Shown here: positions 1 through 11,101 of the stretch, piece by piece | Layout of the letters: the number at the start of each line of letters is the position of its first letter | Numbering within the stretch: position 1 is the stretch's first letter | Source of the DNA: a virus | Taxonomy: Duplodnaviria; Heunggongvirae; Uroviricota; Caudoviricetes | IMG/VR virus record: IMGVR_UViG_2663763286_000016 | Span: 1-11,101 of that record | DNA length: 11,101 bases | Reading direction: 5' to 3' (one strand) | Translations under genes and position numbers: made by a program | Notes under the pieces: generated by a model | What the model saw: the letters and a program-made list of their open reading frames with translations, nothing else | Database searches by the model: none | Told to the model about the DNA's origin: nothing

Positions 1-424
1 CTTCCTGCAACAATTCCTGTGCGCTAATAACCATATCAACGGTGATGTTTTCACATGTGTCGAACTTAACCATGACAGCGTTCTGTACTTCAGGGGCCAG
101 CTTGTCAAAAGTGACGTTCATCGGATCTGATTCAGTCTCAACCGGAACAAAGGAAGCAGACTCCTCATCCCAGCGGTTTTCCTGCATATATTCAGCATCC
201 CATGAATCGAGGGCAGGGCGGGGTATGCCAGGTTTATCCTCGCAGATAATAAATTTATAAGCGCAGTCCTGAGCAGCCGGATAATGTTCCAGGAATTGCC
301 AGTGAAATTTTGCTCGAGCACGGCGTTCGTCGCCAGCTTCAATAGCTGTGGCTACAGCCACAGCGCCTTCTTCCCTTGTTGCCAGTTCGTCAGGAATGGC
401 GGCGCAAATAAAGACTTTACTCAT
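1..424 (-). CDS. Hypothetical prophage early-region protein, N-terminal 141 codons only; gene continues beyond the window start
   Basis: ATG at 424..422 (minus strand) and an open frame to position 1 with no stop, translated by hand (MSKVFICAAIPDELATREEGAVAVATAIEAGDERRARAKFHWQFLEHYPAAQ...). GAGG about 10 nt upstream. Not in the ORF track because it lacks a stop in the window. Family not recognised. Confidence 0.5.
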   Translation of the reverse strand, partial: MSKVFICAAIPDELATREEGAVAVATAIEAGDERRARAKFHWQFLEHYPAAQDCAYKFIICEDKPGIPRPALDSWDAEYMQENRWDEESASFVPVETESDPMNVTFDKLAPEVQNAVMVKFDTCENITVDMVISAQELLQE

Positions 425-517
425 TTTGTTTTAACCTCATGACAGATTTAAGGATGAACAAATCCCTGCCATTGCTGGCATATAAGAATGAAACCGGATA
501 TTTATTACGGAACTGTT

Positions 518-709
518 TTAAAGACCTGCCGGGATTTCGATATTATCCTGGTGAATAACTTTATCGACCGGGTAACAGTTACCGGGAATTTTCTGTTCGG
601 TTGCTGCAGTCATACTCTCCTGCATTGTCCTGTGAACACTGACTGCAATATCAACTGCCTCTCCGGAAACAAGAAAAACTGTCAGAACAAGTGCAAATGC
701 TGTATTCAT
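518..709 (-). CDS. Small hypothetical protein (about 63 aa) with a hydrophobic signal-peptide-like or transmembrane N-terminus
   Basis: Internal start of track ORF 518..763. ATG at 709..707 has an AAGGA Shine-Dalgarno 8 nt upstream and overlaps the stop of the upstream ORF in an ATGA arrangement. N-terminus MNTAFALVLTVFLVSGEA is hydrophobic. Start is uncertain; 718 and 763 are alternatives. Confidence 0.4.
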   Translation of the reverse strand: MNTAFALVLTVFLVSGEAVDIAVSVHRTMQESMTAATEQKIPGNCYPVDKVIHQDNIEIPAGL

Positions 710-894
710 TGCCAGCATCCTTTTTGTATCGGACGTAAACGGGCCAACATTGAAAGAATGCATATTTTATTTAATAGCTCCCGTTCGTGTTTTCTCTTGT
801 TAATGGCATCTTCAGTAAATACAGGGTTACTGATAGTGACACCAATTTCAAAACAACCTTCAGACGTATTAACGTTTGGTAATAACGTTTCCAT
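706..894 (-). CDS. Small hypothetical protein (62 aa), translationally coupled to neighbours
   Basis: ORF track 706..894. GAGGA 7 nt upstream of the ATG at 894, overlapping the end of the Rha gene; its stop overlaps the next start (ATGA). No family recognised. Confidence 0.4.
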   Translation of the reverse strand: METLLPNVNTSEGCFEIGVTISNPVFTEDAINKRKHERELLNKICILSMLARLRPIQKGCWQ

Positions 895-904
895 TATCGC
901 GTCC

Positions 905-1462
905 TCAACAATGAATTTTTAGTAATTGCTCCACAGTCATATTTTTAATTGCGCTCCGGTTTACAAGAGTCCAGCCTTGTTTCTCCAGATAAAACTGGAA
1001 GGTATCCAGGGTGCAGACCATTGCGCCGTCCGGAACGGTTTCAGTGAATTTGATATTGCCGTGTTCGTCGAGACGGATAACCAGGGTACGTCCGTCCCCG
1101 TGAATCATTTTGTCGGGAGACGGGGCGTTATTCTGGCGCAGTTCTTTCTCCATGCGATCGAACTCAGCGATGTAGGCTTCTTTAAATGCAGCGGCTTTTT
1201 TGCTGGTGAAGCCCATCACCAGGAAAACGAAGCCGTTTTTGGTGATTTGGTACATTGGGAGTTTGCGACCGGTTGAGTCGGTATATTCGCTCGACACAAA
1301 ATTGTGCTCAGTGAATTTTGCTGAACAGTCCAGATTGCGAATTTTATCCAACACTCGTTCGTGGCGTTTACCAAAGAACTCAGCGATCGCAATAGACGTA
1401 GTGACAGCGCGTCCATTTTCGATGGTTACGTCAGGGTGAGAAAGGGTATGGATAGTAGCCAT
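905..1462 (-). CDS. Phage regulatory protein, Rha family (antirepressor-like), about 185 aa
   Basis: N-terminus MATIHTLSHPDVTIENGRAVTTSIAIAEFFGKRHERVLDKIRNLD...YQITKNGFVFLVMGFTSKKAAAFKEAYIAEFDRME matches the Rha-domain pattern as remembered. ATG at 1462..1460 with GAGG 8 nt upstream. The longer track ORF (to 1759) would read through an intrinsic terminator, so the shorter start is preferred. Confidence 0.8.
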   Translation of the reverse strand: MATIHTLSHPDVTIENGRAVTTSIAIAEFFGKRHERVLDKIRNLDCSAKFTEHNFVSSEYTDSTGRKLPMYQITKNGFVFLVMGFTSKKAAAFKEAYIAEFDRMEKELRQNNAPSPDKMIHGDGRTLVIRLDEHGNIKFTETVPDGAMVCTLDTFQFYLEKQGWTLVNRSAIKNMTVEQLLKIHC

Positions 1463-1491
1463 GATGGCAGCCTCGATAGTCAGTTTAAATA

Positions 1492-1531
1492 ACTCACCAC
1501 CAAGGCTTTCCACGACCATAAGGGTGGTGAG
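1492..1531. promoter_or_regulatory. 9-bp perfect inverted repeat (CTCACCACC ... GGTGGTGAG, 22-bp spacer) just upstream of the Rha start
   Basis: Read directly from the sequence at 1492-1500 and 1523-1531. Function as operator or RNA hairpin is unknown. Confidence 0.3.
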
Positions 1532-1630
1532 ACGTACAGGGGTGGAAATACCGGTGACTACCGAAACCGGCCAGCCTTTCGGCTGCCCTGCACGCCCCAC
1601 CATAATCTGAATGTGGCTGTGCATTACGCA

Positions 1631-1655
1631 TAAAAAAACCGCATGAGCGCGGTTA
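1631..1655 (-). terminator. Rho-independent terminator for leftward transcription
   Basis: On the minus strand: AACCGC-GCTCAT-GCGGTT hairpin (5-6 bp GC-rich stem) followed by a run of seven T (plus-strand A run 1632-1638). Lies between the pL-like operon and the Rha gene. Confidence 0.6.
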
Positions 1656-2297
1656 TGCGCAGTAGTCATCATCGGGTTTCCACGCCCGGCACCCGCTTTA
1701 TGAGGTGCAGGTGCACTATAATTCCACCCGTTCTGGTTTTCAATAGCTACATTCAACATTTTCTCTTACCCTTCATCACCGAAGTGAACTTTGTTGATGC
1801 AGTGCCTGGTGCCTCCAGGTGACGTTAACCAGTTAACAATTAACGCCGGATACAGAGAATCCACCCATAACACTGTTTTTGGTTTTAACTGTTCCGCGTG
1901 CGCTGAGCCGCATTCACCGCATCACAAAATTCACTTTAAAAAGGGCGGACATCAGTTCATGGGCAAACAGATGCCGCCAAACGTCACCAGAAAATTGATA
2001 ACAGAGGGCGTTGCAGCGGGGTTGTCACTTAAGCGTATGGTCAACCTGACAACCCGGTGTCCTCAACGGGGAAGGAATAACCCCGCCATACTTACCGCCG
2101 CGCCATTTCGCGGAGTGCCACAACCGGAAGCGCACGGTCGACGAAAATTTAACGACAGGCTATCTATGAACCAGCTACCTCGCCGTGCGCTTTCGCGTTA
2201 TGGTCTGACTTTTCAGGGAAATATCCTTTCAGTAAACTGTCAGTGCCGGATGCTTACCCGTGTCCGGCGCACGCACTCTACCTCACCCGTGAATAAA

Positions 2298-2684
2298 TTA
2301 ATGATTAATTGATATTTTATAGGTGGATTCAACTTTCCCATCGGATGTGTGATGCTTTAAATCACAGGAATTAATACTGCTTGCTGTAAAGTGATTTTCA
2401 AGGGGGGCTATTCGAATCCCTTTCTTTTTCATTAACAGGCCAAATCCCTTATTAATGATGTCCATTAATTCCAGAAAGTATTTTTCATGTAAATCCTGGT
2501 TATCAGAGAGCTGCTTCTCTTCGTATAGCCCGATAAAGGCTCGGCGCACGTTACCGGATATATTATCGATGGTTTCTTTTTCTACGGTACTCAGGTCAGG
2601 AGTAGCCAATTGAGAACGAACTATATTCGCTGCCATTTCCTGGAATGGTATTGGTAAATCTTTAAATTCCATCGTCAACCTCAT
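2298..2684 (-). CDS. Hypothetical early-left protein (about 124-128 aa), AT-rich gene
   Basis: ORF track 2298..2684. ATG at 2684..2682 overlaps the upstream stop (TGATG); an alternative ATG at 2672 has a GAGG Shine-Dalgarno (MEFKDLPIPFQEM...). No family recognised. Confidence 0.55.
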   Translation of the reverse strand: MRLTMEFKDLPIPFQEMAANIVRSQLATPDLSTVEKETIDNISGNVRRAFIGLYEEKQLSDNQDLHEKYFLELMDIINKGFGLLMKKKGIRIAPLENHFTASSINSCDLKHHTSDGKVESTYKISINH

Positions 2685-2836
2685 CAGTCAGTGTTTCTGG
2701 CTAACCAGCGACGCGCGCCAGATTCGGTTTTAAGCGTTTTGCTTTTGGTATACGTCATTGCGGTGAACGTACCGTCCTGGTTTGGGAACACGCCGCACAC
2801 CAGAGATTCGTTGTTGCCAAGATCGATAGTATCCAT
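2684..2836 (-). CDS. Small hypothetical protein (50 aa), first gene of the pL-like operon
   Basis: Internal ATG at 2836..2834 of track ORF 2684..2890 (MDTIDLGNNESLVCGVFPNQDGTFTAMTYTKSKTLKTESGARRWLARNTD), GAGG 5 nt upstream. The track start at 2890 is a GTG that would sit only about 17 nt below the predicted transcription start. Confidence 0.45.
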   Translation of the reverse strand: MDTIDLGNNESLVCGVFPNQDGTFTAMTYTKSKTLKTESGARRWLARNTD

Positions 2837-2886
2837 GCTGACCTCATTTCCCCTTAACGCCGGGGTAGCGGAACTGTTTGCTGAGA

Positions 2887-2900
2887 ACACCGTGCGGTGT
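2887..2900. promoter_or_regulatory. 14-bp palindrome ACACCGTGCGGTGT in the leader of the pL-like transcript
   Basis: Perfect 6-bp inverted arms with a 2-nt centre, read directly. Could be a protein-binding site or an RNA hairpin. Confidence 0.3.
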
Positions 2901-2913
2901 CTTGGTGGAGATT

Positions 2914-2942
2914 AATTTAGAATAACCTAACAAATGTGGCAA
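2914..2942 (-). promoter_or_regulatory. pL-like sigma70 promoter directing leftward transcription
   Basis: On the minus strand: TTGCCA (plus 2942..2937), 17-bp spacer, TAAATT (plus 2919..2914). One TTAG-N6-CTAA palindrome overlaps the -10 and spacer, a second lies just upstream of the -35. Confidence 0.5.
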
Positions 2943-2967
2943 GTATTTTTTGTTAGATTGGTCTAAC
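2917..2967. promoter_or_regulatory. Two putative operator palindromes of TTAG-N6-CTAA type (OL-like)
   Basis: TTAGAATAACCTAA at 2917-2930 and GTTAGATTGGTCTAAC at 2952-2967. The same motif recurs twice between the repressor and cro-like genes. Confidence 0.5.
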
Positions 2968-3004
2968 AAAAAGAGTGAGGGAATCTAAGTAACTGAAAGG
3001 AGTG

Positions 3005-3412
3005 TTATTTTATTGATTTGTTTTTACGTGCTTTAAGCATTTCTTCGAAGAGTTTATTGAAATTCTCTACTCTTGCGCGCATTTCAGACAGTAAGGCTTC
3101 CTGCTCGGAGGAGGGAAGAGCATCGAATAATTCGATCAATTCTTTGTGGCTGGGAGTTAACTCGGTTTCCACATGAAGTTCTTGTGCTGGCACTGGTGCC
3201 TTGTCTTCGTCACCAAACATTAGCCATGTAGGCGAGCACTTCAGCGCATCAGCTAAAGCAAATAACCGCTTCCCGACCGGTTGGGTTTCGTCTCTTTCCC
3301 ATTGTGAAATTGTGACGTGAGCTACCCCAGCGAGGCGTGCAGCTTCTCGTTGTGTTAGGCGTAATTCTTTTCGTCGTGCCAGAACTCGCTGGCCTAGGGT
3401 TCTTGTATCCAT
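3005..3412 (-). CDS. Phage repressor, XRE-family helix-turn-helix, 135 aa, no S24 peptidase domain
   Basis: N-terminus LGQRVLARRKELRLTQREAARLAGVAHVTISQWERDETQP is a classic Cro/CI-type HTH. It is divergent from the cro-like gene. No Shine-Dalgarno before the ATG at 3412 and a TAGAAT -10 about 9 nt upstream suggest a near-leaderless transcript, as for lambda cI from pRM. Confidence 0.8.
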   Translation of the reverse strand: MDTRTLGQRVLARRKELRLTQREAARLAGVAHVTISQWERDETQPVGKRLFALADALKCSPTWLMFGDEDKAPVPAQELHVETELTPSHKELIELFDALPSSEQEALLSEMRARVENFNKLFEEMLKARKNKSIK

Positions 3413-3414
3413 AG

Positions 3415-3478
3415 TTAGGTAATTCTAATTTTTCTTGACTTAGGTATCCCGCGCACATTACCGTTAGGAATATCTAAC
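3415..3478. promoter_or_regulatory. OR-like region: two TTAG-N6-CTAA palindromes plus candidate divergent promoters
   Basis: TTAGGTAATTCTAA at 3415-3428 and GTTAGGAATATCTAAC at 3463-3478. Minus-strand TAGAAT -10 (plus 3427..3422) overlaps the first palindrome. Plus-strand TTGACT at 3435-3440 is a candidate -35; its -10 was not convincingly resolved. Confidence 0.45.
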
Positions 3479-3492
3479 AAGAGGGGGCTTTG

Positions 3493-3720
3493 ATGCTTAA
3501 AGTTGACGCAATTACTTTTTTTGGCAGCAAAACAAAACTTGCCAATGCCGCAGGAGTGAAACTGGCAAGTGTTGCTGCATGGGGGGAACTGGTTCCTGAA
3601 GGTCGCGCGATGCGCCTGCAAGAGGCATCCGGCGGGGAACTTCAGTACGACCCCAAAGTTTATGACGAATATCGTAAGGCAAAGCGGGCGGGGCGGTTGA
3701 ACAATGAAAATCACCCCTGA
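3493..3720 (+). CDS. Cro-like DNA-binding protein (YdaS-like), 75 aa
   Basis: ATG at 3493 with GAGGGGG 5 nt upstream (the track start at 3490 is TTG). Sequence LKVDAITFFGSKTKLANAAGVKLASVAAWGELVPEGRAMRLQEASGGEL fits the YdaS/Cro pattern as remembered. Position divergent from the repressor. Confidence 0.75.
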   Translation: MLKVDAITFFGSKTKLANAAGVKLASVAAWGELVPEGRAMRLQEASGGELQYDPKVYDEYRKAKRAGRLNNENHP

Positions 3721-4225
3721 ACAGGTTTGTGAGGCTCTGGATGCCTGGGTATGCCGACCAGGAATGACACAGGAGCAGGCGACGATATTAATCACGGAAG
3801 CATTCTGGGCTCTGAAAGAACGCCCGAACATCGATGTTCAACGCGTCACGTTTAATGATGGCGAGGTTGATCAACGGGCGTTGGGCGTTAACCGGGTGAA
3901 GATATTCGAACGCTGGAAAGCTATCGACACCAGGGATAAGCGGGAAAAATTCACGGCGCTGATTCCGGCAATTATGGAGGCTATCCGGATCAGCGATTTC
4001 AGGTTGTATTGTGAAATTACTGACGGAAAAAGCATTACGTACATGATCGCCGGGTTAAACAAAGAATATGGTGATGTGGTGGAGTCCGGGCTGCTTTTTG
4101 CGGATCCATCTGTTGTGGAACGTGAGACTGACGAGCTTATAGAAAAAGCTATTGCTTTCAAGCATGCGTATCGTCAGCAATACCAACAAAAAGCTGGATG
4201 GAATTATGAGCCTTCTTTTTGCTGA
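3704..4225 (+). CDS. YdaT-like / cII-position early regulator, 173 aa
   Basis: ORF track 3704..4225, overlapping the cro-like stop. Central ALIPAIMEAI region resembles YdaT-family proteins of the Rac prophage (recollection, moderate certainty). Confidence 0.65.
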   Translation: MKITPEQVCEALDAWVCRPGMTQEQATILITEAFWALKERPNIDVQRVTFNDGEVDQRALGVNRVKIFERWKAIDTRDKREKFTALIPAIMEAIRISDFRLYCEITDGKSITYMIAGLNKEYGDVVESGLLFADPSVVERETDELIEKAIAFKHAYRQQYQQKAGWNYEPSFC

Positions 4226-5045
4226 ACGCCCACTGGTTATAAACACACAGCTTGCGATGAAGATTGGCTTAAATGAAGCCATTGTGTTGCAGCAGTTGCA
4301 TTACTGGTTGAGAGATACCAGTTCCGGTATAGAATGTGACGGGGTTCGCTGGATTTATAACACAACAGAACAATGGCTGGAACAGTTCCCGTTCTGGTCA
4401 GAGTCAACGTTAAAACGCGCATTTGCAAGTCTGAAAACGCTGGGGCTTTTGCGTTGCGAAAAGCTCAACAAATCAAAGCGTGATATGACTAATTTTTACA
4501 CGATTAATTACGAGAGTGAGCTTTTAGATGGTGGCAAAGTGAGCGAATCCATCAGGTCAAAATGCGCCGCTCCATCAGGTCAAAATGACACGATGGAAGA
4601 GGTCAAAATGGCACGCTCCATTGGTTCAAAACGACCCAATGTCATCGGGTCAAAATGGCCTGATGATCTTACAGAGAATACAACAGAGATTACTACAGAG
4701 AATAAAAACACTTCTCGTCCGGAAGCTTCGCAACCGGACCCGCAGACGGCTGAACAGGATTTTTTAACCCGACACCCTGACGCGGTTGTGTTCAGTGCGA
4801 AAAAACGCCAGTGGGGAAGTCAGGAAGATTTGGCGTGCGCACAGTGGATCTGGGGACGAATCGTGAGTCTTTACGAGCAGGCTGCCAGCGATGATGGCGA
4901 GATCACGCGACCGAAAGAACCAAACTGGACCGCATGGGCCAATGACGTGCGCACAATGCGGATGCTGGATGGCAGAAGCCACAGACAAATTTGCGAAATG
5001 TTTGGTCGGGTACAGCGAGATCCATTCTGGGTAAAAACATCATGA
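4206..5045 (+). CDS. Replication initiation protein, lambda O-like, with the origin iterons inside the gene
   Basis: N-terminal winged-helix-like region (EAIVLQQLHYWLRDTSSGIECDGVRWIYNTTEQWLEQFPFWSESTLKRAFASLKTLGLL), then a linker that encodes the iteron array. Start uncertain: ATG at 4206 (MSLLF...) is preferred over the track start at 4152 to limit overlap with the upstream gene. Confidence 0.65.
   Translation: MSLLFAERPLVINTQLAMKIGLNEAIVLQQLHYWLRDTSSGIECDGVRWIYNTTEQWLEQFPFWSESTLKRAFASLKTLGLLRCEKLNKSKRDMTNFYTINYESELLDGGKVSESIRSKCAAPSGQNDTMEEVKMARSIGSKRPNVIGSKWPDDLTENTTEITTENKNTSRPEASQPDPQTAEQDFLTRHPDAVVFSAKKRQWGSQEDLACAQWIWGRIVSLYEQAASDDGEITRPKEPNWTAWANDVRTMRMLDGRSHRQICEMFGRVQRDPFWVKTS
4548..4657. 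repeat. Iteron array (about five direct repeats with core GGTCAAAATG, 22-25 bp spacing): probable replication origin
   Basis: Cores at 4555-4564, 4578-4587, 4601-4610, 4623-4633 (degenerate GGTTCAAAACG) and 4648-4657. The 17-mer TCCATCAGGTCAAAATG occurs identically at 4548 and 4571. Followed by an A/T-rich stretch with two TACAGAGAATA repeats (4670-4704). Confidence 0.7.
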
Positions 5046-5170
5046 GCCCGTCAAAGCTTCGCGAAAAATGGGACGACCTGGTCATCCGCCTGGGGCGTTC
5101 ACCTGTACAGTGTTGTGTGAATCATATTTCTGAACCGGATACCGAAATTCCGCCTGGTTTCAGGGGATAA
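5042..5170 (+). CDS. Small ORF (42 aa) overlapping the O-like stop (ATGA); possible remnant or small replication-associated protein
   Basis: ATG at 5042-5044 overlaps the TGA at 5043-5045. Translated by hand: MSPSKLREKWDDLVIRLGRSPVQCCVNHISEPDTEIPPGFRG. Below the track size cutoff. No family recognised. Confidence 0.3.
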   Translation: MSPSKLREKWDDLVIRLGRSPVQCCVNHISEPDTEIPPGFRG

Positions 5171-5210
5171 GTGGTGATTTTAGGGCATAAAGTAATGTTC
5201 AGGAGGACTT

Positions 5211-5618
5211 ATGGCAAAAGTATTTACAAAGGAAGAGCGGGAAAAAATTAAAGGACAGGTGGTGGAACTCGTGCGCCAGAGCGGTCGTGAGACGTTACGG
5301 CAACTGGAAGCTAAAACAGGTGCGACAAGATATCTGATGAGCGTTCTTGCCAGAGAGCTGGTTGCCAGTGGTGATGTATATCACTCTGGCTATGGGGTGT
5401 TCCCGTCAGAACGGGCTCGTAAGGACTGGCAAAACGCCCGCAAAAAACTCTCGAGGGCAAAGGTGAAGAAACCTGTTGTGGTTGATCCGGGCCTTATCTG
5501 GACATTACCCGACGGAGAAATACGCCGCTACGACAGGCGTATGAACATAATCTGTCGCGAGTGCCGGAAGAGCGAAGTTATGCAGCGTGTATTGGCGTTC
5601 TATCAGGGATATGCCTAG
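5211..5618 (+). CDS. Hypothetical phage protein, 135 aa
   Basis: ORF track 5211..5618 with a strong AGGAGG 4 nt upstream of the ATG. Basic protein; no family recognised. Confidence 0.65.
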   Translation: MAKVFTKEEREKIKGQVVELVRQSGRETLRQLEAKTGATRYLMSVLARELVASGDVYHSGYGVFPSERARKDWQNARKKLSRAKVKKPVVVDPGLIWTLPDGEIRRYDRRMNIICRECRKSEVMQRVLAFYQGYA

Positions 5619-5664
5619 AATTGTCACAGGTAATGAAATTAAAGAGTATTGGTTCGGATATGAA

Positions 5665-5693
5665 TTGACATTTTCGCGGCACAGAGCTAAAAA
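5665..5693 (+). promoter_or_regulatory. Candidate sigma70 promoter in the AT-rich region upstream of the SIR2-like gene
   Basis: TTGACA at 5665-5670, 17-bp spacer, TAAAAA at 5688-5693. The 370-bp intergenic region contains several other -10-like hexamers. Confidence 0.3.
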
Positions 5694-5986
5694 TAGCCTA
5701 CTTGTTGGTTTTGTGTGAAAAGCAGACATTTTGAGGCTCAGGATTTGTTATCAAATAAGACCAATACTTATCTATATTAATACACATTAAATACTGTGCA
5801 ATACATTATTGCATTTTATTAGATAAGCGATATTTAGGGAAAAGAAAAGTCATAGAAAACAGGCCGCTATTTGTTGTTGGATTTTATAGGCTATATCTAG
5901 ATTATCTTGCCACTGCGGTCTCTGTTTACCTAACAGCTTGGGCTTCTTTGCATGCAAGTTTGTAATAACAAGTGTAATCAAACGGA

Positions 5987-7018
5987 ATGTCTATTAATCC
6001 TAAACTTAAGCGTATCGCGCGACGCTATCCAGCGTTATTCCAATATGAGTCCCCCTATATGGCAAGAAAATTAATAATATTCGGCAACGGTCTCGGTATG
6101 GCTTTAGATCCTGCTCACTTCTCCTTAGACAGAGCGTTGGAAGAAATTTGGCATCGCCCCAATTTTTTAAAAGATATCCACAAGCAACTTATCGAGCGTT
6201 GTCTTCAGCGGCAAGGTCCACCAGAAGGAGAACATGAGTTGGATACCCTTCACCAGGCTGTCACATATTGTAAAGCTCTTGCTCAAATTGGAGAGGGGAA
6301 CGTGCATTGGCTTACTGACGATGGACTAAACTTCCCCAAAATTACCGCCACTTATATTCACAAAGTTGCAACCAGGTTGCATAATTACGATAAAGGTTTG
6401 CCACAAAGATTCGAAAATGCGCTTGTGGAGTTTGTAAAGAACACACACTCACATATCGCGACATTAAACTATGACAAATTATTATACAATTCATTCATAG
6501 ATAATGATATATTCAACGGGTATGATGGGGTTTTAGTTGATGGGATGCTAAGCCACGGATTTTCCTCTGCAGCGCTCGAACGGAAATACAATCGTAGGTT
6601 TGGTTATTATTTGCACTTGCATGGTTCACCACTATTTATTAATCAGCATGAAAATGTTTTAAAACTTTCACGCTCACAACTTACTCTTGACATAGATGAA
6701 CCTAGTGAGCATATAGTGTTAACTCATATAAAAAGAAAACCGTCAGTTATAGCAGCATCTAATGTTCTTTCTACGTACTGGGATTATTTGCAGTTTGCAT
6801 TATTTGAATCAGAAGAAATAATATTGTTTGGTTACTCTGGTCTCGATATTCACCTTAACCTGCTTATTCGACCTTACCTAACCTCTAAGCCTTTAAGAGT
6901 AATTGAGTGGAGCGGTGCTGGTGAACAAAACGCTCGTGAGATATATTGGAAAAACCAGTTGAGACGGGAAGTTACTGTAATTAGGTTGGATAACATCACT
7001 GATTTTATTGATTGGTAG
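5987..7018 (+). CDS. SIR2-like protein (SIR2_2 / defence-type sirtuin fold), 343 aa; candidate NAD-consuming defence effector
   Basis: Glycine-rich N-terminal motif LIIFGNGLGMAL, TLNYD motif (residues 159-163), HLHGS (210-214) and a C-terminal LFGYSGLD motif, matching the spacing and residues of SIR2_2-family domains as in ThsA/DSR proteins (from memory). The gene looks markedly AT-rich. Start uncertain: 5987 or the in-frame ATG at 6059. Confidence 0.65.
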   Translation: MSINPKLKRIARRYPALFQYESPYMARKLIIFGNGLGMALDPAHFSLDRALEEIWHRPNFLKDIHKQLIERCLQRQGPPEGEHELDTLHQAVTYCKALAQIGEGNVHWLTDDGLNFPKITATYIHKVATRLHNYDKGLPQRFENALVEFVKNTHSHIATLNYDKLLYNSFIDNDIFNGYDGVLVDGMLSHGFSSAALERKYNRRFGYYLHLHGSPLFINQHENVLKLSRSQLTLDIDEPSEHIVLTHIKRKPSVIAASNVLSTYWDYLQFALFESEEIILFGYSGLDIHLNLLIRPYLTSKPLRVIEWSGAGEQNAREIYWKNQLRREVTVIRLDNITDFIDW

Positions 7019-7088
7019 CGCAATGCGAAGTTAAAGAGGCAGCCTCATATTTATCAGAGCTGGTGTACGTCCAATACAGGAGGTTATC

Positions 7089-7178
7089 GTGCTGGTTCTC
7101 AAATGCGCGCTGGCTATTGCGGCTGTAGTGGCAATTTATTGTCTTGCTATTGTTCTTATGGATCGCCTTTCTGATTGA
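7089..7178 (+). CDS. Small hydrophobic peptide (29 aa, single predicted transmembrane helix)
   Basis: GTG at 7089 preceded by CAGGAGG with a 5-nt spacer. Hand translation VLVLKCALAIAAVVAIYCLAIVLMDRLSD, stop TGA at 7176-7178. Lies 70 bp downstream of the SIR2-like gene on the same strand. Not in the ORF track (too short). Confidence 0.45.
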   Translation: MLVLKCALAIAAVVAIYCLAIVLMDRLSD

Positions 7179-7279
7179 TTTTATATTGGCGAGGTGACGG
7201 GAGTTAAGTAGAATTGCTGCGGGTGCTTGAGGCTATCTGCCTCAGGCATGAACACCAAAAGGCAGATAGAGAAAAGCCC

Positions 7280-7342
7280 CAGTTAACATTACGCGTCCTG
7301 CAAGACGCTTAACATTAATCTGAGGCCATATCTATGCGACAC
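7280..7342 (-). ncRNA. Putative Sok-like antisense RNA (hypothetical; extent approximate)
   Basis: Candidate minus-strand promoter: TTGACC (plus 7376..7371), 16-bp spacer, GCTAAT (plus 7354..7349). This would start an antisense transcript covering the start of the short leader ORF, as in hok/sok loci. No clear terminator was identified. Confidence 0.2.
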
Positions 7343-7393
7343 ATAGAGATTAGCCTCTTACGGACCAAAAGGTCAAGGAGAAGCAGGCTATGA
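7334..7393 (+). CDS. Short leader ORF (19 aa) coupled to hok; mok-like by position
   Basis: ATG at 7334 sits inside a hairpin (TCTATG cgaca CATAGA). The TGA at 7391-7393 overlaps the hok ATG at 7390-7392. Confidence 0.3.
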   Translation: MRHIEISLLRTKRSRRSRL

Positions 7394-7545
7394 AGCAGCA
7401 AAAGGCGATGTTAATCGCCCTGATCGTCATCTGTTTAACCGTCATAGTGACGGCACTGGTAACGAGGAAAGACCTCTGCGAGGTACGAATCCGAACCGGC
7501 CAGACGGAGGTCGCTGTCTTCACAGCTTACGAACCTGAGGAGTAA
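7390..7545 (+). CDS. hokD: Hok/Gef-family type I toxin, 51 aa (matches HokD/RelF as remembered)
   Basis: Hand translation MKQQKAMLIALIVICLTVIVTALVTRKDLCEVRIRTGQTEVAVFTAYEPEE. AAGGAG 9 nt upstream. Upstream leader is rich in long-range complementary segments. Confidence 0.88.
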   Translation: MKQQKAMLIALIVICLTVIVTALVTRKDLCEVRIRTGQTEVAVFTAYEPEE

Positions 7546-7614
7546 GAGACCCGGCGGGGGAGTAATCTCCCGCCACCTCTGATGTGCCAGGCATCCTCAA
7601 CGCACCCGCACTTA

Positions 7615-7635
7615 ACCCGCTTCGGCGGGTTTTTG
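7615..7635 (+). terminator. Rho-independent terminator after hok
   Basis: CCCGC-TTCG-GCGGG hairpin followed by TTTTT. The identical 20-mer recurs at 9449. Confidence 0.7.
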
Positions 7636-7645
7636 CATTGTCTGG

Positions 7646-7674
7646 TTGACAAAAATAGAAAAATGCGAAAATAT
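7646..7674 (+). promoter_or_regulatory. Candidate promoter for the 216-aa / HTH-ImmA module
   Basis: Perfect -35 TTGACA at 7646-7651; the -10 is imperfect (AAATAT at 17 bp or TATGTG at 20 bp). Sits immediately after the first terminator copy. Confidence 0.35.
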
Positions 7675-7709
7675 GTGGTTTACGAATTCTAAAAAAAGCG
7701 AAACTTGAA

Positions 7710-8360
7710 ATGAATGAAAATCAGTTAGCTCCTTGTTGGGAATTTCAACCTTATCTTGCTGAAAACTATGTTCGCCACTTGTTGGCGGAGATCGCTAACG
7801 TACTTGAGCAGCTGTACTATCATAAGCACGCATTAGACAGCAACTGGTCTGAAGGTGTAAGGGCTTATGATTGGGTCAGAAATCATCTTATTCAAAATGA
7901 AGATGCAATTCCTGGCCTTGAGATGATTTCCAAGGGGTTGGACTATGTAGTTGCTTTAAATAAAGTTCCGCTACAATTTACCAAAGATTGCATTAATAAC
8001 CCCAAAAAGAAACATCGTCTGCGTCGAAATAAAGTAGAGTATGAGCAGCTCTCATTGTTTGGTGATGTTGAGGCTGAGCAAGATATTACATGGCGAGTCA
8101 TAGCTGAGCCTTTTTTATCCGAAGAGGGCGATGGTGAATTAGAGTCCACACTGCCTCGTTGGGAGGTAGCTCTTGTTGGATTTAATACTTATGGTGCTCA
8201 GATTAGTATAGTTTCTCATCAATCTACAGCATCGATGCCGCTTATGCCTCTTGATTATAACACACTCCCTGACGAAGCGGAGATTAATAAGGTGCCTCTT
8301 CGTCGGCGTACGAAGGATAAAGATTTGGATGTGAGCAGTGATGGAACATCAGGTGAATAA
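7710..8360 (+). CDS. Hypothetical protein, 216 aa, first gene of a two-gene module; contains a QLSLF pentapeptide
   Basis: ORF track 7710..8360. No family recognised. Residues 113-117 are QLSLF, flanked by a basic run (NPKKKHRLRRNK) and an acidic run. The 3' end overlaps the start of the next gene. Confidence 0.65.
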   Translation: MNENQLAPCWEFQPYLAENYVRHLLAEIANVLEQLYYHKHALDSNWSEGVRAYDWVRNHLIQNEDAIPGLEMISKGLDYVVALNKVPLQFTKDCINNPKKKHRLRRNKVEYEQLSLFGDVEAEQDITWRVIAEPFLSEEGDGELESTLPRWEVALVGFNTYGAQISIVSHQSTASMPLMPLDYNTLPDEAEINKVPLRRRTKDKDLDVSSDGTSGE

Positions 8361-9444
8361 CTTCACTGAGTATCGGGGTGATAAGCTCAAACTAGCGAGA
8401 ATGGCTGTTGGGCTTTCTTGTGAAGAGTTAGCCGAAAAAATTGGCAAGACAAAGCAATTCGTTAGCAAACTGGAGAAGGGGTGCAGGCCATCGGAGCAAT
8501 GTCTTGAGTTAATATCTTCAGCGCTTATGATTAAGTCCAGTTTTCTTTTTACTGAACGAAAATACGCTCTGGAAAGTGATGTCTGCCATTTTCGGAGTAA
8601 GAAGTCCAGGACTCAAACGCTGACTAATAGTGTATTGGCCAGGGCTGAGATTCTTAATATTATAATTTCTGCTGTTGAAGGTGAAATCGAATTTCCTGAC
8701 GTTAACATACCGGAGCACCCAGGGGCTGAATTACTTACTCCGAATGATATTGAGCGAGTGGCAGAAGATTGTCGCCGTGCCTGGAATTTAGGTCTTGGCC
8801 CTATATCATCAATGGTTAAATTGGCGGAGAGTTTAGGGGTAATCGTTGCGCATGTTACGGGAGTCGATGATCGTGTTGATGCTTTTACTGTTCACAATAA
8901 CAGGCCTGTTATCATCAGGAACAATGTTAAAAAAAGCATATGTAGATTTCGCTCTGATTTAGGTCATGAATTAGGGCATTTAGTAATGCATGAGGGCATA
9001 ACGACAGGTGATAAACTTACGGAATCACAAGCCGATCACTTTTCGAGCGCCTTATTAGTTCCCAGGTTATCTTTCATTAAAGAATTTCCACGAATACGAG
9101 GTAAGCAATTCGACTGGAATGCTCTGGTTGAATTTAAACTTAGATGGAAAATCAGCCTTAAAATGTGTATTTATCGAGCCAGCGCATTAGGCTTATTGAC
9201 CCAGGAACAGGCAAGAACTGGCTATATGCATCTTAATTCCAGAGGGTATACGAGAGTTGAACCTGGTGATGAACTTTTGCGCCCTGAAGAACCCGGCATG
9301 CTGGCCGAGGCGATTGAAATGCTGGATGATGCAACCTGGCTAAGAATTCTTATGAAAACTGGCTTGAGCCAAGATTTAATTCGTGAGTTGTTCTCCATCA
9401 ACAGACCTATTACAAATCCAAGAAATATTTTCCAGATTGTTTGA
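8341..9444 (+). CDS. Fusion of XRE-family HTH and ImmA/IrrE-type zinc metallopeptidase (COG2856-like), about 367 aa
   Basis: N-terminal HTH (LKLARMAVGLSCEELAEKIGKTKQFVSKLEKG) and an HEXXH motif (HELGH, residues 210-214, around nt 8965-8979). ATG at 8341; the track start at 8338 is GTG. Confidence 0.8.
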   Translation: MEHQVNNFTEYRGDKLKLARMAVGLSCEELAEKIGKTKQFVSKLEKGCRPSEQCLELISSALMIKSSFLFTERKYALESDVCHFRSKKSRTQTLTNSVLARAEILNIIISAVEGEIEFPDVNIPEHPGAELLTPNDIERVAEDCRRAWNLGLGPISSMVKLAESLGVIVAHVTGVDDRVDAFTVHNNRPVIIRNNVKKSICRFRSDLGHELGHLVMHEGITTGDKLTESQADHFSSALLVPRLSFIKEFPRIRGKQFDWNALVEFKLRWKISLKMCIYRASALGLLTQEQARTGYMHLNSRGYTRVEPGDELLRPEEPGMLAEAIEMLDDATWLRILMKTGLSQDLIRELFSINRPITNPRNIFQIV

Positions 9445-9448
9445 GTAT

Positions 9449-9475
9449 ACCCGCTTCGGCGGGTTTTTTGTTTTT
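9449..9475 (+). terminator. Rho-independent terminator after the HTH-ImmA gene
   Basis: The same CCCGC-TTCG-GCGGG hairpin, followed by TTTTTTGTTTTT. Starts 5 nt after the stop codon. Confidence 0.7.
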
Positions 9476-9488
9476 ATTTTCAACGTGT

Positions 9489-9518
9489 TTGAAGTTTTGG
9501 ACGGTGCCAGAATAGAAT
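9489..9518 (+). promoter_or_regulatory. Candidate promoter for the downstream genes
   Basis: TTGAAG at 9489-9494, 18-bp spacer, TAGAAT at 9513-9518. Confidence 0.3.
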
Positions 9519-9553
9519 CAAAAATACTTAAGTAGCGCGCAGGGAGAAGAGGG

Positions 9554-9862
9554 ATGGACCCCGAACAGGGGGAGTGCTATTTATCTGGAAGGATTCTGTT
9601 GATGAAAATCGAAGAATTACGTGAAATTTTTAGTGAAGATGGCCTCTATACTGTGCGCGTTGAGAATGGCGCTATTGTCAGCCACTGCCGTATTAAATGT
9701 TTACAGTCTCTACATAGGAAGAGTGGAGCTGCGTTAATTTACTTTGTGGATGGACTTGTGACGGATGGTTTTATTTTGCGTGAAAATGAATTTGTCACAT
9801 CATTGCAGTCTCTGAAAGAAGCTGGGCTTAAGGCTGGTTTTTCTGCTTTTGAAGATGAGTGA
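9554..9862 (+). CDS. Hypothetical protein (102 aa; 86 aa if started at 9602)
   Basis: ORF track 9554..9862. AGGGAG 7 nt upstream of 9554; alternative ATG at 9602 with GGAAGGA upstream. No family recognised. Confidence 0.5.
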   Translation: MDPEQGECYLSGRILLMKIEELREIFSEDGLYTVRVENGAIVSHCRIKCLQSLHRKSGAALIYFVDGLVTDGFILRENEFVTSLQSLKEAGLKAGFSAFEDE

Positions 9863-9928
9863 ATTCATCTACAATTCAGCGCAGGACTGAACCCCTGTTG
9901 AGTAACACTGTGCCACCGGAGAAAGCCG

Positions 9929-10207
9929 ATGGCGCAAAATTCCAGATCACACAATTCTGATAATTCAGCCGTCTTTGCCAGCAGGCACGGGCGGCGCTCT
10001 CACGCATTTAAATCTGATTGGTACCAGCATCCCCCATGCACTGAAGAACAGGCCGAATGGCTGATTCAGTGTTACCGCAGGCGCGGATACGAGGTTAAGA
10101 AAGCCCTCAGTCTCGATTATCGTCACTGGATAATCTCTGTCAGGCTTCCTTATTCCGAACGCCCACCGCGTCCGTCCCGCACATTCCAGCAACGCATCTG
10201 GAGGTAA
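9929..10207 (+). CDS. Hypothetical prophage protein, 92 aa (sits where rem lies in Qin-like prophages)
   Basis: ORF track 9929..10207. GGAG 7 nt upstream. Its stop lies 1 nt before the start of the next gene. Confidence 0.55.
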   Translation: MAQNSRSHNSDNSAVFASRHGRRSHAFKSDWYQHPPCTEEQAEWLIQCYRRRGYEVKKALSLDYRHWIISVRLPYSERPPRPSRTFQQRIWR

Positions 10208-10208
10208 C

Positions 10209-11101
10209 GTGCGGGTATTACTTCGACCGGTTCTGGTACCGGAACTCGGGCTGGTGGTCCTTAGGCCGGGCCGTGAATCCATGCAAGTATTTCATAACCC
10301 TCGAGTGCTGGTGGAGCCTGAACCGAAAAGCATGCGCGGTCTGCCGTCCGGAGTCGTCCCTGCCGTTCGCCAGCCGCTGGTGGAAGACAAAACATTGCTG
10401 CCGTTTTTCAGTAACGCACGGGTGATTCGTGCTGCTGGTGGTGCTGGTGCATTGTCTGACTGGCTGTTGCGCCATATTAAATCCTGCCAGTGGCCACACG
10501 GCGATTATCACCATAGTGAAACCGTCATTCACCGTTATGGTACCGGCGCAATGGTGTTGTGCTGGCACTGCGACAACCAGCTGCGTGACCAGACATCCGA
10601 ATCACTCGGGCAACTTGCTCATCAAAACCTGTCAGCATGGATGATTGACGTCATACGCCATGCAATGAATGGCACGCAGGAGCGGGAATTGTCGCTGGCT
10701 GAATTATCCTGGTGGGCGGTCTGCAATCAGGTGGCGGACGCGCTTCCGGAGGCAGTATTACGTCGTTCTCTGGGGTTACGTGCGGAAAAAATCCGCTCCT
10801 TGTACCGCGAAAGCGACATCGTACCGGGAGAGCAGACCGCCATCAGCATACTGAAACAGCGCACAAAAAATCTTGCGCCGCTGCCTCACACCCACCAGCA
10901 ACAGAACCCACCACAGGAAAAGACGGTGGTCAGCATTGCCGTTGATCCGGAGTCTCCGGAATCCTTCATGAAACGACCTAAACGTCGCCGCTGGGTAAAT
11001 GAGAAATACACACGCTGGGTAAAGACACAGCCGTGTGCGTGTTGTGGTAAGCCAGCGGACGATCCTCATCATCTGATTGGTCATGGTCAGGGTGGAATGG
11101 G
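10209..11101 (+). CDS. DUF968 / YdfU-like prophage protein, 5' portion; gene continues beyond the window end
   Basis: GTG at 10209 with GGAGG 4 nt upstream. Open frame to the window end, translated by hand with no stop (VRVLLRPVLVPELGLVV...CACCGKPADDPHHLIGHGQGGM). The Cys/His-rich C-terminal motif and overall sequence resemble YdfU-type proteins as remembered. Not in the track because it lacks a stop. Confidence 0.65.
   Translation, partial: MRVLLRPVLVPELGLVVLRPGRESMQVFHNPRVLVEPEPKSMRGLPSGVVPAVRQPLVEDKTLLPFFSNARVIRAAGGAGALSDWLLRHIKSCQWPHGDYHHSETVIHRYGTGAMVLCWHCDNQLRDQTSESLGQLAHQNLSAWMIDVIRHAMNGTQERELSLAELSWWAVCNQVADALPEAVLRRSLGLRAEKIRSLYRESDIVPGEQTAISILKQRTKNLAPLPHTHQQQNPPQEKTVVSIAVDPESPESFMKRPKRRRWVNEKYTRWVKTQPCACCGKPADDPHHLIGHGQGGM

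Follow-up and report, generated by a model that had tools for sequence, protein, structure and literature searches.

INTRODUCTION

In phage P1, c4 RNA is processed from a longer transcript by RNase P and represses the downstream antirepressor. IsrK and C4 have been equated with seqA and CI of phage P4, and lambdoid prophages carry them too (PMC3632133). According to a summary of the P4 literature, gene eta encloses CI and seqA and contains a constitutive promoter of its own; translation of full-length Eta requires transcripts from an upstream late promoter, and it keeps termination from occurring (PMC10111431). The IsrK terminator of Gifsy-1 is leaky, and the mRNA that results from read-through is translationally silent. 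IsrK acting in trans activates translation of orf45 and anrP, and a stable processed RNA from downstream of IsrK, STnc1160, is complementary to IsrK (PMC4825925). DicF of E. coli K-12 is cut from the operon transcript: a 190-nt species owes its 5′-end to RNase III, and the 53-nt form is produced by RNase E (bioRxiv 10.1101/2023.04.14.536235).

Here we describe a locus where systems of both kinds lie side by side. The window (the whole stretch of 11,101 nt that was analysed) is the early region of a lambdoid prophage, in which a DicA/CI-like repressor gene (3412..3005, minus strand) heads a leftward operon. The region 1463-2297 carries DicF, an IsrK-like RNA and a C4-type antisense RNA, together with processing and target sites. 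This content is real but ordinary: the RNA families themselves are already known, and what is new is only the present arrangement and a natural covariation series. We hold it very probable that the minus strand of this region consists of two known RNA-regulatory modules, the dicF locus and an inserted cassette for antirepressor control, and that they operate by the mechanism proposed below. The family matches, folds, complementarity and covariation that we report were all computed in this analysis. The coordinates of the features are collected in Table 1.

Table 1. Features of the dicF locus, the inserted cassette and the neighbouring genes, in window coordinates
Feature	Position	Strand	Details
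DUF1391/YdfA-like gene	2890..2684	minus	member of the leftward operon
128-aa gene	2684..2298	minus	operon member directly upstream of 1463-2297; no assigned function
dicF leader, 5′ part	2204..2297	minus	hairpins 2268..2245 and 2243..2204 in the minimum-free-energy (MFE) fold
Long hairpin	2119..2202	minus	from folds; arms 2202..2180 and 2141..2119; variable apical region 2179..2142
Rest of the DicF precursor leader	1994..2118	minus	hairpins 2085..2067 and about 2055..2017 in centroid folds
DicF, EHEC-type variant	1936..1993 (RNA 1993..1943)	minus	Rfam RF00039; own terminator hairpin and U-run
dicF-dicB spacer (dicB leader)	1796..1935	minus	conserved hairpins; weak Rfam STnc100 match
Long ORF, 284 aa (Ash + Rha)	905..1759	minus	ATG at 1759; in frame through IsrK, terminator and C4 into Rha
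Sigma-70-like promoter (predicted)	1743..1715	minus	TTGAAA, 17-nt spacer, TATAGT; 10/12 matches
IsrK-like RNA (equivalent of P4 seqA)	1632..1708	minus	Rfam RF01394; b1 1683..1677; a1 1668..1660; terminator 1654..1637 and U-run
C4-type antisense RNA (equivalent of P1/P7 c4, P4 CI, Salmonella STnc1160)	1520..1607	minus	Rfam RF01695; a′ 1566..1555; b′ 1548..1542
Rha mRNA target region	1463..1519	minus	b2 1513..1507; a2 1482..1471 with Shine-Dalgarno GAGG 1474..1471
Rha-family gene, short form, 185 aa	905..1462	minus	Pfam Phage_pRha (PF09669), 6.8e-30
dicB, intact	894..706	minus	follows the cassette
DUF1482/YdfD-like gene	763..518	minus	follows dicB

OVERALL LAYOUT OF THE REGION

A scan of the whole window against Rfam returns C4 (79.3 bits against a gathering score of 45), isrK (63.6 against 50) and DicF (43.5), all on the minus strand and all inside 1463-2297, in agreement with an earlier suggestion that the region could encode structured non-coding RNA. 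Weaker matches in the same scan are STnc100 (1931..1790) and c4-a1b1 (1721..1669), the latter overlapping isrK.

The initial annotation had described the region as one GC-rich, hairpin-rich, non-coding spacer between the leftward operon and Rha, without a convincing ORF. The structures that it pointed out are present and go beyond chance. The spacer is not single: it is a part of the leftward operon followed by an inserted cassette with its own promoter. The GC enrichment is marginal (0.48-0.53 vs. 0.39-0.48 in the flanks), and the absence of an ORF holds on one strand only, as discussed later. Of the interpretations offered, structured RNA and processing sites have been borne out, whereas a decayed gene has not; no antitermination sites were found. 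It should be noted that three aspects had gone unremarked: that all the features lie on the minus strand, that 1795..921 is an inserted cassette, and that a long ORF covers 1463-1759.

THE dicF MODULE

Between 2291 and 1785 the sequence shares about 96% identity with phage Tritos and with the ydfC-dicF-dicB interval of the Qin prophage of E. coli K-12, and the records of both annotate dicF at the aligned position. The upstream 128-aa gene differs from the ydfC of K-12, but the conserved block still starts directly after its stop codon. DicF has the position of an ortholog: in a DicA-type prophage, with ydf genes on one side and dicB on the other. It aligns base for base with the dicF annotated in K-12, and also with the misc_RNA of Tritos. 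Its Rfam match (1992..1943, E = 3e-8) stays below the gathering score of 48 because the 3′-hairpin differs: the first 20 nt are identical to those of K-12 DicF and the 3′ stem-loop is not. The terminator folds with -17.3 kcal/mol. The variant is widespread, being 100% identical in 606 E. coli records that include O157:H7 and O121. When DicF variants were paired with the ftsZ 5′-region in RNAduplex, shuffled sRNAs scored as well.

The 508-nt module as a whole folds better than expected (z = -3.33; none of 100 shuffles was as good). Two hairpins noticed earlier recur in these folds: GCCGGA/TCCGGC (2245-2268) in the MFE fold, and CGGGG/CCCCG (2067-2085) in both the MFE and the centroid folds. Among 41 unique relatives, conserved bins (2140-2081, 2060-2021, 1940-1881 and 1840-1801), where the mean majority-base frequency is 97-100%, alternate with variable ones (2180-2161, 2080-2061, 2000-1981 and 1880-1861) that have indels of 1, 2, 3 and 5 or more bases. 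In the two leader bins of the conserved set (2140-2081 and 2060-2021) the average per column is 97-99%. The 5′ part of the leader is less constant; K-12, Tritos and ST131 have it, whereas some relatives, L082 and L079 among them, have unrelated sequence in its place.

The fold of the leader includes the long hairpin, with the variable block at its tip. When the 5′-end of the K-12 190-nt species is transferred by alignment, it falls at about 2129-2130 of the window, in the 3′-arm of this hairpin, and for this reason we read the dicF leader as a processing platform. By homology, the long hairpin is proposed to be the RNase III substrate that would give the DicF precursor of about 190 nt. Its location at the published cut thus favors the processing sites that the initial annotation had put forward as one option. 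Most of its 19 pairs are invariant or wobble-compatible among 25 unique relatives and one is compensatory; covariation thus bears neither way.

Downstream of DicF lies the dicB leader, whose sequence is found also upstream of the intact dicB in K-12. RefSeq places a "partial dicB" pseudogene in ST131 at the equivalent of 1872..1789. We considered whether this is a duplicated dicB fragment and rejected the idea: it is only dicB leader, and it is in frame with dicB in K-12 too.

THE INSERTED CASSETTE

Homology to K-12 stops at about 1795 (GCATCA) and restarts at about 920 with AAAATTCATTGTTGAGGACGCGATAATG, at the dicB ribosome-binding site in front of dicB. By this comparison, about 1795 to about 921 is a cassette of some 875 bp that has been inserted after dicF, immediately ahead of the ribosome-binding site of dicB. 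Along the minus strand it comprises, in order, the promoter, the IsrK-like RNA, the C4-type RNA and the Rha-family gene. A query of 951 bp (1400-2350) that joins the dicF module to the first ~400 bp of the cassette is covered to at least 80% in 314 of 5426 complete E. coli genomes, with up to 11 matching places per genome.

The -10 of the predicted promoter ends 7 nt ahead of the start of the isrK model, and TATAGT is also the annotated -10 before the isrK-like element in P4. Inspection by eye of the surroundings of the promoter revealed no LexA box. The IsrK-like RNA belongs to its family by score, and has its own promoter and intrinsic terminator. The leftward terminator recognized previously is the 3′-end of this RNA: the stem 1654..1637 and the following T-run coincide with the end of the Rfam match. 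The b1 segment sits in the loop of the second IsrK hairpin. Folded alone, IsrK does no better than shuffled sequences (z = -0.98). The 259-nt transcript that extends from IsrK through C4 to the ribosome-binding site gives z = -5.38 (0/200 shuffles), and both IsrK hairpins form in it, as do the terminator and the fold of C4.

C4 is likewise a family member by score; its MFE fold is the family consensus (z = -6.61), and it has the CCACC motif at the 3′-end, as in that consensus. Two further elements of the initial annotation find their place here. The CAGCC/GGCTG stem (1572-1585) forms the first of the inner hairpins in C4. The inverted repeat of 9 bp in front of Rha (1493-1501/1523-1531), whose arms are 100% complementary, has the 3′-strand of the C4 stem as one of its arms.

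PAIRING OF C4 WITH ITS TARGETS

The two loops of C4, a′ and b′, are complementary to a1 and b1 upstream, within IsrK, and to a2 and b2 downstream, over the ribosome-binding site, with duplex energies of -12.7 to -19.1 kcal/mol. The strongest of these is a 14-bp duplex between a′ and 1482..1469 (a2), which takes in the Shine-Dalgarno sequence (-19.1 kcal/mol); with a1 the a′ loop forms a core duplex of 9 bp. The b′ sequence, UUUCCAC, matches GUGGAAA at both b2 and b1.

The pairing is supported by the way in which the C4 loops and their upstream and downstream target sites change together across relatives. From 80 IMG/VR loci we obtained 43 unique sequences of close relatives, in which 12 haplotypes are found where a′, a1 and a2 change together. 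There are at least six clearly different a-specificities among otherwise near-identical cassettes. For b′, b1 and b2 there are two types, between which the three segments change as a set, and the a-types reassort with the b-types. The mean a′-a2 energy is -17.8 kcal/mol for cognate pairs vs. -8.3 kcal/mol for non-cognate ones. A second sample was collected with a DNA pattern in the C4 core, and hence was not selected by translation. It contains 44 distinct a′ loops in 104 loci, and complementarity of a′ over at least 8 nt is found in 81 of them with the upstream region of the same locus, and in 98 with the downstream region. Non-cognate a′ loops reach 8 nt or more in only 13-15% of comparisons.

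THE Rha GENE

The gene downstream of C4 is of the Rha family by its PF09669 score (103.9 bits against a cut-off of 29.9). Its PHROG matches are to families of transcriptional regulators and anti-repressors, and on these matches Rha is a Bro-network regulator with antirepressor families as its relatives. The short form starts with the ATG at 1462, preceded by GAGG in a2. Judged from these similarities, Rha is probably an antirepressor-type regulator and the output of the cassette.

THE LONG ORF AND ALTERNATIVE EXPLANATIONS

The initial annotation was right that the TTG-initiated ORF on the plus strand is not convincing, but the minus strand has an ATG ORF of 284 aa (1759..905) that covers 1463-1759. 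This raises the question whether that part is simply the coding N-terminus, an Ash domain, of a longer Rha, with the RNA matches as by-products. Much about the frame would fit. RefSeq annotates the long ORF as the Rha gene in related genomes, and its first 108 residues match Pfam PF10554, Phage_ASH (3e-19), and PHROG 995. The frame is without stops where the other two have 7 and 6, and dinucleotide shuffling leaves it open in only 19 of 2000 cases. All 43 unique close relatives keep it open, with indels of 3 nt in frame. In the pattern-based sample, 83 of 105 loci keep it open throughout the 66 upstream codons that were examined, and the other frames stay open for medians of 5 and 36 codons. 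The pattern of variation, however, argues against a coding N-terminus. Since substitutions are clustered, a comparison of nucleotide and amino-acid identity is not clean for the extension, and the count by codon position is the usable test. By that test no protein-level selection is seen on the Ash extension: variable columns are spread flatly over the three codon positions in 1759..1463 (30/33/31), as against 80/51/138 in Rha, where they are in excess at the third. The variable "residues" of the extension are exactly the RNA-complementary a and b patches, and the extension contains a predicted promoter with its start of transcription as well as an intrinsic terminator. In P4 also, the Pfam profile matches translated sequence that precedes the ash start given in the record and runs over the -10 box and the CI RNA. 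For orf45 of Gifsy-1, conservation is reported of the nucleotide sequence and not of the amino-acid sequence (PMC4825925). On balance, we find it unlikely that the region is no more than the start of the protein.

Two other explanations have even less in their favor. The initial annotation had allowed for decay of a protein gene, over the whole region or a part of it. A plus-strand ORF of 173 codons (1791..2312) does span the dicF module, and some phage records annotate hypothetical proteins here. Yet that ORF, which has no match in Pfam or PHROG, is a chance ORF: the longest open stretch on the plus strand in relatives is 67-154 codons, and their indels of 1, 2 and 5 nt preserve no reading frame. 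The same gene-free module is present in K-12 Qin, phage Tritos and dozens of IMG/VR relatives; every homologous locus examined was gene-free with dicF. The RefSeq "partial dicB" does not help the case either, being leader sequence as described above. A pseudogene therefore seems to us hardly credible. Only slightly better placed, and still very improbable, is that the leader hairpins are antitermination sites (nut/put-like) or other sites of transcription control rather than sites of RNase processing. The hairpins are conserved and lie in an early leftward operon, and those at the 5′-end (2268..2204) have no assigned role. On the other hand, no N-like gene was recognized among the operon genes checked, the leader matches no Rfam cis-regulatory family, and the 3′-arm of the long hairpin is where the RNase III cut falls; both the 190-nt and the 53-nt species of DicF are credited to RNase III and RNase E (bioRxiv 10.1101/2023.04.14.536235).

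We return to the reading of the region as RNA modules, and to what the long ORF may be within it. Its ATG lies upstream of the -35 at 1743, with no stops to 905. The geometry is the same as in P4, and on this basis the long ORF can be read as a translatable overlap of the eta kind. In the P4 record (locus L084), the isrK-like element (1516-1593) and the C4 RNA, that is CI (1701-1788), lie in the frame of "put. ash gene," and, as noted above, the Pfam Ash match reaches back beyond the start that is annotated there. The best reading is that selection would keep the frame free of stops, while the sequence itself would be constrained by the RNAs. The Pfam Ash profile largely mirrors a conserved RNA module.

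Two views of Ash were considered and set aside. One is the strong form of the preceding idea, that the Pfam family is purely a spurious translation of RNA; the frame is open beyond chance, and P4 eta is described as translated. The other, implied by one paper, equates Ash with P4 epsilon, which is a separate ORF with a separate Pfam family (PF25738).

PROPOSED MECHANISM

From these elements and the described systems we infer processing, repression, decoy action and use of the long ORF, as follows. The transcript of the leftward early operon would run through the structured dicF leader. By homology to K-12, RNase III would cut the long hairpin to leave the ~190-nt precursor, and RNase E would trim the precursor to a DicF of about 51-53 nt ending at its own terminator. 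Transcripts that read past the DicF terminator would enter the dicB leader. Separately, the cassette promoter would give the short IsrK-like RNA, which stops at its terminator, and read-through there would yield the C4-type RNA and the Rha mRNA. The a′ and b′ loops of C4 may pair with a2 and b2 over the Rha Shine-Dalgarno sequence and block translation, as P1 c4 does on icd/ant. The decoys a1 and b1 of IsrK may sequester C4, or the C4 region, and so relieve the block, in the manner of Gifsy-1 IsrK and anrP. The long ORF could be read through the RNA module into Rha only on transcripts that come from upstream, which resembles P4 eta.

In sum, the most likely arrangement, as far as the present analysis goes, is that C4 masks the Rha ribosome-binding site, that IsrK is its cognate decoy or activator, and that Rha is the output. 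A more ambitious idea combines two propositions: that IsrK, C4 and the ribosome-binding site form a hypervariable "address code," and that the Ash frame is kept open only for upstream transcripts that bypass C4. We put the two together forward tentatively and think them, jointly, rather more doubtful than probable. If the address code is true, each C4 would silence only its own Rha-type regulator, with IsrK as the matching decoy, and prophages residing in the same cell could run induction switches that are insulated from each other or cross-talk selectively. If the second proposition is true, early-operon transcripts would be translated straight through the RNA module into Rha, as P4 eta is.

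Whatever becomes of that idea, an apparently empty 835 bp becomes a readable circuit, with DicF, an sRNA of cell division and metabolism, beside a switch in which RNA would control a Rha-type regulator, itself a possible trigger of prophage induction. There is no new biology in kind; the value lies in correct annotation and in a clean natural data set on covariation for C4-type specificity. The locus also points to problems of annotation: RefSeq and PHROGs call the long ORF, RefSeq adds a "partial dicB," and none of the three RNAs was annotated at the one RefSeq locus inspected.

COMPARISON WITH KNOWN SYSTEMS

With the dicBF locus of K-12 Qin, the region shares the order of a DicA-like repressor, a YdfA-like gene, the leader, dicF, dicB and ydfD. 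It shares also the nucleotide identity of about 96% over leader, dicF and spacer, and the 5′ 20 nt of DicF. The two differ upstream, where Qin has ydfB/ydfC and the present locus a different 128-aa protein. They differ also in the 3′ stem-loop of DicF, which here is the O157:H7/O121 variant without the ACUCCG loop motif of K-12, and in the 875-bp cassette that here, unlike in Qin, separates dicF from dicB.

The cassette has its closest counterparts elsewhere. The isrK-orf45(STnc1160)-anrP locus of Gifsy-1 has the same succession of a promoter, an IsrK of about 77 nt with a terminator (leaky in Gifsy-1), a C4-like RNA region and a downstream regulator gene. By position, in a mapping of our own, helix b-I of Gifsy-1 (IsrK G28/G31 with C159/C162) would correspond to b1:b′. 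The leader ORF orf45 of Gifsy-1 stops at the anrP start (AUGA), whereas the one that begins here with the AUG at 1603 continues in frame into Rha, and for this reason translation may not be controlled in every detail as in Gifsy-1. The surroundings differ as well: the Gifsy-1 locus adjoins antQ, and the present cassette lies between dicF and dicB.

The immI region of P1 and P7 (c4-icd-ant) has in common with the cassette the C4 fold, the a′ and b′ loops, a1 and b1 upstream, and a2 and b2 over the ribosome-binding site of the next ORF. The heteroimmunity of P1 and P7 is akin to the specificity types that differ between relatives here. In P1 and P7 there is a separate icd, whereas here a2 and b2 cover the ribosome-binding site of the Rha gene itself. 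Here, unlike in P1/P7, an intrinsic terminator separates a1/b1 from C4. The output in P1/P7 is P1 Ant, which belongs to other domain families than Rha, and here it is a Rha-family protein.

Finally, the immunity region of P4 (PLE-seqA-CI RNA-seqC in the eta/kil ORF) has the same order of an isrK-like RNA and then C4, and the same TATAGT -10. Both have a long open frame, matched by Pfam Ash, that begins ahead of an internal promoter and encloses the RNAs. The downstream genes are kil, epsilon and alpha in P4 and Rha here. The main action of CI in P4 is to terminate transcription of the replication operon, whereas for the present C4 we propose a block to the translation of Rha.

A Likely Early Promoter and the DicF Copy

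The repressor gene and the YdfA-like gene are separated by a stretch that contains a promoter-like site, with TTAG..CTAA repeats nearby (see the table). This site is likely to be a dicBp/PL-type early promoter, predicted to drive the entire leftward operon.

The DicF copy of the window lacks a loop motif of K-12 DicF. In K-12, pairing with ftsZ and pykA has been reported for the 3′ region of the RNA (PMC5069750). The 5′ seed, which is used for xylR, is intact in the window copy, and the variant is present at 100% identity in 606 E. coli records, O157:H7 and O121 among them. When duplexes of DicF variants with the ftsZ 5′ region were calculated, shuffled sRNAs scored equally well. In seven related prophages (L082, L051, L007, L080, L010, L019, and L079), the seed is either deleted (10–15 nt) or swapped for other sequence. 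The leader and the terminator flanking the seed are still conserved, and these DicF forms may be alternative or decayed alleles.

Positions of features in the window
Feature	Window position	Strand	Remarks
Promoter-like site	2914-2942	-	TTGCCA, 17-nt spacer, TAAATT
Seed changes in related prophages (aligned positions)	2000-1981		
DicF copy	1943-1975	-	No ACUCCG loop motif
STnc100 match (dicF-dicB spacer)	1790-1931	-	Rfam, 32.3 bits, below gathering score 47
35-codon GTG ORF	1767-1873	-	Stop TAA 1769..1767
RefSeq 'partial dicB' (ST131)	1872..1789		L002 2890-2973
Ash profile match (Pfam PF10554)	1436-1720	-	L084 1501-2040
sok antitoxin RNA match	7221-7392	+	Rfam, 107.5 bits vs. gathering score 59

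The Inserted Cassette and Other RNAs

The Pfam 'Ash' profile corresponds to the isrK-terminator-C4-RBS RNA module in translation, as do positions 1–99 of PHROG 995. In phage P4 (L084), the match extends 5′ of the annotated ash start, over the -10 box. No codon-position signal was found for the Ash domain among the relatives of the window.

Two parts of the cassette, the RNA module and the coding region of Rha, reassort (L010, L017, and L069 vs. window 905-1759). The L010 locus is 97.6% identical to the window in 1759..1463 and only 76.3% in Rha; for the L036 locus, the values are 89.2 and 96.2%, respectively.

Elsewhere in the window, there is a strong Rfam match to sok, the antitoxin RNA in toxin-antitoxin loci of the hok/sok type.

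The dicB Leader

The 'partial dicB' pseudogene was rejected as a gene fragment and is the dicB leader only. In K-12, this leader stays open in the reading frame of dicB. The spacer match makes it conceivable that the Salmonella STnc100 family is homologous to this leader.

The leader also contains a GTG ORF, whose frame continues into dicB in K-12. In the window, it stops 7 nt upstream of ATG 1759, the start of the long ORF, an arrangement that suggests possible translational coupling of the two. P4 offers a likeness: there, eta is reported to be coupled translationally to its upstream gene.

Follow-up and report, generated by a model that had tools for sequence, protein, structure and literature searches.

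Two small genes, ydfA and a modular 124-codon gene, at the head of a probable dicBF-type early-left operon in a Qin/Rac-like lambdoid prophage of Escherichia

Gene content and order of the locus

We analysed positions 2298-2907 of a viral DNA stretch of 11,101 nucleotides (the window, by which we mean this stretch at its full length). Two ORFs lie there on the minus strand: one at 2684-2836, encoding 50 aa from its ATG, and one at 2298-2684, encoding 128 aa from its first ATG. Read along this strand, the locus comprises a DicA-like repressor gene, a promoter, ydfA (the first ORF), a gene of 124 aa (the second ORF, with the start codon discussed below), an untranslated region, DicF, an inserted module, DicB, and YdfD. 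The region we studied is thus the first ~600 nt of an operon that runs on to these distal elements. From the 124-aa gene to dicF there is an untranslated region of 305 nt (1993-2297, minus strand), and its similarity to the ydfC-dicF region of K-12 begins 10 nt past the stop codon of the 124-aa gene. The putative small RNA DicF (1943-1992, minus strand) is matched by the Rfam model RF00039 with 43.5 bits (E 7.4e-8), which is below the gathering score of 48. It agrees exactly with K-12 DicF in the 5' part and departs from it in the terminator stem; aligned as DNA with dicF of K-12 and the region upstream of it, the locus is ~98% identical except in the terminator loop. Next comes an inserted antirepressor module, isrK/C4/Ash-Rha, which separates dicF from dicB. 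The latter (706-894, minus strand, 62 aa) is a distal gene of the same operon, and beyond it YdfD matches DUF1482 at E 1.1e-23.

The locus has the gene order and orientation of the dicBF operon of the Qin prophage of K-12 (dicA/dicBp/ydfA-ydfB-ydfC-dicF-dicB-ydfD). The likeness extends to TTAG-N6-CTAA operators, an identical ydfA leader, YdfA (90% identity), DicB (89%), and the untranslated region (~98%). The two operons differ in the repressor (57% identity), in the operator spacers, and in the isrK/C4/Ash-Rha insert and diverged DicF terminator stem found here. They also differ in what follows ydfA: K-12 has ydfB (42 aa) and ydfC (72 aa), whereas the window has a single unrelated gene of 124 aa that is absent from K-12. 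In relatives, the annotated order is repressor, ydfA, one or several variable genes, dicF, dicB, ydfD, exonuclease, xis, and int. This synteny is annotated in E. coli RM8082, 602687, K-12, A25, O157:H7, and NCCP15648, and the phage records mEp460_ev081 and Tritos have the same gene order. The closest genomes are those of E. coli A25 (99.2% nucleotide identity over the second gene) and Escherichia albertii NBRC 107761 (98% amino-acid identity), and a scan of species-representative genomes returned a single locus, in Escherichia albertii.

The co-occurrence of a DicA-like repressor, ydfA, the ~98% K-12-like untranslated region, a putative DicF, DicB, and YdfD points to an operon of the dicBF type. 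We therefore consider it very probable that positions 2298-2907 form the promoter-proximal end of an early-left operon of this type in a Qin/Rac-like lambdoid prophage of Escherichia. A preliminary description of this DNA had presented it as a two-gene operon of unknown genes, which does not hold: the region is the head of a longer dicBF operon, and its first gene is ydfA.

Repressor, promoter, and operators

The repressor gene (3005-3412, minus strand) lies directly upstream of the leftward promoter. It encodes a protein of 135 aa with a helix-turn-helix domain (Pfam HTH_3, E 1.2e-14) that aligns collinearly and at full length with K-12 DicA. Divergent from it is a gene for a DicC/Cro-like regulator (3490-3720, plus strand; Pfam P22_Cro, E 2e-13), labelled Cro/CI family or DicC in related genomes. 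A YdaT-family gene comes after this P22_Cro/DicC-type gene. On the other side, 112 nt of intergenic DNA separate the repressor gene from the first ORF (2684-2836/2890). A consensus scan found one leftward promoter-like site here, with a score of 9/12. This putative dicBp-like sigma-70 promoter (2914-2942, minus strand) has a -35 box TTGCCA at 2942-2937, a spacer of 17 nt, and a -10 box TAAATT at 2919-2914, which would place the transcription start near 2906. Its position aligns with the dicB promoter region of K-12, which has a TTAG..CTAA motif at the same place.

The 11.1-kb window contains exactly four copies of the motif TTAG-N6-CTAA, when 0.14 are expected, and none of 200 shuffled sequences reached four. 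All four copies sit at the two promoters. One (2917-2930) covers the spacer and the -10 box of the leftward promoter. Another (2953-2966) is the core of a distal operator just upstream of the -35 box, a perfect 20-bp palindrome (2949-2968, TTGTTAGaccaaTCTAACAA) with zero mismatches to TGTTAG-N6-CTAACA. The other two (3415-3428 and 3464-3477) are located in the gap that separates the repressor gene from the divergent cro-like gene. Upstream of the shared leader, the DNA of the promoter and operators differs from that of K-12, as the operator spacers do. Since the repressor is just 57% identical to DicA, it is the repeated motif that points to these sites as the ones it would occupy.

These data uphold two elements of the preliminary description: a leftward promoter with embedded operators, namely the sigma-70-like site and the copies at 2917-2930 and 2953-2966, and the placement of the two genes where immediate-early left genes are found, in a repressor-controlled leftward (PL-like) transcription unit. 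By homology to K-12, early-left transcription controlled by the repressor is very likely here as well. In K-12, both repression by DicA and co-transcription of ydfA through dicF and dicB have been shown (bioRxiv 10.1101/2023.04.14.536235; PMC5069750). Published work on the K-12 dicBp reports that expression increases 22-fold upon deletion of dicA and 165-fold with the Qin antirepressor Rem, and that the promoter switches on spontaneously in ~1% of cells, a switch that depends on DicC. The start site, the repression, and the co-transcription that we describe for the present locus are predictions drawn from this homology.

ydfA and its leader

The first gene, ydfA (2684-2836, minus strand), is preceded by a GAGG site at 2842-2845. 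The preliminary description had assigned its product to no known family, which has to be revised: it matches the full Pfam model DUF1391 (E 4.8e-28, 97 bits, for a curated cut-off of 27.3). This family includes YdfA of Qin and YdaF of Rac, is confined to prophages of Enterobacteriaceae, and is itself without known function. The protein shares with it the 13 residues that are invariant across Escherichia, Salmonella, and Cronobacter. The dN/dS of ydfA is 0.16, and the AlphaFold model (pLDDT 83) is a folded beta-beta-beta-alpha. Both genes had been described as AT-rich; this stands for the second (37.6% GC) and fails for ydfA (50.3% GC), given the 45.9% GC of the window.

The searches with YdfA returned little else. 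A profile search of the PDB gave just a match of 19 residues (E 0.04) to the phage head decoration protein D, too short to make the two proteins relatives; it probably explains why some phage records carry a stray label of 'head-DNA stabilization protein D'. A structure search of BFVD gave no match. The name ydfA is also used for a gene of IncI plasmids (PMC12111858), where it belongs to an ibfA-ydeA-ydfA transcriptional unit; judging from this context, only the name seems to be shared. Some gene callers propose a longer YdfA isoform of 68-77 aa. We rejected it, given the one-base deletions in the leader of several loci and the location of the GAGG 5 nt before the 50-aa start. The same deletions indicate that the leader is non-coding.

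Two elements of the leader noted in the preliminary description, a 14-bp palindrome and a CCCC-N8-GGGG element, are indeed present. The palindrome (2887-2900, minus strand) corresponds to hairpin 1, ACACCG-CA-CGGTGT (ACACCGCACGGTGT), a 14-bp inverted repeat ~7-20 nt into the predicted transcript. The other element (2850-2865, minus strand) corresponds to hairpin 2, CCCC-GGCGTTAA-GGGG (CCCCGGCGTTAAGGGG), just upstream of the ribosome-binding site of ydfA. The leader is identical to that of K-12 from ACACCGCACGG to the ATG. Its last ~40 nt (GTTCCGCTACCCC-GGCGTTAA-GGGGAAATGAGGTCAGCATG) were found in all 35 leader variants and adjoin at least four different upstream contexts. Hairpin 2 is present in every one of these variants, and the few changes in its stem (CCCT/GGGG, ACCC/GGGT) keep the pairing. 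In a second type of leader, hairpin 1 is replaced by a different sequence with a stem at the same place (GCAC-AACG-GTGC), which could be read as a weak sign of covariation. By folding energy alone, the hairpins do not stand out statistically: the leader is no more stable than its shuffled versions (z = +0.72, with 155 of 200 shuffles folding at least as well). Nor is the leader more conserved than the neighbouring coding DNA of ydfA. The conservation of the hairpins is suggestive of some function, for instance as a 5' stabilising stem, and we make no claim of a regulatory RNA.

The second gene starts at a conserved ATG and is under purifying selection

The preliminary description had the second gene overlap ydfA by a TGATG. 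These bases are present at 2682-2686, where they link the stop codon of the first ORF with an ATG at 2684, yet this ATG is not the conserved start. We compared 84 copies of the gene, which are those of the fetched related loci and that of the window. The gene follows ydfA in 62 of them, with the same ...CTGATGAGGTTGACGATG junction, and ydfC in the other 22, where the junction is ...TAACCAACGAGGCTAATAATG. In the ydfC-type loci there is an in-frame TAA 18 nt upstream of the ATG of MEFKDLP, and the GAGG recurs at an unchanged distance. Every database homologue of the protein begins with MEFKDLP, and a distant relative in another context starts with MQFKDLP behind a GGAGG. The homologues and the in-frame TAA both place the conserved start at the ATG at 2672 and lead us to discard the one at 2684. 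The gene thus spans 2298-2672 (minus strand, 124 aa), with its GAGG site at 2679-2682, and is separated from the stop of ydfA by 11 nt. The TGATG arises incidentally, where the ydfA stop runs into this GAGG site. Because the GAGG begins at the stop codon of ydfA, close translational coupling of the two genes without overlapping starts is plausible.

The second gene takes the place of ydfB-ydfC in K-12. We considered that its product might be a fused or diverged form of YdfB and YdfC, and dismissed this: the sequences are unrelated, and both sets of genes coexist in some loci. Frame conservation in related prophages had been set beforehand as the point on which the two genes could fall. Each of the 83 related loci that have a full copy keeps the 124-codon frame intact, and the dN/dS of the gene is 0.13-0.18, evenly along its length. 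This purifying selection and the intact frames show that both ORFs are genuine genes. The second gene is covered to at least 80% in 723 of the 5426 complete E. coli genomes (about 13%), and 1357 have part of it; relatives are also encoded on 494 viral contigs.

A conserved N-terminal module with variable C-termini

The product of the second gene belongs to phrog_6937 (E 8.9e-76 over all 124 residues), a family that PHROG labels as of unknown function. Three other PHROG families (1363, 2151, and 9419) match only its N-terminal ~55-64 residues, none reaching beyond residue 64, whereas phrog_6937 matches end to end; these three are likewise catalogued with no function. This reflects a conserved N-terminal module, residues 1-53 (2514-2672, minus strand), that is common to proteins with unrelated C-termini. 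Among the relatives retrieved, the C-termini behind the module are of at least seven unrelated types, for total lengths of 101-208 aa. Its invariant residues are M1, K4, D5, L6, P7, Q11, A14, L22, K32, V42, R43, F46, and Y50. Between families, the dS of the module is 0.9-1.2, against a dN of 0.32-0.38 (about 0.36). With dS near 1 while dN stays low, the module is conserved as a protein and is not a mere recombination linker. Four such alleles, of 101 aa in O157:H7, 121 aa in mEp460_ev081, 133 aa in NCCP15648, and 208 aa in a further locus, likewise follow ydfA or ydfC in this slot. One distant family member sits in a different prophage context. Our search of the literature found no description of this shared module with a variable C-terminus.

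The 124-aa gene is probably one allele of an exchangeable cassette. It could belong to a polymorphic effector family of Qin/Rac-type prophages, in which the constant two-helix module (MEFKDLP...NVRxAFxGLY) would dock a common partner (YdfA, for example, or a protein of the host) and the interchangeable C-terminal parts would supply specificity towards different host defence systems or competing phages. We put this adaptor-effector scenario forward as a tentative and rather unlikely hypothesis.

One point speaks against it: recombination breakpoints within the gene, and not such a design, could in part account for a shared N-terminus followed by variable C-termini.

Searches for the function of the two proteins

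Homology searches and structure prediction, which the preliminary description had proposed for both proteins, placed YdfA in DUF1391 and support a specific biochemical function for neither. The 124-aa protein has no Pfam, NCBIfam, or PADLOC family, and neither protein matches a known toxin, antitoxin, or defence model (PADLOC at E <= 0.1, Pfam, NCBIfam). A word-indexed search with the 124-aa protein gave 226 homologues, all 'hypothetical'. phmmer, run exhaustively against 1.84 billion representatives, gave 38 clusters, essentially from Escherichia and Salmonella, of which none was annotated; the family is narrow. The profile search with the N-terminal module returned mostly fragments, and no match had a Pfam domain. 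The Pfam scan of 14 diverse members of the family produced just chance-level single matches, and the best hit of the PDB profile search had an E of 0.53. AlphaFold modelled the 124-aa protein poorly (pLDDT 55), as three helices over residues 8-22, 32-53, and 59-83 plus a disordered tail; Foldseek found no viral model similar to this one at E <= 0.001.

The two proteins, YdfA and the 124-aa protein, have pIs of 6.1 and 5.9 and acidic N-termini (MDTIDLGNNE and MEFKDLP). Neither has a transmembrane segment: the maximal Kyte-Doolittle averages over 19 residues are 0.37 and 0.51, for a usual threshold of ~1.6. Both are thus predicted to be soluble, near-neutral, and free of transmembrane segments, which makes N-like, SieB-like, or holin-like roles less likely. 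The preliminary description had seen no resemblance to lambda N, and we agree: the proteins are not arginine-rich, have pIs of about 6, and match no N family, and YdfA is modelled as a folded protein.

Alternative explanations for the two genes

Could these genes, or the leader, nevertheless serve antitermination? YdfA, the leader hairpins, or both would then act like N/nut of lambda or put of HK022, so that the polymerase reads through the DicF terminator to dicB, exonuclease, xis, and int. The operon is long and has the intrinsic terminator of DicF inside (PMC5069750), and neither the prophages nor the phages mEp460_ev081 and Tritos have an N-like gene in the interval from the repressor to ydfA. 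Furthermore, ydfA and the last ~40 nt of the leader, hairpin 2 included, are constant beside at least four types of repressor and promoter. However, several loci have other genes between the promoter and these 40 nt, and the leader, whose conservation does not exceed that of the adjacent ydfA coding DNA and whose fold is no better than shuffled, has no boxA/boxB-like pair beyond a 'CGCT'. YdfA lacks an arginine-rich motif, has a pI of 6.1, and is modelled as a compact folded domain, unlike a disordered N-like peptide; Pfam and PHROG gave no antiterminator match. We regard antitermination as very unlikely. The genes might also be a mere translated spacer, in which ribosome traffic shields the long transcript from Rho and RNases to the benefit of DicF and DicB, the protein sequences being unimportant. 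The slot tolerates entirely different genes, and work on K-12 showed that the upstream part of the transcript affects its processing and stability and that the abundance of the ydfA RNA depends on RNase E and RNase III (bioRxiv 10.1101/2023.04.14.536235). Such a role is hard to reconcile with the strong purifying selection on the amino-acid sequences of both genes (dN/dS 0.13-0.18), with an N-terminal module kept as a protein at dS above 1, and with the 13 invariant residues of YdfA across three genera, and we find it highly improbable.

A toxin-antitoxin or abortive-infection pair, with two small coupled genes of which one is toxic and the other neutralises it, would fit the size of the genes, the 11 nt between them, their accessory position in a prophage, and the presence of HigB/HigA directly beside ydfA in other loci. 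Yet PADLOC, Pfam, and NCBIfam gave no toxin or antitoxin family. The partners are also not constant: ydfA pairs freely with ydfB, with the 124-aa gene, or with the alleles of 101, 133, and 208 aa, and the 124-aa gene is also found after ydfC. In K-12, where published work calls ydfA, ydfB, and ydfC 'small proteins of unknown function', cells in which the operon was induced without dicF and dicB, ydfABC being present, had normal growth and morphology (PMC5069750). YdfABC are therefore not toxic at that level of expression, a result that covers ydfA, ydfB, and ydfC and not the 124-aa gene. Altogether, we judge a toxin-antitoxin or abortive-infection pair to be extremely unlikely.

Discussion

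The operon is of a known type, the dicBF or PL-like early-left operon of Qin-type lambdoid prophages, and the region is largely ordinary. Its analogy with the early-left (PL) operon of lambda and P22 (N, ral, sieB, cIII, kil, gam) was made previously for dicBF (bioRxiv 10.1101/2023.04.14.536235). In both, a promoter controlled by the repressor lies beside its gene and drives transcription away from the immunity region, and small accessory host-modulating genes are followed by recombination, xis, and int genes. In contrast to lambda and P22, the locus has neither an N homologue nor a recognisable nut site, and its first gene is ydfA. The cell-division inhibitors also differ: they are DicF and DicB in the dicBF type and Kil in lambda.

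By extension from the published work on K-12, the repressor bound to its operators would hold the promoter off in the lysogen. Upon loss of repression, by an antirepressor, a spontaneous switch to the Cro-like state, or stress, the operon would be transcribed as one polycistronic RNA, which RNase E and RNase III would then cut to free DicF. In this dicBF-type operon, YdfA and the 124-aa protein would be soluble cytoplasmic accessory early proteins, dispensable for phage growth and themselves non-toxic. The host-takeover and phage-exclusion activities of the K-12 operon map to DicF and DicB (PMC5069750, PMC6832061), and DicB excludes phages that use ManXYZ (PMC6832061).

The main value of this analysis is a correct label: the region is the start of a dicBF operon, with its known products DicF and DicB that block cell division and exclude other phages, and not a new two-gene system. 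It also draws attention to two genes. ydfA is the near-universal first gene of dicBF-type operons and still has no assigned function. The modular family of the 124-aa gene is present in some form in about a quarter of the complete genomes of E. coli and is apparently unstudied. Were the adaptor-effector scenario true, the slot behind ydfA would be a hotspot of the arms race, and if the variable C-termini are specificity domains, it would be a compact source of factors involved in phage-host or phage-phage conflict.

DicF and the untranslated region upstream of it

The operon probably controlled by the DicA-like repressor carries a probable copy of DicF at 1943-1992 (-), whose 5' targeting part is unchanged relative to that of E. 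coli K-12. This copy scores 43.5 bits against an Rfam gathering score of 48; the shortfall stems from a terminator stem-loop unlike that of K-12. Directly downstream, at 1790-1931 (-), we observed a sub-threshold match to the STnc100 sRNA family (32.3 bits for a gathering score of 47, E 6.7e-5).

RefSeq annotates a 73-aa 'hypothetical protein' at 4124-4345 (+) of a related locus (L001, in its own coordinates), roughly equivalent to 2087-2308 (+) in the window, and similar calls are annotated in other genomes. This ORF runs antisense to the untranslated stretch that separates the 124-aa gene from dicF (1993-2297, -) and may be a spurious call, given its overlap with sequence that is conserved as DicF precursor. 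The 124-aa gene itself (2298-2672, -) belongs to the MEFKDLP family, in which several otherwise unrelated C-termini close with a similar short motif (..KISINH, ..VSIYTN, ..IKISF, ..DISMSP); in the window, this end of the gene is at 2298-2330 (-). The motif might form a strand common to these proteins or serve as a recognition tag.

Possible defence cargo and a hok/sok locus

On the right-hand side of the replication genes, 5987-7018 (+) and 7710-9444 (+) may be defence cargo. Among the products encoded there are a 343-aa protein with a SIR2_2 domain (E 1e-5) and a 368-aa protein with HTH and Peptidase_M78/IrrE domains, whose gene overlaps a 216-aa ORF for which no family was found. E. coli 602687 has an annotated SIR2-family gene in this same position. 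We also observed a complete hok/sok toxin-antitoxin locus at 7221-7545 (+), composed of the sok RNA (7221-7392, +; 107.5 bits) and the 51-aa Hok (7390-7545, +; Pfam E 1.2e-23).

An antirepressor module between dicF and dicB

Pfam domains and RNA family matches identify an immI-like antirepressor module at 905-1759 (-), inserted within the repressor-controlled operon with dicF on one side and dicB on the other. The same insertion is annotated in E. coli NCCP15648, together with a partial duplicate of dicB. The module includes two RNAs, at 1520-1607 and 1632-1708 (-), which are a C4 antisense RNA (79.3 bits) and an isrK-like RNA (63.6 bits), as well as an ORF of 284 aa in which Pfam recognises the Phage_ASH and Phage_pRha domains. 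The Phage_ASH match covers residues 14-108 of this ORF, i.e., 1436-1720 (-), and shares its DNA with both RNA matches: either the true start of the ORF is further downstream, or the family model partly represents translated RNA genes. The position of the module could create a positive feedback, in which the antirepressor is controlled by the very repressor that it may antagonise.

Follow-up and report, generated by a model that had tools for sequence, protein, structure and literature searches.

The repressor locus in the window (the whole 11,101-base stretch of viral DNA analysed here) is very probably the immunity switch of a Qin-like lambdoid prophage, and the palindromes around the repressor gene are very probably its operators. 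We base this conclusion on sequence comparison with the DicA/DicC/dicBp switch of the Qin prophage in Escherichia coli K-12, which was described in 1988 (Bejar et al., as cited in PMC10448788) and has been tested in part since then. The K-12 dicA-dicC and dicA-dicBp intergenic regions hold operators analogous to lambda OR and OL, and K-12 DicA represses dicC and dicBp (PMC10448788). The window contains a gene for a DicA-type repressor, a divergent dicC gene followed by a YdfX/YdaT-like gene, and Oc-type operators in both control regions. It also contains a dicBp-type promoter with ydfA...dicF...dicB-ydfD downstream and a gene for a Rem-type antirepressor. The OL/OR-like operator logic proposed in the initial annotation matches the published model for the homologous Qin switch, as judged by the repressor (57% identity), DicC (83% identity) and the arms of Oc. 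The system itself is already known, since the operators, their roles and the leaderless repressor mRNA have been published for the K-12 orthologue.

Palindromes flanking the repressor gene

An exact search for TTAGNNNNNNCTAA (TTAG-N6-CTAA) found four matches in the window, at positions 2917-2930, 2953-2966, 3415-3428 and 3464-3477. The chance expectation is 0.14 matches per window. We used 200 dinucleotide-preserving shuffles of the window as a null model; the maximum in any shuffle was two copies, and none of the 200 reached four. All four copies are confined to two short intergenic regions that flank the repressor gene (3005-3412, minus strand). The right-hand pair falls in the gap from the repressor ATG (3412) to that of the cro-like gene (3493). 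The left-hand pair lies 39-88 nt beyond the repressor stop, where it flanks or overlaps a leftward promoter. The exact search and the shuffles bear out the four copies around the repressor that the initial annotation had described, coordinates included, and the search together with a promoter scan confirms its placement of two copies in the gap between the repressor and the cro-like gene and two at the leftward promoter.

We scored the window with a position weight matrix built on the sites of relatives, with the window left out. The four sites scored 29.7 (2947-2972, the highest), 24.9, 23.5 and 17.8 bits (3415-3428, the lowest), and the next best position in the window scored -1.6. In shuffled windows, the per-window matrix maximum reached 19.9 at most, and its 95th percentile was 11.5. 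Information content computed on motif-selected sites is circular for the core positions. We replaced it with a motif-blind alignment of whole intergenic regions from ten loci (the window and nine relatives with repressor identities of 50-99% to that of the window). Conservation in this alignment was seen in the arms TTGTTAG and CTAAC, in the -35 together with the half-site next to it (CTAAGTCAA), and in TTTAGAATT..CTAACTATG. The 6-nt spacers varied.

The four sites are unequal in quality. The copy at 2953-2966 sits within a perfect 26-bp palindrome, and the copy at 3464-3477 has 5-bp arms. In the copies at 2917-2930 and at 3415-3428, only one arm is full; the other consists of no more than the 4-bp core and overlaps a -10 hexamer. 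The plus strand of 2917-2930 is nearly identical to the minus strand of 3415-3428, which places a second TAGAAT at the left-hand site. We considered this hexamer as a promoter -10 and rejected it. It has no -35 element and is followed by no real reading frame, and we therefore treat it as a by-product of site symmetry.

Could these palindromes be chance features of AT-rich intergenic DNA, or terminators and hairpins, rather than sites for a protein? The sites are indeed AT-rich, and 2947-2972 lies just past the repressor stop, where it could form an RNA hairpin. A terminator scan, however, called no intrinsic terminator at any of the sites, and runs of A, not of T, follow the stems. Chance is also at odds with the shuffles and with conservation of the arms while the spacers drift. 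The half-sites covary with the recognition helix of the repressor (described below), and genetics has proven the homologous site of K-12 to be an operator (PMC3441716). We consider this explanation exceedingly improbable.

Comparison with the Qin switch of E. coli K-12

The repressor gene codes for a 135-residue protein that matches K-12 DicA end to end (57% identity over 132 of 135 residues, E = 3e-55). The protein has the hallmarks of the DicA family: a length of about 135 residues, an HTH_3 domain, the C-terminal motif EMRARVxNFNKLFEE and no S24 peptidase domain. A Pfam search with the repressor returned HTH families only and no Peptidase_S24 match, and by this measure the protein is not of the S24/Ala-Gly cleavage type. 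Its N-terminal ~70 residues match the DNA-binding domain of P22 c2 (E = 1.2e-18 for 1adr and 3.5e-18 for 2r1j), and matches to solved structures cover residues 1-71 only. The recognition helix reads AHVTISQWE in the window repressor and SNVAISQWE in P22 c2. The C-terminal part is short and helical, with predicted helices at residues 87-97 and 101-132. A single-sequence AlphaFold model had a mean pLDDT of 52, which is too poor for a fold search, and we therefore make no claim about a C-terminal dimerisation domain beyond the predicted helices. The two-fold symmetry of the operators (consensus TTGTTAG-N6-CTAACAA) suggests that the repressor most likely binds them as a dimer.

The control regions on both sides of the repressor gene can be aligned with those of Qin. 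Read in the dicA orientation, the right-hand region of Qin consists of the dicC start, TTGTTAGTCATAACTAACAA (Oc), 33 nt, TTAGCATTAGCTAA (Oa), CT and the ATG. The corresponding region of the window consists of the dicC start, TTGTTAGATATTCCTAACGG, 32 nt, TTAGAATTACCTAA, CT and the ATG. Downstream of dicA, Qin has TGTTAGCTATAGCATACAA, the -35 TTGACC and then TGTTAGTCATGGCTAATC overlapping the -10. Downstream of the window repressor we found TTGTTAGACCAATCTAACAA, the -35 TTGCCA and then TTGTTAGGTTATTCTAAAT overlapping the -10 TAAATT. The arms of the window and Qin sites are identical (TTGTTAG-N6-CTAACAA), and the spacers are unrelated. The matching positions and arms indicate that the four window palindromes correspond in position to Oc, Oa and the pair of dicBp operators.

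The Oc equivalent occupies 3462-3479 (core TTAGGAATATCTAA, 3464-3477), has the arms GTTAG and CTAAC, and is placed as Oc is in K-12. Both the -10 and the start region of the rightward dicC-like promoter (3435-3464, plus strand) overlap it. DicA binds K-12 Oc in vivo and no longer does so after one A-to-C substitution that gives CTCACAA (Yun et al. 2012, PMC3441716). The same study showed that Oc overlaps the -10 of the dicC promoter, mapped the dicC start by 5' RACE and found that K-12 dicA transcription requires DicA (PMC3441716). The -35 of the window promoter, TTGACT (3435-3440), aligns with the K-12 sequence TTGACT-17-TATCTT. Its -10 is weak, reading as either TACCGT with an 18-nt spacer or TTACCG with a 17-nt spacer, and was placed by alignment with K-12 only. 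The consensus promoter scan did not call this rightward promoter.

The Oa equivalent, TTAGGTAATTCTAA (3415-3428), is an exact match to the motif and ends 2 nt before the repressor ATG. It contains the repressor -10 and spans approximately -13 to +1 of the predicted leaderless transcript. Between the Oc and Oa equivalents we read a degenerate middle site (3440-3453) that the initial annotation did not list. Only its half-site TTAG (3440-3443), which abuts the rightward -35 TTGACT, is intact. From its place in the sequence, this site may function as the equivalent of the K-12 middle operator, Om. The three right-hand positions (3415, 3440 and 3464) are spaced ~24-25 bp apart.

The repressor promoter (3415-3427, minus strand) has the -10 TAGAAT (3427-3422) and a start predicted at 3415 by analogy with K-12. 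The resulting transcript would have a 3-nt leader (ACU), and no Shine-Dalgarno sequence precedes the repressor ATG. Romero et al. (PMC4681348) list the K-12 dicA transcript, which starts 3 nt before the dicA ATG, among five leaderless mRNAs of E. coli. The CTAACTATG context is common to the window and K-12 dicA, and the window -10, whose end is 9 nt from the ATG, is the better of the two. Every immunity class that we recognized among relatives has a TAnnAT-like hexamer 6-9 nt ahead of the ATG, which supports a conserved near-leaderless promoter. The earlier proposal that the repressor mRNA is leaderless and has no Shine-Dalgarno sequence thus appears to hold by homology, given the K-12 dicA start and the retained CTAACTATG. 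A Reg-Seq study found no active dicA start in the stretch that it mutagenised and is therefore uninformative on the dicA promoter footprint.

The left-hand control region contains the leftward dicBp-like promoter TTGCCA-17-TAAATT (2914-2942, minus strand), which aligns with K-12 TTGACC-17-TAATCT and is the sole sigma-70-like promoter that the scan called in 2600-3800. Its transcript would start near 2907. The promoter-proximal operator, TTAGAATAACCTAA (2917-2930), matches the motif exactly and lies at the same position as TGTTAGTCATGGCTAATC in K-12, between the leftward -35 and -10 and overlapping the -10. The promoter-distal operator, TTTTTGTTAG-ATTGGT-CTAACAAAAA (2947-2972, core 2953-2966), lies just upstream of the leftward -35, and its arms are invariant in relatives. 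Its perfect 26-bp palindrome contrasts with the degenerate TGTTAGCTATAGCATACAA at the distal dicBp site of K-12. A conserved half-site is also present near 2985-2988.

The genes on both sides of these control regions resemble those of Qin. DicC (3493-3720, plus strand) is a Cro-like protein of 75 residues with a P22_Cro domain and 83% identity to K-12 DicC. The second gene of the rightward operon (3704-4225, plus strand) codes for a YdfX/YdaT-like protein with a YdaT_toxin domain. Its tblastn match to YdfX covers 3704-3982, and the protein is 90% identical to K-12 YdfX over the first 93 residues. On the leftward side, the first gene codes for YdfA (2684-2836, minus strand; DUF1391), which is 90% identical to K-12 YdfA. 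The second leftward gene (orf128; 2298-2684, minus strand) codes for a 128-residue hypothetical protein that matches phrog_6937. A DicF-like small RNA follows (1943-1992, minus strand). Its Rfam DicF match of 43.5 bits (E = 9.5e-8) falls just below the gathering score of 48 and was found in E-value mode; in a blastn search with K-12 dicF, the first 29 nt matched window positions 1993-1965 at 93%. The distal end of the leftward operon (521-894, minus strand) contains dicB (709-894), which codes for a cell-division inhibitor, and ydfD (521-709), which codes for a lysis protein. The products are 89% and 94% identical, respectively, to their K-12 counterparts by tblastn.

The leftward unit is therefore of the dicBF type, comprising ydfA, orf128, the DicF-like RNA, isrK/C4, a Rha-like gene, dicB and ydfD. 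The initial annotation had described a leftward operon of two genes, and, given the YdfA, DicB and YdfD homologues and the DicF-like RNA, this description must be replaced by a dicBF-type operon with extra cargo. A strong internal promoter (1743-1715) and an isrK terminator (1654-1637) lie within the unit and may split it. Elsewhere in the window, a candidate antirepressor gene (9599-9862, plus strand) codes for a Rem-like protein with 72% identity to K-12 Rem over all 83 residues. The window also carries intact replication genes and defence genes. Records of similar phages and of E. coli annotate the genes of this locus as dicA, dicC, ydfA and ydfC.

The window thus shares with Qin the gene order (ydfD-dicB...dicF-ydfA, dicA, and divergent dicC and ydfX), a 135-residue repressor, the CTAACTATG start context, a Rem homologue and operators equally placed relative to the promoters and the ATG. 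It differs from Qin in that the repressor is just 57% identical and all of the spacers are different. In the window, the middle site is reduced to a half-site and the leftward cargo includes orf128, isrK/C4 and the Rha-like gene.

Recognition helices and operators among relatives

We scanned genome and viral collections with a DicA alignment, which returned 101 loci. Eighty-nine of these have a recognition helix of the form [AS]HV[ST][IV]SQWE, and they represent 33 distinct upstream and 54 distinct downstream sequences. Across these distinct sequences the arms of the sites are conserved and the spacers vary.

We compared recognition helices with operators in 22 loci (the window and 21 relatives), which fell into at least four immunity classes. 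Each helix was associated with the same kind of half-site in both control regions. Helices of the form [AS]HV[ST][IV]SQWE occurred with TTAG/CTAA half-sites, S[GD]SSISLWE with TTGAG-N4-CTCAA, S[HY]A[ST]ISLWE with TTGTTGAG..TTAACAA, and SSVSVFKWE with ATAAC-N4-GTTAT. In this sample of related loci, two or three positions of the recognition helix (HV..Q, GS..L, SV..K) covary with half-site sequence and spacing. The promoter geometry, the predicted leaderless start and the presence of a half-site adjacent to the -35 are constant across the immunity classes, and the sequence of that half-site changes with the class. The covariation between helix and half-site points to the HTH repressor as the reader of these sites.

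The same observation bears on whether another regulator, such as a YdaT/YdfX-like CII analogue or a host nucleoid protein, binds the sites in place of the XRE-type repressor. YdaT-family proteins bind DNA in related prophages, and H-NS/Cnu influences DicA binding at K-12 Oc (PMC3441716). In K-12, however, repression through Oc is lost when dicA is deleted and returns when DicA is supplied (PMC3441716). The half-sites also track the DicA recognition helix from class to class, and we judge a different regulator to be very unlikely.

It is harder to say whether the repressor uses all four sites. The initial annotation presented the palindromes as four like copies. All four do share the same core, but the sites are not equivalent: in a single-site assay in vivo, reported as 'data not shown', K-12 DicA bound neither isolated Oa nor isolated Om (PMC3441716). 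Because K-12 DicA did not bind isolated Oa, 3415-3428 is the least certain repressor site in the window; it may need cooperativity or may serve mainly DicC. A division of labor can be proposed in which the repressor uses the full-arm sites 3462-3479 and 2947-2972 (and perhaps 2917-2930), and in which 3415-3428 is mainly a DicC site that turns off repressor synthesis.

Several observations fit this division. The matrix score of 3415-3428 is below the best score from the shuffled windows. In O157:H7, dicA transcription is repressed when DicC is overexpressed (as cited in PMC10448788). Immunity classes 2 and 3 have different DicA helices but the same DicC helix, SAVSQW, and the same ATG-proximal site, TTAAGATATCTAAA. 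Within the TTAG class, in contrast, the ATG-proximal site is constant while the DicC helix varies widely. The comparison of the ATG-proximal site with the DicC helix therefore gives a mixed result, with classes 2 and 3 compatible with a DicC site and the TTAG class contradicting it. The core of 3415-3428 is also the same as in sites known to bind DicA, and the K-12 negative result comes from an assay of single sites for which the data were not shown.

In lambda and P22, the repressor and Cro share all operators, and a weak site becomes occupied through cooperativity or at high levels of repressor. This sharing of operators by both proteins argues against an exclusive assignment of sites. We regard the proposed division as possible but rather unlikely, and we retain the reading in which all four palindromes are operators of the DicA-type switch.

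Proposed regulation and relation to other phage switches

By analogy with the K-12 system, occupancy of the strong site at 3462-3479 would shut the rightward promoter and so silence dicC, the ydfX-like gene and the replication genes, and would also permit or activate the weak, divergent promoter of the repressor gene. DicC and/or excess repressor could use 3415-3428 to stop repressor synthesis, which would give this site the role of OR3. On the left, 2917-2930 (inside the promoter) and 2947-2972 (just upstream) would together block the dicBp-like promoter, which would otherwise drive ydfA, orf128, the DicF-like RNA, isrK/C4, the Rha-like gene, dicB and ydfD. Release would occur through the Rem-like antirepressor, thermal or chemical destabilisation, or spontaneous bistable switching. 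In this scheme we presume that the window proteins behave as their K-12 counterparts do, and we extrapolate both the cooperativity and the protein that uses the ATG-proximal site.

K-12 DicA is short and without a RecA cleavage site, and Rem, which was discovered through its similarity to the Gifsy and Fels antirepressors, relieves DicA repression (Ragunathan et al. 2023, PMC10448788). The window repressor lacks an S24 domain and a Rem homologue is present, and induction by an antirepressor or by spontaneous switching is therefore expected. By comparison with K-12, induction probably occurs through the Rem-like antirepressor (9599-9862) and not through RecA cleavage.

We compared the locus with other known switches. 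The likeness to lambda OL/OR in the initial annotation stands as far as operator logic is concerned. The closest model, however, is P22 c2 or DicA with an antirepressor rather than the RecA-cleaved CI of lambda, given that the repressor has no S24 domain and that a Rem homologue is present. As in lambda, the repressor is predicted to block a PR-like and a PL-like promoter, the repressor promoter would be weak and repressor-dependent, and the repressor mRNA would be leaderless. The ~24-25 bp spacing of the right-hand positions also resembles lambda OR. Lambda OR and OL, however, have three full operators each, whereas the window has two full palindromes and a half-site per region. The window repressor and lambda CI are unrelated in their domains beyond the HTH, and they differ in the predicted induction by an antirepressor. 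Nor is the window locus known to form an OL-OR loop.

The window locus resembles that of P22 in the homologous c2 DNA-binding domain, the P22_Cro-family Cro protein and the divergent promoters with shared operators. Unlike P22 c2, the window repressor has no C-terminal S24 or oligomerisation domain, and RecA-mediated cleavage is therefore not expected. The P22 operator is the 18-bp sequence ATTTAAG-N4-CTTAAAT, from which the window sites differ in both half-site sequence and spacing.

Two further systems share features with the locus. The Salmonella Gifsy repressors GfoR and GfhR are likewise short and non-cleavable and are inactivated by small antirepressors, which are LexA-controlled (as discussed in PMC10448788). 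In the RacR/YdaS/YdaT system of the Rac prophage, the repressor mRNA is leaderless, as is predicted for the window; a Cro-like gene diverges from the repressor gene and precedes one of the YdaT family, and the repressor has several sites between the divergent genes. RacR, however, belongs to a different repressor family and uses different operators. The locus is thus likely to be lambda-like in logic, P22 c2-related in its DNA-binding domain and Gifsy-like in its induction.

Our analysis re-derives the published DicA/DicC/dicBp switch, including the leaderless repressor mRNA, from raw sequence, and is minor as a discovery. It also assigns a function to a very common prophage repressor of E. 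coli and Escherichia albertii that RefSeq labels just 'helix-turn-helix domain-containing protein'. The window repressor is 100% identical to one in E. albertii, and prophage contigs commonly carry near-identical copies. The only material that appears to be mildly new is the family-wide covariation of the recognition helix with operator sequence and spacing. One could combine our observations into a broader reading, in which the DicA family represents a compact natural recognition code for P22 c2-like HTH domains, the ATG-proximal site belongs mainly to DicC, and the window allele is homoimmune with K-12 Qin despite 57% identity. We put this combination forward as speculation and think it unlikely to hold as a whole. 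The window allele is predicted to share operator specificity with Qin DicA, and the two therefore probably share immunity and cross-regulation. The class-wise covariation of helix and operator could guide the engineering of repressor specificity.

Operators and leader of the switch locus

The operators at 2914-2931 and 3414-3431 both lie over -10 hexamers. They are 89% complementary across 18 nt and thus represent a near-identical sequence placed in opposite orientations. Because of this relationship, the plus strand at 2918-2923 also reads TAGAAT. Neither a -35 element nor a real ORF was found downstream of this plus-strand hexamer.

We compared the locus to DicA-type relatives belonging to other immunity classes (L009, L011-L014, and L016-L019). 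The spacing between half-sites depends on the class, being either N6 or N4 within a single repressor family. The half-site that adjoins the dicC -35 element also varies with immunity class. Some classes, as in L013 (ATAACTTTTGTTAT), keep the full middle palindrome; the window has a half-site only. Three DicA-type loci from genome_contigs records (L007, L011, and L012) look typical of Enterobacteriaceae; the MAGs that contain them are labelled Collinsella, Bacillota, and Veillonella, which most likely reflects contamination during assembly binning.

The 5' UTR of the leftward dicBF-type operon (2887-2900 and 2845-2860) contains a hairpin, ACACCGCACGGTGT, that is nearly invariant among relatives, as is the stretch leading onward to CCCCGGCGTTAAGGGG. 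Loci that belong to other immunity classes, and whose operators differ, keep this leader block too. The leader may hold an element for processing, antitermination, or translational control.

RNA genes within the leftward operon

Two predicted RNAs on the minus strand, C4 antisense RNA (1520-1607; Rfam, 79 bits) and isrK (1632-1708; Rfam, 64 bits), are located upstream of a Rha/Ant-like regulator gene on the same strand (about 905-1459; phrog_995, Pfam Phage_pRha). isrK is flanked by a strong promoter-like site on the minus strand (TTGAAA-17-TATAGT, 1743..1715) and a minus-strand terminator (1654..1637). Both RNAs are overlapped by a 284-aa ORF (905-1759) that has an N-terminal 'Ash' part and is probably an over-call. 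Taken together, these elements resemble an antirepressor control module, of the P1 or Gifsy type, inserted in the dicBF-type operon.

A DicF-like RNA on the minus strand (1943-1992) scored 43.5 bits (E = 9.5e-8), just under the Rfam gathering score of 48. When K-12 dicF was used as a blastn query, the match was limited to its first 29 nt (93%, window 1993-1965). This RNA may be a DicF variant whose 3' half differs. A weak STnc100-like match (32 bits, 1790-1931, minus strand) adjoins it.

Toxin-antitoxin and candidate defence genes

A sok RNA (7221-7392; Rfam, 107 bits) and a Hok-like 51-aa ORF (7390-7545) form a hok/sok-type toxin-antitoxin pair spanning 7221-7545. In Qin, the cryptic prophage of E. 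coli K-12, hokD sits at the equivalent position.

The 343-aa protein encoded at 5987-7018 (plus strand) weakly matches a SIR2-like domain (Pfam SIR2_2, E = 1e-5; PADLOC Aga_SIR2 and PDC-S21, about 1e-5) and had no PHROG match. It may represent a stand-alone SIR2 defence gene. Two overlapping plus-strand genes (7710-9444) were matched as a defence pair in PADLOC: RmrT (7710-8360, E = 5e-25) and RmrA (8338-9444, E = 6e-105), the latter coding for a protein in which an HTH is joined with a Peptidase_M78/ImmA-like domain. The RmrT/RmrA pair looks like a defence system, with the prophage replication genes on one side and the rem-like gene, a candidate antirepressor gene, on the other.

What the first reader, a model, noticed from the sequence alone, without database searches (positions are those of the whole stretch)
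3005..3412. Repressor lacks an S24 autocleavage domain, implying antirepressor- or protease-mediated induction
At 135 aa, with an N-terminal HTH and a helical C-terminal region, the repressor cannot self-cleave in the RecA-dependent way of lambda cI. The same window encodes a Rha-family regulator and an HTH-ImmA metallopeptidase; ImmA-type peptidases are known to cleave cognate repressors in ICEBs1 and some phages. Whether either acts on this repressor is open.
Basis: inference. Interest (0 to 1): 0.4.

Follow-up and report, generated by a model that had tools for sequence, protein, structure and literature searches.

The report
DicA-type non-cleavable prophage repressor

Summary
Window 3412..3005 (-) encodes a 135-aa repressor with an N-terminal HTH homologous to the P22 C2 DNA-binding domain. 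Its C-terminus is a 50-residue helical hairpin, not an S24 peptidase.

The protein is a homologue of E. coli DicA (57% identity). It belongs to the non-cleavable DicA/Gifsy repressor class, which is known to be inactivated by antirepressors.

Window 9602..9862 encodes a homologue (72%) of Rem, the experimentally shown antirepressor of DicA. Rem travels with this repressor allele in 49 of 58 related loci. The Rha gene and the ImmA-like gene travel with it in none.

The HTH-ImmA protein is RmrA, the antitoxin of a RosmerTA defence cassette inserted between hokD and rem. It is very unlikely to act on the repressor.

IsrK and C4 regulatory RNAs and a 45-codon uORF precede it, as in the Gifsy-1 isrK-orf45-anrP module. 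Its C-terminal domain matches the AnrP family.

Verdict: a new member of a known kind, of modest interest. What induces rem is still unknown.

The parts
3005..3412 (-). Immunity repressor, 135 aa, DicA homologue: XRE/P22-C2-like HTH (aa 1-66), linker (67-86), conserved helical hairpin (87-134). No S24 domain.
3415..3477 (.). Right-hand operator region between repressor and cro (dicCp equivalent): exact TTAG-N6-CTAA palindromes at 3415-3428 and 3464-3477.
2914..2966 (-). Left-hand operator/promoter region (dicBp / PL equivalent): palindromes at 2917-2930 and 2953-2966 overlap a promoter-like site, TTGCCA-17-TAAATT (2942..2914, - strand).
3493..3720 (+). Cro analogue, DicC homologue (83% identity to K-12 DicC; Pfam P22_Cro).
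9602..9862 (+). Rem homologue, 86 aa (72% identity to K-12 Rem, the shown antirepressor of DicA). This is the most likely antirepressor of the 135-aa repressor.
9489..9601 (+). rem promoter-like site (TTGAAG-18-TAGAAT, 9489-9518) and a leader of about 85 nt that is conserved across loci while the -35 region varies. An upstream ATG at 9554 is in frame with rem in this window. No LexA box.
1632..1708 (-). IsrK-like Hfq-binding sRNA with its own promoter (TTGAAA-17-TATAGT, 1743..1715) and terminator (1654..1637).
1520..1607 (-). C4-type antisense RNA (as in the P1/P7 immI region; STnc1160 position in Gifsy-1).
1494..1631 (-). 45-codon upstream ORF overlapping the C4 RNA, at the position of orf45 in the Gifsy-1 isrK-orf45-anrP module.
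905..1462 (-). Rha-family protein, 185 aa from ATG 1462: pRha N-terminal domain plus a C-terminal domain that matches the AnrP antirepressor family. This is the second candidate antirepressor. The longer 284-aa ORF (to 1759) probably just reads through the RNA genes.
7710..8360 (+). RmrT, toxin of a RosmerTA defence system. Not part of the repressor circuit.
8341..9444 (+). RmrA, HTH + M78 zinc-peptidase (HELGH) antitoxin of RosmerTA. The cassette is bounded by a repeated terminator at 7614-7631 and 9449-9464.

Best explanation
The 135-aa protein is the immunity repressor of a Qin/mEp460-like lambdoid prophage and a member of the DicA/Gifsy class of short, non-cleavable XRE repressors. It binds the four TTAG-N6-CTAA operators that flank its gene, and so shuts off the leftward (ydfA...) and rightward (dicC-like cro, ydaT-like cII, replication) early promoters. 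Because it has no S24 peptidase domain, it is not inactivated by RecA-stimulated self-cleavage. The most likely route of induction is stoichiometric binding by the small protein Rem (9602..9862). Rem is made from its own promoter downstream of hokD, and it lifts the repressor off DNA without cutting it. Cro (the DicC homologue) then locks the switch. Shown here: the domain architecture, the homologies, the operators, and the genomic linkage of rem with this repressor family. Shown elsewhere for homologues: Rem derepresses DicA-controlled dicBp 165-fold, and Gifsy repressors stay intact during induction while their antirepressors bind them. Inferred: that this Rem acts on this repressor, that it does so by direct binding (possibly to the conserved C-terminal hairpin), and that the signal acts on rem expression. 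The Rha-family protein behind IsrK/C4 is probably a second, RNA-gated antirepressor that acts on this repressor or on the repressor of a co-resident prophage. The ImmA-like protein is the antitoxin of a RosmerTA defence cassette and plays no part.
For: Repressor: 57% identical to K-12 DicA over the full length (E=3e-55). Cro is 83% identical to DicC. Gene order is the same as in Qin: dicC<>dicA-ydfA on one side and hokD-rem-ydfU on the other. Only HTH domains are found. The model is all-helical and the N-terminal domain matches that of P22 C2. Operators: four exact palindromes, found only at the two regulatory regions. Rem: 72% identical to K-12 Rem (E=1e-41). K-12 Rem derepresses dicBp 165-fold (PMC10448788). 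DicA is named as a member of the Gifsy non-cleavable class (PMC3121763). Linkage: of 58 IMG/VR loci carrying this repressor allele with at least 8 kb on the cro side, 49 have rem and 0 have rmrA/rmrT. Of 57 with at least 3 kb on the left side, 0 have the Rha gene. Conversely, of 42 rem loci with at least 8 kb upstream, 38 have a DicA-like repressor at 51-100% identity and 2 more have one at about 30% identity. Allele shuffling: the window-type repressor is mostly found with K-12-type Rem, and K-12-type DicA mostly with window-type Rem. The C-terminal hairpin is the better conserved part (70% vs 48% against K-12 DicA; means 74% vs 67%). This fits a conserved contact surface and cross-reacting antirepressors, as described for the Gifsy phages. 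A public record with a 95%-identical repressor annotates its rem as 'prophage antirepressor', followed by irsA as in the Gifsy antirepressor operon.
Against: No experiment exists for this allele pair. The repressor is only 57% identical to the DicA that was tested. Direct Rem-DicA binding has not been shown even in K-12; only genetic derepression has. The signal that induces rem is unknown. I found no LexA box or repressor operator upstream of rem, so the link to SOS that defines the Gifsy mechanism is missing. Rem is absent from 9 of 58 loci with this repressor. Rem shows no BLASTP similarity to the putative Gifsy antirepressor ORF STM2621.1n, which I assign to GftA by position. The IMG/VR loci are mostly closely related E. 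coli prophages, so the counts are not independent events. K-12 also shows Rem-independent derepression (spontaneous, urea, heat).
Confidence: 0.6

Rival explanations
1. The Rha-family protein (1462..905) is the antirepressor, or an additional antirepressor, of this repressor. The IsrK/C4 RNAs and orf45 keep its translation off in the lysogen. When IsrK rises (in Salmonella: stationary phase, low Mg2+, oxidative stress), orf45 and then the Rha protein are translated and the repressor is neutralised.
For: isrK (63.6 bits, gathering score 50) and C4 (79.3 bits, gathering score 45) lie directly upstream, with a strong promoter and a terminator. An ORF of exactly 45 codons follows the isrK terminator. 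The same order, isrK-C4-antirepressor gene, is found in Gifsy-1. There, AnrP expression raises transcription of the antQ operon and induces the prophage (PMC4825925), and the Gifsy-1 repressor is of the same short class. The C-terminal domain (aa 100-172) matches the AnrP family phrog_2379 at positions 106-180 (E=6.8e-09; BLASTP to AnrP E=0.005). It also weakly matches the Rem family phrog_340 (E=2.2e-07). All 7 other loci with a Rha homologue have isrK+C4 directly upstream. In P1, c4 RNA represses antirepressor synthesis (PMC8546580).
Against: The gene is absent from all 57 related loci with the same repressor allele, so it is an accessory rather than the cognate partner. Its N-terminal domain (pRha) differs from that of AnrP (ORF6N). 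The target of AnrP was never identified biochemically. Profile-profile comparison of the Rha C-terminal domain with Rem is not significant (hhalign probability 1.8%) and BLASTP finds nothing. By analogy with Fels-1 FsoA, its target could be the repressor of another prophage.
Confidence: 0.3
2. The HTH-ImmA metallopeptidase cleaves the repressor, as ImmA cleaves ImmR in ICEBs1 and IrrE cleaves DdrO in Deinococcus.
For: The protein has an M78/IrrE domain with an HELGH motif. The repressor's architecture (XRE HTH plus a helical C-terminal domain) resembles that of DdrO and ImmR, which are substrates of such proteases.
Against: The protein is RmrA (E=6e-105) and is paired with RmrT (E=5e-25), which together form a RosmerTA defence toxin-antitoxin system. 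The pair sits 5 kb from the repressor in a self-contained cassette between two copies of one terminator. It is present in 0 of 58 loci with the same repressor. It also occurs in phage Tritos next to a different repressor (30% identity). Its own N-terminal HTH suggests that it regulates, or is gated by, its own cassette.
Confidence: 0.03
3. No dedicated antirepressor is needed. Derepression comes from intrinsic instability or dilution of the repressor and from a bistable repressor/Cro switch, modulated by temperature or chaotropes or by host proteases.
For: In K-12, about 1% of cells switch dicBp on spontaneously without Rem. Urea and high temperature induce it in a DicC-dependent, Rem-independent way. 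The window has a complete repressor/Cro/operator layout.
Against: This explains background switching in a cryptic prophage. It does not explain the retention of rem next to DicA-type repressors in functional phages such as mEp460, HannyBb and PhiR42_1, or the 165-fold effect of Rem. The two mechanisms are not exclusive.
Confidence: 0.15
4. The 135-aa ORF is a truncated remnant of a C2/CI-type repressor that lost its S24 domain by deletion or frameshift.
For: The N-terminal 71-80 residues are clearly homologous to P22 C2.
Against: Residues 87-130 form a conserved domain of their own, with 14 invariant positions across 32 sequences from many genera. Lengths in the family are almost all 133-151 aa. 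The stop codon is followed directly by operators and a promoter.
Confidence: 0.01

Closest known systems
DicA-DicC-Rem circuit of the Qin cryptic prophage of E. coli K-12 (Ragunathan et al. 2023, PMC10448788)
   Same: Same length (135 aa) and the same two-domain build. Identities are 57% (repressor), 83% (Cro) and 72% (Rem). Gene order is the same on both sides: repressor-ydfA, and hokD-rem-orf-ydfU. rem has no S24 link and no LexA box, and its leader is conserved between the two.
   Different: The N-terminal domain is only 48% identical, so operator specificity (immunity) probably differs. The left operon carries an isrK-C4-Rha module and a 128-aa ORF in place of ydfB/ydfC in the part seen. 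A RosmerTA cassette separates hokD from rem. A SIR2-like gene follows the replication genes. Here the leader's upstream ATG is in frame with rem.
Gifsy-1/-2/-3 repressors (GfoR, GtgR/GftR, GfhR) and their LexA-controlled antirepressors (Lemire et al. 2011, PMC3121763)
   Same: Short (about 136 aa), non-cleaved repressors that are inactivated by small trans-acting antirepressors encoded kilobases away, beyond the replication genes. Antirepressors cross-react between heteroimmune phages, which parallels the shuffled Rem/DicA alleles seen here.
   Different: Sequence identity to the LT2 Gifsy-1 repressor is only 25% (E=5e-05). Rem shows no BLASTP similarity to the putative Gifsy antirepressor ORF STM2621.1n, which I assign to GftA by position. 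There is no dinI gene and no LexA box upstream of rem, so SOS coupling is not evident.
isrK-orf45-anrP module of Gifsy-1 (Hershko-Shalev et al. 2016, PMC4825925) and the c4-icd-ant immI operon of P1/P7
   Same: The order is IsrK sRNA, then C4-type RNA overlapping a 45-codon ORF, then an antirepressor-like gene. The C-terminal domain is related to that of AnrP.
   Different: The N-terminal domain is pRha, not ORF6N. The module lies in the early-left region rather than next to the late antiterminator gene. There is no isrJ. Activity and target are untested.
ImmR/ImmA of ICEBs1 and DdrO/IrrE of Deinococcus (repressor cleavage by a COG2856/M78 protease)
   Same: An XRE repressor with a helical C-terminal domain, and an M78 peptidase encoded in the same element.
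   Different: The peptidase is neither adjacent to nor co-transcribed with the repressor. It is fused to its own HTH and belongs to RosmerTA together with a toxin partner. It does not co-occur with this repressor elsewhere.
SinR/SinI of Bacillus subtilis and the phi106 repressor-AimX complex (arbitrium phages)
   Same: Fold search retrieves them as whole-architecture analogues: an XRE HTH plus a helical C-terminal oligomerisation domain, antagonised by a small protein that binds the repressor.
   Different: Analogy of build and logic only, with no detectable sequence relationship beyond the HTH (20-23% identity, rmsd 8-10 A over the full length).

Membership tests
DicA/Gifsy-type non-cleavable short XRE prophage repressors | About 130-150 aa, with an N-terminal XRE/CI-type HTH | tested here: met
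   135 aa; HTH_3 at aa 12-64; P22 C2 N-terminal domain E=1.2e-18, TM 0.97
DicA/Gifsy-type non-cleavable short XRE prophage repressors | No S24 peptidase domain and no linker Ala-Gly / Ser-Lys dyad | tested here: met
   No S24 hit. The C-terminus is all-helical in the AF2 model. The only Ala-Gly lies inside the HTH (sequence).
DicA/Gifsy-type non-cleavable short XRE prophage repressors | Full-length homology to DicA, including the C-terminal ELxxLFxxLPxSEQ...R..V..F..L..E.L region | tested here: met
   57% identity over 132 aa. 14 invariant C-terminal positions in 32 sequences. C-terminal domain 70% identical to K-12 DicA.
DicA/Gifsy-type non-cleavable short XRE prophage repressors | Sits in an immunity region: divergent cro, with operators on both sides | tested here: met
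   DicC homologue at 3493..3720. Four exact TTAG-N6-CTAA sites, found only at 2917/2953 and 3415/3464.
DicA/Gifsy-type non-cleavable short XRE prophage repressors | Remains intact during induction and is inactivated by antirepressor binding | not testable with these tools
   Shown for the Gifsy repressors and genetically for DicA-Rem. Not tested for this allele.
LexA/CI/C2 self-cleaving repressors (Peptidase S24) | C-terminal S24 beta-fold with a Ser/Lys dyad and a cleavable linker | tested here: not met
   homology to C2 stops at residue 71-80, and the rest is a 50-residue helical hairpin.
Rem antirepressor family (phrog_340; PF27490 in the protein database) | Sequence homology to K-12 Rem over the full length | tested here: met
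   72% identity, E=1e-41; phrog_340 E=7.9e-22; all close homologues carry PF27490.
Rem antirepressor family (phrog_340; PF27490 in the protein database) | Conserved position (hokD - rem - small ORF - ydfU) and linkage to a DicA-type repressor | tested here: met
   rem in 49/58 loci with this repressor; a DicA-like repressor upstream of rem in 40/42 loci. In the window a RosmerTA cassette is inserted between hokD and rem.
Rem antirepressor family (phrog_340; PF27490 in the protein database) | Derepresses the DicA-controlled promoter | not testable with these tools
   Shown only for K-12 Rem.
Gifsy-type LexA-controlled antirepressor operon (dinI-antirepressor-irsA) | LexA box and dinI homologue upstream of the antirepressor gene | tested here: not met
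   No CTGT-N8-ACAG near rem. The single exact core (8888) lies inside rmrA, beyond a terminator. There is no dinI in the window.
ImmR/ImmA-type repressor-protease pair | Protease gene adjacent to and co-transcribed with the repressor gene it cleaves | tested here: not met
   About 4.9 kb apart, on opposite strands, in a separate terminator-bounded cassette.
ImmR/ImmA-type repressor-protease pair | Co-inheritance of protease and repressor | tested here: not met
   0/58 loci with the same repressor have rmrA. Phage Tritos has rmrTA with a different repressor.
RosmerTA defence system | RmrA (HTH + Zn-peptidase antitoxin) next to an RmrT toxin | tested here: met
   PADLOC RmrA E=6.2e-105 and RmrT E=4.6e-25, with overlapping genes at 7710..8360 and 8341..9444. 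HELGH motif present.
IsrK/C4-gated antirepressor module (Gifsy-1 isrK-orf45-anrP; P1 immI) | isrK and C4 RNA genes directly upstream of the antirepressor gene, on the same strand | tested here: met
   Rfam isrK 63.6 bits (gathering 50) and C4 79.3 bits (gathering 45). Same order in Gifsy-1 and in 7/7 other Rha loci.
IsrK/C4-gated antirepressor module (Gifsy-1 isrK-orf45-anrP; P1 immI) | Short coupling ORF (orf45) between isrK and the antirepressor gene | tested here: met
   A 45-aa ORF at 1631..1494 starts right after the isrK terminator.
IsrK/C4-gated antirepressor module (Gifsy-1 isrK-orf45-anrP; P1 immI) | Downstream protein homologous to AnrP | tested here: inconclusive
   Only the C-terminal domain matches (phrog_2379 E=6.8e-09; BLASTP E=0.005). 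The N-terminal domain is pRha, not ORF6N.

The most novel reading that the evidence does not exclude
One non-cleavable repressor is the target of two separately wired antirepressors in the same prophage. The first is Rem, behind a conserved leader/uORF that senses an unknown, non-SOS signal. The second is a Rha-family protein gated by IsrK/C4 RNAs. On this reading, the C-terminal domain of the Rha/AnrP-type proteins and the free-standing Rem protein are homologous repressor-binding modules. This would link the 'small' and 'large' enterobacterial antirepressors and explain the cross-talk between prophages.
Probability: 0.2. Interest if true: 0.55.

Novelty: new member of a known kind. Interest (0 to 1): 0.3.

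Why it matters
Repressors of this class sit in prophages of most E. coli genomes. The immunity region of this window matches 4,066 of 5,426 complete genomes, including Stx-phage-bearing pathogens. Their induction route decides when toxic or defence genes and phage particles are produced. The class and its logic are already described, so this window adds another allele rather than a principle. It does offer a compact natural test bed. One repressor, the Rem antirepressor, an RNA-gated Rha/AnrP-like candidate and an unrelated ImmA-like protease all lie within 11 kb. The three ideas can therefore be separated with a few co-expression experiments. The conserved rem leader also gives a handle on the open question of what signal turns Rem on.

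Tried and rejected
1. A direct Rem vs Rha C-terminal domain relationship could not be shown. BLASTP finds nothing. hhalign of two shallow alignments gives probability 1.8%. Only the shared weak hit to phrog_340 remains, so I treat this as unproven.

2. Structure route to the same question. The Rem AF2 model (pLDDT 77, alpha-beta4-alpha) has no significant match in BFVD (best E=0.048). The afdb50 library was unavailable.

4. LexA control. One exact CTGT-N8-ACAG core exists (8888-8903), but it lies inside rmrA, about 700 nt and one terminator upstream of rem. That is about what chance gives, so I rejected it as a regulator of rem.

5. Repressor operators near rem or isrK: none found.

6. Similarity of Rem to the putative Gifsy antirepressor ORF STM2621.1n (assigned to GftA by position): none by BLASTP, and the two fall in different PHROGs. 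The published link came from iterated PSI-BLAST, which I could not reproduce here.

7. A deep single-sequence search with Rem in 1.8 billion representatives found only 41 relatives, nearly all close and short. The family is narrow at the sequence level.

8. The third homologue search, with the Rha C-terminal domain, returned only fragments.

9. The rem leader structure has little covariation: 2 pairs changed on both sides, covariation term -0.64 kcal/mol. I make no structural claim from it.

10. The Pfam 'Ash' hit in the long 284-aa ORF coincides with the isrK/C4 RNA genes. I therefore do not count an Ash domain as part of the protein.
Full report
**Observation.** The ORF at 3005..3412 (- strand) encodes exactly 135 aa. 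Pfam reports only helix-turn-helix families (HTH_3, aa 12-64, E=1.2e-14) and no Peptidase_S24. Residues 1-71 are homologous to the DNA-binding domain of the P22 C2 repressor (PDB 1adr, E=1.2e-18). The AlphaFold2 model superposes on it with TM 0.97 and rmsd 0.7 A. In tblastn, P22 c2 and other LexA-family repressors align only to residues 1-80. After a low-confidence linker (67-86), the model has two helices (87-98, 101-134) at pLDDT about 93 and no beta strand. An S24 fold is therefore excluded.

The short length is native. The listed homologues from Escherichia, Citrobacter, Enterobacter, Klebsiella, Cronobacter, Serratia, Pantoea and Erwinia are almost all 133-151 aa and carry HTH domains only.

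[quoted passage not shown] The divergent neighbour at 3493..3720 is 83% identical to DicC, the Cro analogue. The following genes are YdaT-like (the cII position), O-like and DUF977. The gene downstream of the repressor is ydfA-like (DUF1391).

Four exact TTAG-N6-CTAA palindromes occur in the window. All four lie in the two regulatory regions that flank the repressor gene, at 2917 and 2953 and at 3415 and 3464. The left pair overlaps a promoter-like site on the - strand. This is a complete immunity region of a Qin/CP-933P/mEp460-type lambdoid prophage. Similar DNA is found in 4,066 of 5,426 complete E. coli genomes and in functional phages such as mEp460_ev081, HannyBb and PhiR42_1. An Escherichia albertii contig carries a 100% identical repressor together with the same SIR2 and 128-aa genes.

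**What is already known about the class.** Lemire et al. (2011) showed three things about the 136-aa Gifsy repressors. They are not cleaved during mitomycin C induction. Induction needs LexA cleavage. The effectors are small antirepressors (GfoA, GfhA, GftA), encoded beyond the replication genes in a LexA-controlled dinI-antirepressor-irsA operon, and they bind the repressors. The same paper named DicA and RacR as members of the class and noted cross-talk between heteroimmune prophages.

Ragunathan et al. (2023) then showed that Rem, encoded 3.6 kb from the dicBF operon in Qin, derepresses the DicA-controlled promoter 165-fold. They also noted that the signal inducing rem is unknown, and that the functional phage mEp460_ev081 carries both dicA and rem.

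**The missed partner.** Window 9602..9862 encodes an 86-aa protein that is 72% identical to K-12 Rem (E=1e-41). It hits phrog_340 (E=7.9e-22), and all its close homologues carry PF27490. It sits where rem sits in Qin, between hokD/sok (7221..7545) and the small ORF plus ydfU-like gene.

I fetched IMG/VR loci anchored on the repressor or on Rem.
- Among 58 loci with this repressor allele (at least 95% identity) and at least 8 kb on the cro side, 49 carry rem, 0 carry rmrA or rmrT, and 1 carries the SIR2 gene.
- Among 57 such loci with at least 3 kb on the other side, 0 carry the Rha gene.
- Among 42 rem loci with at least 8 kb upstream, 38 have a DicA-like repressor at 51-100% identity, 2 have one at about 30% identity that still matches the C-terminal region, and 2 have none.

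These loci are mostly related E. coli prophages, so the counts describe linkage and are not independent events.

Alleles are shuffled. The window-type repressor is mostly paired with K-12-type Rem, and K-12-type DicA is mostly paired with window-type Rem. The C-terminal hairpin is the better conserved part of the repressor: 70% vs 48% identity to K-12 DicA, and means of 74% vs 67% across the alignment. I infer that Rem recognises a conserved surface and cross-reacts among immunity types, as the Gifsy antirepressors do. Binding itself is not shown.

**How rem is wired.** A terminator precedes rem (9449-9464), followed by a promoter-like site, TTGAAG-18-TAGAAT. In an alignment of 44 distinct upstream sequences, the -35 region varies among at least four unrelated forms. 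The -10 hexamer and the following leader of about 85 nt are nearly invariant. The leader holds an ATG behind a GGAG/AAGAGG stretch:
- In most loci it opens a 15-codon uORF whose stop overlaps the rem start (TGATG).
- In K-12 it opens a 3-codon uORF.
- In this window one extra G puts it in frame with rem, giving the 102-aa ORF at 9554..9862.

A consensus fold exists, but covariation is weak. There is no LexA box near rem, so the SOS link of the Gifsy systems is not evident. This agrees with the published statement that the signal is unknown.

**The ImmA-like protein.** PADLOC identifies 8341..9444 as RmrA (E=6.2e-105) and the overlapping upstream gene 7710..8360 as RmrT (E=4.6e-25). Together they form RosmerTA, a toxin-antitoxin phage-defence system whose antitoxin is an HTH + Zn-peptidase protein. 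The pair is bracketed by two copies of the terminator ACCCGCTTCGGCGGGT (7614-7631, 9449-9464). In Qin that terminator occurs once, between hokD and rem, so the pair is an inserted accessory gene cassette (a moron). It is absent from all 58 loci with the same repressor. In phage Tritos it sits next to a different repressor and without rem.

The architecture of the repressor does resemble DdrO and ImmR, which are substrates of such proteases, so cleavage cannot be excluded on structure alone. Context argues strongly against it.

**The Rha gene.** Rfam finds an IsrK sRNA (1708..1632, 63.6 bits) and a C4 antisense RNA (1607..1520, 79.3 bits) on the - strand. IsrK has a 10/12 promoter (TTGAAA-17-TATAGT) and its own terminator. 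An ORF of exactly 45 codons (1631..1494) follows the terminator. These RNAs lie inside the part of the 284-aa ORF that Pfam calls 'Ash'. The Rha protein proper most likely starts at ATG 1462 behind a GAGG (185 aa).

The same order, isrK then C4 then an antirepressor-like gene, is present in Gifsy-1. There, Hershko-Shalev et al. (2016) showed that IsrK in trans unlocks translation of orf45 and, by coupling, of AnrP. They also showed that AnrP raises antQ-operon transcription and induces the prophage. In P1, c4 RNA represses synthesis of the Ant antirepressor.

The window's protein shares only its C-terminal domain with AnrP (phrog_2379 positions 106-180, E=6.8e-09; BLASTP E=0.005). Its N-terminal domain is pRha, not ORF6N. 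All seven other fetched loci with a Rha homologue have isrK and C4 directly upstream.

The Rha gene is therefore a credible RNA-gated antirepressor module. Because it is not linked to this repressor allele elsewhere, it may equally target the repressor of a co-resident prophage, as Fels-1 FsoA targets the Gifsy-2 repressor. The same C-terminal domain also gives a weak hit to the Rem family phrog_340 (E=2.2e-07). I could not confirm a relationship by BLASTP, hhalign or fold search.

**Mechanism, with status of each step.**
- Shown here: domain build, operators, homologies, gene linkage.
- Shown for homologues: no cleavage, antirepressor binding, derepression by Rem, AnrP-driven induction.
- Inferred: this Rem neutralises this repressor by binding, perhaps at the conserved hairpin; Cro then fixes the lytic state; the Rha module is a second input; RmrA is irrelevant to the switch.

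**Verdict.** The feature is a new member of a well-described kind. Three points have some value:
- Rem, an IsrK/C4-gated Rha/AnrP-like gene and a RosmerTA cassette coexist around one DicA-type repressor.
- The rem leader/uORF is conserved, which bears on the open question of what induces Rem.
- The Rha C-terminal domain gives a possible, unproven link between Rem and AnrP.

Noticed in passing
window 9519-9604: The rem leader of about 85 nt is nearly invariant across 44 distinct upstream sequences, while the -35 region is replaced by at least four unrelated sequences. It contains an ATG (9554) behind an SD-like stretch. In most loci this opens a 15-codon uORF that ends in TGATG, overlapping the rem start. 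In K-12 it opens a 3-codon uORF. In this window an extra G fuses it in frame to rem (102-aa ORF). This could be a translational control element for the antirepressor, whose inducing signal is unknown.
   Followed up: partly
window 7614-9464: A RosmerTA defence cassette (rmrT 7710-8360, rmrA 8341-9444) is inserted between hokD and rem. It is flanked by two copies of the terminator ACCCGCTTCGGCGGGT, so it looks like an inserted accessory gene cassette (a moron) that duplicated or recombined at the hokD terminator. The same cassette occurs in E. coli O55:H7-type prophages and in phage Tritos.
   Followed up: partly
window 5987-7018: A 343-aa SIR2-like protein (Pfam SIR2_2 E=1e-05; weak PADLOC hits to Aga_SIR2, PDC-S21 and SIR2) lies just after the replication/DUF977 genes. 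It is a probable single-gene defence candidate. It is present in only 1 of 58 related loci with enough flank and is 100% identical in an E. albertii contig.
   Followed up: no
window 1520-1759: The Pfam 'Ash protein family' (PF10554) match in the long 284-aa ORF coincides with the isrK and C4 RNA genes. PHROG phrog_995 also models the long form. Many database 'Ash/Rha' proteins may be over-extended ORFs that read through these RNA genes.
   Followed up: partly
window 7221-7545: A complete hok/sok type I toxin-antitoxin locus is present: sok RNA at 107.5 bits, and a HokD-like 51-aa ORF at 7390-7545 that is 100% identical to K-12 HokD.
   Followed up: no
window 8888-8903: The only exact LexA-box core in the window (CTGTTCACAATAACAG) lies inside the rmrA coding sequence. 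It is probably chance (six hits at up to one mismatch, against 3.35 +/- 1.93 in shuffles).
   Followed up: partly
L107 (2739-2927, 5242-5443, 9423-9524) and L007 (4335-4535, 15732-15915): Some related prophage loci carry two or three separate isrK/C4 modules, which suggests several RNA-gated antirepressor-like genes per prophage.
   Followed up: no
P0058, P0062 (protein database): Some 127-aa proteins combine a DicC/P22_Cro N-terminus with a Rem C-terminus (PF14549 + PF27490). They look like deletion fusions of cro to rem in degraded prophages.
   Followed up: no
window 2298-2684: A 128-aa ORF of unknown function (phrog_6937) follows the ydfA-like gene, at the position where the ydfB and ydfC genes lie in Qin-type prophages. 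It occurs with this repressor allele in only 2 of 57 related loci.
   Followed up: no

Follow-up and report, generated by a model that had tools for sequence, protein, structure and literature searches.

A compact SIR2-like gene in a hypervariable prophage slot, a candidate single-gene defence module

Whether a SIR2 protein of little more than 300 residues, encoded by one gene between conserved prophage genes, can act in defence on its own is the question raised by the locus described here. Few immune effectors are as widespread as the SIR2 NADases, and to our knowledge every well-understood one is switched on by a fused sensor domain or by a partner protein. The window, i.e. the whole 11,101-nt stretch of phage DNA that was analysed, carries a SIR2-like gene in the place where Qin-type prophages hold relBE. 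The original prediction took it for a compact, recently acquired defence gene whose only obvious potential partner was a 29-aa peptide.

The prophage slot and its mobile cassette

The window covers the early and regulatory part of a lambdoid prophage of the Qin/933O-like kind (Table 1). Its closest public match is Escherichia albertii NBRC 107761, and E. coli O55:H7 strains show the same arrangement with 96.5% identity across window positions 3586-11101, their copy of the gene being annotated as a "SIR2 family protein" of 319 aa. The window order (cI-like, cro-like, YdaT, O-like, DUF977, SIR2, hokD) can be set beside dicA-dicC-...-relB-relE-hokD of K-12 Qin, in which relB-relE lies directly upstream of hokD, and this comparison confirms the predicted slot. 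The gene was said to stand immediately upstream of hok; the slot is right, but the 29-aa ORF and the sok/hok leader intervene. Homology to Qin near hok spans only window positions 7376-7635, beginning 14 nt before the hokD start codon, so that Qin lacks the sok/leader region that is intact in the window. RmrT and RmrA, a pair in which Pfam HTH_3 and Peptidase_M78 were matched, form a RosmerTA-type toxin-antitoxin/defence pair (7710..9444), which is context outside the SIR2 unit.

Table 1. Features of the window, with positions counted from its first nucleotide
Feature	Position	Strand	Match or remark
DicB	706-894	-	
865-nt insertion with C4 and isrK RNAs and a Rha-domain ORF	between DicB and DicF		
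DicF	1943-1992	-	
cI/DicA-like repressor	3005-3412	-	followed by a cro-like gene
YdaT, then O-like replication protein	between cro-like gene and DUF977 gene		
DUF977 gene	5211..5618	+	Pfam DUF977 E 4e-29; last gene of replication module, conserved left flank of cargo slot
Upstream non-coding part of cassette	5710..5986	+	~34% GC; presumed promoter/regulatory region
SIR2-like gene, longest ORF	5987..7018	+	343 aa
SIR2-like conserved core	6059..7018	+	319 aa, start M25; RefSeq WP_000101550.1 'SIR2 family protein'
Right boundary of cassette and variable slot	7033..7046		L090 homology ends; Tritos/HannyBb homology begins 7036-7046
29-aa hydrophobic ORF	7089..7178	+	GTG start, AGGAGG Shine-Dalgarno; hok-side flank
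hok/sok type I toxin-antitoxin locus	7221..7545	+	intact; conserved right flank
sok/leader	7221-7392	+	Rfam sok 107.5 bits, full length
hokD	7390-7545	+	Pfam HOK_GEF E 1e-23
RmrT	7710-8360	+	PADLOC RmrT E 4.6e-25
RmrA	8338-9444	+	PADLOC RmrA E 6.2e-105
Late-regulation genes	after RmrT/RmrA (9444)		

The interval from DUF977 to hok/sok is a hypervariable cargo hotspot of lambdoid prophages. The DUF977 gene flanks the slot in phages Tritos, HannyBb, Evi and mEp460_ev081 (annotated as LygF in the last two) and in thousands of E. coli prophages. The slot holds PD-T7-1, a system validated by Vassallo et al., in mEp460_ev081 (PADLOC E 4e-157), a PDC-S15/FRG protein in Tritos (E 1e-98), an HTH regulator with an acetyltransferase in Evi, a methyltransferase fragment with QueH in HannyBb, and relBE in K-12 Qin. 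A spread sample of E. coli genomes added, among other cargos, a P-loop ATPase of the Sll1717 family, DUF5677, a SAM methyltransferase with DUF7167, an alpha/beta hydrolase and ParA. The SIR2 segment itself occurs in only 46 of 5426 complete E. coli genomes, while parts of its flanks are found in 4878. In the window, RosmerTA and hok/sok adjoin the slot. The SIR2-like gene is thus moron-type cargo: it lies between conserved phage genes, relatives carry other cargo in its place, its GC content is atypical (38% versus 47%) and it has its own upstream region.

The limits of the mobile unit are given by a homologue (P0002, locus L090) that is 87-89% identical and whose surroundings, a chromosomal islet containing TacAT and IS110, are unrelated. 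The two loci have the gene and ~350 nt of upstream non-coding DNA in common, at 78% DNA identity, and the homology extends from ~5710 to 14 nt beyond the stop codon, which delimits a unit of ~1.3 kb (~5710-7032). This cassette has 38.1% GC against 47.1% in the rest of the window, and the non-coding stretch 5619-5986 has 34.0%. Both the AT-richness and the acquired moron cassette of the original prediction are therefore borne out by a self-contained, AT-rich unit that has its own upstream region and recurs in an unrelated chromosomal context. In many genomes the gene has a lower GC content than its host, for instance in Klebsiella (0.376 versus 0.604 GC), Pseudomonas oryzihabitans (0.428 versus 0.641) and Serratia (0.410 versus 0.513). 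The upstream part of the cassette contains a 10-bp palindrome, TTGCATGCAA, and gave no match in Rfam. Three small ORFs, 5698-5787(-), 5850-5981(-) and 5952-6074(+), were discarded, since indels of 15 and 4 nt relative to L090 break their frames, and the region 5710-5986 is therefore regarded as non-coding. Within the span 5620-7018, given in the original prediction, the ORF at 5987..7018 is real but bases 5620-5986 do not code. A sigma-70 scan returned a TTGACA-18-AAAAAT site at 5665-5694, on which no weight is placed because it lies outside the conserved cassette.

The start codon used in RefSeq and in most relatives is M25 (window position 6059), giving a protein of 319 aa. Residues 1-24 of the 343-aa ORF are a subclade-specific extension carrying the element R-I-A-L-R-Y-P-x-L-F. 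The enterobacterial subclade keeps this ten-codon element (R-I-A/V-L-R/H-Y-P-x-L-F) upstream of the family-wide start, with wobble-type codon changes (CGT/AGA, TAT/TAC, CCA/CCT, TTA/CTA, TTC/TTT). In the E. coli copy an ATG 24 codons upstream shares the frame of the element and yields the 343-aa ORF. The Klebsiella element is also in frame, but neither ATG nor GTG occurs after the stop codon that precedes it. That of Serratia lies in another frame, its end being 12 nt 5' of the main ATG. The AlphaFold2 (AF2) pLDDT across residues 1-30 is only 64-71. The conserved leader (5959-6070) gave no support for a riboswitch or another structured RNA (z-score -0.09, no covariation, no Rfam match). The element may act as an extension of the N-terminus, as a leader peptide or at the DNA level.

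A conserved family with a SIR2-type fold

The protein has 794 homologues, and a search of representatives returned 357 relatives among 1.84 billion proteins; the best 150 of these 357 are at most 397 aa long, full-length ones measuring ~310-400 aa. Identity is at least 56% across genera among the top 120 matches. From E. coli to Vibrio there are zero indels over 319 codons, and dN/dS is 0.08-0.16; this purifying pattern, together with the perfect conservation of length, argues for a selected protein function, and with so many homologues the gene is far beyond a chance ORF. A tblastn search of 50,697 phage records gave no homologue, the BFVD fold search gave no phage-borne one, and a single plasmid-borne homologue was found (Marinobacter).

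The hallmark motifs that had been read from the sequence are all present, namely F32-G-N-G-L-G37, T159-L-N-Y-D163, H210/H212 (LHLHGS) and G282-Y-S-G-L-D287, and conservation across the family is highest at these positions. Among 233 aligned members, 32-99% identical to the window protein, the columns conserved to at least 95% are G33, N34, G35 and G37, T159-D163, H210-P215, and G282, Y283, G285 and D287. Mean column entropy is 1.3-1.6 in the GNG loop and the catalytic segment (residues 25-226 minus the small domain), 1.95 in the C-terminal Rossmann part, and 2.26-2.27 in the most variable parts, the small domain and the loop 227-250.

A SIR2-like annotation of the gene is already present in RefSeq. 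The protein is SIR2_2-like, with a sequence match just above the Pfam cut-off and a clear fold match. The comparison with PF13289 (SIR2_2), which the original prediction had called for, agrees with it at a borderline score (26.1 bits, cut-off 24.5; E 1e-5, residues 156-302), and relatives score 22.7-29.9 bits. The AF2 model (pLDDT 87.9, pTM 0.87) matched 8uae_B in Foldseek at E 8e-11. Searching the defence-system profiles had a mixed outcome: PADLOC gave weak in-register matches (17-24 bits) to Aga_SIR2, PDC-S21 and SIR2, but called no known system. Its SIR2 model PDLC04093 has 395 positions, about the length of the SIR2 chains of SIR2-HerA. The protein had no match in NCBIfam or PHROGs. A link to solved structures was also sought at the sequence level; phmmer and a 113-sequence profile against the PDB gave nothing relevant, and only the fold comparison worked.

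The modelled core is a SIR2 Rossmann fold with a conserved glycine-rich NAD loop (GNG), the catalytic-type residues N161, D163 and H210, and the GYSGxD motif. An all-helical insertion (residues ~47-153, in the numbering of the 343-aa ORF) is equivalent in the model to the small domain of PsSIR2 (8W9L), the top fold match. In PsSIR2, N163, D165 and H212 are the putative catalytic residues, and the small domain autoinhibits the NADase, its deletion activating the enzyme (PMC11472057). The N161/D163/H210 triad of the window protein occupies nearly the same positions, with the same 49-residue spacing. Only two cysteines are conserved and PF02146 is unmatched; the protein thus lacks a Cys4 Zn-ribbon and is not a canonical sirtuin of the CobB/Sir2 type.

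Autonomy and proposed function

The view of the gene as compact and without a family-wide partner is upheld by the neighbourhoods of 77 loci from different species, in which clustering of the flanking ORFs gave no neighbour family in more than 4-5 loci. The 141 immediate neighbours, searched with Pfam and PADLOC, belong to scattered families: AAA_21/AAA_15 ATPases (AAA_21 in 4 of the 141), type I restriction-modification components, mad3, HNH nucleases, HTH regulators, integrases, MvaT and housekeeping genes. HerA, TIR and Argonaute are absent from the most frequent families of these 141 neighbours, and Pfam and PADLOC gave no match to HerA, TIR or SLOG among the proteins of the window. The 29-aa ORF is conserved, with conservative substitutions, in Tritos (90%) and HannyBb (79%), both of which lack SIR2, so that the peptide is not a SIR2 partner, contrary to what had been considered.

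The contexts of individual homologues are diverse. In Vibrio parahaemolyticus the gene is a single-ORF integron cassette of 1120 nt, flanked by attC-like repeats, 1.3 kb from an IntI-type integrase and adjoining CcdAB and Mrr cassettes. The Serratia homologue has a 680-aa AAA_16/PDC-M36A-like protein on one side and SoFic (E 4e-119) on the other, and that of Chromohalobacter belongs to an island containing HipBA, NYN, Fic/RhuM and AbiEi/AbiEii. In Klebsiella, in Aeromonas and at L095 the homologue is inserted by itself amid housekeeping genes, and in three Rhodobacteraceae loci the homologue is found just downstream of pncB. Accessory modules do exist in the family: five alphaproteobacterial loci have, overlapping or abutting the SIR2 start, a conserved upstream gene for ~200 aa that belongs to no known family, and in two Vibrio proteins an unrelated domain of ~200 aa is fused to the N-terminus. 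A Rosetta-stone link between this Vibrio domain and the alphaproteobacterial gene was examined with hhalign and dismissed (probability 0.2%).

A lone SIR2-type gene in a slot that holds anti-phage or toxin-antitoxin genes in relatives is most likely a one-gene defence module. The cassette was acquired horizontally and, we propose, probably encodes an autoinhibited, infection-released enzyme that destroys NAD. The protein would bind NAD+ in its Zn-less Rossmann fold and use N161, D163 and H210 to hydrolyse it to ADP-ribose and nicotinamide. As in the SIR2 subunit of SIR2-HerA, to judge by analogy, it is probably the helical small domain that keeps the enzyme inactive until infection by another phage releases it, possibly through oligomerisation; NAD+ would then be depleted and the infection aborted, from which the lysogen would benefit. 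This proposal is based on the fold, the catalytic constellation, the missing Zn module, the hotspot context, the precedent of sole-Sir2 (see below) and the variability of the small domain and of the loop 227-250. Caution is called for by the strong conservation (dN/dS ~0.1), which is unusual for an immune sensor, and by several housekeeping-like contexts. Further points that count against a defence role are the borderline profile scores and the empty NCBIfam, PHROGs and PDB sequence searches, the lack of a PADLOC system call, the HerA dependence of the nearest structural relative, the pncB-adjacent loci of Rhodobacteraceae and the deacetylase report for SliP.

A more specific version, which we put forward tentatively, is that the protein is a minimal autonomous SIR2 immune protein, a Nezha-type core without HerA. 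Its small domain (~100 aa) or, in enterobacteria, the upstream peptide element would serve both as autoinhibitor and as infection sensor, other lineages would have added modules, and the gene would spread singly via prophage hotspots and integrons. If so, the high conservation would suggest that the protein responds to a conserved signal of the host's state (a metabolite or an NAD-related cue, for example) and not to a fast-evolving phage protein.

Three other explanations have to be weighed against the NAD-destroying module. It is improbable, in our estimation, that the protein modifies other proteins in the manner of a sirtuin, as a lysine deacylase or ADP-ribosyltransferase, and adjusts host or prophage physiology in this way. 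Such an activity has a precedent in SliP of Campylobacter jejuni, a DUF4917 protein reported to be a secreted deacetylase of host histones (PMC10421069), and SirTM is likewise cited as a model; the role of SliP is, however, ill-suited to a prophage or integron cassette of free-living Proteobacteria. Relatives match DUF4917 (PF16263) over nearly their whole length (P0024 27.9, P0021 25.6 and P0120 22.7 bits), all under the 28-bit cut-off, and the window protein gave no match to it at E <= 0.01. Public annotation of relatives alternates between 'DUF4917 family' and 'SIR2 family'. Were the protein-modifying role true, a function would be defined for a conserved, mobile DUF4917-like family.

We give slightly less credence still to an effector of a multi-gene system whose partner, a HerA-like sensor/activator or an antitoxin, would lie nearby (DUF977, the 29-aa peptide, hok/sok or RmrTA) or elsewhere in the genome. 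In its favour are the requirement of the nearest structural relative for HerA (PMC11472057) and the ~200-aa modules of the alphaproteobacterial and Vibrio members; yet no window neighbour accompanies the homologues elsewhere, DUF977, the 29-aa ORF, hok and RmrTA are all found in SIR2-less phages, the Vibrio integron cassette carries the SIR2 ORF alone, and tblastn with the alphaproteobacterial gene gave nothing in the window or at the remaining loci. Equally doubtful is that the gene plays no part in phage defence and is either selfish (an addiction or toxic element) or a passenger, silenced or neutral; a constitutively toxic NADase held off by H-NS-type silencing would be an example. The AT-richness of the gene and its upstream region, the toxin-antitoxin loci that adjoin it in several contexts (hok/sok, RmrTA, TacAT, CcdAB, HipBA) and the MvaT-type silencers among the neighbours in two loci are consistent with such an element. 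Against it stand the dN/dS of 0.08-0.16 and the perfect length conservation; moreover, no cognate antitoxin is conserved, and many defence systems occupy exactly such contexts.

Comparison with known SIR2 systems

No paper on this family was found in the literature searched, in which the accession WP_000101550.1 is absent; neither Vassallo 2022 nor the metagenomic selection paper mentions it, nor does the domain-centric E. coli screen, from which single genes were excluded, nor the accessible parts of the DefensePredictor text and supplements. PADLOC, in the 2023 version used, does not call the gene as a system, and such genes are consequently missed in a PADLOC census. Among the entries there with weak matches is PDC-S21, a single-gene unvalidated candidate, mentioned in no paper that we found, whose 336-position profile is similar in length to the window protein. 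The latter reaches 23 bits (E 1e-5) over residues 26-230, and family members reach 19-29 bits (E 1e-5 to 2e-7, with a maximum of 28.9 among relatives), nearly full-length and in register. Scores of only 19-29 bits make PDC-S21 a sister family at best.

Most SIR2 systems differ from the window protein in architecture. DSR1/DSR2, Thoeris ThsA, the SIR2 of SPARSA, Avs5 and Kongming KomC either carry a sensor or ligand domain as a fusion (SLOG, STAND or a large C-terminal part) or have an obligate partner (ThsB, pAgo, KomA/B), whereas the window has none of these. ThsA combines a C-terminal SLOG/STALD or Macro domain with a neighbouring TIR protein (ThsB), neither of which is present with the 319-343-aa protein described here; DSR1/DSR2 are ~1000 aa long, their N-terminal SIR2 being followed by a large C-terminal sensor, and no PADLOC Dsr match was obtained. 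The precedent for a SIR2 protein acting without a separate partner gene is sole-Sir2, a CRISPR-supervised single-gene system whose ~440-aa NADase has a homologue that protects E. coli against T2 and T4 (bioRxiv 10.1101/2024.12.27.630466). Compared by description, sole-Sir2 joins an N-terminal putative sensor domain to a DSR2-like C-terminal SIR2, while the 319-aa window protein is SIR2 fold throughout and is nearest to the SIR2-HerA type.

The closest structural relative is the SIR2 subunit of SIR2-HerA (Nezha; PDB 8w9l, 8j4u, 8uae), although sequence identity is only 14-17% and profile searches link neither to the other. In SIR2-HerA an adjacent HerA activates SIR2; the window, the 77 loci from other species and the Vibrio integron cassette are all without a HerA gene. 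A 319-aa SIR2 acting alone, if this holds true, would be the simplest sensor-effector of its class and a tractable model for the on/off control of a bare SIR2 fold, and the interval from DUF977 to hok/sok is a productive defence hotspot that could be mined for further systems. The gene represents a new architectural variant, a SIR2-HerA-type SIR2 that moves as a single gene without HerA, rather than a new kind of system.

The SIR2-like gene and its neighbours on the hok side

The SIR2-like gene, hok/sok and a RosmerTA-type pair, RmrT/RmrA, form a small defence/toxin cluster within the prophage, since the pair, whose RmrA component carries an HTH and an M78 peptidase domain, lies directly 3' of hok. 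The same RmrT/RmrA pair follows hok in phage Tritos. The slot between DUF977 and hok houses other cargo in related phages, namely PD-T7-1 in mEp460_ev081 and a PDC-S15/FRG-domain protein in Tritos, both of which are annotated in the phage records as hypothetical proteins only. A 29-aa ORF with a GTG start and an AGGAGG Shine-Dalgarno sequence, which is without annotation in the records examined, is retained directly 5' of sok/hok by phages Tritos and HannyBb; its product is strongly hydrophobic, and the ORF may code for a small membrane peptide. Upstream of the family-wide SIR2 start codon, the ten-codon stretch RIALRYPxLF is conserved in the enterobacterial subclade only, being in frame in E. 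coli, devoid of a start codon in Klebsiella, and out of frame in Serratia, where it resembles a uORF. An RNA-structure signal was sought across this region (5987-6058) and none was seen.

Coordinates of the features discussed (plain positions refer to the window; L-numbers denote comparison loci)
Feature	Position	Strand	Details
C4 antisense RNA	1520-1607	-	79 bits
isrK	1632-1708	-	64 bits
DicF sRNA	1943-1992	-	Rfam 43.5 bits
RIALRYPxLF element	6026-6055	 	within 5987-6058
29-aa ORF	7089-7178	+	MLVLKCALAIAAVVAIYCLAIVLMDRLSD
RmrT/RmrA	7710-9444	+	RmrT E 4.6e-25; RmrA E 6.2e-105
PD-T7-1	L096:2262-3611	-	mEp460_ev081; E 4e-157
PDC-S15/FRG-domain protein	L089:2219-3553	-	Tritos; E 1e-98
~200-aa upstream protein	L049:7381-8037; L059:7445-8047; L066:~7417-8016; L070:7402-8001; L076:6362-6973	 	alphaproteobacteria
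SIR2 homologue near pncB	L069:6688-7977; L077:6665-7954; L079:6665-7954	 	Rhodobacteraceae
SIR2 homologue region	L101:7851-9092	 	V. parahaemolyticus, GCA_029348105.1

Accessory modules of homologues in other lineages

In five alphaproteobacterial loci, the SIR2 homologue is directly preceded by a co-oriented gene for a conserved protein of ~200 aa (27-74% pairwise identity), with a gap of -1 to 43 nt between the two. It matches no Pfam or PADLOC family and looks like a partner gene specific to one subclade. The Vibrio homologues P0042 (506 aa) and P0044 (541 aa) possess an additional N-terminal domain of about 190-220 aa (30% identity between the two, E 8.5e-12), for which Pfam gives no match; this domain is unrelated to the alphaproteobacterial partner, and a stand-alone gene version was found in none of the other loci. 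In V. parahaemolyticus, the homologue is the single ORF of a 1120-nt integron cassette, flanked on both sides by attC-like repeats of ~120 nt, adjoined by CcdAB and Mrr_cat cassettes and situated 1.3 kb from an IntI-type integrase. In three Rhodobacteraceae genomes, pncB, which encodes the NAD salvage enzyme nicotinate phosphoribosyltransferase, lies 43-92 nt 5' of the homologue on the same strand, an adjacency that could either have arisen by chance insertion at this site or point to a functional connection with NAD.

Comparison with K-12 Qin

Relative to K-12 Qin, the window carries an 865-nt insertion (920-1784) between dicB and DicF, which contains the C4 antisense RNA, isrK and a Rha-domain ORF. 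Because the 284-aa ORF (905-1759) overlaps both RNAs, its 5' part, which matches Pfam Phage_ASH, may not be coding. DicF itself is overlooked by a default scan, as it scores below the 48-bit Rfam gathering score. On the hok side, window 7376-7635 is homologous to Qin L087:7030-7289, and this homology begins only 14 nt 5' of the hokD start codon; K-12 Qin hokD is therefore devoid of the sok/mok leader. As this leader is intact in the window, the relBE insertion in Qin adjoins and truncates the hok regulatory region.

Follow-up and report, generated by a model that had tools for sequence, protein, structure and literature searches.

The window, the whole 11,101-nt stretch of DNA analysed here, is probably the early-right ('nin-like') operon of a Qin/mEp460-type lambdoid prophage with two sharply bounded cargo slots beside its hok/sok locus. 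Sequence comparison supports the view that the junctions beside hok are sites where toxin or defence cargo differs between related prophages. Slot A extends from the stop codon of the DUF977 gene to the hok/sok leader and here holds a 1.36-kb AT-rich SIR2 cassette; slot B lies directly after the hok terminator hairpin and holds a 1.8-kb RosmerTA cassette. The arrangement is a further example of a known phenomenon, prophage cargo hotspots, and not a new type of system.

The backbone and its right flank

Backbones of the window type follow the order replication gene, DUF977 (ren-like), hok/sok, rem, ORF92, ydfU, rusA and Q, in which rem and rusA are optional. The features that align the window with K-12 Qin are the following:

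7390..7545, + strand: hokD, type I toxin, 51 aa (Pfam Hok/Gef 1.2e-23; 98.5% nucleotide identity to K-12 hokD)
9602..9862, + strand: rem homologue, 86 aa from the likely start at 9602, longest ORF 102 aa from 9554 (72% amino acid identity to K-12 Rem, 63/87; PHROG 340)
9929..10207, + strand: conserved 92-aa ORF (ORF92), right anchor of slot B (PHROG 1212; 82% amino acid identity to a K-12 Qin ORF)
10209..11101, + strand: first 297 codons of ydfU, truncated by the window end (DUF968; PHROG 'HNH endonuclease', PHROG 96 6.7e-143; 89% amino acid identity to K-12 YdfU)

A preliminary description had given the Qin gene order as relB-relE-hokD-rem-ydfU and placed hokD and a YdfU-like gene of the window in the same orientation as there. 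Both points hold: K-12 Qin reads relB-relE-hokD-rem-ydfU-ydfT in a single orientation, and the window is collinear with it at the nucleotide level in two blocks, 7376-7635 (hokD and its terminator, 98.5% identity) and 9449-11101 (rem, ORF92 and ydfU, 85.5%), which sets the breakpoints at 7635 and 9449. Further nucleotide homology to Qin lies leftward at 1-919, 1785-2291 and 2693-3983, and the dicA/dicC/dicB/dicF side of Qin is also related to the window. The hok-rem-ORF92-ydfU backbone is likewise present in the sequenced phages mEp460, HannyBb, Tritos, Evi and PPompW.

Two gene assignments at this flank have to be revised. The 102-aa gene (9554-9862) that had been counted as inserted cargo is rem itself, and the gene that had been assigned to the rem position (9929-10207) is ORF92, whose counterpart in K-12 Qin is intact and unannotated; rem lies before it. 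The rem gene is optional, being present in just ~30 of 69 viral loci. On the ORF92 side homology begins at 9908 in 46 loci, while the spacing between ORF92 and ydfU, our control junction, is invariant in every locus with both genes.

Slot A and the history of Qin

Slot A and the stretch between it and hokD contain five features:

5211..5618, + strand: DUF977 / Ren-like gene, conserved left anchor of slot A (Pfam DUF977 4e-29; PHROG 142 'Ren-like exclusion protein')
5676..7035, + strand: SIR2 cassette, the cargo of slot A, with limits set by comparison with locus L003
6059..7018, + strand: stand-alone SIR2-fold protein, 319 aa, DUF4917-related (Pfam SIR2_2, PDB fold match, motifs)
7036..7200, + strand: small separate module with a 29-aa hydrophobic ORF, retained in SIR2-less loci
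7221..7392, + strand: hok mRNA leader / sok antitoxin region (Rfam RF01794 'sok', 107.5 bits against a gathering threshold of 59, full length 1-157)

Homology to the window stops at 5606-5613, the end of DUF977, in 30 related viral loci. Locus L003 shares 4835-5675 and 7036-11101 with the window and carries another cargo of 2.7 kb in between. The GC content of the SIR2 cassette is 0.382, against 0.51-0.52 in its flanks. Its right boundary (7035/7036) separates the SIR2 gene from the peptide with which it had first been paired: the SIR2-less loci L003 and L006 keep the 7036-7200 module, as do 13 viral loci with homology from 7036, and it is absent from loci whose homology starts at ~7201. The 29-aa ORF of this module (7089-7178) starts with GTG, 5 nt after an AGGAGG. 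In 19 of 20 copies the frame is open, and the changes are conservative; a family search gave no match for the ORF.

The longest ORF of the SIR2 gene (343 aa) begins at 5987, and the start at 6059 is the one used by homologues and RefSeq; among the matches listed, most homologues are 316-325 aa long, with alignments that begin near residue 25 of the 343-aa ORF, and several bear the names SIR2 or DUF4917 family. The match to Pfam SIR2_2 barely passes (26.1 bits, threshold 24.5), and PADLOC gives weak matches (1e-5 to 4e-6). The AF2 model (pLDDT 85) has as its top PDB folds the SIR2 subunits of SIR2-HerA/Nezha (E 1e-9, TM 0.57), confirming the SIR2-like gene noted earlier upstream of hok, and the motifs GNG (9-11), TLNYD (135-139) and HLHGS (186-190) are conserved across 32 homologues. 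The fold and the conserved NAD-pocket motifs are shared with SIR2-HerA/Nezha, Thoeris ThsA, DSR and SPARSA. Identity to the matched structures is just 14-19%, however, and the window protein is a lone 319-aa domain, with neither HerA, TIR, SLOG, pAgo or a long C-terminal sensor domain nor an adjacent partner gene. It may act as a stand-alone NAD+-consuming abortive-infection effector.

We consider it rather unlikely that the protein instead works as a protein deacylase or host-directed effector, or regulates the physiology of phage or host, and that slot A takes up morons or virulence genes in general. Such a role would fit the DUF4917 annotation of homologues, as the only studied DUF4917 protein in the literature searched, the Campylobacter sirtuin SliP, was reported to be a secreted deacetylase and not a defence protein (PMC10421069), and it would fit a window that holds no partner gene such as HerA, ThsB or pAgo. 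However, human sirtuins rank behind the defence subunits among the solved folds, and the gene is a sporadic single-gene insert in many Gammaproteobacteria, as is typical for defence genes; in Klebsiella and Serratia the homologues are single genes in non-prophage chromosomal settings. The other contents of slot A point both ways. The DUF977-to-hok interval has 34 lengths among 38 loci. Besides SIR2, its cargo includes Tmn (2.9e-66), a CBASS cyclase (4.7e-144) with a 2TM effector (1.4e-84) and a PD-T4-6/mad6-like kinase (1e-37), which speak for defence, and in O157:H7 the adhesin gene paa, which speaks for a general slot.

Qin lacks the RosmerTA insert, SIR2, DUF977 and the replication gene, all of which the window carries. 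The window also has a full hok/sok locus, whereas the Rfam sok model has no match beside hokD in K-12 Qin, where a ydfW-flxA-ydfV-relBE block sits at the hok start codon. The prophage of E. coli strain C10 has the order DUF977-SIR2-(hok/sok leader)-IS fragment-ydfW-flxA-ydfV-relB-relE-hokD; there an insertion of 3.3 kb, the relBE block, lies at the start codon of hok and has a 16-nt repeat at its flanks. Taking 4.7 kb, SIR2 included, out of the C10 prophage gives K-12 Qin, whose arrangement is a derived, degraded version. The relBE-containing block would have inserted first, separating hokD from the sok leader, and a later 4.7-kb deletion would have removed the replication gene, DUF977 and SIR2. 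The earlier suggestion that SIR2 and the peptide take the place of relBE was rejected: SIR2 and relBE co-occur in C10 at separate sub-positions. One point against the hotspot view comes from a survey of Hok loci, in which hok was not generally enriched in the neighbourhood of known defence systems (12% versus 9.4% expected; bioRxiv 10.1101/2025.08.07.668861).

Slot B and the RosmerTA cassette

The insert after hok is framed by two copies of one hairpin:

7615..7634, + strand: hok terminator hairpin ACCCGCTTCGGCGGGTTTTT, copy 1, left edge of slot B (direct repeat D4; terminator-like)
7636..9448, + strand: RosmerTA cassette, the cargo of slot B (GC 0.415; absent at exactly these limits from Qin, L004, L005 and L006)
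7710..8360, + strand: RmrT, candidate RosmerTA toxin, 216 aa (PADLOC RmrT PDLC03929 4.6e-25; PHROG 5786 8e-85)
8338..9444, + strand: RmrA, antitoxin with HTH and M78/ImmA-type zinc peptidase, 368 aa (PADLOC RmrA 6.2e-105; Pfam HTH_3, Peptidase_M78)
9449..9468, + strand: hairpin copy 2, terminator of the RosmerTA cassette and right edge of the insert (exact 20/20 repeat of 7615-7634)

By our own arithmetic an exact 20-mer repeat within 5.5 kb has a chance expectation of ~1e-5. Of 68 viral loci, 60 lose the homology that runs through hok at 7632-7637; Qin, L004, L005 and L006 each lose it at 7634/7635 and regain it at 9449. The extra module that had been described between hok and rem is therefore real, but it spans 7636-9448 and not 7636-9475, and the 102-aa gene is no part of it.

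RosmerTA defence systems reportedly go back to Millman et al. in 2022. The predicted pair in the window shows no structural difference from the described systems: two genes, a variable toxin upstream of an antitoxin with an N-terminal HTH and an ImmA/M78 HExxH zinc peptidase, the last seen here as HELGH at residues 210-214 of RmrA. The two genes overlap by 23 nt, and a Pfam search found no domain in RmrT. Experiments have shown RosmerTA, whose antitoxins are of the ImmA type, to be a defence family (Ernits et al. 2023, PMC10440598); this copy may have an anti-phage role.

Cargo diversity and possible routes of exchange

The viral-contig sample comprises the 80 closest relatives of ORF92, and in counts that ignore phylogeny the hok-to-ORF92 interval takes at least 8 states among 69 related viral loci: rem only (25), nothing (21), a 458-bp filler (9), XRE+M78 (5), RosmerTA with rem (4), ParDE with a lipoprotein (2), truncated rem (2) and Phd-like/Fic-Doc with rem (1). 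All four protein-coding cargo types besides rem (RosmerTA, ParDE, Phd-like/Doc and XRE+M78) are toxin-antitoxin-like. Unrelated toxin or defence cargo is thus found at identical breakpoints in related prophages. RosmerTA fills slot B in ~4% of genomes, most E. coli copies being empty or holding rem alone.

The SIR2 cassette, found in 46 of 5426 E. coli genomes, and the RosmerTA cassette, found in 237 (224 at ≥99% identity), assort independently: just 8 genomes carry both, while L008 and L009 have SIR2 without RosmerTA and L003 the reverse. Across backbones 3-4% apart (flanks at ~96%), the RosmerTA cassette keeps 99.9% identity in 224 genomes. Other copies occur at 94% identity in a rem-less backbone and at 80% in L090, where the nin region is lambdoid but unrelated; this last copy shares the upstream sequence and has its own hairpin. 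The GC content of the two cassettes (0.38 and 0.415) compares with 0.51-0.55 in the backbone.

Cargo diversity, shared breakpoints and independent assortment support the hotspot proposed in the preliminary description. As for the recombination behind it, the end-states alone suggest that the cargo units would act as self-contained morons and move between co-resident or co-infecting lambdoid phages through recombination in the conserved flanks; in slot B, short hairpin/T-run homology between the hok terminator and the cassette terminators may also serve. A history of loss only, in which an ancestral prophage held all genes and lineages differ by deletion with no cassette exchange, is largely refuted and very improbable. 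Deletions do occur, as in Qin and in the truncated rem of L051 and L056, but mutually unrelated cargoes share the same coordinates, an ancestor holding them all would lie far above packaging size, and neither the near-identical RosmerTA cassette on diverged backbones and in a different prophage type nor the chromosomal SIR2 homologues fit such a history.

It is also unlikely, though less so, that slot B is a site-specific capture site, with the hairpin as attachment site for circular cassettes bearing the same hairpin and a single crossover of Campbell or integron-like type. Such a crossover would duplicate the hairpin on both sides of the insert, and three unrelated cargoes (RosmerTA, XRE+M78 and Phd-like/Doc) do lie between two copies, the second ending each cassette, while empty sites have one. 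The left breakpoint is extremely sharp, and all 82 occurrences of the 14-mer hairpin core in 963 kb of related loci are at the hok-terminator site. However, a recombinase gene is absent in or beside all cassettes, a search with the hairpin pattern finds no copy at the ParDE cargo, and the L090 cassette sits in another backbone without such a hairpin on its left. The terminal hairpins of the L090 and L091 cassettes have the same stem but different loops (TATAT and TACG), so the cassette hairpin looks like the cassette's own terminator merely resembling that of hok.

Morons are presence/absence units in otherwise similar phages, lying between backbone genes with deviant base composition and their own terminator. 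The window cassettes resemble them in all these respects; unlike morons, the cassettes yield no sigma-70 promoter in a consensus scan, and the RosmerTA cassette shows only a conserved upstream region with TTGACA at 7646-7651. The lambdoid moron papers (Juhala et al. 2000; Cumby, Davidson and Maxwell 2012) are cited in PMC9122126. The hotspots described in 2022 (PMC9122126; Vassallo et al. 2022, PMC9519451) likewise consist of a short stretch between conserved phage genes in which close relatives carry different genes, among them known defence systems and many unknown ones. The window differs from them in its lambdoid phage family and flanking genes, in its two adjacent slots split by a type I toxin-antitoxin locus, and in a slot B whose main content is small toxin-antitoxin pairs and whose limits are marked by a terminator hairpin in duplicate.

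Gene order and correspondence to the K-12 Qin prophage

The window, a segment of a lambdoid prophage, carries an immunity region followed by two gene-bearing intervals, placed on either side of a hok/sok locus.

3005-3412, minus: DicA-like repressor of the immunity region, followed rightward, in order, by Cro/DicC-like, YdaT-family, replication and DUF977/Ren-like genes
5211-5618: DUF977/Ren-like gene
6059-7018, plus: SIR2-fold gene
7089-7178, plus: 29-codon hydrophobic ORF within a 165-bp piece
7221-7392, plus: leader of a complete hok/sok locus (Rfam sok)
7390-7545, plus: hokD of the same locus
7615-7634, plus: hok terminator hairpin, copy 1
7710-8360, plus: rmrT, first gene of a two-gene RosmerTA operon
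8338-9444, plus: rmrA, second gene of the operon
9449-9468, plus: hairpin, copy 2
9602-9862, plus: rem
9929-10207, plus: ORF92, a conserved 92-aa ORF
10209-11101, plus: ydfU, first 297 codons

The closest prophage resides in E. coli O55:H7 (97.9% over 5600-11101). The preliminary description had given the order relB-relE-hokD-rem-ydfU for K-12; the deposited sequence (NC_000913.3) shows this order, with ydfT after ydfU, on a single strand. Nucleotide homology to the cryptic prophage Qin, which the preliminary description named as the decisive check, is clear in blastn: the hokD segment (7376-7635) aligns at 98.5%, and 9449-11101 aligns at 85.5% with the Qin stretch from rem to ydfU, both in collinear order and in the same orientation. 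The left part of the window is also homologous to the dicB/dicF/dicA side of Qin. Two gene assignments required correction. The 102-aa gene taken for additional cargo is the rem homologue (63 of 87 residues identical), while the 92-aa gene assigned to the rem position is ORF92, which is intact in K-12 as well with 82% amino acid identity. This leaves 7636-9448 as the sole insert separating hok from rem. ORF92 keeps a constant distance to ydfU in 75 loci. In K-12, ORF92 lies between rem and ydfU on the minus strand (L002, the MG1655 locus, 8307-8585; approximately 1644306-1644584 of NC_000913.3); the MG1655 annotation omits it, and other E. coli annotations carry it as a hypothetical protein.

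Two further observations concern the immunity side. Compared with K-12 Qin, the window has approximately 865 extra bp (905-1784, minus) between the segments homologous to the dicB/ydfD side (1-919) and the dicF side (1785-2291). This piece holds a 284-aa ORF (905-1759), a C4 antisense RNA (1520-1607, 79 bits), an isrK RNA (1632-1708, 64 bits) and a weak c4 target element, and looks like an antisense-controlled antirepressor module of the P1/Gifsy type. A DicF-like RNA (1943-1992, minus) scores 43.5 bits, slightly under the Rfam gathering threshold of 48, and sits in a stretch 96% identical to the dicF region of Qin.

The hok/sok locus and the insertion of relBE in Qin

In the window, hok/sok forms a complete toxin-antitoxin locus of type I, whose role in the prophage may be maintenance or exclusion. 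HokD matches Pfam HOK_GEF (1.2e-23) over 42 of 42 positions, and the sok leader matches Rfam RF01794 over its full length with 107.5 bits against a gathering threshold of 59; no such match is found in K-12 Qin. A 19-codon ORF (7334-7393, plus) ends in ATGA over the hok start and is far shorter than classical mok; its position makes it a possible mok-like coupling frame.

RelB and RelE were not found in the window or in 80 related viral loci, and the Qin homology ends at 7376. The relBE pair is an insertion particular to the Qin sub-lineage. A fuller version of Qin is present in E. coli C10 (locus L007), which retains DUF977, a SIR2 gene 87% identical to that of the window, and the equivalent of 7031-7391 with the small ORF and the sok leader, followed by an ISEsa1-family transposase fragment, ydfW, flxA, ydfV, relB, relE, hokD, rem, ORF92 and ydfU. 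The C10 leader ends in AGGAGAAGCAGGCTAT, and the identical 16 nt occur again directly before the hokD coding sequence. This direct repeat (L007 8745-8761 and 12062-12077) brackets the block from the IS fragment through ydfW, flxA and ydfV to relBE, which shows that a 3.3-kb relBE block was inserted at the hok start codon. In length the repeat resembles the target duplications of some IS1202-family elements, and the rearrangement may thus have started with an IS insertion. The preliminary description had placed the SIR2 gene in the position of relBE; C10 holds both, and the two occupy different sites.

Relative to C10, K-12 Qin shows a single clean 4.7-kb gap (C10 locus 5273-9991) that takes the remaining part of ydaT together with the replication gene, DUF977, SIR2, the leader and the IS fragment. 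K-12 hokD therefore stands without sok and mok for two reasons: the relBE block was inserted at the hok start codon, and the later sequence gap took the leader. The arrangement in the window is close to the undisrupted state. The textbook view of K-12 relBE-hokD is to be revised accordingly, as relBE came within an inserted block, and K-12 Qin lacks a 4.7-kb segment in which a close relative has a SIR2 gene.

Variable cargo between DUF977 and hok

The interval from the DUF977 stop codon to the hok/sok leader (slot A) varies between 1.1 and 5.9 kb, with 34 distinct lengths among the 38 viral loci that have both DUF977 and hok. Its breakpoints are confined: on the left they gather at the DUF977 stop (5606-5613 in 30 loci), and on the right at 7036 (13 loci) or 7198-7202 (43 loci). 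The cargo includes Tmn (2.9e-66), a CBASS cyclase (4.7e-144) with a 2TM effector (1.4e-84), a Ser/Thr kinase similar to PD-T4-6/mad6 (1e-37), a protein with an LmuA-like N-terminus, an Aga_REase-like protein and SIR2, along with the adhesin gene paa in O157:H7, Ea22-like genes and insertion sequences. PADLOC returned no match for 11 of the 18 unknown slot A cargoes scanned, nor for two proteins of locus L040. Proteins without a match are encoded at L003 1151-2605, L036 6054-7091, L037 3794-4891, L017 2495-4848 and L040 5789-7132, and include products of 484 aa (L003), 345 aa and 365 aa, a trio of 410, 228 and 168 aa, and one of 447 aa. As they are seated where related prophages hold Tmn, CBASS or SIR2, new defence genes may reasonably be sought among them.

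The limits of the SIR2 cassette (5676-7035) follow from comparison with L003, which shares 4835-5675 and 7036-11101 with the window and has an unlike 2.7-kb cargo in between. The cassette is found in 46 of 5426 complete E. coli genomes. Its longest ORF (343 aa) begins at 5987, 72 nt upstream of the RefSeq start at 6059; the latter start is also implied by the homologues, which among those listed are mostly 316-325 aa long, and the first 24 codons are probably untranslated. The resulting protein of 319 aa consists of a single domain, and its homologues are single genes widespread in Gammaproteobacteria, some labelled SIR2 or DUF4917. A sequence search of the PDB gave no match at E up to 1, so we turned to a fold search. 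With the AlphaFold2 model (pLDDT 85), the best Foldseek matches were 8wld, 8suw, 8sub and 8j4u (E 1e-9 to 1e-7, TM approximately 0.57), the SIR2 subunits of SIR2-HerA/Nezha, which ranked above human sirtuins. The motifs GNG, TLNYD and HLHGS, which from general sirtuin knowledge we take to be those of the NAD pocket and the catalytic Asn, Asp and His, are conserved across 32 homologues.

The context of the gene differs from that of known SIR2 defence systems. SIR2-HerA has an adjacent HerA-type ATPase, whereas the window has none between DUF977 and hok; HerA was not found in the neighbourhoods of the Klebsiella and Serratia homologues either, and the Klebsiella one shows merely a faint AAA_28 neighbour of 183 aa. 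Unlike the SIR2 domains of Thoeris ThsA, DSR and SPARSA, the window protein is neither fused to nor paired with SLOG, TIR, pAgo or a large sensor domain, and its PADLOC matches (Aga_SIR2, PDC-S21 and SIR2) are weak, at 4e-6 to 4e-4. On balance we lean towards an abortive-infection enzyme that would consume NAD+; the rival reading is a deacylase with a role like that of the DUF4917 protein SliP.

The 165-bp piece next to the cassette is gained and lost independently of SIR2. Its 29-codon ORF, VLVLKCALAIAAVVAIYCLAIVLMDRLSD (7089-7178, plus), has a GTG start with AGGAGG 5 nt upstream, encodes a hydrophobic product and stays uninterrupted in 19 of 20 related copies, where the changes are conservative. 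Its product matches no family and may be a small membrane protein or a toxin. The ORF is a better gene candidate than a 38-aa ORF with a TTG start (7012-7128), possibly the peptide mentioned in the preliminary description, which likewise has no family match and spans the cassette boundary at 7035/7036.

Cargo behind the hok terminator and a probable route of exchange

We mapped the anchor proteins in the 80 viral contigs closest to ORF92 and counted the states of the interval from the hok terminator hairpin to ORF92 (slot B) in the 69 loci with both hok and ORF92; the counts are not corrected for relatedness.

States of slot B in 69 viral loci
rem alone: 25
empty (166-167 bp): 21
458-bp filler without a clear gene: 9
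XRE-HTH and M78 peptidase pair: 5
RosmerTA and rem: 4
ParD/ParE and lipoprotein: 2
truncated rem: 2
small protein, Fic/Doc toxin and rem: 1

All four types of protein-coding cargo other than rem are toxin-antitoxin-like pairs. The XRE-M78 pair is also found in phage Tritos and the Fic/Doc pair in E. coli C311. PADLOC gave no match for the ParDE, Doc and M78 proteins, which were identified by Pfam. The filler (L054 7543-8000 and 8 similar viral loci) follows the hok hairpin where rem would be, and contains no convincing ORF.

The junctions of slot B are sharp. Homology on the hok side stops at 7632-7637 in 60 of 68 loci and restarts at 9449 (rem type, 24 loci) or 9908 (46 loci), while at the control junction between ORF92 and ydfU the spacing is the same wherever both genes are present. 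The left anchor is the hok terminator hairpin, CCCGCTTCGGCGGG. Its 14-nt core has 82 copies in 963 kb of related loci; all 82 lie at the slot B position, and a generic terminator sequence was rejected on that ground. A second hairpin copy ends the RosmerTA, XRE-M78 and Doc cargoes, and the usual post-hairpin sequence of the backbone then follows. In the window, the insert 7636-9448 is flanked by an exact 20-nt direct repeat, ACCCGCTTCGGCGGGTTTTT, whose left copy corresponds to the terminator of hok. In Qin and the other empty loci the hairpin occurs once, and aligning these loci to the window gives an overlap of approximately 21 nt.

The insert encodes the toxin RmrT and the antitoxin RmrA (PADLOC 4.6e-25 and 6.2e-105), with the toxin gene upstream and the two reading frames overlapping by 23 nt (8338-8360). 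RmrA combines HTH_3 (Pfam 5e-7) with an M78/ImmA-type peptidase domain (Peptidase_M78, 6e-11), in which HELGH at 210-214 is an intact HExxH motif. The pair thus shares the RosmerTA architecture of a variable toxin with a protease-type antitoxin. Phage defence by this family has been demonstrated experimentally, and the control of RmrT by RmrA would be lifted on phage infection, as in the studied members (PMC10440598).

The RosmerTA cassette (7636-9448) is present in 237 of 5426 complete E. coli genomes, with at least 99% identity in 224 of them, and it sits in the hok-rem context in 224 genomes. Across 224 genomes from many lineages the cassette is 99.9% identical, whereas the adjoining backbone is approximately 96% identical to the window, which suggests that a single cassette allele spread recently. 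A variant with 94% identity occurs in L091, in a backbone without rem. Another with 80% identity (L090) is located in the nin region of a different lambdoid prophage, with Ea22-like and DUF550 genes on one side and dinI on the other. The L090 variant has the same upstream sequence as the window from TTGACA on, and its terminal hairpin has the same stem and a different loop. A consensus promoter scan of 7636-7709 reported none for the cassette; the upstream region containing TTGACA is conserved between the window and L090. The hairpin and T-run at 9449-9468 score as terminator-like, and a hairpin of the same stem stays with the cassette in other backbones. Judged by these comparisons, the cassette is self-contained, brings its own terminator and has entered two backbones or more. 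A history of loss alone is contradicted, as backbones that have diverged hold a near-identical cassette and a different type of prophage holds it too.

The hotspot idea of the preliminary description is supported in outline, with conserved flanks, cargo varying at both slots and a fixed control junction, although its details of what was swapped and inserted are not. The cargo survey it put forward as a check returned Tmn, CBASS, kinase and SIR2 in slot A, and RosmerTA with three other toxin-antitoxin-like pairs in slot B. The cargoes occur in all combinations: L008 and L009 have SIR2 without RosmerTA, L003 has RosmerTA without SIR2, and both cassettes share one stretch in 8 of 5426 genomes. 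Like morons, the two cassettes are present or absent at precise junctions among close relatives and deviate in base composition (GC 0.38 for SIR2 and 0.415 for RosmerTA, against 0.51-0.55 in the backbone), and the RosmerTA cassette, like a moron, has its own terminator. Both slots also resemble the P2/P4-type hotspots in their conserved flanks and variable content that includes known defence systems.

These end-states fit classical moron exchange, which appears to be the most likely route. Self-contained cassettes of deviating GC lie between conserved backbone blocks, and the blocks would provide homology for recombination among lambdoid phages sharing a cell. At slot B, the CCCGC...GCGGG stem and T-run that cassette terminators share with the hok terminator would offer short homology at the junction. 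A dedicated Campbell-like capture targeted at the hairpin would likewise yield the flanking duplication, but a recombinase is lacking, and no hairpin copy fitting the search pattern accompanies the ParDE cargo; we consider such a mechanism improbable. Nothing here amounts to a new kind of biology; the window is a clear case of the exchange that temperate phages show at morons and hotspots.

A more far-reaching proposal, which we advance only tentatively and regard as rather doubtful, is that the DUF977-to-hok interval is an unexploited defence hotspot like those of P2/P4 and the hok terminator hairpin a dedicated landing pad for small toxin-antitoxin cassettes. If true, its many uncharacterised cargoes (among them the stand-alone 319-aa SIR2/DUF4917 enzyme, the 484-, 345- and 365-aa proteins and the trio of 410, 228 and 168 aa) would be new anti-phage systems. 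Defence systems are known on lambdoid prophages (PMC9122126, PMC9519451); a limited literature search found no account of either slot, returning the P2/P4 hotspots and general statements only. A survey of Hok loci found hok enriched in prophages and, overall, no nearer to known defence systems than expected by chance (bioRxiv 10.1101/2025.08.07.668861), which agrees with most slot B copies being empty here. The evidence for a hotspot comprises 80 viral loci, uncorrected for relatedness, and counts in 5426 E. coli genomes, with cargo functions as predicted. The DUF977 3' end, the hok/sok leader, the unique 14-nt hairpin and ORF92 offer exact anchors that can be used again in cargo searches of such prophages, a very common class in E. 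coli; 4789 of these genomes match part of the region.

Follow-up and report, generated by a model that had tools for sequence, protein, structure and literature searches.

A conserved 29-codon gene beside the hok promoter of lambda-like Escherichia and Shigella prophages, probably encoding a small inner-membrane protein

The toxins of type I systems (Hok, Ldr, Ibs, ShoB, TisB, DinQ and ZorO) are peptides of fewer than 60 amino acids whose single hydrophobic helix has a short polar stretch at one end. The canonical hok/mok/sok locus (R1 parB; RF01794) is defined by three genes, those for Hok, for the overlapping mok leader and for the Sok antisense RNA inside the hok leader, and the R1 hok/sok locus works without any additional small gene of the kind described here. 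Another well-known class is formed by the bacterial small membrane proteins, among them MgtS, AcrZ and MgrB, which modulate larger membrane proteins (in part after bioRxiv 10.64898/2026.09.28.754932). These proteins have about 30 residues and a single transmembrane helix, they show selection on the helix sequence and were missed by automatic annotation. Their genes belong to the chromosomal core, and their partners and regulators are known.

A third point of reference is a 34-codon gene of E. coli O157:H7 Sakai, which lies inside XECs145 (now ECs_5710) of prophage Sp6, upstream of a mok/hok gene. In the ribosome-profiling data of Hücker et al. 2017 (PMC5597208) XECs145 had in LB an RNA RPKM of 79.1, a footprint RPKM of 346.1, a ribosome coverage value (RCV) of 4.35 and a coverage of 0.99, whereas short annotated genes averaged an RCV of 1.55 there. 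In BHI the corresponding values were 121.3 (RNA RPKM), 150.1 (footprint RPKM) and 1.14 (RCV), and under stress there was essentially no translation; read mapping in Sakai may be affected by repeated prophage sequence.

The DNA analysed here (the window) is a stretch of 11,101 nucleotides from an IMG/VR virus record and shares 99.8% identity with a lambda-like prophage carried by E. coli O55:H7. Its gene order is immunity and replication genes, DUF977 (Ren-like), the SIR2-like gene, the small ORF, hokD/sok, RmrT/RmrA (Rosmer) and DUF968/RusA/Q. The features surrounding the small ORF are listed in Table 1. In another part of the window (1520-1708, minus strand) an Rfam C4 antisense RNA (79 bits) adjoins isrK (64 bits), the pair lying inside or beside the minus-strand ORF 905-1759; this arrangement is familiar from P1/P7-type antirepressor control.

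Table 1. Features around the small ORF, in positions of the 11,101-nt window
Feature	Position	Strand	Basis or remark
SIR2-like (SIR2_2/DUF4917) cargo gene	5987-7018	+	PGAP start 6059; profile and homologue searches
Candidate sigma-70 promoter of the small ORF	7023-7051	+	Read from allele alignments
Shine-Dalgarno sequence AGGAGG	7078-7083	+	5 nt ahead of the GTG; read off the sequence
Small ORF	7089-7178	+	GTG start, 29 aa and TGA stop; predicted single TM helix, tail MDRLSD
hok promoter (TTGGCG, 17 nt, TAGAAT)	7186-7214	+	Consensus scan; starts 8 nt after the ORF stop codon
hok mRNA leader and sok region	7221-7392	+	Rfam RF01794, 107.5 bits
mok-like 19-aa leader ORF	7334-7393	+	Stop codon overlaps the hok ATG
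hokD toxin CDS, 51 aa	7390-7545	+	Start codon 212 nt beyond the final base of the ORF stop

The first-pass annotation had pointed out an unlisted ORF with a near-consensus Shine-Dalgarno sequence, and both the ORF and the ribosome binding site are present where it placed them. The product, MLVLKCALAIAAVVAIYCLAIVLMDRLSD, was proposed to be a single hydrophobic helix with a polar tail. This description was borne out: the best 19-residue window has a Kyte-Doolittle value of 2.84, the usual cut-off for a transmembrane segment being about 1.6. Likewise, the impression that the peptide matches none of the named toxins (Hok, Ldr, TisB, ShoB, Ibs, DinQ) agrees with profile searches, in which Pfam, NCBIfam and PHROG (E-value up to 1) and PADLOC (E-value up to 0.01) gave no match. 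In the RefSeq genomes examined the ORF is absent from the PGAP annotation. The exact protein occurs in GenBank, for example in REL606, as 'hypothetical protein' or 'membrane protein'. A full-text literature search with the peptide string found no match, and the peptide is not visible in the main text of a preprint on CFT073 small proteins. Neither a name nor a curated model exists for the family, which we regard as new.

Among 5426 complete E. coli genomes, the DNA query 7020-7215 gave 3613 hits and matched 3055 genomes; in 1814 of the 5426 the block 7036-7215 was present at 80% coverage or more. The block was also found in E. albertii, E. ruysiae and S. flexneri, and in the free phages Tritos, Evi, mEp460_ev081 and HannyBb. 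A search of 1.84 billion representative proteins returned close relatives only (79-94% identity), which speaks for the lack of a wider family. Judged from these searches the 29-aa family is young and narrow, confined to lambda-like prophages of Escherichia and Shigella and to DNA derived from them. The peptide is also encoded, at 89-93% identity, on three short contigs (L009-L014; 2.6-3.3 kb) of metagenome-assembled genomes that bear the labels Collinsella, Scatousia and Haemophilus; mis-binning of Escherichia prophage DNA is the most likely reason.

Chance alone can produce a 30-codon ORF behind a Shine-Dalgarno sequence in 11 kb of DNA; it is conservation that raises this one above chance expectation. 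Ninety-eight loci were gathered from E. coli genomes, one-genome-per-species contigs, phage records and IMG/VR. The ORF was complete in 94 of them, which represent 39 distinct alleles of a 225-nt region, 18 ORF alleles and 9 protein variants. All 39 alleles have the ORF open, with zero frameshifts and zero premature stops, and the start codon is GTG in every allele of the set (ATG on the Shigella virulence plasmid pINV). GGAGG or GGAGA is present in 38 of the 39. Conservation of the frame in related sequences, on which the first-pass annotation had made its proposal depend, was thus found, and it was accompanied by a synonymous excess specific to the frame: there were 18 synonymous and 12 non-synonymous substitutions in the coding frame, and 7:23 in each of the other two (Fisher p = 0.001). 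Variable sites are distributed 7/5/15 over codon positions 1/2/3, and the amino acid replacements are conservative (A/V/T, I/V, M/V, D/E, R/H). The NG86 omega was 0.10 between the window and SCU-109, 0.20 between the 29-aa consensus and the Shigella pINV copy, and 0.23 between the 29-aa family and the 34-aa family described below, at dS values of 0.6-1.3. The helix residues L8, A9, V13, Y17, L19 and L23 are invariant, and A12 and C18 nearly so. Conservation along the helix had no significant periodicity at 100 degrees (p = 0.25), hence a conserved interaction face was not demonstrated. Folding of the RNA of both strands gave no excess of structure over shuffled sequence (z = -0.06 and 0.20) and the small-ORF stretch had no Rfam match; selection at the protein level is therefore the best explanation of the conservation. 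As far as sequence comparison can tell, ORF 7089-7178 is a real gene with selection acting on its amino acid sequence.

The opposite view would be that the ORF has no function, the DNA being kept as a cis element (upstream of hok, or as a recombination boundary of the hotspot) or owing to recent spread. Such a view would fit the narrow taxonomic range, the conservation of the upstream block 7036-7088 and the existence of defective alleles, which are rare: one has lost the stop codon, one has a frameshift and an 11-nt deletion removes the stop codon. Conservation could in part reflect recent spread, but dS values of 0.6-1.3 argue otherwise. Between the 29-aa and 34-aa families dS is 1.29 (saturating), yet 13 of 23 residues are identical. 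Since, moreover, the frame-specific synonymous excess is found in two separate families and the sister gene is translated, we hold a non-functional ORF to be very improbable. The 11-nt deletion was seen in IMG/VR loci L194-L197, downstream of a SIR2 allele 88% identical to that of the window, and its product is a 35-aa variant, MLALTCVLAIVAVLVIYCLVVAFMERFSDWRGRGS, which reads into the hok -35 region.

A weak tblastn match on an IncY plasmid led to the sister family. The plasmid carries a 34-aa ORF, MSDDLSLAMEGALAVISVVGVYCLVVFLMDRMGN, and hok starts 245 nt after its stop codon. In EHEC prophages the sister protein MSDDISLAMEGALAVIAVVGVYCLVVFLMDRLGN (WP_001278450.1) takes the same slot, between the variable region after DUF977 and the hok promoter of lambda-like prophages. 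Alignment of the 29-aa and 34-aa families by hhalign gave a probability of 96.8%, a pairwise E-value of 2.6e-10 and 48% identity over 27 columns, scores that are to be read with the tendency of short transmembrane sequences to inflate profile comparisons. The DNA alignment of the two genes runs through the stop codon. In the 34-aa family (81 IMG/VR loci) the synonymous to non-synonymous ratio was 11:5 in frame, as opposed to 2:12 and 1:14 off frame. Its distance to hok was 244-246 nt in 58 of the 63 loci scored. The XECs145/ECs_5710 small-protein family, as defined in this analysis, has a transmembrane core leading to YCL...LMDR and two to three further residues, and its genes lie directly upstream of a hok promoter in a lambda-like prophage; the 29-aa ORF has all of these.

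Both members thus share the homologous core with its LMDR tail, purifying selection and a predicted inner-membrane location. They differ in the N-terminus, which is acidic in the 34-aa form (MSDDISLAMEG) and MLVLK in the 29-aa form, and their charge distribution leads to topology predictions that disagree. The 34-aa gene starts with ATG, is followed by a 30-nt palindrome-containing insert before the hok promoter and is annotated in RefSeq as a 34-aa 'hypothetical protein', unlike the 29-aa form, which is absent there. The palindrome, a perfect 10-bp CGATATGGGAATTCCCATATCG with no T-run after it, lies between the ORF stop and the hok promoter (L184, 3207-3300; L102, 1588-1660). Just upstream of the 34-aa gene there is also a 27-aa hydrophobic ORF, MNWPEAFAITGVAMAIAFLVYVICRWG, with a Shine-Dalgarno sequence (L102, 1364-1447; L104-L183). 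We considered it as a tandem paralogue and rejected it, several alleles being frameshifted, interrupted by a stop codon or altered by an Asp in the helix; it is probably non-functional as a gene.

XECs145 is the sole relative for which ribosome profiling is available. These data are direct evidence of transcription and translation of the family in lysogens that had not been induced; for the 29-aa form the evidence is indirect. The strong translation that the first-pass annotation ascribed to the 29-aa ORF is what we infer.

The ORF had also been considered a possible membrane partner of the SIR2-like protein. Such a partner or effector of a defence protein could be expected from the local arrangement: the ORF follows the SIR2-like gene on the same strand, 70 nt downstream, with no intervening terminator. 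Compared with the 88%-identical SIR2 allele (L194, 1482-1620), the window has lost about 110 nt at 7019-7045; gone with them are a 10-bp hairpin that follows the SIR2 stop and, from the candidate promoter of the ORF, the -35 element TTGAAT. As a consequence of this loss the SIR2-like gene and the small ORF probably form one transcription unit here. The distribution of the two genes contradicts the idea. Homology to other loci begins at window position 7036, just 3′ of the SIR2 stop codon, and no conserved co-occurrence was found across genomes, the SIR2-like gene being upstream in only 9 of the 94 peptide loci. Other genes occupy this place in the remaining 85. The nearest upstream ORFs fall into about 30-33 unrelated clusters (a few are probably spurious ORFs) and include genes for a DUF4209 protein, a restriction endonuclease, QueH and a SEC-C protein; at a decayed prophage edge, the upstream gene is a host MFS gene.

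The SIR2-like protein, for its part, belongs to a widespread family. A total of 794 homologues were found, and the best 120 of the 794 had 56-82% identity; the hosts include Pantoea, Serratia, Klebsiella, Aeromonas, Vibrio and beyond. In three contexts, all non-prophage (73-82% identity; Serratia, Aeromonas and Klebsiella), there was no peptide homologue and no convincing hydrophobic small ORF downstream, whereas the peptide family is restricted to Escherichia and Shigella. The diversity of upstream genes and the peptide-free SIR2 homologues lead us to regard the SIR2 adjacency as an accident of cargo insertion, and we rejected a functional partnership with the SIR2-like protein as extremely unlikely.

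What lies upstream of the ORF is a highly variable cargo hotspot, which extends in the window from DUF977 to the small ORF (5619-7088) and was seen also in loci L002-L098. Its cargo is often defence-like: SIR2, restriction endonuclease, AAA-type ATPases, RelA/SpoT-like and Abi-like proteins. The small ORF and hok/sok form the conserved right flank of this cargo/defence hotspot, which lies between DUF977 and the nin/Q region. The two genes after hok (7710-9444) match the Rosmer anti-phage system in PADLOC (RmrT, 4.6e-25; RmrA, 6.2e-105), and RmrA has both an HTH and a peptidase M78 domain. In the window prophage Rosmer is thus placed side by side with hok/sok and the SIR2-like gene.

The constant neighbour of the small ORF is hok. 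In 83 of the 94 loci hok starts 214-216 nt downstream of the ORF; four loci have no hok, and seven contigs end too early to tell. The neighbouring locus (7221-7545) is itself a member of the hok/mok/sok group. The small ORF resembles a part of it by physical adjacency and conserved linkage, but it lies outside the three defining genes, wholly upstream of the hok promoter and the Rfam leader, and the canonical locus and many hokD loci do without it. The fixed spacing, the comparable arrangement in the 34-aa family and the 8 nt between stop codon and hok -35, with no terminator between, would suit an accessory gene of hok/sok, whose peptide modulates Hok as a co-toxin or protective factor, or whose expression tunes hok. 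However, the ORF stays intact where the hok CDS is absent or decayed (SCU-109, the S. flexneri chromosome, Shigella pINV). Conversely, hok was matched in 4727 genomes as compared with 1814 for the small-ORF block, and many hokD loci (O157:H7, several QueH and SEC-C cargo alleles) retain only the last 20-60 nt of the ORF; it follows that the ORF is dispensable and that hok does not need it. Neither does R1 hok/sok, as mentioned above. At the K-12 hokD locus relBE occupies the place of the small-ORF region, which makes K-12 data sets unusable for this ORF.

An omega of 0.1-0.2 is not expected of an upstream ORF acting purely in cis, and on this ground the idea of a cis-acting leader peptide was rejected. 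Taken as a whole, an accessory role in hok/sok seems to us improbable. The same holds, a little more strongly, for its specific form, in which the peptide would be a protein-level partner that joins Hok in the inner membrane to gate or potentiate pore formation. If that were true, the hok/sok of lambda-like prophages would be a four-part module (peptide, mok, hok, sok), and the hok-less copies on pINV and in SCU-109 would be relics or re-purposed. What can be stated firmly is that the gene is independent of SIR2, is fixed beside the hok promoter and persists where hok is absent.

One of the hok-less copies is found on the virulence plasmid of Shigella and enteroinvasive E. coli (EIEC). The pINV homologue, MLVLKGTLAIAAVMTIYCLIVVLMERFSD, has 29 aa and an ATG start, and was found in at least 135 Shigella/EIEC plasmid records (CP037924_00134 in the Prokka annotation of M90T). 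It sits 290 nt upstream of icsP (sopA), and all that follows it on the 3′ side is a decayed hok promoter with about 70 nt of hok leader. The region corresponds to L100 (pWR501) 3940-4200 and to complement(90780..91060) of M90T pWR100. The ORF and the hok relic fall within the long icsP regulatory region, which has been studied for control by VirB and H-NS; the arrangement suggests that icsP came in with lambda-like prophage DNA.

The alleles were also compared for signals that could drive or control the gene. The candidate sigma-70 promoter has the -10 element CATATT (7046-7051) some 40 nt ahead of the start codon, without variation among the alleles. The -35 element is TTGAAT or TTGAAG with a 17-nt spacer in most alleles; it is missing in four alleles (13 loci) and in the window allele, which has a degenerate ATGCGA. 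A consensus promoter scan of the window did not call this site. The published transcription start site (TSS) table of M90T pWR100 has no start at the matching position; apart from the icsP starts it lists near the ORF only a 'novel transcript' TSS, on the ORF's strand and 321 nt upstream of it. Because of the -35 losses, the lack of a scan call and the M90T start sites, we consider the promoter a candidate only.

On the minus strand the consensus scan found a promoter-like site (TTAACT, 18 nt, TAAAAT; 7207 to 7178), from which an RNA complementary to the 3′ end of the ORF would be transcribed. Such an RNA, or one acting in trans, would be what holds the peptide in check if it were the membrane-damaging toxin of an independent type I-like module. 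Size, hydrophobicity, predicted helix and polar tail are typical of type I toxins, and the gene resembles theirs in residing in a mobile element beside another type I locus, hok/sok. Nevertheless, the antisense site overlaps the hok promoter and is conserved neither in the pINV allele nor in the 34-aa family, and pINV retains the ORF with its ATG start although the candidate antisense promoter is gone. Type I toxin genes differ further from this one in that no structured leader or conserved antisense RNA was found here: the untranslated leader is short, the strong Shine-Dalgarno sequence is exposed, with no conserved structure sequestering it, and neither strand had the excess folding or Rfam match mentioned above. 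The peptide has no sequence match to the toxins and belongs to none of the named families (Hok/Gef, Ldr, Ibs, TisB or others), and ribosome coverage of its sister gene is high in cultures that are growing. The evidence leans against an independent type I toxin, and we consider it unlikely.

The reading that we prefer, with a probability of roughly 60%, is that the gene encodes a constitutively made, single-pass inner-membrane small protein of an uncharacterised family. Lysogens would produce the peptide continuously, with transcription either from a promoter of its own or by read-through, and it would insert into the inner membrane. There its conserved helix and LMDR boundary motif may be the parts through which it acts, the peptide binding to itself or to a different membrane protein, as most characterised bacterial small membrane proteins do. 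A killer toxin that is kept tightly silenced is not what we expect. We favour a non-lethal role in modulating membrane functions over such a toxin because the Shine-Dalgarno sequence is strong and exposed with no conserved RNA control element, because growing cells translate the sister gene well, because pINV keeps the gene although both hok and the candidate antisense promoter are missing there, and because selection acts on specific helix residues and on the LMDR motif. In length, single helix, selection on the helix sequence and escape from automatic annotation the 29-aa protein is comparable to MgtS, AcrZ and MgrB; it differs from them in being prophage-borne and restricted to Escherichia and Shigella.

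The gene occurs in about one in three complete E. coli genomes and on almost all of the Shigella virulence plasmids examined, yet it is absent from RefSeq annotation and has never been studied, while a relative of its product was already listed, uncommented, in a ribosome-profiling supplement. As the fixed right border of a variable hotspot, the gene offers a useful anchor for mining such hotspots. In Shigella, a membrane-peptide gene and a hok relic lie unrecognised inside the much-studied icsP regulatory region. Finally, the constant pairing with hok raises a testable question, namely whether type I toxin loci may have accessories that act at the protein level.

Follow-up and report, generated by a model that had tools for sequence, protein, structure and literature searches.

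Positions 7186-7635 of the window, by which we mean the entire 11,101-nt stretch of DNA analyzed, carry a small toxin gene that is preceded by a structured leader with a short ORF of its own and faced, on the opposite strand, by a putative antisense RNA gene (Table 1). The product of the toxin gene, MKQQKAMLIALIVICLTVIVTALVTRKDLCEVRIRTGQTEVAVFTAYEPEE, is a hydrophobic peptide of 51 aa that matched the Pfam family HOK_GEF (PF01848) with 82.9 bits against a cut-off of 22, and PHROG 251 ("MokW-like host killing") at 2.8e-33. A previous sequence-only reading of this DNA had recognized the toxin as HokD/RelF. Indeed, the protein is identical to K-12 HokD, and one RefSeq accession (WP_000813254.1, HokD) is common to a strain with 99.8% identity and a K-12-type strain. 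Overexpressed hok coding sequences are generally toxic (10.1101/2025.08.07.668861). RefSeq annotation at the locus is restricted to the toxin and covers neither the leader ORF nor the putative antisense RNA gene. Flanking the locus are a SIR2-like gene (5987-7018) and RosmerTA-like genes (RmrT, 4.6e-25; RmrA, 6.2e-105), and a 29-aa ORF at 7089-7178 had no match in PHROGs or Pfam. PADLOC contains no Hok model, so a search with it was uninformative on Hok.

Table 1. Features placed at the hok/sok-type locus, in window coordinates.
Feature	Position	Strand	Basis or remark
hok mRNA promoter, TTGGCG (7186-7191), 17-nt spacer, TAGAAT (7209-7214)	7186-7214	+	consensus scan, 9/12 matches
tac (translational activator element), GGGUGCUUGAGG, at the predicted hok mRNA 5′ end	7221-7232	+	predicted to pair with fbi (full-length) and with ucb (truncated fold)
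Stem, CUAUCUGCCU (7233-7242) with AGGCAGAUAG (7260-7269); 9-mer pair of the sequence-only reading	7233-7269	+	in all folds
tac partner in local 5′ hairpin, UGCUUGAGGC (7224-7233) with GCCUCAGGCA (7239-7248)	7239-7248	+	inverted repeat, 90% complementary
Predicted Sok-like RNA, ~75-80 nt, both ends approximate	7266-7343	-	~13-nt single-stranded 5′ tail, ~20-bp hairpin, then CUUUUCUCU
ucb / anti-SD, AAGCCCC	7274-7280	+	predicted to hide leader SD (full-length fold) and to pair with tac (truncated fold)
GCGUC/GACGC hairpin, arms 7293-7297 and 7304-7308	7293-7308	both	tip of leader stem-loop and of Sok terminator hairpin
Leader (mok-like) ORF Shine-Dalgarno, GAGG, 8 nt before ATG	7322-7325	+	invariant in 58 homologues
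Antisense target hairpin, outer SD/dcb stem GAGGC with GCCUC, inner stem 7331-7336 with 7342-7347, loop CGACA	7322-7357	+	truncated fold
Leader ORF (mok equivalent), 19 codons, ATG at 7334, TGA at 7391-7393	7334-7393	+	translation MRHIEISLLRTKRSRRSRL
Sok-like promoter, -35 TTGACC (7376->7371), 18-nt spacer, -10 TAATCT (7352->7347)	7347-7376	-	sequence reading and hokW alignment
dcb, GCCUC	7353-7357	+	truncated fold
hok Shine-Dalgarno, AGGAG	7376-7380	+	9 nt upstream of hok; K-12 hokD homology begins here
hok toxin gene (HokD, 51 aa)	7390-7545	+	Pfam HOK_GEF, PHROG 251, RefSeq identity
3′ UTR stem-loop, GGCGGGGGA/UCUCCCGCC	7553-7574	+	predicted folds, strong covariation
fbi (fold-back inhibitory element), CCUCAACGCACCC(GCA)	7595-7607, extendable to 7610	+	MFE fold; complementary to mRNA 5′ end
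hok mRNA intrinsic terminator	7614-7635 (or to 7631)	+	terminator scan: 7-bp stem, 5 GC pairs, then T run

The -10 region of the hok promoter (GTTAAGTAGAAT) is kept in hokW and in phage Evi, and a transcript start ~7 nt downstream of it would fit the 5′ end of an Rfam match at 7221. This match, between the leader (7221-7392) and RF01794 ("sok"), reached 107.5 bits, where the gathering score is 59 (E = 3e-24), and spanned the model from end to end (1-157 of 157). Since it runs in the hok sense and stops at the hok AUG, the model describes the mRNA leader, with Sok encoded on the opposite strand; a reading of the match as a plus-strand sRNA was rejected on the same grounds. Using the element definitions of Le Rhun et al. 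(2022; PMC9841398), we could place every regulatory element of the R1 system in the locus, namely tac, fbi, ucb, the mok SD, dcb, the Sok promoter and terminator, and the 3′ stem-loop. In addition, tac has a nearby complementary segment with which it could form a local 5′ hairpin, a candidate for the metastable structure of the nascent transcript by analogy with R1. On the same analogy, the 3′ UTR stem-loop would be the hairpin expected to protect the 3′ end of the mRNA after processing (PMC9841398).

The features described in the sequence-only reading all lie within 7200-7635, with two coordinates off. It had reported a pair of complementary 9-mers, of which CTATCTGCC is found at 7233-7241 as claimed, whereas its partner GGCAGATAG occupies 7261-7269 rather than 7262-7270. 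The GCGTC/GACGC hairpin that it placed at 7306-7321 likewise exists, but its arms are those given in Table 1. A hairpin enclosing the leader ATG was described correctly and has inverted-repeat arms at 7328-7336 and 7342-7350. In the cmscan alignment the GCGUC/GACGC hairpin shows as 16 inserted nt that the Rfam consensus lacks; it occurs in 33 of 58 aligned homologues and is always paired where present. The stem formed around the 9-mer pair is also well preserved, with 93.3% of cells paired over the 58 homologues and three pairs changed on both sides.

Folding predictions suggest that these elements form a switch. The full-length RNA of 415 nt (7221-7635) had an MFE of -170.3 kcal/mol, compared to -124.3 +/- 6.3 kcal/mol for shuffled sequences (z = -7.25), and 0 of 100 shuffles folded as well. 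Two perfect 9-mer inverted repeats were seen where 0.09 would be expected by chance. In the full-length fold, the 5′ end (7221-7232) pairs with 7595-7607 near the 3′ end, a tac/fbi interaction that includes a perfect 9-mer (TGCGGGTGC with GCACCCGCA), the leader SD is taken up by GCCCC of ucb, and the hok SD pairs with CUCUU (7355-7359). When shortened to 7221-7585, the RNA refolds: GGG.UGCUU pairs with AAGCCCC (tac/ucb), and the leader SD exchanges its ucb partner for dcb, GAGGC with GCCUC, around the leader ATG. This predicted exchange matches the published R1 model, in which tac/fbi closes the full-length RNA while ucb hides the mok SD, and 3′ trimming leads to tac/ucb and SD/dcb pairing (PMC9841398).

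Comparative data lend support to the full-length fold. Loci with relatives of HokD were fetched from IMG/VR (80) and from genomes (53), and an alignment was made of 58 full-length loci, with redundancy removed, that come from Escherichia, Shigella, Kluyvera, Photorhabdus and Pantoea, among others. When the full-length fold was mapped onto these homologues, 89.7% of cells were standard pairs, as opposed to 38-43% with partners slid, and 44 pairs were changed on both sides, as opposed to 28.8 +/- 2.4 in shuffles and 15-28 with partners slid. Compensatory changes were present in 4 of the 14 pairs of the tac/fbi helix (UA in 43 sequences, CG in 11), in the helix on the ucb side (AU 46 / GC 12; AU 32 / GC 23) and in the 3′ stem-loop (AU 27 / GC 27). 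The outer stem of the target hairpin is invariant and 100% paired in the 58 sequences, and its inner stem is paired in just 65% across the homologues. Since the tac/ucb and SD/dcb columns never vary, covariation is uninformative there; these columns are compatible with the model and do not support it independently.

On the minus strand, the sequence-only reading had suspected a promoter opposite the leader that could produce a Sok-like antisense RNA. A promoter-like site, TTGACC-18-TAATCT, was indeed found at the position homologous to the sokW promoter mutated by Takada et al. (PMC8621323), together with a 20-bp hairpin and U tract that are also homologous to the sokW elements. A consensus scan of 7000-7750, which did find the hok promoter and terminator, missed this site because its weak -10 agrees with the consensus at only 3 of 6 positions and its spacer is 18 nt long; the site was therefore placed by homology instead. 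Its -10 aligns with that of hokW (TTGCCT-17-TAACCT), with TTGACC and an 18-nt spacer in the window versus TTGCCT and a 17-nt spacer in hokW. The minus strand from ~7342 to ~7262 folds at -32 to -33 kcal/mol into the shape of a Sok RNA. Judging from the promoter, transcription of the antisense RNA from the window allele would begin near 7340-7343, close to the 7342 guessed previously. The best support for this start comes by analogy from the tools used for sokW: primers YO-421/422, which mutated the sokW -10, change TAGGTTAG, a segment that aligns with window 7345-7352, and the sokW probe YO-592, which gave a northern signal from the homologous region of Sp5, corresponds to window 7313-7342 (PMC8621323).

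The sequence-only reading had also stated that K-12 hokD lies behind relBE and lacks mok and sok, and it had suggested that the window might hold a more complete module. Both points are borne out by alignment. K-12-type genomes, in which the identical toxin is encoded in the Qin prophage, align with the window only from position 7376 onward, with relE directly upstream. Over 7376-7635, a stretch that starts with the hok SD and takes in fbi and the terminator, the two loci are 98.5% identical, but in K-12 relBE replaces the leader, and relE ends 71 nt before hokD. It follows from this alignment that K-12 hokD keeps the toxin, fbi and the terminator without the elements upstream, i.e., without the promoter, tac, ucb, the leader ORF, the target hairpin and the Sok gene, all of which could be placed in the window. 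The relBE-hokD arrangement, with relBE adjoining and no leader, is thus absent from the window, where the leader is full. The truncated derivative is K-12 hokD, and it is the window that has the complete form, as evidenced by the full-length RF01794 match, the element-by-element alignment with related loci, and the folds that reproduce the published switch.

The complete form is the norm in E. coli. At least 80% of 7180-7660 was found in 3926 of 5426 complete E. coli genomes, at a median of two places per genome, and also in 110 phage records, mostly of lambdoid/Stx phages, and on plasmids. In all, hokD-like places in complete E. coli genomes number ~11,000. Three short contigs labeled Acinetobacter, Xanthomonas and a MAG (L100, L105, and L138) have E. 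coli-like sequence and are probably contamination, so no conclusions on host range were drawn from them. The interpretation put forward in the sequence-only reading is therefore supported, for a type of locus that has already been described and is common, which makes this locus an ordinary one whose significance is small beyond annotation. In a wider sense, the locus shows that K-12 hokD, the copy known from textbooks, is a remnant left by truncation, and that in E. coli prophages a hokD-type hok/sok module is usually complete.

The closest studied relative is hokW-sokW of the Stx2 prophage Sp5 (phage 933W), with 92.6% nucleotide identity over window 7201-7617. The two have in common the promoter, tac, ucb, SD, leader ATG, dcb, the position of the Sok promoter, the hok SD and fbi. 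hokW-sokW is also located on a lambdoid prophage, although its position in the prophage and its neighboring genes differ. Further differences are found at the C-terminus of the toxin (...FTAYEPEE in the window, ...FVDYESEK in HokW) and in the target loop, which is CGACA (5 nt) in the window and CUGAACA in hokW. In the experiments of Takada et al. (2021), HokW was toxic, sokW driven by its own promoter neutralized it, and mutation of the sokW -10 abolished this protection (PMC8621323). Following mitomycin C treatment, sokW RNA vanishes and HokW appears in a RecA-dependent manner, and deletion of hokW-sokW halves the release of Sp5 (PMC8621323). HokW and R1 Hok share 44% identity (PMC8621323).

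The hok/sok (parB) locus of R1, a plasmid locus rather than a prophage one, has the same architecture and the same predicted folding switch (tac/fbi, ucb/SD, tac/ucb, SD/dcb) as the window, as well as 19 leader codons upstream of the hok start, the same placement of the antisense promoter, and a 3′ protective hairpin. An R1-type IncFII plasmid locus aligns with the window element by element, as does hokW-sokW, and an R1-type IncFII plasmid that encodes an identical Hok has a 57-nt leader spacing. The 16-nt hairpin inserted into the Sok terminator stem distinguishes the window from R1. Chromosomal loci of the hokC/mokC (gef) type belong to the same family and share the conserved leader ATG. Loci L097-L104 of our set, which we take to be of the hokC type, have toxins 80-82% identical to that of the window and align over the whole leader. 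The leader of hokC-type loci is only ~70% identical to that of the window and lacks the 16-nt insertion, and the loci occupy positions in the core chromosome, not in a prophage.

The relationship between the leader ORF and hok deserves closer consideration. The short leader ORF noted in the sequence-only reading was recovered with 19 codons, its TGA overlapping the hok ATG as ATGA. By comparison, in hokW 57 nt separate the leader ATG from that of hok, with which it is in frame, and in 933W-type records the annotated "MokW" is a 70-aa in-frame extension that shares its stop with HokW; such an extension is not formed by the window leader, where the spacing is 56 nt. In R1 the spacing is 58 nt (derived from positions 116-118 and 174-176; PMC9841398), and mok, unlike the window leader, runs for 70 codons and overlaps hok in another frame. 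Of the 130 fetched loci that were classifiable, 122 keep an upstream ATG with a GAGG SD. The distance between this ATG and that of hok is 56-58 nt in every case, and the frame is open to the hok start in all three spacing classes. The 57-nt spacing, in frame with hok, accounts for 100 of these 122, the 58-nt spacing with a long overlapping frame as in R1 for eight, and the 56-nt spacing for 14, proportions that are indicative only because the sample is biased toward loci with identical HokD. (L126 and L133-L137, in which the protein match does not start at the hok ATG, were left out of the frame counts.) Twelve of the 56-nt loci are near-identical to the window; the others are hokC-type loci of Escherichia ruysiae and E. 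whittamii, where a 56-nt, ATGA-terminated leader has arisen independently.

It is conceivable that the 19-codon ORF is incidental, with ribosomes entering hok directly at its own SD after the RNA has refolded, and the antisense RNA acting through RNase III-mediated decay alone. The peptide sequence of the leader is not conserved between frame classes, and a good SD (AGGAG) precedes hok by 9 nt. Yet all predicted folds have the hok SD paired, the leader start, its SD and the open frame are preserved as described above, and in R1 no Hok is synthesized when the mok start codon is mutated or a stop comes early (PMC9841398, section 18), which together make direct initiation highly improbable. In R1, mok has to be translated up to the hok start region, that is, over its first 19 codons, and not beyond (PMC9841398, section 18); a 19-codon leader that ends at the hok ATG should therefore suffice. 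The spacing survey provides natural support for the R1 mutational result that only the first ~19 mok codons matter, and it may aid the automatic annotation of Mok.

A second explanation accepts the ORF as a former mok and regards the locus as a structurally intact but functionally silent relic, in which the 56-nt spacing is a frameshift that breaks an in-frame or overlapping mok and Hok stays below harmful levels. Relative to the 933W type, the window leader has indeed lost 2 nt by deletion from the target loop and gained 1 nt (GGTCAAGG), and since the in-frame arrangement prevails among the surveyed loci, the window allele represents a derived minority. In addition, several chromosomal hok loci have been reported to be silent in this way, and in earlier work, summarized in a preprint, rifampicin failed to activate chromosomal hokA, hokB and hokC (10.1101/2025.08.07.668861). 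On the other hand, a 55-nt segment diagnostic of the window allele was found in 803 of 5426 E. coli genomes, and the allele is near-unchanged in these and in 11 IMG/VR contigs, indicating a stable allele and not a one-off lesion; E. coli 2013C-4465, for example, carries it at 99.8% identity. The 56-nt spacing has also arisen a second time, in E. ruysiae and E. whittamii, the regulatory elements and the toxin ORF are all intact, the stop falls exactly on the hok ATG, as expected for coupling by termination and restart, and translation past the hok start is dispensable in R1. Taken together, these observations render a silent relic quite unlikely.

The deletion leaves the target loop of the window without the U of the hokW and R1 loops, and a shortened loop of this kind could affect antisense recognition. 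Loss of the YUNR U-turn motif was considered as a claim and retained as a caveat only, because the commonest 57-nt allele (loop CUCUACACA) also has no clean YUNR. We consider it unlikely that the spacings of 56, 57, and 58 nt represent functionally distinct designs instead of neutral variants. If they did, the 56-nt leader would be a minimal upstream ORF of 19 codons ending in AUGA, working purely by termination and restart and yielding no extended Hok isoform; the 57-nt leader would give an in-frame, N-terminally extended Hok, and the 58-nt leader an R1-like overlapping mok. The shortened loop would in that case change antisense binding and the killing threshold.

Sequence homology, the placement of the elements, the alternative folds predicted for the mRNA, and covariation were all observed for this locus, and on these grounds 7186-7635 is very probably an intact type I toxin-antitoxin locus in the hok/sok family, belonging to the hokD/hokW lineage, that functions as an R1-like module. 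The complete module sits in the early region of a lambdoid prophage. For the window allele we infer that both RNAs are transcribed, that the mRNA is processed at its 3′ end, that leader and hok are translationally coupled, and that Hok is toxic and the module has a biological role; these parts would fit together as follows. A constitutive promoter would drive a hok mRNA of ~415 nt (7221 to ~7635), locked in an inactive state by tac/fbi pairing, with ucb hiding the Shine-Dalgarno sequence of the 19-codon leader ORF. Slow trimming from the 3′ end would remove fbi, upon which the RNA would refold into the tac/ucb stem and a hairpin that presents the leader start region. As long as the short, unstable antisense RNA (minus strand, ~7340-7343 to ~7266) is made, it would pair with this region, block translation of the leader, and trigger decay of the mRNA. 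Upon loss of the antisense RNA, the leader would be translated. Ribosomes moving through it would melt the hairpin in which the hok SD is buried, stop at the UGA of the AUGA overlap, and reinitiate on hok, whose product would then damage the inner membrane.

By analogy with hokW-sokW, such a module may serve in lysis and phage release on induction, in retention of the prophage, or in both. It speaks against the R1-like reading that, according to a summary in a preprint, the chromosomal hok loci tested earlier gave no post-segregational killing (10.1101/2025.08.07.668861). Another possibility is that the module is mainly an abortive-infection or defence element located in a prophage defence hotspot, and not one for prophage retention or phage release. 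The SIR2-like and RosmerTA-like neighbors (RmrT, RmrA) make a defence role possible, relBE fills the same slot in K-12, and hok/sok of R1 reportedly lowers the plating of T4, a result cited in PMC8621323. However, a survey observed no enrichment of hok near defence systems (10.1101/2025.08.07.668861). We regard defence as the main function as unlikely. The only direct data in this lineage, those on hokW-sokW, suggest by analogy that the window module would help phage release on induction, as its relative does for Sp5 (PMC8621323).

With a SIR2-like gene and a RosmerTA-like pair on either side of hok, and K-12 carrying relBE in the corresponding slot, this part of the prophage resembles a hotspot for variable cargo or defence genes. 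The SIR2-like gene lies directly 5′ of the hok locus in the position that is occupied by relBE in K-12, and its product also gave weak PADLOC matches to SIR2 and PDC-S21. The first two genes 3′ of hok match the RosmerTA components RmrT and RmrA, and the RmrA-like product contains HTH_3 and Peptidase_M78 domains. In RefSeq, these two genes are named "hypothetical" and "helix-turn-helix domain-containing," respectively.

Features of the hok locus, its surroundings and the plasmid comparator (window positions unless an accession is given)
Feature	Position	Strand	Details
C4 antisense RNA	1520-1607	-	Rfam, 79.3 bits
isrK	1632-1708	-	Rfam, 63.6 bits
SIR2-like protein gene	5987-7018	+	343 aa; Pfam SIR2_2, 26.1 bits (barely over the Pfam cut-off)
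29-aa ORF, MLVLKCALAIAAVVAIYCLAIVLMDRLSD	7089-7178	+	GTG start, AGGAGG ahead of start
Inverted repeat I3	7191-7203 with 7567-7579		13 nt, 92% complementary
Inverted repeat I5	7196-7209 with 7610-7623		14 nt, 79% complementary
Tyr46 codon TAC of hokD, inside GCTTACGAA	7525-7527		UACG context
RmrT-like gene	7710-8360	+	PADLOC RosmerTA component RmrT, 4.6e-25
RmrA-like gene	8338-9444	+	PADLOC RosmerTA component RmrA, 6.2e-105
hok locus L139 of an IncFII plasmid	NZ_CP128973.1, 344-559		Hok identical to R1 Hok

A short ORF that stops 8 nt short of the hok -35 element encodes a very hydrophobic product of 29 aa, which may be a small membrane protein. Pfam and PHROGs searches with this product returned no match, and RefSeq carries no annotation for the ORF in the near-identical strain E. 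coli 2013C-4465. Its 3′ end is kept in the aligned phage Evi. Annotation is likewise "none" for the leader and Sok segment (7326-7380) in every listed E. coli RefSeq genome, meaning that the antisense RNA gene and leader ORF of a very common hok locus are unannotated. At the L139 locus, a truncated 33-aa Hok is the sole RefSeq annotation. The leader there is in frame with hok and yields a 71-aa product, with a leader-to-hok spacing of 57 nt vs. 58 nt in published R1.

In inverted repeats I3 and I5, the hok promoter spacer is complementary to the 3′ UTR. Their 5′ arms lie between the -35 and -10 elements, ahead of the point at which transcription is expected to begin. The spacer sequence concerned was not conserved in the alignment with hokW. 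The complementarity could be due to chance, or it could be of relevance for read-through transcripts. Within the toxin gene, the UACG motif at Tyr46 is intact; according to the Hok survey preprint (10.1101/2025.08.07.668861), A-to-I editing of hokC, hokD, and hokE mRNAs recodes this position to Cys46. Elsewhere in the window, the C4 antisense RNA and isrK matches adjoin each other, and the pair lies just upstream of a dicB homologue once positions are shifted to match those in the near-identical strain.

Follow-up and report, generated by a model that had tools for sequence, protein, structure and literature searches.

Two identical terminators lying about 1.8 kb apart in an E. coli prophage raise the question of whether they are the footprint of one insertion or the boundary of a module that is exchanged repeatedly. 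The stretch of Caudoviricetes DNA analysed here (11,101 nt of IMG/VR record IMGVR_UViG_2663763286_000016, hereafter the window) contains two exact + strand copies of ACCCGCTTCGGCGGGTTTTT, at 7615-7634 and 9449-9468, which confirms the original prediction on this point, and a third copy is absent from the window even if three mismatches are allowed. The 20-mer did not occur in any of 200 shuffled sequences, a comparison which uses the wrong null model because the 19-mer of this hairpin is very common among phages. A scan of viral contigs for the exact 19-mer gave at least 120 loci; among the matches listed, 105 of 125 had unrelated, non-hok flanks, and the 19-mer stood downstream of 64 protein families. 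It is thus a very common phage terminator. With a hairpin this common, identity of the two copies is by itself no proof of duplication and could in part be convergent, and it is the comparative evidence that gives the repeat its meaning.

The hok/sok block, the RosmerTA insert and their terminators

The following features, all on the + strand, are used below (positions are those of the window).

7201 to 7634, +, hok/sok cassette, a sharp-ended conserved block with matches in 4,727 of 5,426 complete E. coli genomes
7221 to 7392, +, sok/hok leader region, Rfam RF01794 (gathering-threshold match, 107.5 bits, E=3e-24)
7390 to 7545, +, coding sequence of the hok (HokD-type) toxin, 51 aa (Pfam HOK_GEF, 1.2e-23; annotated as hokD in all related records)
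7615 to 7634, +, predicted terminator copy 1 (exact 20-mer; stem 7614-7631 in the scan; 3'-terminal hairpin in the hok mRNA fold)
7635 to 9469, +, inserted segment, the RosmerTA moron with its terminator (missing from empty sites in the junction comparison with loci L001-L004)
7644 to 7684, +, putative cargo promoter/operator (GGTTGACA, with -35 TTGACA at 7646-7651; second GGTTTACG at 7677-7684)
7710 to 8360, +, rmrT, RosmerTA toxin, 216 aa (PADLOC RmrT, 4.6e-25; PHROG 5786, 8e-85)
8338 to 9444, +, rmrA, RosmerTA antitoxin (PADLOC RmrA, 6.2e-105; Pfam HTH_3 and Peptidase_M78)
9449 to 9468, +, predicted terminator copy 2 (exact 20-mer; found in the terminator scan; ends the rmrTA unit and forms its joint to the backbone)
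9489 to 9862, +, resumption of the backbone (promoter-like site 9489-9518, TTGAAG-18-TAGAAT, from the scan; rem-like ORF 9554-9862)

The 20-mer is predicted to form a C(UUCG)G hairpin (predicted fold -10.5 kcal/mol) and to act as an intrinsic terminator, and its two copies were the top-ranked terminator-like sites in a scan of the window. The repeat is exactly 20 nt long and the flanks of the copies share no homology. Matches of the hok block in E. coli genomes extend from query position 1-3 (window ~7201) up to the end of the T-run and no further. Folding of 7213-7634 gives a closing helix between the 5' and 3' ends followed after 3 nt by the terminal hairpin (z=-9.4). Hok coding sequence, sok region, 5'-3' pairing of the mRNA and terminator are all present, as in a hok/sok type I toxin-antitoxin system, and copy 1, situated behind the 3' arm of the long-range helix, is best read from this architecture as the native 3' end of the hok/sok transcript. 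It had been proposed that a stop codon immediately precedes each copy. This is true of copy 2, which lies 4 nt past the rmrA stop (TGA, 9442-9444), but not of copy 1, which lies 69 nt past the hok stop (7543-7545); the TAA at 7613-7615 closes no ORF.

The insert is 1.83 kb in size and GC content is 0.39-0.44 in 7601-9400 versus 0.51 in the hok block and 0.51-0.57 past 9800, the rem region also being low. By its protein matches it encodes RosmerTA, an anti-phage toxin-antitoxin system described by Millman et al. 2022 (bioRxiv 10.1101/2022.05.11.491447). The pair agrees with that description in being a two-gene operon of a toxin and an HTH/Zn-peptidase antitoxin with PADLOC matches; the proteins are ordinary, their role in defence is predicted, and what is new is solely the genomic setting. 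A Pfam search of the rmrT product returned zero matches, and RmrA combines an XRE HTH domain with an M78/ImmA Zn-peptidase domain carrying the HELGH motif. The two reading frames overlap by 23 nt, and RefSeq starts rmrA at the ATG at 8341.

Upstream of rmrT, the TTGACA at 7646-7651 has a weak -10 and a strict consensus promoter scan gave no call at 7644-7684, for which reason the cargo promoter is termed putative here; the region is kept in a copy of the module situated away from hok (L008). In the promoters of all three RosmerTA types found at this site, whose cassettes are otherwise without DNA similarity, GGTTGAC is present two times at a distance of 31-34 nt, and neither this motif nor GGTTGACA was found in the Doc and HTH-ImmA cargos introduced below. 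Since it is paired in all three RosmerTA promoters, GGTTGAC is most simply an RmrA operator and part of the cargo. A composite boundary of terminator and promoter (GCATT..CTGGTTGACA past the T-run of several cargos, with a similar string in the right-hand backbone B) was also considered and was dropped, the motif being cargo-borne.

Two genes, a putative promoter region and a predicted terminator of its own make the insert a self-contained unit, and its designation as a likely moron insertion point was for this reason correct. Other attributes of morons are present as well: the genes on its two sides are adjacent in relatives, the terminator is predicted to be its own, and the base composition deviates.

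Empty and filled sites behind the hok terminator

Comparison with related prophages had been suggested as a check, with the expectation that hok would be followed by one terminator and then directly by the genes past 9476. This arrangement, hok followed by a single terminator and rem, was seen in four genomes, namely E. coli O157 180-PT54, JNE132847, KTa008 and the Qin prophage of K-12 DH5alpha. The single terminator of empty sites has the left flank of copy 1 and the right flank of copy 2, and its T-run before the G is T5, versus T6 in the window copy. The rem-like ORF belongs to PHROG 340, and next to hokD in empty sites it is annotated as rem or as hypothetical protein. Empty slots make up 96 of 128 hok-terminator loci. 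Judging by these loci, the position behind the hok terminator appears to be a cargo slot of Escherichia lambdoid (Qin/Rac-like) prophages which is usually empty.

In all of the 22 occupied slots the cargo ends in the same hairpin, exactly in 16 cases and with one mismatch in six. There are six cargo classes (three RosmerTA types, an HTH and ImmA-like pair and two Phd/Doc variants), five of which are mutually without DNA similarity; the three RosmerTA types share none among themselves. Cargos begin 7-16 nt past the hok T-run and finish in the hairpin, while the sequences after the T-run differ among cargos and backbones and promoters differ by cargo. On the right-hand side at least five backbones are joined to cargos at the hairpin: the RosmerTA of the window is joined to backbones A (rem) and B, and Doc to B, C, D and E. 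The Doc cargo was present in 125 genomes and all representative loci examined were hok-linked; the only cargo found without hok was a RosmerTA variant 80% identical (L008 type, 5 genomes). No record in the deposited-phage collection had the module at this site at a coverage of at least 80%, and a contig scan that used the 3' end of hok together with its terminator as query gave Escherichia, Shigella and two MAGs only, with no further cargo classes.

The counterpart of copy 2 reads ACCCGCTACGGCGGG in L006 and L007 and AACCCGCTATATGCGGG in L008. In L006 and L007 it combines a UACG loop of the cargo type with a TTTTG tail of the backbone B type and is in this sense a hybrid. The loop of copy 2 follows the lineage of the cargo (UUCG, UACG or CUCG), and the length of the repeat is 20-22 nt. 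In L008, the copy without hok, the module ends in a terminator of its own that is identical in stem and different in loop, which indicates that a terminator of this type belongs to the cassette in any location.

The original prediction had offered two readings of the bracket, a specific insertion footprint or a portable module boundary, and had named unrelated content inside the same duplicated arrangement in related prophages as evidence against the former. Such content is what these prophages hold, with Phd/Doc, HTH and ImmA or other RosmerTA types in the bracket, which argues against the footprint of one event and in favor of the portable boundary.

The terminator as a proposed joint between cargo and backbone

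Unrelated cassettes in related prophages obey the same rule and the hairpin therefore looks like a reusable joint. We consider it probable, with odds of roughly two to one, that the locus is a moron slot whose terminator acts as a short-homology joint for the swapping of accessory cassettes, similarly to the PeSL cassettes of T4-type phages discussed below. In the window, copy 2 would terminate a separate moron unit, composed of its own promoter/operator, rmrT and rmrA, that lies exactly between the hok T-run and the rem promoter. With one terminator in front of it and another at its end, the unit could be expressed from a repressed prophage while leaving hok and the early genes undisturbed. 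Once a slot is filled, the hairpin at the end of the cargo would be the fusion point to whichever backbone comes next; recombination of two 20-22 nt terminator copies, either unequally between phages or within one genome, would join a cassette to a new backbone, and the same recombination of terminator with terminator would also delete the cassette precisely and restore the single-copy empty site. The anatomy of the locus, its empty sites, the identity of the cargo, the hairpin at every cargo end, the plurality of backbones and the breakpoints of recent exchanges are observations; crossover at the terminator itself, the enzymes that act on it and the origin of the first bracket we infer. For homologous recombination to be efficient, 20 nt is a short stretch, as judged by the requirements of lambda Red. 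Phage recombinases do act on substrates of short or diverged homology (PMC3945230). The recombination genes annotated in the DEC5B prophage copy are an integrase and an exonuclease of 805 aa, with no phage annealase among them.

More recent exchanges have left a different trace. The window and three prophages compared with it (L140, L020 and L181) share a nearly identical tract from ~7400-7447 to ~9637-9650, which reaches ~170-215 nt into hok and rem; recent cargo exchanges thus crossed within hok and rem, away from the terminators. A drop of identity exactly at both terminators had been expected among prophages that share the cargo and was not observed, the tract continuing into both genes. 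In a linkage comparison hok alleles were shuffled relative to both cargo and backbone. Once established, a cassette would spread through ordinary homologous recombination in hok on the left and rem on the right.

These breakpoints are also in accordance with an alternative that denies the hairpin any role in recombination, namely that hok and each of the morons independently use the exceptionally stable C(UUCG)G hairpin because it terminates well, that the cargos came in by illegitimate insertion as the classical model of moron accretion has it, and that they spread through their flanks. The many unrelated phage contexts of the 19-mer speak for it, as does the same-stem terminator which the L008 module has outside the hok context. 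Independent use does not easily explain why the hairpin is found at none of ~102 distinct other terminator-like sites in the same 129 prophage loci (1.28 Mb) and yet at every cargo end, across five unrelated classes, or why fusions of cargo and backbone fall on it for at least five backbones. The loop, moreover, differs outside the slot, in L008, and inside the slot equals or nearly equals that of hok. We regard coincidence of terminators as unlikely, with a chance of being right that is still appreciable.

A stronger version of the preferred reading, which we hold to be rather doubtful, makes the C(UUCG)G hairpin a true recombination site of a cassette system in lambdoid prophages, in which defence and toxin-antitoxin morons composed of promoter, genes and terminator would excise as small circles through recombination of two hairpin copies and re-integrate at any other copy, served by a phage annealase or by an unrecognised hairpin-specific activity. 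If it were true, the wide occurrence of the hairpin in unrelated phages would be partly traffic and convergence not its sole cause, and moron accretion would gain a defined, targeted mechanism, an analogue of the integron without integrase.

The polarity of the change may also be asked about, as the bracketed state could be ancestral in this lineage and the empty sites secondary, precise deletions between the copies. Direct repeats of 20-22 nt permit such deletions, and hok alleles in empty and filled slots differ by no more than 1.5%. We nevertheless find this order of events improbable, since empty sites far outnumber filled ones and are spread over several backbones, each of which is also filled with different cargos, and since even the closest empty sites have flanks only ~95% identical to the window. 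Polarity concerns direction only and either order is compatible with the joint proposed here.

Least probable of all, with hardly any chance in our estimation, is that a transposase or site-specific recombinase recognised the hairpin and duplicated it as a target site or att-like core, in the manner of integron attC recombination or of elements that target terminators: a direct repeat does surround the insert, with one copy in the empty site, and a perfect hairpin could fold in single-stranded DNA, but no transposase, integrase, reverse transcriptase or ribozyme was found in any cargo, terminal inverted repeats were not found either, the sole nearby integrase is the prophage's own, ~9 kb off, the cassettes carry (putative) promoters unlike those of integrons, and a repeat of 20-22 nt is too long and too variable among cargos for a transposon's target-site duplication, its loop tracking the cargo lineage as expected of a cargo-borne terminator.

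Relation to known systems and implications

Morons of the lambdoid phages HK97 and HK022 were reportedly described by Juhala et al. in 2000. The RosmerTA insert resembles the lambdoid morons, reviewed in 'The moron comes of age' (PMC3594210), in being an independent unit of differing base composition between genes that are adjacent in relatives, and of a kind that benefits the lysogen. For classical morons illegitimate recombination without conserved flanking sequences has been presumed (PMC2839356), whereas the cargos of this slot all end in the 19-20 nt hairpin of the preceding unit.

There is also a likeness with the PeSL cassettes of T4-type phages, in which stem-loops mediate indels and mini-circles (Arbiol et al. 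2010, PMC2839356). In both cases a conserved stem-loop terminator flanks indels of accessory genes between close relatives and is present once where the genes are missing and twice where they are inserted, and in both the proposed recombination between copies keeps the inserted unit transcriptionally insulated. The PeSL is, however, a composite of ~100 nt with a conserved early sigma-70 promoter, while the hok slot shares only a hairpin and T-run of 20-22 nt; its hosts are lytic T4-type phages, for which mini-circles have been reported, while the hok slot belongs to temperate lambdoid prophages.

Integron cassettes are similar in that one slot takes many unrelated small cassettes ending in a hairpin-forming site. 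An attC site is, in contrast, an imperfect site of 57-141 nt and the slot hairpin a perfect 14-nt terminator, and integron cassettes are promoterless and depend on IntI, while those of the slot carry their own (putative) promoters. No IntI integrase is annotated in the 30 kb around the DEC5B locus, only the prophage integrase. Hotspots of P2-like prophages and P4-like satellites, reportedly studied by Rousset et al., are said to hold alternative defence or toxin-antitoxin systems at a fixed position; they differ from the hok slot in phage family and in position.

The usual account of how morons and defence systems come into phage genomes without damaging them is rare illegitimate recombination followed by selection, and the hok slot offers a concrete, testable alternative to it. 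Crossover at the hairpin, if it takes place, would account for insertions that are precise, transcriptionally insulated and reversible, and would make the PeSL idea, known from lytic T4-type phages, applicable to temperate lambdoid prophages as well. The arrangement of a hok terminator followed at some distance by a second copy of it may also serve as a search key for new accessory and defence cargos in Escherichia prophages.

The repeated hairpin and the cassette it brackets

The original prediction held that one 20-nt terminator is present twice, at 7615-7634 (copy 1) and 9449-9468 (copy 2), and a search of the whole window confirmed this: ACCCGCTTCGGCGGGTTTTT has exactly two occurrences on the plus strand, no third copy is present in the window even at three mismatches, and the 20-mer is absent from 200 shuffles. 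The repeat is exactly 20 nt long and the sequences flanking the two copies are unrelated to each other. The predicted fold is a 6-bp stem with a UUCG tetraloop (-10.5 kcal/mol), and a terminator scan of the window placed the two copies as the top terminator-like sites. That each copy directly follows a stop codon is true of copy 2, with a stop 4 nt upstream, and not of copy 1, where the hok stop (7543-7545) is 69 nt upstream and the TAA just before the hairpin terminates no ORF. The window comes from a Qin/Rac-like lambdoid prophage and matches E. coli O55:H7 DEC5B at 99.7-100% identity; around the repeat it has the following features.

Features of the hok block and the insert
7221-7392, sok region (Rfam match)
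7390-7545, hok coding sequence (Pfam, 1.2e-23)
7615-7634, plus strand, copy 1 of the hairpin
7710-8360, rmrT, 216-aa ORF (PADLOC RmrT, 4.6e-25)
8338-9444, rmrA, overlapping 368-aa ORF with HTH_3 and Peptidase_M78 domains (PADLOC RmrA, 6e-105)
9449-9468, plus strand, copy 2 of the hairpin

A long-range helix between the 5' and 3' ends is expected of hok mRNAs. Such a helix appears in the predicted fold of the full-length hok transcript (7213-7634, z=-9.4) and the hairpin sits 3 nt beyond it, which identifies copy 1 as the native hok terminator. The two ORFs between the copies constitute RosmerTA, a known defence system of the toxin-antitoxin type (bioRxiv 10.1101/2022.05.11.491447), and the GC content of the insert is lower than that of the hok block. 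A putative TTGACA -35 box lies 11 nt downstream of the copy 1 T-run.

The rmrTA promoter region also has direct repeats, GGTTGACA (7644-7651) and GGTTTACG (7677-7684), 33 nt apart. The same GGTTGAC pair was found in two RosmerTA cassettes with otherwise dissimilar DNA (loci L151 and L192), so that the motif is doubled, at a spacing of 31-34 nt, in all three RosmerTA promoters; it is best read as a candidate RmrA operator. A larger boundary element of terminator plus promoter was dropped, since the pair belongs to RosmerTA promoters.

Empty and occupied slots behind hok

The single-terminator empty site predicted for related prophages does exist: a lone terminator is all that separates hok from rem in E. 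coli O157 180-PT54, JNE132847, KTa008 and the Qin prophage of K-12 DH5alpha. In these four genomes the left flank of the terminator is that of copy 1, the right flank (GTTTTTATTTTCAACG...) is that of copy 2, and the sole difference is the length of the T-run. It has six Ts after copy 2 (window 9469) and five in rem-type empty sites, either by a small slippage or as a remnant of the cargo's own T-run. More than 4,700 E. coli genomes match the hok block, and the match stops where the T-run ends. Module DNA is present in 237 of 5,426 complete E. coli genomes and in none of the deposited phage genomes. RosmerTA is clearly a moron inserted after the terminator of hok, in accordance with the overall interpretation of the original prediction. 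In E. coli FDAARGOS_1249 (H81) an IS5 transposase interrupts the module. In L239 and L235 (Escherichia albertii NBRC 107761) the DNA behind the hok terminator resembles this cargo at first (TGCATTAGTCTGG) and becomes unrelated at a contig break, probably through an IS insertion.

Viral contigs scanned for the hok 3' end with its terminator, together with E. coli loci, gave 128 analysable sites. Empty sites numbered 96 and fell mainly on two backbones, A, which has rem, and B, which lacks it; the remainder had other backbones or a cargo.

Cargo classes found in the slot
RosmerTA of the window and a 94% variant
Two more RosmerTA cassettes without DNA similarity to that of the window, one of them with an RmrT of another family
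A split HTH and ImmA-like peptidase pair
A Phd-like/Doc toxin-antitoxin pair, in two variants

Every cargo starts 7-16 nt past the hok T-run and ends in the hairpin, where it is joined to a flank also known beside the hok terminator in empty sites. All 22 occupied slots with available sequence end in this way (16 exact, 6 with one mismatch). One cargo can be joined at the hairpin to several backbones, the RosmerTA of the window to A and B and Doc to B, C, D and E. Copy 2 of loci L006/L007 looks like a hybrid: its UACG loop is not seen among hok terminators, and its TTTTG tail is the one found in backbone B. The suggested footprint of one specific insertion did not survive this comparison, because the bracketed arrangement recurs with unrelated cargos, which indicates a rule of the site rather than a single event. 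In L233 (E. coli O121 RM8352; 1972 and 2815) and L232 (1855) the hok terminator is degenerate (ACCTACTTCGGCGGTTTTT, or GGGG for GGG) and the cargo copy intact; identity between the copies is thus not maintained in some Doc-bearing slots.

Is the shared hairpin more than chance?

The hairpin is very common across phages (at least 120 loci in the scan), and among the matches listed 105 of 125 lie between unrelated flanks, behind genes of 64 protein families, so that identity of the copies alone is weak evidence. Outside the slot none of the approximately 102 distinct terminator-like sites in 129 hok-bearing prophage loci (1.28 Mb) is the hairpin, with one mismatch allowed; twelve share the CCCGC/GCGGG stem with other loops. 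Five unrelated cargos all ending in the hairpin are not expected if each brought an arbitrary terminator. A module without hok in E. coli KL53 (L008), 80% identical, shares the promoter region and, at the corresponding position behind rmrA, carries a terminator whose stem is the same but whose loop is UAUAU; this indicates that the cassette carries a terminator of the hairpin family wherever it is located. Inside the slot this terminator is that of hok, or nearly so.

Several further occurrences were observed. In L008 (4319-4341 and 4466-4485) the module is followed by a DNA methyltransferase gene fragment ending in ACCCGCTACGGCGGGTTTTC, so that a further member of the hairpin family lies beside a gene remnant. 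Among the occurrences listed away from hok (viral contigs L012-L131), 33 of 105 have a GGAG Shine-Dalgarno and a start codon at most 45 nt downstream, before 22 different protein families; on visual inspection many of them have the sequence TTATGCCYGGAG, and this looks like a widespread intergenic unit of terminator and ribosome-binding site in unrelated phages. Viral contigs without hok can have two copies, 280 nt (L089; 4388, 4668), 585 nt (L124; 3610, 4195) or 5.2 kb (L053; 5952, 11171) apart.

Recombination at the slot and related systems

Between the window and three prophages with the cargo at 99.8-99.9% identity, the near-identical tract extends from ~7400-7447 to ~9637-9650. It runs past both terminators, which places the breakpoints inside hok and rem, not at the terminators, so the current spread of the cargo among rem-type backbones proceeds by ordinary homologous recombination within the conserved flanks. 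The hairpin would have its role in joining the cargo to other backbones and, presumably, in the original insertion. Alleles of hok are shuffled relative to both cargo and backbone. No annealase gene is annotated in the prophage; phage-encoded recombinases are known to recombine phages with defective prophages, Qin and Rac among them, where the shared sequence is short or has diverged (PMC3945230).

Elsewhere in the prophage, a low-GC stretch directly upstream of the hok/sok block encodes a 343-aa SIR2-like protein (5987-7018, plus strand; Pfam SIR2_2, 1e-5; weak PADLOC matches to Aga_SIR2 and PDC-S21). Related prophages have other genes at this position (QueH, paa, DUF551, relBE), so a second variable slot lies to the left of hok and may likewise hold defence cargo. 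In the early-left region a C4 antisense RNA (1520-1607, minus strand, 79 bits) adjoins an isrK Hfq-binding RNA (1632-1708, minus strand, 64 bits), both above the Rfam gathering threshold.

The locus lacks the defining features of a transposon and of an integron. It fits the definition of a moron (PMC3594210), one that carries a known defence system. By analogy its closest mechanistic counterparts are the PeSL cassettes known from T4-type phages, in which a conserved stem-loop and promoter flank indels of accessory genes, a single copy denotes the empty state, and copies recombine to give mini-circles (PMC2839356). The stem-loop and the indel logic are common to both, whereas the hok slot has no conserved promoter part and the mini-circles are those of PeSL. 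No published description of the slot was found in the literature searched, the coverage of which was incomplete. Our comparison shows a new regularity, in which every cargo in the slot ends in the same terminator and this terminator is the point of fusion to several backbones.

What the first reader, a model, noticed from the sequence alone, without database searches (positions are those of the whole stretch)
7636..9475. Self-contained two-gene module: unknown 216-aa protein plus HTH-ImmA/IrrE metallopeptidase fusion
The two overlapping genes (7710..8360 and 8341..9444) sit between two copies of the same terminator hairpin, with a perfect TTGACA -35 straight after the first copy, so they form an independently transcribed unit inside the prophage late-early region. 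The second gene is a clear XRE-HTH plus HEXXH (HELGH) peptidase fusion of the ImmA/IrrE type. From established knowledge, such peptidases either cleave repressors in response to DNA damage (ImmA/ImmR, CapP/CapH) or act as the antitoxin or regulator half of two-gene toxin or defence modules. The first gene has no recognisable family and is the candidate effector. This is the most likely undescribed system in the window.
Basis: partly seen in the sequence, partly recalled or inferred. Interest (0 to 1): 0.8.

Follow-up and report, generated by a model that had tools for sequence, protein, structure and literature searches.

The report
RosmerTA toxin-antitoxin cassette in prophage
The two genes are a member of the already described RosmerTA (Vmi480/Vmi470-type) toxin-antitoxin and phage-defence family, carried as a small cassette in an E. 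coli prophage; the one new lead is that the toxin family carries a conserved motif of the kind that binds the DNA replication sliding clamp.

Summary
The two overlapping genes, the two identical terminator hairpins and the TTGACA are all at the stated coordinates.

The reading "undescribed system" does not hold.
- PADLOC models call the 216-aa protein RmrT (4.6e-25) and the 367-aa protein RmrA (6e-105). That makes the pair RosmerTA (Millman 2022).
- Both proteins are homologues of the validated Vibrio mimicus pair. The toxin matches Vmi480 at hhalign probability 97.9%. The antitoxin is 47% identical to the Vmi470-type partner.

The module is a 1,834-bp cassette inserted at the hokD terminator.
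- It is present in 237 of 5,426 complete E. coli genomes; 2,755 have the intact empty site.
- It carries its own conserved promoter and leader.
- The gene pair is kept in all eleven other toxin relatives whose loci were read.

The toxin model is confident (pLDDT 87) but has no solved structural neighbour.

New lead: the toxin family's hallmark motif, E-x-x-QLSLF, is the canonical beta-clamp-binding motif. It is present in 14 of 14 close and 28 of 55 distant relatives, against about 0.1-0.2 expected. It also sits in register in the family of the phage-tested RmrT. Together with published work on RipA and DnaN and on ClpX/ClpP dependence, this points to replication arrest through the sliding clamp. 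That step is inferred, not shown.

Verdict: a new member of a known kind, of modest interest.

The parts
7615..7634 (+). Left copy of the 20-nt direct repeat. It is the intrinsic terminator hairpin of hokD and marks the left edge of the cassette.
   Evidence: Exact repeat; terminator scan; RNA fold. The single copy in the empty site aligns here.
7635..9468 (+). The 1,834-bp RosmerTA cassette: promoter/leader, rmrT, rmrA and terminator. It is absent from the empty site.
   Evidence: A flank-to-flank construct matches contiguously in 2,755 of 5,426 E. coli genomes. Junction alignment A2. The full module is in 237 genomes.
7645..7709 (+). Conserved promoter and leader: an invariant GTTGAC (-35, TTGACA at 7646-7651), an invariant CGAA at 7666-7669, and GCGAAA at 7698-7703. 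It is the candidate RmrA operator region. The -10 is weak or uncertain.
   Evidence: Alignment A5 of the window with Enterobacter, Serratia and Xenorhabdus modules. Conservation begins at the -35 and nothing upstream is shared.
7710..8360 (+). rmrT, the 216-aa toxin of the Vmi480 family.
   Evidence: PADLOC RmrT 4.6e-25; PHROG 5786. Against Vmi480: BLASTP E 1e-15, hhalign probability 97.9%. AF2 pLDDT 87.1.
8046..8060 (+). Codons for Q113-L-S-L-F117, a canonical beta-clamp-binding motif, followed by an acidic linker.
   Evidence: Q113, L116, F117 and G118 are invariant, and L114 and S115 nearly invariant, in close relatives. The motif is at the same alignment position in 14/14, 28/55 and 6/9 members of three alignments, against 0.02-0.17 in shuffles. 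Motif definition from PMC11139829.
8341..9444 (+). rmrA, the 367-aa antitoxin: XRE HTH fused to an ImmA/IrrE (M78) Zn-peptidase.
   Evidence: PADLOC RmrA 6.2e-105; Pfam HTH_3 and Peptidase_M78. 47% identical to the Vmi470-type partner. 29% identical to the phage-tested RmrA.
8386..8526 (+). HTH_3 DNA-binding domain of RmrA (residues 16-62).
   Evidence: Pfam; PDB sequence hits to SinR and the 434 repressor.
8965..8979 (+). HEXXH zinc site of RmrA (H209, E210, H213). E228 is the likely third ligand.
   Evidence: Sequence; aligned with HELGH of the tested RmrA.
9449..9468 (+). Right copy of the 20-nt repeat and terminator of the cassette.
   Evidence: A similar hairpin ends the Enterobacter module.

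Best explanation
The module is a RosmerTA-type toxin-antitoxin / abortive-infection cassette of the Vmi480/Vmi470 subfamily. It rides as a moron in a lambdoid E. coli prophage.

How it most likely works:
1. The unit is transcribed from its own promoter in the lysogen. RmrA's HTH probably autoregulates it at the conserved leader.
2. RmrT (216 aa) is the toxin.
3. RmrA (HTH plus M78 Zn-peptidase) keeps RmrT harmless, probably with help from ClpXP.
4. When neutralisation fails, for example on infection by another phage or on loss of the element, free RmrT stops growth.
5. The proposed mode of toxicity is that RmrT inserts its conserved QLSLF motif into the hydrophobic cleft of the beta sliding clamp (DnaN). 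This would displace polymerases and arrest DNA replication.

Shown here: family membership of both proteins, conservation of the pair, the cassette structure, an intact peptidase site, and a conserved clamp-binding-type motif.

Shown by others on relatives: toxicity and rescue (Vmi480/470), phage defence (E. coli OLC-716 RosmerTA), a DnaN target and ClpX dependence (RipAB), and ClpP dependence (E. coli E101).

Inferred: DnaN as the target of this toxin, the role of proteolysis, the trigger, and defence by this particular module.

My confidence is about 0.85 that this is a RosmerTA/Vmi480-type TA with the toxin upstream. It is about 0.4 for the clamp-targeting step.
For: Family membership:
- PADLOC RmrT and RmrA hits.
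- P0253 is named VMD_06480, which is Vmi480. It matches the toxin at BLASTP E 1e-15 and hhalign probability 97.9%.
- The partner of a Vmi480-like gene is 47% identical to RmrA, E 3e-124.
- The tested RmrA is 29% identical, E 2e-35.

Conserved pair:
- An HTH plus M78 gene lies directly downstream in all eleven other toxin relatives whose loci were read.
- The same holds in an E. coli M8 homologue.

Cassette:
-.
- Conserved promoter and leader.
- A natural IS5 insertion disrupts rmrT while rmrA stays intact.

Clamp-binding motif:
- Statistics.
- The motif is in register in the family of the tested RmrT. The two toxin families are probably distant homologues (hhalign probability 64%, E 6.6e-5).

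Literature: PMC4671572, 10.1101/2022.05.11.491447, PMC12795458, 10.1101/2020.05.25.114553, 10.64898/2025.12.09.693261, PMC11139829.
Against: - Nothing was tested on this module: no toxicity, defence or DnaN-binding data exist for it.
- The phage-tested RmrT is only weakly related (hhalign probability 64%).
- RosmerTA toxins are heterogeneous. The Gordonia phage Kita RmrT depolarises membranes (PMC10440598).
- Only about half of the distant family members keep a strictly canonical motif (28 of 55).
- The motif lies at the end of a predicted helix (H108-115).
- A conserved Q-L-x-L-F could instead be a structural element, or a site recognised by RmrA or ClpX.
- The RipA, E101_02645 and SocB sequences could not be compared with this family.
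- The -10 element is weak.
Confidence: 0.75

Rival explanations
1. The module is mainly an addiction or stabilisation element for the prophage or cassette (post-segregational killing). It would have no real anti-phage role.
For: - Vmi480/470 was described only as a TA pair on a genomic island.
- rmrA-type genes are essential in Tn-seq without any phage present.
- The cassette sits beside another addiction module, hokD/sok.
Against: - A RosmerTA with a homologous RmrA protects against phages, as does the Kita system.
- Relatives sit among defence-type neighbours such as AAA_15/SMC_N, T5orf172 and methylase genes.
- The two roles are not exclusive.
Confidence: 0.25
2. RmrT is an enzyme, for example a nuclease with a restriction-endonuclease-like (PD-(D/E)xK) core, and kills by cutting nucleic acid. 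The QLSLF motif would be incidental or only a tether.
Against: - No D...(D/E)xK arrangement is conserved.
- There is no Pfam, NCBIfam or PDB sequence match.
Confidence: 0.1
3. The HTH-peptidase is an ImmA-like anti-repressor that controls induction of this prophage by cleaving its repressor. The 216-aa protein would be a cofactor or sensor.
For: The prophage repressor (3005-3412) has only an HTH_3 domain and no S24 self-cleavage domain. ImmA/IrrE peptidases do cleave HTH repressors.
Against: - The cassette is optional. 2,755 genomes have the same site without it.
- It lies 4 kb from the immunity region.
- It occurs at other positions in other prophages, and outside prophages.
- It scores far better with RmrA models (6e-105) than with capP (1.6e-14).
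Confidence: 0.05
4. The roles are reversed, as in PD-lambda-2: the HTH-peptidase is the toxic component and the upstream protein neutralises it.
For: In PD-lambda-2 the Xre-peptidase alone was toxic and the upstream protein rescued it (PMC9519451).
Against: - In the homologous Vmi480/470 pair the upstream gene is lethal and the peptidase gene rescues it.
- Delta-rmrA could not be made.
- A natural IS5 insertion disrupts rmrT and leaves rmrA intact.
- There is no HigB-like gene and no third gene here.
Confidence: 0.05

Closest known systems
Vmi480/Vmi470 toxin-antitoxin pair of Vibrio mimicus VM573 island MGIVmi1 (Luo et al. 2015, PMC4671572)
   Same: - Both proteins are homologous. The toxin shares 26% identity over 176 aa (hhalign probability 97.9%). 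The antitoxin is 47% identical to the partner of a near-identical Vmi480 copy.
- The gene order is the same, with the toxin first.
- The sizes are similar (198 and 362 aa against 216 and 367 aa).
- Both have their own promoter.
   Different: - The genes overlap by 20 nt here, instead of being separated by a 5-bp gap.
- This module is carried by a lambdoid prophage rather than an SXT-mobilised island.
- The toxin is strongly diverged.
- Vmi480 has the hexapeptide QISLEL where this protein has QLSLF.
RosmerTA of E. coli OLC-716 (Millman et al. 2022), the phage-tested system
   Same: - RmrA is homologous (29% identity over 300 aa, E 2e-35).
- The architecture is the same.
- PADLOC files both under RosmerTA.
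- Its toxin family has QLDLF as the consensus at the aligned position.
   Different: The toxins are at most distant homologues. hhalign gives probability 0.2% against the single sequence and 64% profile against profile.
RipAB (Spr1630/Spr1629) of Streptococcus pneumoniae (PMC12795458)
   Same: - It is a Rosmer-family TA.
- The antitoxin family is related (NCBIfam spr1629 family, 1.5e-45, below the cut-off).
- Its toxin acts on the hydrophobic pocket of DnaN, which is where a QLSLF motif would bind.
   Different: - It is not an equivalog (156 bits against a cut-off of 335).
- The organism is Gram-positive, and the readout is competence.
SocAB of Caulobacter crescentus (named from PMC12795458 and my own knowledge of Aakre et al. 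2013)
   Same: The proposed logic is alike: a toxin that blocks replication at the beta clamp and is held in check through ClpXP.
   Different: No sequence relation is claimed. SocA is a ClpXP adaptor, not an HTH-peptidase. The likeness is in function only.
ImmA/ImmR of ICEBs1 and CapP/CapH of CBASS
   Same: They share the M78 (ImmA/IrrE) peptidase fold paired with an XRE HTH.
   Different: In those systems the HTH repressor and the peptidase are separate proteins that control an element or a CBASS operon. Here they are fused and paired with a toxin.

Membership tests
RosmerTA (RmrT/RmrA) | The antitoxin RmrA has an XRE HTH plus a Zn-peptidase (M78, ImmA/IrrE) with HEXXH. | tested here: met
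   Pfam HTH_3 5e-7 and Peptidase_M78 6.5e-11. PADLOC RmrA 6.2e-105 over 11-350. HELGH at 209-213.
RosmerTA (RmrT/RmrA) | An adjacent co-oriented toxin gene matches an RmrT model. | tested here: met
   PADLOC RmrT PDLC03929, 4.6e-25, residues 7-209 on model positions 5-195 of 198. The genes overlap by 20 nt.
RosmerTA (RmrT/RmrA) | The gene pair is conserved across genomes. | tested here: met
   All eleven other toxin relatives whose loci were read have an HTH plus M78 gene directly downstream. So does an E. coli M8 homologue.
RosmerTA (RmrT/RmrA) | The toxin is toxic, the antitoxin neutralises it, and the antitoxin cannot be deleted. | not testable with these tools
   Known only for relatives. 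The one natural hint is the IS5 insertion in rmrT with rmrA intact.
RosmerTA (RmrT/RmrA) | The system protects against phages. | not testable with these tools
   Shown for E. coli OLC-716 and the Gordonia phage Kita systems only.
Vmi480/Vmi470 TA family | The toxin is homologous to Vmi480 (VMD_06480). | tested here: met
   P0253 is named 671076.VMD_06480. BLASTP E 1e-15. hhalign probability 97.9%, E 5e-13.
Vmi480/Vmi470 TA family | The antitoxin is homologous to Vmi470. | tested here: met
   The 362-aa protein lying 5 bp downstream of a Vmi480 copy that differs at 2 residues is 47% identical over 347 aa, E 3e-124. Vmi470 itself was not retrieved.
spr1629 (RipB) family repressor/antitoxin, NCBIfam NF052239 | The score reaches the curated equivalog cut-off. 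| tested here: not met
   155.9 bits against a cut-off of 335. It is a relative, not an equivalog.
ImmA/ImmR anti-repressor pair | There is a separate HTH repressor substrate gene next to the peptidase, and the pair controls the element's own switch. | tested here: not met
   The HTH is fused to the peptidase. The module is an optional cassette 4 kb from the immunity region.
CapP/CapH (CBASS regulators) | The pair is linked to a CBASS operon, and the best model match is capP/capH. | tested here: not met
   capP scores 1.6e-14 against RmrA at 6e-105. There are no CBASS genes in the window.
PD-lambda-2 | Three genes: a HigB-like protein, an Xre-peptidase and a P4-antitoxin-like protein. | tested here: not met
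   The cassette has two genes only. There is no HigB match in Pfam, PADLOC or NCBIfam.
Beta-clamp (DnaN) ligands | A canonical clamp-binding motif, Q-phi-x-[LM]-[FL] or Q-phi-x-[LM]-x-[FL]. | tested here: met
   QLSLF at 113-117. It is conserved at that position in 14 of 14 close and 28 of 55 distant relatives. Definition from PMC11139829.
Beta-clamp (DnaN) ligands | Physical binding to the clamp cleft. | not testable with these tools
   No complex prediction or experiment was possible.

The most novel reading that the evidence does not exclude
The core RmrT toxins of RosmerTA are sliding-clamp poisons. This covers the Vmi480 family, including this E. coli prophage toxin, and the family of the phage-tested E. 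coli OLC-716 toxin. A conserved internal QL[SD]LF-type motif would plug the DnaN cleft and arrest replication. RmrA together with ClpXP would keep the toxin off the clamp until infection.

If true, this would unify RosmerTA, RipAB and the ClpX/ClpP-essentiality phenotypes under one mechanism. It would also explain how the widely used counterselection marker vmi480 kills cells. I found no paper in the held library that reports this motif in RmrT toxins.
Probability: 0.4. Interest if true: 0.6.

Novelty: new member of a known kind. Interest (0 to 1): 0.35.

Why it matters
As a system it is ordinary. Current defence-finding tools already label it RosmerTA, and its toxin family was validated in 2015. 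Three points have some value.
- It shows cleanly how such a module travels. It is a promoter-to-terminator cassette dropped into the hokD terminator of lambdoid prophages, in about 4% of complete E. coli genomes.
- It ties the "hypothetical protein" WP_001004956.1 to Vmi480, a toxin used routinely as a counterselection marker whose mode of action is unknown.
- The conserved clamp-binding-type motif gives a specific and cheap hypothesis for how RosmerTA toxins kill, and for why ClpX or ClpP becomes essential in strains that carry them.

Tried and rejected
- Pfam and NCBIfam gave nothing for the toxin. A PDB sequence search with the family profile gave nothing.
- The first AF2 model, from 14 close sequences, was poor (pLDDT 61). 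The 55-sequence alignment fixed this (pLDDT 87).
- The search for related loci with the diverse alignment failed because no stretch was conserved enough. With P0034 it returned only Vibrio sonorensis.
- I tried to identify Rousset's E101 toxin (WP_001179380.1) among relatives. The E. coli M8 homologue carries other accessions, and cluster look-ups gave no match. Whether the E101 toxin belongs to this family stays untested.
- The RipA (Spr1630) sequence and Piotrowski 2009 were not obtainable.
- Neither DNA nor tblastn searches found the module in deposited phage genomes.
- No paper mentions the two RefSeq accessions.
- The single hexapeptide QLKLDL in the tested RmrT is not significant on its own (26% of shuffles). 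Only its conservation across that family counts.
- The 5-bp inverted repeat TTGTC/GACAA over the -35 was considered as an operator. I dropped it as too short to mean anything by itself.
Full report
**1. Observation**

The window is the early/nin region of a lambdoid (Rac-like) E. coli prophage. Its genes include:
- a Rha/Ash gene,
- an HTH_3 repressor,
- a P22_Cro/YdaS-like gene and a YdaT-like gene,
- a DUF977 gene,
- hokD/sok.

ORF 7710-8360 encodes 216 aa and ORF 8341-9444 encodes 367 aa. They overlap by 20 nt. RefSeq annotates them in E. coli 042 as a "hypothetical protein" (WP_001004956.1) and a "helix-turn-helix domain-containing protein" (WP_000401168.1).

The string ACCCGCTTCGGCGGGTTTTT occurs exactly twice, at 7615-7634 and 9449-9468, with none expected by chance. 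Both copies look like intrinsic terminators.

TTGACA lies at 7646-7651. The -10 is poor (AAATAT at 17 nt), and the scan did not call a promoter.

**2. A discrete cassette**

I joined the left flank (hokD to the end of the first repeat) directly to the right flank (after the second repeat). This construct matches in one piece in 2,755 of 5,426 complete E. coli genomes. The full module is present in 237 genomes at 99% identity or more.

The three-way alignment shows one terminator copy in the empty site, with both junctions exactly at the repeat. So 7635-9468 (1,834 bp) is an insertion at the hokD terminator.

Close relatives of the pair sit at other places in other lambdoid prophages:
- between Q and the holin gene in Serratia,
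- in the nin region in Xenorhabdus and Enterobacter.

Aligning the four upstream regions shows nothing shared until GTTGAC, the -35. From there the sequence is conserved down to the ATG, including an invariant CGAA (7666-7669) and GCGAAA (7698-7703). The unit therefore carries its own promoter and leader, which is probably the operator for the HTH of the second protein.

**3. What the proteins are**

The 367-aa protein has HTH_3 and Peptidase_M78 domains, with HELGH at residues 209-213.

PADLOC models identify both proteins: RmrA (6.2e-105, full length) and RmrT (PDLC03929, 4.6e-25, full length). RmrT and RmrA are the two genes of RosmerTA, which Millman et al. 2022 described as a toxin of unknown function plus a Zn-peptidase antitoxin. 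In that study delta-rmrA could not be made. The verified example comes from E. coli OLC-716. Its RmrA is 29% identical to ours over 300 aa (E 2e-35).

The toxin has no Pfam or NCBIfam family. It does belong to PHROG 5786.

A profile search of 1.84 billion representatives found 65 relatives of about 195-225 aa.

For eleven other toxin relatives, at 16-84% identity to the window protein, I read the locus. Each has an HTH plus M78 gene directly downstream, while the other neighbours differ. The same arrangement holds in an E. coli M8 homologue at a tRNA-Phe island.

**4. Link to an experimentally validated toxin**

A second profile search reached a Vibrio cluster. One member of that cluster is labelled 671076.VMD_06480. 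That is vmi480 of V. mimicus VM573.
- Vmi480 aligns with our toxin at BLASTP E 1e-15 (26% identity over 176 aa) and with the close-family profile at hhalign probability 97.9%.
- A copy differing from Vmi480 at two residues is followed after 5 bp by a 362-aa HTH plus M78 protein. This is exactly the published vmi480-vmi470 layout. That protein is 47% identical to our RmrA (E 3e-124).

Luo et al. showed that vmi480 alone is lethal in E. coli, that vmi470 rescues it, and that vmi470 cannot be deleted alone.

One natural observation fits these roles. In strain FDAARGOS_1249, IS5 interrupts rmrT while rmrA is intact.

**5. Mechanism**

With the 55-sequence alignment, AlphaFold gives a confident model (pLDDT 87.1, pTM 0.77). 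Its elements, in order:
- two N-terminal helices,
- a three-stranded sheet segment,
- helices at 101-104 and 108-115,
- three long strands.

The most conserved linear element of the family is E110-x-x-Q113-L-S-L-F117, followed by a variable acidic linker. QL(S/D)LF is the consensus clamp-binding motif of bacterial beta-clamp ligands. The current definition is Q-phi-x-[LM]-[FL] or Q-phi-x-[LM]-x-[FL]. Such motifs may lie in internal loops, and acidic residues after the motif favour binding (PMC11139829).

With that definition, the motif is at the aligned position in:
- 14 of 14 close relatives (shuffles give 0.08),
- 28 of 55 distant relatives (shuffles give 0.17).

Across the 55 distant relatives only one match lies elsewhere, in 10,532 residues. 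A looser pattern gives 40 of 55. Vmi480 has QISLEL.

I then collected eight plasmid homologues of the phage-tested OLC-716 RmrT. Each is followed by an XRE/ImmA gene. Their consensus at the tested protein's QLKLDL is QLDLF, and 6 of 9 sequences are canonical. Profile-profile comparison of the two toxin families gives probability 64% and E 6.6e-5 over 144 columns, with the motifs in register. The two families are therefore probably distant homologues that share the motif.

Independent published work fits this reading:
- The Rosmer-family toxin RipA of S. pneumoniae is suppressed by mutations in the hydrophobic pocket of DnaN. It interacts with DnaN and makes clpX essential. No motif is mentioned in that paper.
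- A prophage TA in E. coli E101 with the same architecture makes clpP essential.
- In Pectobacteriaceae, clpX is essential only in RosmerTA-bearing strains.

My best reading is that RmrT poisons the clamp and that RmrA, with ClpXP, prevents this until a trigger arrives. The target, the role of proteolysis and the trigger are all inferences for this module.

**6. Comparison and novelty**

Membership in RosmerTA and in the Vmi480/Vmi470 family is met on every feature that sequence can test.
- It is not an equivalog of spr1629 (156 bits against a cut-off of 335).
- It is not an ImmA/ImmR, CapP/CapH or PD-lambda-2 system.

The system is a new member of a known kind. The family is known as a toxin, but its mechanism is not. 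The clamp-motif lead was not found in the literature I could search.

**7. Verdict**

Interest is 0.35 as it stands. The clamp-poison reading has a probability of about 0.4 and would be worth about 0.6 if true.

Noticed in passing
window 5987-7018 (+): A 343-aa ORF just upstream of hokD has a SIR2_2 domain (Pfam 1e-5). It gives weak PADLOC hits to Aga_SIR2 and PDC-S21 (1e-5 to 4e-6) and has no PHROG or NCBIfam match. It may be a second defence cargo gene in the same variable region. E. coli 042 and strain 08-00022 carry other genes at this place.
   Followed up: partly
window 7221-7545 (+): A complete hokD/sok type I toxin-antitoxin locus: Rfam sok at 107.5 bits (7221-7392) and a Hok_Gef ORF at 7390-7545. 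The RosmerTA cassette is inserted exactly at its terminator.
   Followed up: yes
window 1520-1607 (-) and 1632-1708 (-): Rfam finds a C4 antisense RNA (79 bits) and an isrK Hfq-binding RNA (64 bits). Both lie inside the 5' part of the Rha/Ash-family ORF 905-1759. This looks like a P1/P7-type antisense-controlled antirepressor region.
   Followed up: no
window 3005-3412 (-): The prophage repressor candidate (135 aa) has only an HTH_3 domain and no S24 self-cleavage domain. It is followed by P22_Cro/YdaS-like and YdaT-like genes, so induction probably relies on an antirepressor.
   Followed up: no
L016 (E. coli FDAARGOS_1249) 809-2368: An IS5 element interrupts the 5' part of rmrT, leaving a 140-aa remnant, while rmrA is intact. 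This is a natural knockout of the presumed toxin.
   Followed up: partly
L014 (E. coli M8) 3001-4746: A second, diverged RmrT/RmrA pair of the same toxin family sits in an integrase-bearing island at tRNA-Phe. It shares about 73% DNA identity with a Dickeya/Leclercia-type pair and is found in 15 E. coli genomes.
   Followed up: partly
alignments A3 and A7 (window 7710-8360 against L022-L029): The Vmi480-type toxin family and the family of the phage-tested E. coli OLC-716 RmrT look like distant homologues (hhalign probability 64%, E 6.6e-5). The QLxLF motif and the following W-containing strand are in register.
   Followed up: partly
window 8311-8357 (RmrT residues about 197-216): The toxin family ends in a conserved basic patch (L-R-R-R-x-K) followed by an acidic tail. 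Given the reported ClpX/ClpP dependence of relatives, this could be a degradation or recognition signal.
   Followed up: no

Follow-up and report, generated by a model that had tools for sequence, protein, structure and literature searches.

The analyzed window, i.e., the whole 11,101-nt stretch corresponding to positions 1 to 11,101 of IMG/VR record IMGVR_UViG_2663763286_000016, is a segment of a lambdoid prophage carrying cI/cro/cII-like, O-like, Ren-like, and SIR2-like genes, followed by hok/sok and then by rmrT. The latter is adjacent to and co-directional with rmrA (Table 1), and the same pairing is found in Xenorhabdus and Pseudomonas relatives. Both products match PADLOC models of the Rosmer system, RmrT with an E-value of 4.6e-25 (PDLC03929) and RmrA with an E-value of 6.2e-105 (PDLC03943). 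RmrT also matches PHROG 5786 (8e-85), and Pfam and NCBIfam searches of this protein found no family. In RmrA, the Pfam domains HTH_3 (30.1 bits) and Peptidase_M78 (42.6 bits) both score above the cutoff. Based on the PADLOC matches, the partner protein combining HTH and M78 domains, and the overlap of the two genes, we assigned the pair to the RosmerTA modules. No mention of either RefSeq accession was found in the literature searched.

Table 1. Features of the rmrTA locus, with positions numbered along the window.
Feature	Position (nt)	Strand	Details and basis
Direct repeat, left copy (20 nt)	7615..7634	+	ACCCGCTTCGGCGGGTTTTT; terminator hairpin after hok/sok; left edge of the rmrTA cassette
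Possible rmrTA promoter	7646..7674	+	Perfect -35 TTGACA (7646-7651), 17-nt spacer, weak -10 AAATAT (7669-7674); read by eye
rmrT	7710..8360	+	216-aa Rosmer toxin; RefSeq WP_001004956.1 (hypothetical protein)
Basic run PKKKHRLRRNK (aa 98-108 of RmrT)	8001..8033	+	Upstream of the motif; P98 conserved family-wide
QLSLF (aa 113-117 of RmrT), candidate beta-clamp-binding motif	8046..8060	+	Translation, conservation, consensus in PMC12309361
Acidic spacer GDVEAEQD (aa 118-125 of RmrT)	8061..8084	+	Variable length in the family; precedes the conserved W128-R129 strand
rmrA	8341..9444	+	367-aa antitoxin; WP_000401168.1; 20-nt overlap with rmrT
RmrA domains	8965..8979 (HELGH)		XRE-type HTH (aa ~14-63); M78/ImmA-IrrE Zn-peptidase; HELGH (aa 209-213)
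Direct repeat, right copy (20 nt)	9449..9468	+	Terminator hairpin directly after rmrA

The two copies of the 20-nt repeat match perfectly, with a spacing of 1834, and in phages that lack the cassette the match to the query is confined to nt 7600-7635. rmrTA is a moron that is flanked by terminators and lies between hok and Q in a lambdoid prophage of E. coli. Since the hokD / ydfU-Q position is occupied by a different Rosmer pair in phage Tritos, this site can be regarded as a moron hotspot. Of 5,426 complete E. coli genomes, 237 contain at least 80% of the 1.9-kb cassette. Frameshifted or truncated copies of rmrT recur, and an IS5 insertion was also observed, which lends indirect support to a toxin function. 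Megablast and tblastn searches of RmrT against the phage collection returned no homolog, only the 36-nt terminator. A scan for consensus promoters flagged nothing upstream of rmrT, the candidate listed in Table 1 having been read by eye. Homologs of RmrT span Enterobacterales, Vibrio, Aeromonas, and Pseudomonas (~60 divergent sequences).

The initial annotation had drawn attention to a pentapeptide of the clamp-binding type, QLSLF, located in the 216-aa protein between a strongly basic and an acidic run. The pentapeptide was found at exactly this place, encoded by CAGCTCTCATTGTTT, and both flanking runs are as described (Table 1). Bacterial clamp-binding motifs follow the consensus QL[S/D]LF or QxxLF, in which positions 1, 4, and 5 are critical; the E. 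coli clamp is bound by a QLSLF peptide with sub-micromolar affinity, and QLSLPL is a tight binder (PMC12309361). At the sequence level, RmrT matches the clamp-motif consensus QL[SD]LF or QLxLx[LF] (PMC12309361), and apart from its pentapeptide no QL[SD]LF occurs in any of the six reading frames of the window (22,198 residues). For RmrT, the expected number of exact matches is 3.2e-4 when its own composition is used and 4.6e-4 with an E. coli-like composition, and a QLSLF-type match was present in 70 of 200,000 shuffles of the protein. A first alternative is that QLSLF arose by chance and serves no specific function, as would be in line with the ~2.8 exact QL[SD]LF matches expected by chance in a whole E. 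coli proteome. The per-protein expectation of only 3-5e-4 argues against this alternative, as does the preservation of the motif at the same site in distant relatives and its recurrence in other RmrT groups.

The conservation check showed that the motif is kept in homologs: across Gammaproteobacteria, it is better conserved than any other part of the loop, which is variable elsewhere. Among 19 relatives sharing 53-84% identity, Q113, L116, F117, and G118 are invariant, and the Xenorhabdus relative carries QMTLF at the motif site. A profile search of 1.8 billion representatives yielded 69 proteins of ~200 aa, with named members from Aeromonas, Vibrio, Photobacterium, and Pseudomonas; those tested match the PADLOC RmrT model PDLC03929 and are encoded in front of an M78 gene. 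In an alignment of 62 sequences, we scored the family pattern Q-h-x-h-[FLMIWY] or Q-h-x-h-x-[FLMIWY] at the homologous site. This pentapeptide or hexapeptide motif is present in 47 of the 62 members (mean of 1.3 and maximum of 6 in shuffles), with the pentapeptide in 28, the hexapeptide only in 17, and both in 2. The hexapeptide forms seen are QLSLPL, QLSLDL, QLSLAF, QLNLAF, and QLLLDF. The strict pattern is failed by 15 of the 62 members (24%), and 8 members of the alignment have QxxLF with a non-hydrophobic residue at position 2.

Counted residue by residue, Q113 is found in 44 of 56 sequences and L116 in 40 of 56 (plus F or M), with F or L at position 117 or 118. In the divergent subset, only P98, E110, Q113, and L116 are conserved within the loop comprising aa 96-125, and F and L alternate between positions 117 and 118. 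The motif is retained at its site down to ~20% identity, 0 to 21 residues separate its end from the W128 equivalent across the family, and the net charge averages +2.0 in the 13 residues preceding it and -1.7 downstream. In being conserved at one and the same position, QLSLF reflects more than chance, and the chance reading, effectively refuted by this conservation, is highly improbable. As judged from the alignment, the variation between pentapeptide and hexapeptide forms, together with the tolerance of insertions and deletions, is the behavior of a clamp-binding motif and would be unexpected for a packed helix.

Structure prediction by AF2 gave a mean pLDDT of 62 with a 13-sequence alignment, with aa 96-123 below 50, and a mean pLDDT of 82 (pTM 0.71) with a 68-sequence alignment. 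The latter model comprises two N-terminal helices, three strands (70-92), short helices 101-104 and 108-115, and three further strands (127-171); in its central part, the lowest pLDDT was obtained for the blocks 141-150 (61) and then 111-120 (65). Since aa 108-115 are helical in this model, the motif may be partly packed against the core. No membrane segment was predicted by the secondary-structure model, and Foldseek gave no significant matches for the 13-sequence model in PDB or for the 68-sequence model in BFVD. The core modeled in this way may represent a restriction-endonuclease-like (RE-like) domain whose active site is unusual or lost. The charged residues near-invariant in the family are D43, R51, D93/94, E110, R129, and E133; of these, D43, D93/94, R129, and E133, together with E110, could mark an active site near the motif. 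When the canonical D...(D/E)xK signature was sought in the family alignment, no conserved (D/E)xK was found on the predicted strands.

These features bear on a second alternative, in which the motif forms a helix that serves a structural or catalytic purpose within an RE-like (PD-(D/E)xK / RecB-type) domain, and the toxin is a nuclease or DNA binder making no contact with the clamp. E110 and Q113 would then face the active site, an arrangement resembling that of the QxxxY helix in nucleases of the RecB family. What speaks for this alternative is E110 itself, located three residues upstream of Q113, which exceeds all other residues of the family in conservation, occurs in no known clamp-binding motif, and is not explained by the clamp model; the alternation of motif length and the indel tolerance described above are not what a packed helix leads one to expect, and we regard a purely structural or catalytic role as unlikely. 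The possibility that Q113 begins a RecB-type QxxxY motif was ruled out, given that position 117 is not Y and that the D/ExK residues are missing.

We also examined toxins encoded upstream of RmrA homologs in phages and plasmids. In the group comprising PDLC03933/34/37/38/40, a 'PKKA[IL]hR...' stretch is followed by Q[YF][ND]LF; xxx[LI]F is present in all 53 sequences and Q at position 1 in 46 of the 53. This group includes toxins from Enterococcus (QYNLF), an S. pneumoniae ICE (QFDLF), Lacticaseibacillus phage R24.2, phage Tritos, and a Zymomonas plasmid, the last of which carries an exact QLSLF at aa 126-130. In the PDLC03930 group, which includes phiCD27, phiCT9441A, and a faecal phage, QLSFF (in phiCD27), QTSFI, and QMSML occupy one aligned column.

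The RmrA models of the groups cross-match at E-values from 1e-30 to 1e-105. Homology among the three toxin groups was not established by hhalign (probabilities <1%), and we therefore claim no common origin for them. Between the RmrT family and the PDLC03933/34/37/38/40 group, hhalign aligned only the 25 columns spanning PKK...QLSLF (E 0.07, probability <1%). Judging from these sequences, the toxin groups are either very remote homologs that would have kept only the motif stretch or proteins that would have acquired it independently. In either case, the recurrence of the motif stretch indicates that it is under selection.

Among Rosmer toxins, a link to DnaN has been reported for RipA (Spr1630) of S. 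pneumoniae, which causes replication stress (Maziero et al., PLoS Genet 2025, PMC12795458). Suppressors of RipA affect five residues in the hydrophobic pocket of DnaN (H183, L185, Y249, Y333, and L371) and abolish the RipA-DnaN two-hybrid signal; the authors liken the DnaN effect to that of SocB of Caulobacter, and RipA is controlled via ClpX in its own system (PMC12795458). The same report contains no mention of motif, CBM, or AlphaFold, and it names no binding motif for RipA. Given that RmrT is a Rosmer toxin and that RipA is linked to the DnaN pocket, the idea that RmrT targets the clamp is strengthened. The RipA/RipB pair (Spr1630/Spr1629) resembles rmrTA in that the toxin gene lies directly upstream of the gene encoding an antitoxin with HTH and ImmA-type Zn-peptidase domains, and RipA resembles RmrT in its size (~220-240 aa) and in having no Pfam domain.

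The RipA ortholog was recovered by an exact DNA search with the published primer MM30; in a protein search seeded with the S. pneumoniae ICE RmrA, Spr1629 was absent from the best 120 matches. The ortholog scores 221.7 bits on NF052238 (cutoff 125) and matches the PADLOC RmrT model PDLC03931, and the RipB ortholog scores 464 bits on NF052239. RmrT itself gave no NCBIfam match at E<=0.01, NF052238 (cutoff 125 bits) included, RmrA reached 155.9 bits on NF052239, below the cutoff of 335, and an hhalign comparison of RmrT with RipA detected nothing; taken together, these results place RmrT outside the RipA family. The PADLOC families differ as well, being 03931/03945 for RipA/RipB versus 03929/03943 for RmrT/RmrA. 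No clear QxxLF was found in RipA at the site equivalent to the RmrT motif, and its candidate motifs, an N-terminal NQDLF, QFPLV located after KGKKRL, and QMELV, are weak, none of them being conserved in the Staphylococcus homolog. When metagenomes were scanned for relatives of RipA, most of the sequences recovered were near-identical or frameshifted copies; a viral scan for such relatives found none.

A third alternative concerns the antitoxin: Q-h-x-L-F might be RmrA's handle on the toxin, i.e., a binding peptide or an M78 cleavage site, its likeness to clamp motifs being coincidental. RmrA is the sole partner conserved across all RmrT groups, and the shared motif could therefore equally be an element recognized by RmrA; moreover, the toxin groups share nothing detectable other than the motif stretch, and M78/ImmA-type peptidases act at specific sites of partner proteins, as summarized for ImmA-ImmR in PMC10440598. 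However, such a handle does not predict the full clamp consensus, including the alternation of pentapeptides and hexapeptides and the Hda-type QLSLPL, and a Rosmer toxin, RipA, has already been tied genetically to the DnaN pocket. On balance, a coincidental likeness seems rather unlikely to us. The two roles are compatible, given that RmrA could mask a clamp motif.

We consider it somewhat probable (roughly 0.55) that QLSLF serves as a functional clamp-binding motif of RmrT. The hypothesis put forward in the initial annotation, namely that the protein may bind or poison the host clamp, is thus supported by sequence evidence. The sequences establish that the pair is RmrT/RmrA, how the operon is built, how the motif is conserved and varies, and that it recurs in other RmrT groups. 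We infer that RmrT is toxic, that it is neutralized by RmrA, that it binds DnaN, and that it affects replication; by analogy with other Rosmer pairs, it is presumably harmless while paired with RmrA. In the proposed mechanism, RmrA would be produced from the overlapping reading frame (co-translated), would hold RmrT inactive, and would probably repress the operon via its HTH domain. A trigger such as infection or the loss of RmrA would free RmrT, in which QLSLF would be displayed by the charged loop that separates two strands of the putative RE-like core. The freed toxin would then dock QLSLF into the hydrophobic DnaN cleft, with Q113/L114 occupying subsite II and L116/F117 occupying subsite I. 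Docked RmrT would displace Pol III and other clamp clients and would possibly tether the RE-like domain to clamp-loaded DNA; as an outcome, clamp-dependent replication of the host and of phages depending on the host clamp would stop.

A broader proposal, which we advance only tentatively, is that the clamp motif unifies most of the sequence-unrelated Rosmer toxin families (03929; 03933/34/37/38/40; 03930) as clamp-docking effectors. These might be RE-like proteins tethered to the clamp, with the motif masked by RmrA, and immunity would consist in stopping clamp-dependent replication of both host and phage. If correct, this proposal would supply the missing molecular handle for RipA-type toxins.

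It is already known that rmrTA belongs to the Rosmer systems, in which it is catalogued, and clamp targeting has been published for another Rosmer toxin family. What appears to be new with respect to the literature searched is the presence of a canonical, conserved clamp motif in a toxin family common in E. coli, its recurrence across sequence-unrelated Rosmer groups, and the putative RE-like core. Rosmer is a widespread anti-phage and toxin-antitoxin (TA) system, and the RmrT motif allows the proposed action on DnaN to be framed at the level of single residues, as a hypothesis testable with three point mutations and the peptide NKVEYEQLSLFGDVE. If the hypothesis is true, the recurrence of the motif in sequence-unrelated toxin groups would mean that mobile elements use clamp capture as a general strategy of immunity and addiction, and the motif would provide natural ligands with high affinity for the clamp, which are of interest for antibacterial design.

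Several known systems can be compared with rmrTA. SocAB is a different TA type, in which the SocA antitoxin is a ClpXP adaptor. In PMC12795458, SocB of Caulobacter crescentus is described as a toxin blocking replication via the clamp, with suppressors in the same hydrophobic pocket, and the authors of the RipA report state there that SocB and RipA show no similarity. In the original description of RosmerTA, a Zn-peptidase antitoxin is paired with 'a toxin of unknown function', and rmrA could not be deleted (Millman et al. 2022, bioRxiv 10.1101/2022.05.11.491447); rmrTA resembles it in that both genes match the PADLOC Rosmer models and the architecture is the same. Rosmer toxins are diverse, and the one whose mechanism is characterized by Ernits et al. 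(2023, PMC10440598), RmrT-D5 of Gordonia phage Kita, depolarizes membranes, whereas RmrT has no predicted membrane segment and carries a candidate clamp motif instead.

E101_02645/02644 of E. coli E101 is a clpP-dependent prophage TA system consisting of a toxin and a downstream antitoxin (Rousset et al. 2021, bioRxiv 10.1101/2020.05.25.114553); it was later counted among Rosmer systems and is prophage-borne like rmrTA. Identity of the two systems was ruled out by their accessions (WP_001179380.1/WP_000481765.1 versus WP_001004956.1/WP_000401168.1) and by residue 46, which is W and not T in RmrT. The E101 suppressor residue T46 fits the RipA-type segment 'YAWT46R', whereas RmrT has W46. According to a recent report (PNAS 2026, PMC12867686), MuC of phage Mu uses a clamp-binding motif to exploit the host DnaN; MuC is a transcription activator and not a toxin, and it is unrelated to RmrT.

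When compared with the canonical clamp clients PolC (QLSLF), Hda-type proteins (QLSLPL), and DnaE (QMGLF/QADMF), the RmrT pentapeptide is identical to that of PolC. Further clamp motifs are found in Pol II (QLGLF), UmuC (QLNLF), Pol IV (QLVLGL), and MutS (QMSLL). The RmrT motif is internal or located in a loop, as in Pol III alpha and MutS. RmrT differs from clamp clients in that the carrier is a mobile-element toxin and not a replication or repair enzyme, and E110 has no counterpart among them; it resembles them in the way conservation is distributed, with the weight on positions 1 and 4 and on a hydrophobic residue at position 5 or 6.

The rmrTA cassette is directly preceded by hok/sok and framed exactly by the two copies of a 20-nt direct repeat, ACCCGCTTCGGCGGGTTTTT. 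Because these repeats bracket the cassette, and because phages without rmrTA match the left hairpin only, the arrangement suggests that rmrTA was inserted either at a duplicated terminator or along with one. The Rosmer region of Escherichia phage Tritos shares the gene neighbourhood of the window but carries a toxin of another PADLOC group (PDLC03933), in which 'LPKQALYRAVYANQNYELNFGDE' is present. Among lambdoid phages, this hokD-to-Q position is a hotspot at which Rosmer variants occur.

Features of the window and of related Rosmer loci
Feature	Position	Strand	Support or context
C4 antisense RNA and isrK	window 1520-1708		RF01695, 79 bits; RF01394, 64 bits
SIR2_2-domain protein, 343 aa	window 5987-7018	+	PF13289, 26.1 bits (cutoff 24.5)
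Complete hok/sok type I toxin-antitoxin (sok RNA and Hok ORF)	window 7221-7545		Rfam (sok, RF01794, 107.5 bits); Pfam (Hok ORF at 7390-7545, PF01848)
Perfect 20-nt direct repeat	window 7615-7634 and 9449-9468		predicted terminator hairpin
Rosmer region of Escherichia phage Tritos	L046 (locus record) 814-4629		hokD, toxin, ImmA/IrrE antitoxin, ydfU/DUF968, Q
Rosmer pair other than RipAB	L005 (S. pneumoniae contig) 4001-5783		ICE-like context

The SIR2_2 gene, flanked by a Ren-like gene and hok/sok, is a candidate single-gene defence moron, with weak PADLOC matches to Aga_SIR2/PDC-S21. The adjoining C4 and isrK RNAs, on the minus strand and placed upstream of and inside a 284-aa ORF (905-1759, minus strand), form a P1/P7-style antirepressor control module within the lambdoid prophage.

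In E. coli, Salmonella, and Plesiomonas, copies of the window RmrT recurrently carry frameshifts or internal deletions (homologue records P0011, P0013, P0014, P0016, P0020), IS5 is inserted in the rmrTA cassette of one E. coli strain (record NZ_CP069459.1), and ripA frameshifts occur in metagenome copies (loci L032, L034, L035, L037). Such recurrent damage to toxin genes fits a picture in which an active toxin is selected against.

Within the window RmrT family, conservation is highest at E110 (window 8037-8039; 51/56), three residues upstream of the candidate clamp-binding motif QLSLF; the other RmrT groups have no counterpart. Its conservation is left unexplained by the clamp-binding hypothesis.

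The second Rosmer pair, the one other than RipAB, adjoins T4SS/TraG genes in both S. pneumoniae and S. mitis. The toxin of the S. pneumoniae pair (223 aa) contains QFDLF, and its antitoxin reaches 236.8 bits against NF052239, short of the cutoff of that spr1629 equivalog model. In the S. mitis RipA orthologue (locus L011, 3874-4605), T46 lies inside the segment 'YAWT46RPNHI', which is conserved in a Staphylococcus homologue. For the prophage toxin of E. coli E101, Rousset et al. (2021, bioRxiv 10.1101/2020.05.25.114553) reported T46S as the clpP-suppressor mutation; since a T46 also lies in this conserved segment, the E101 toxin may be of the RipA type (PDLC03931). Compared with the RipA segment, 'YDWVRNHL' of the window RmrT (aa 53-60) shows a vague similarity.
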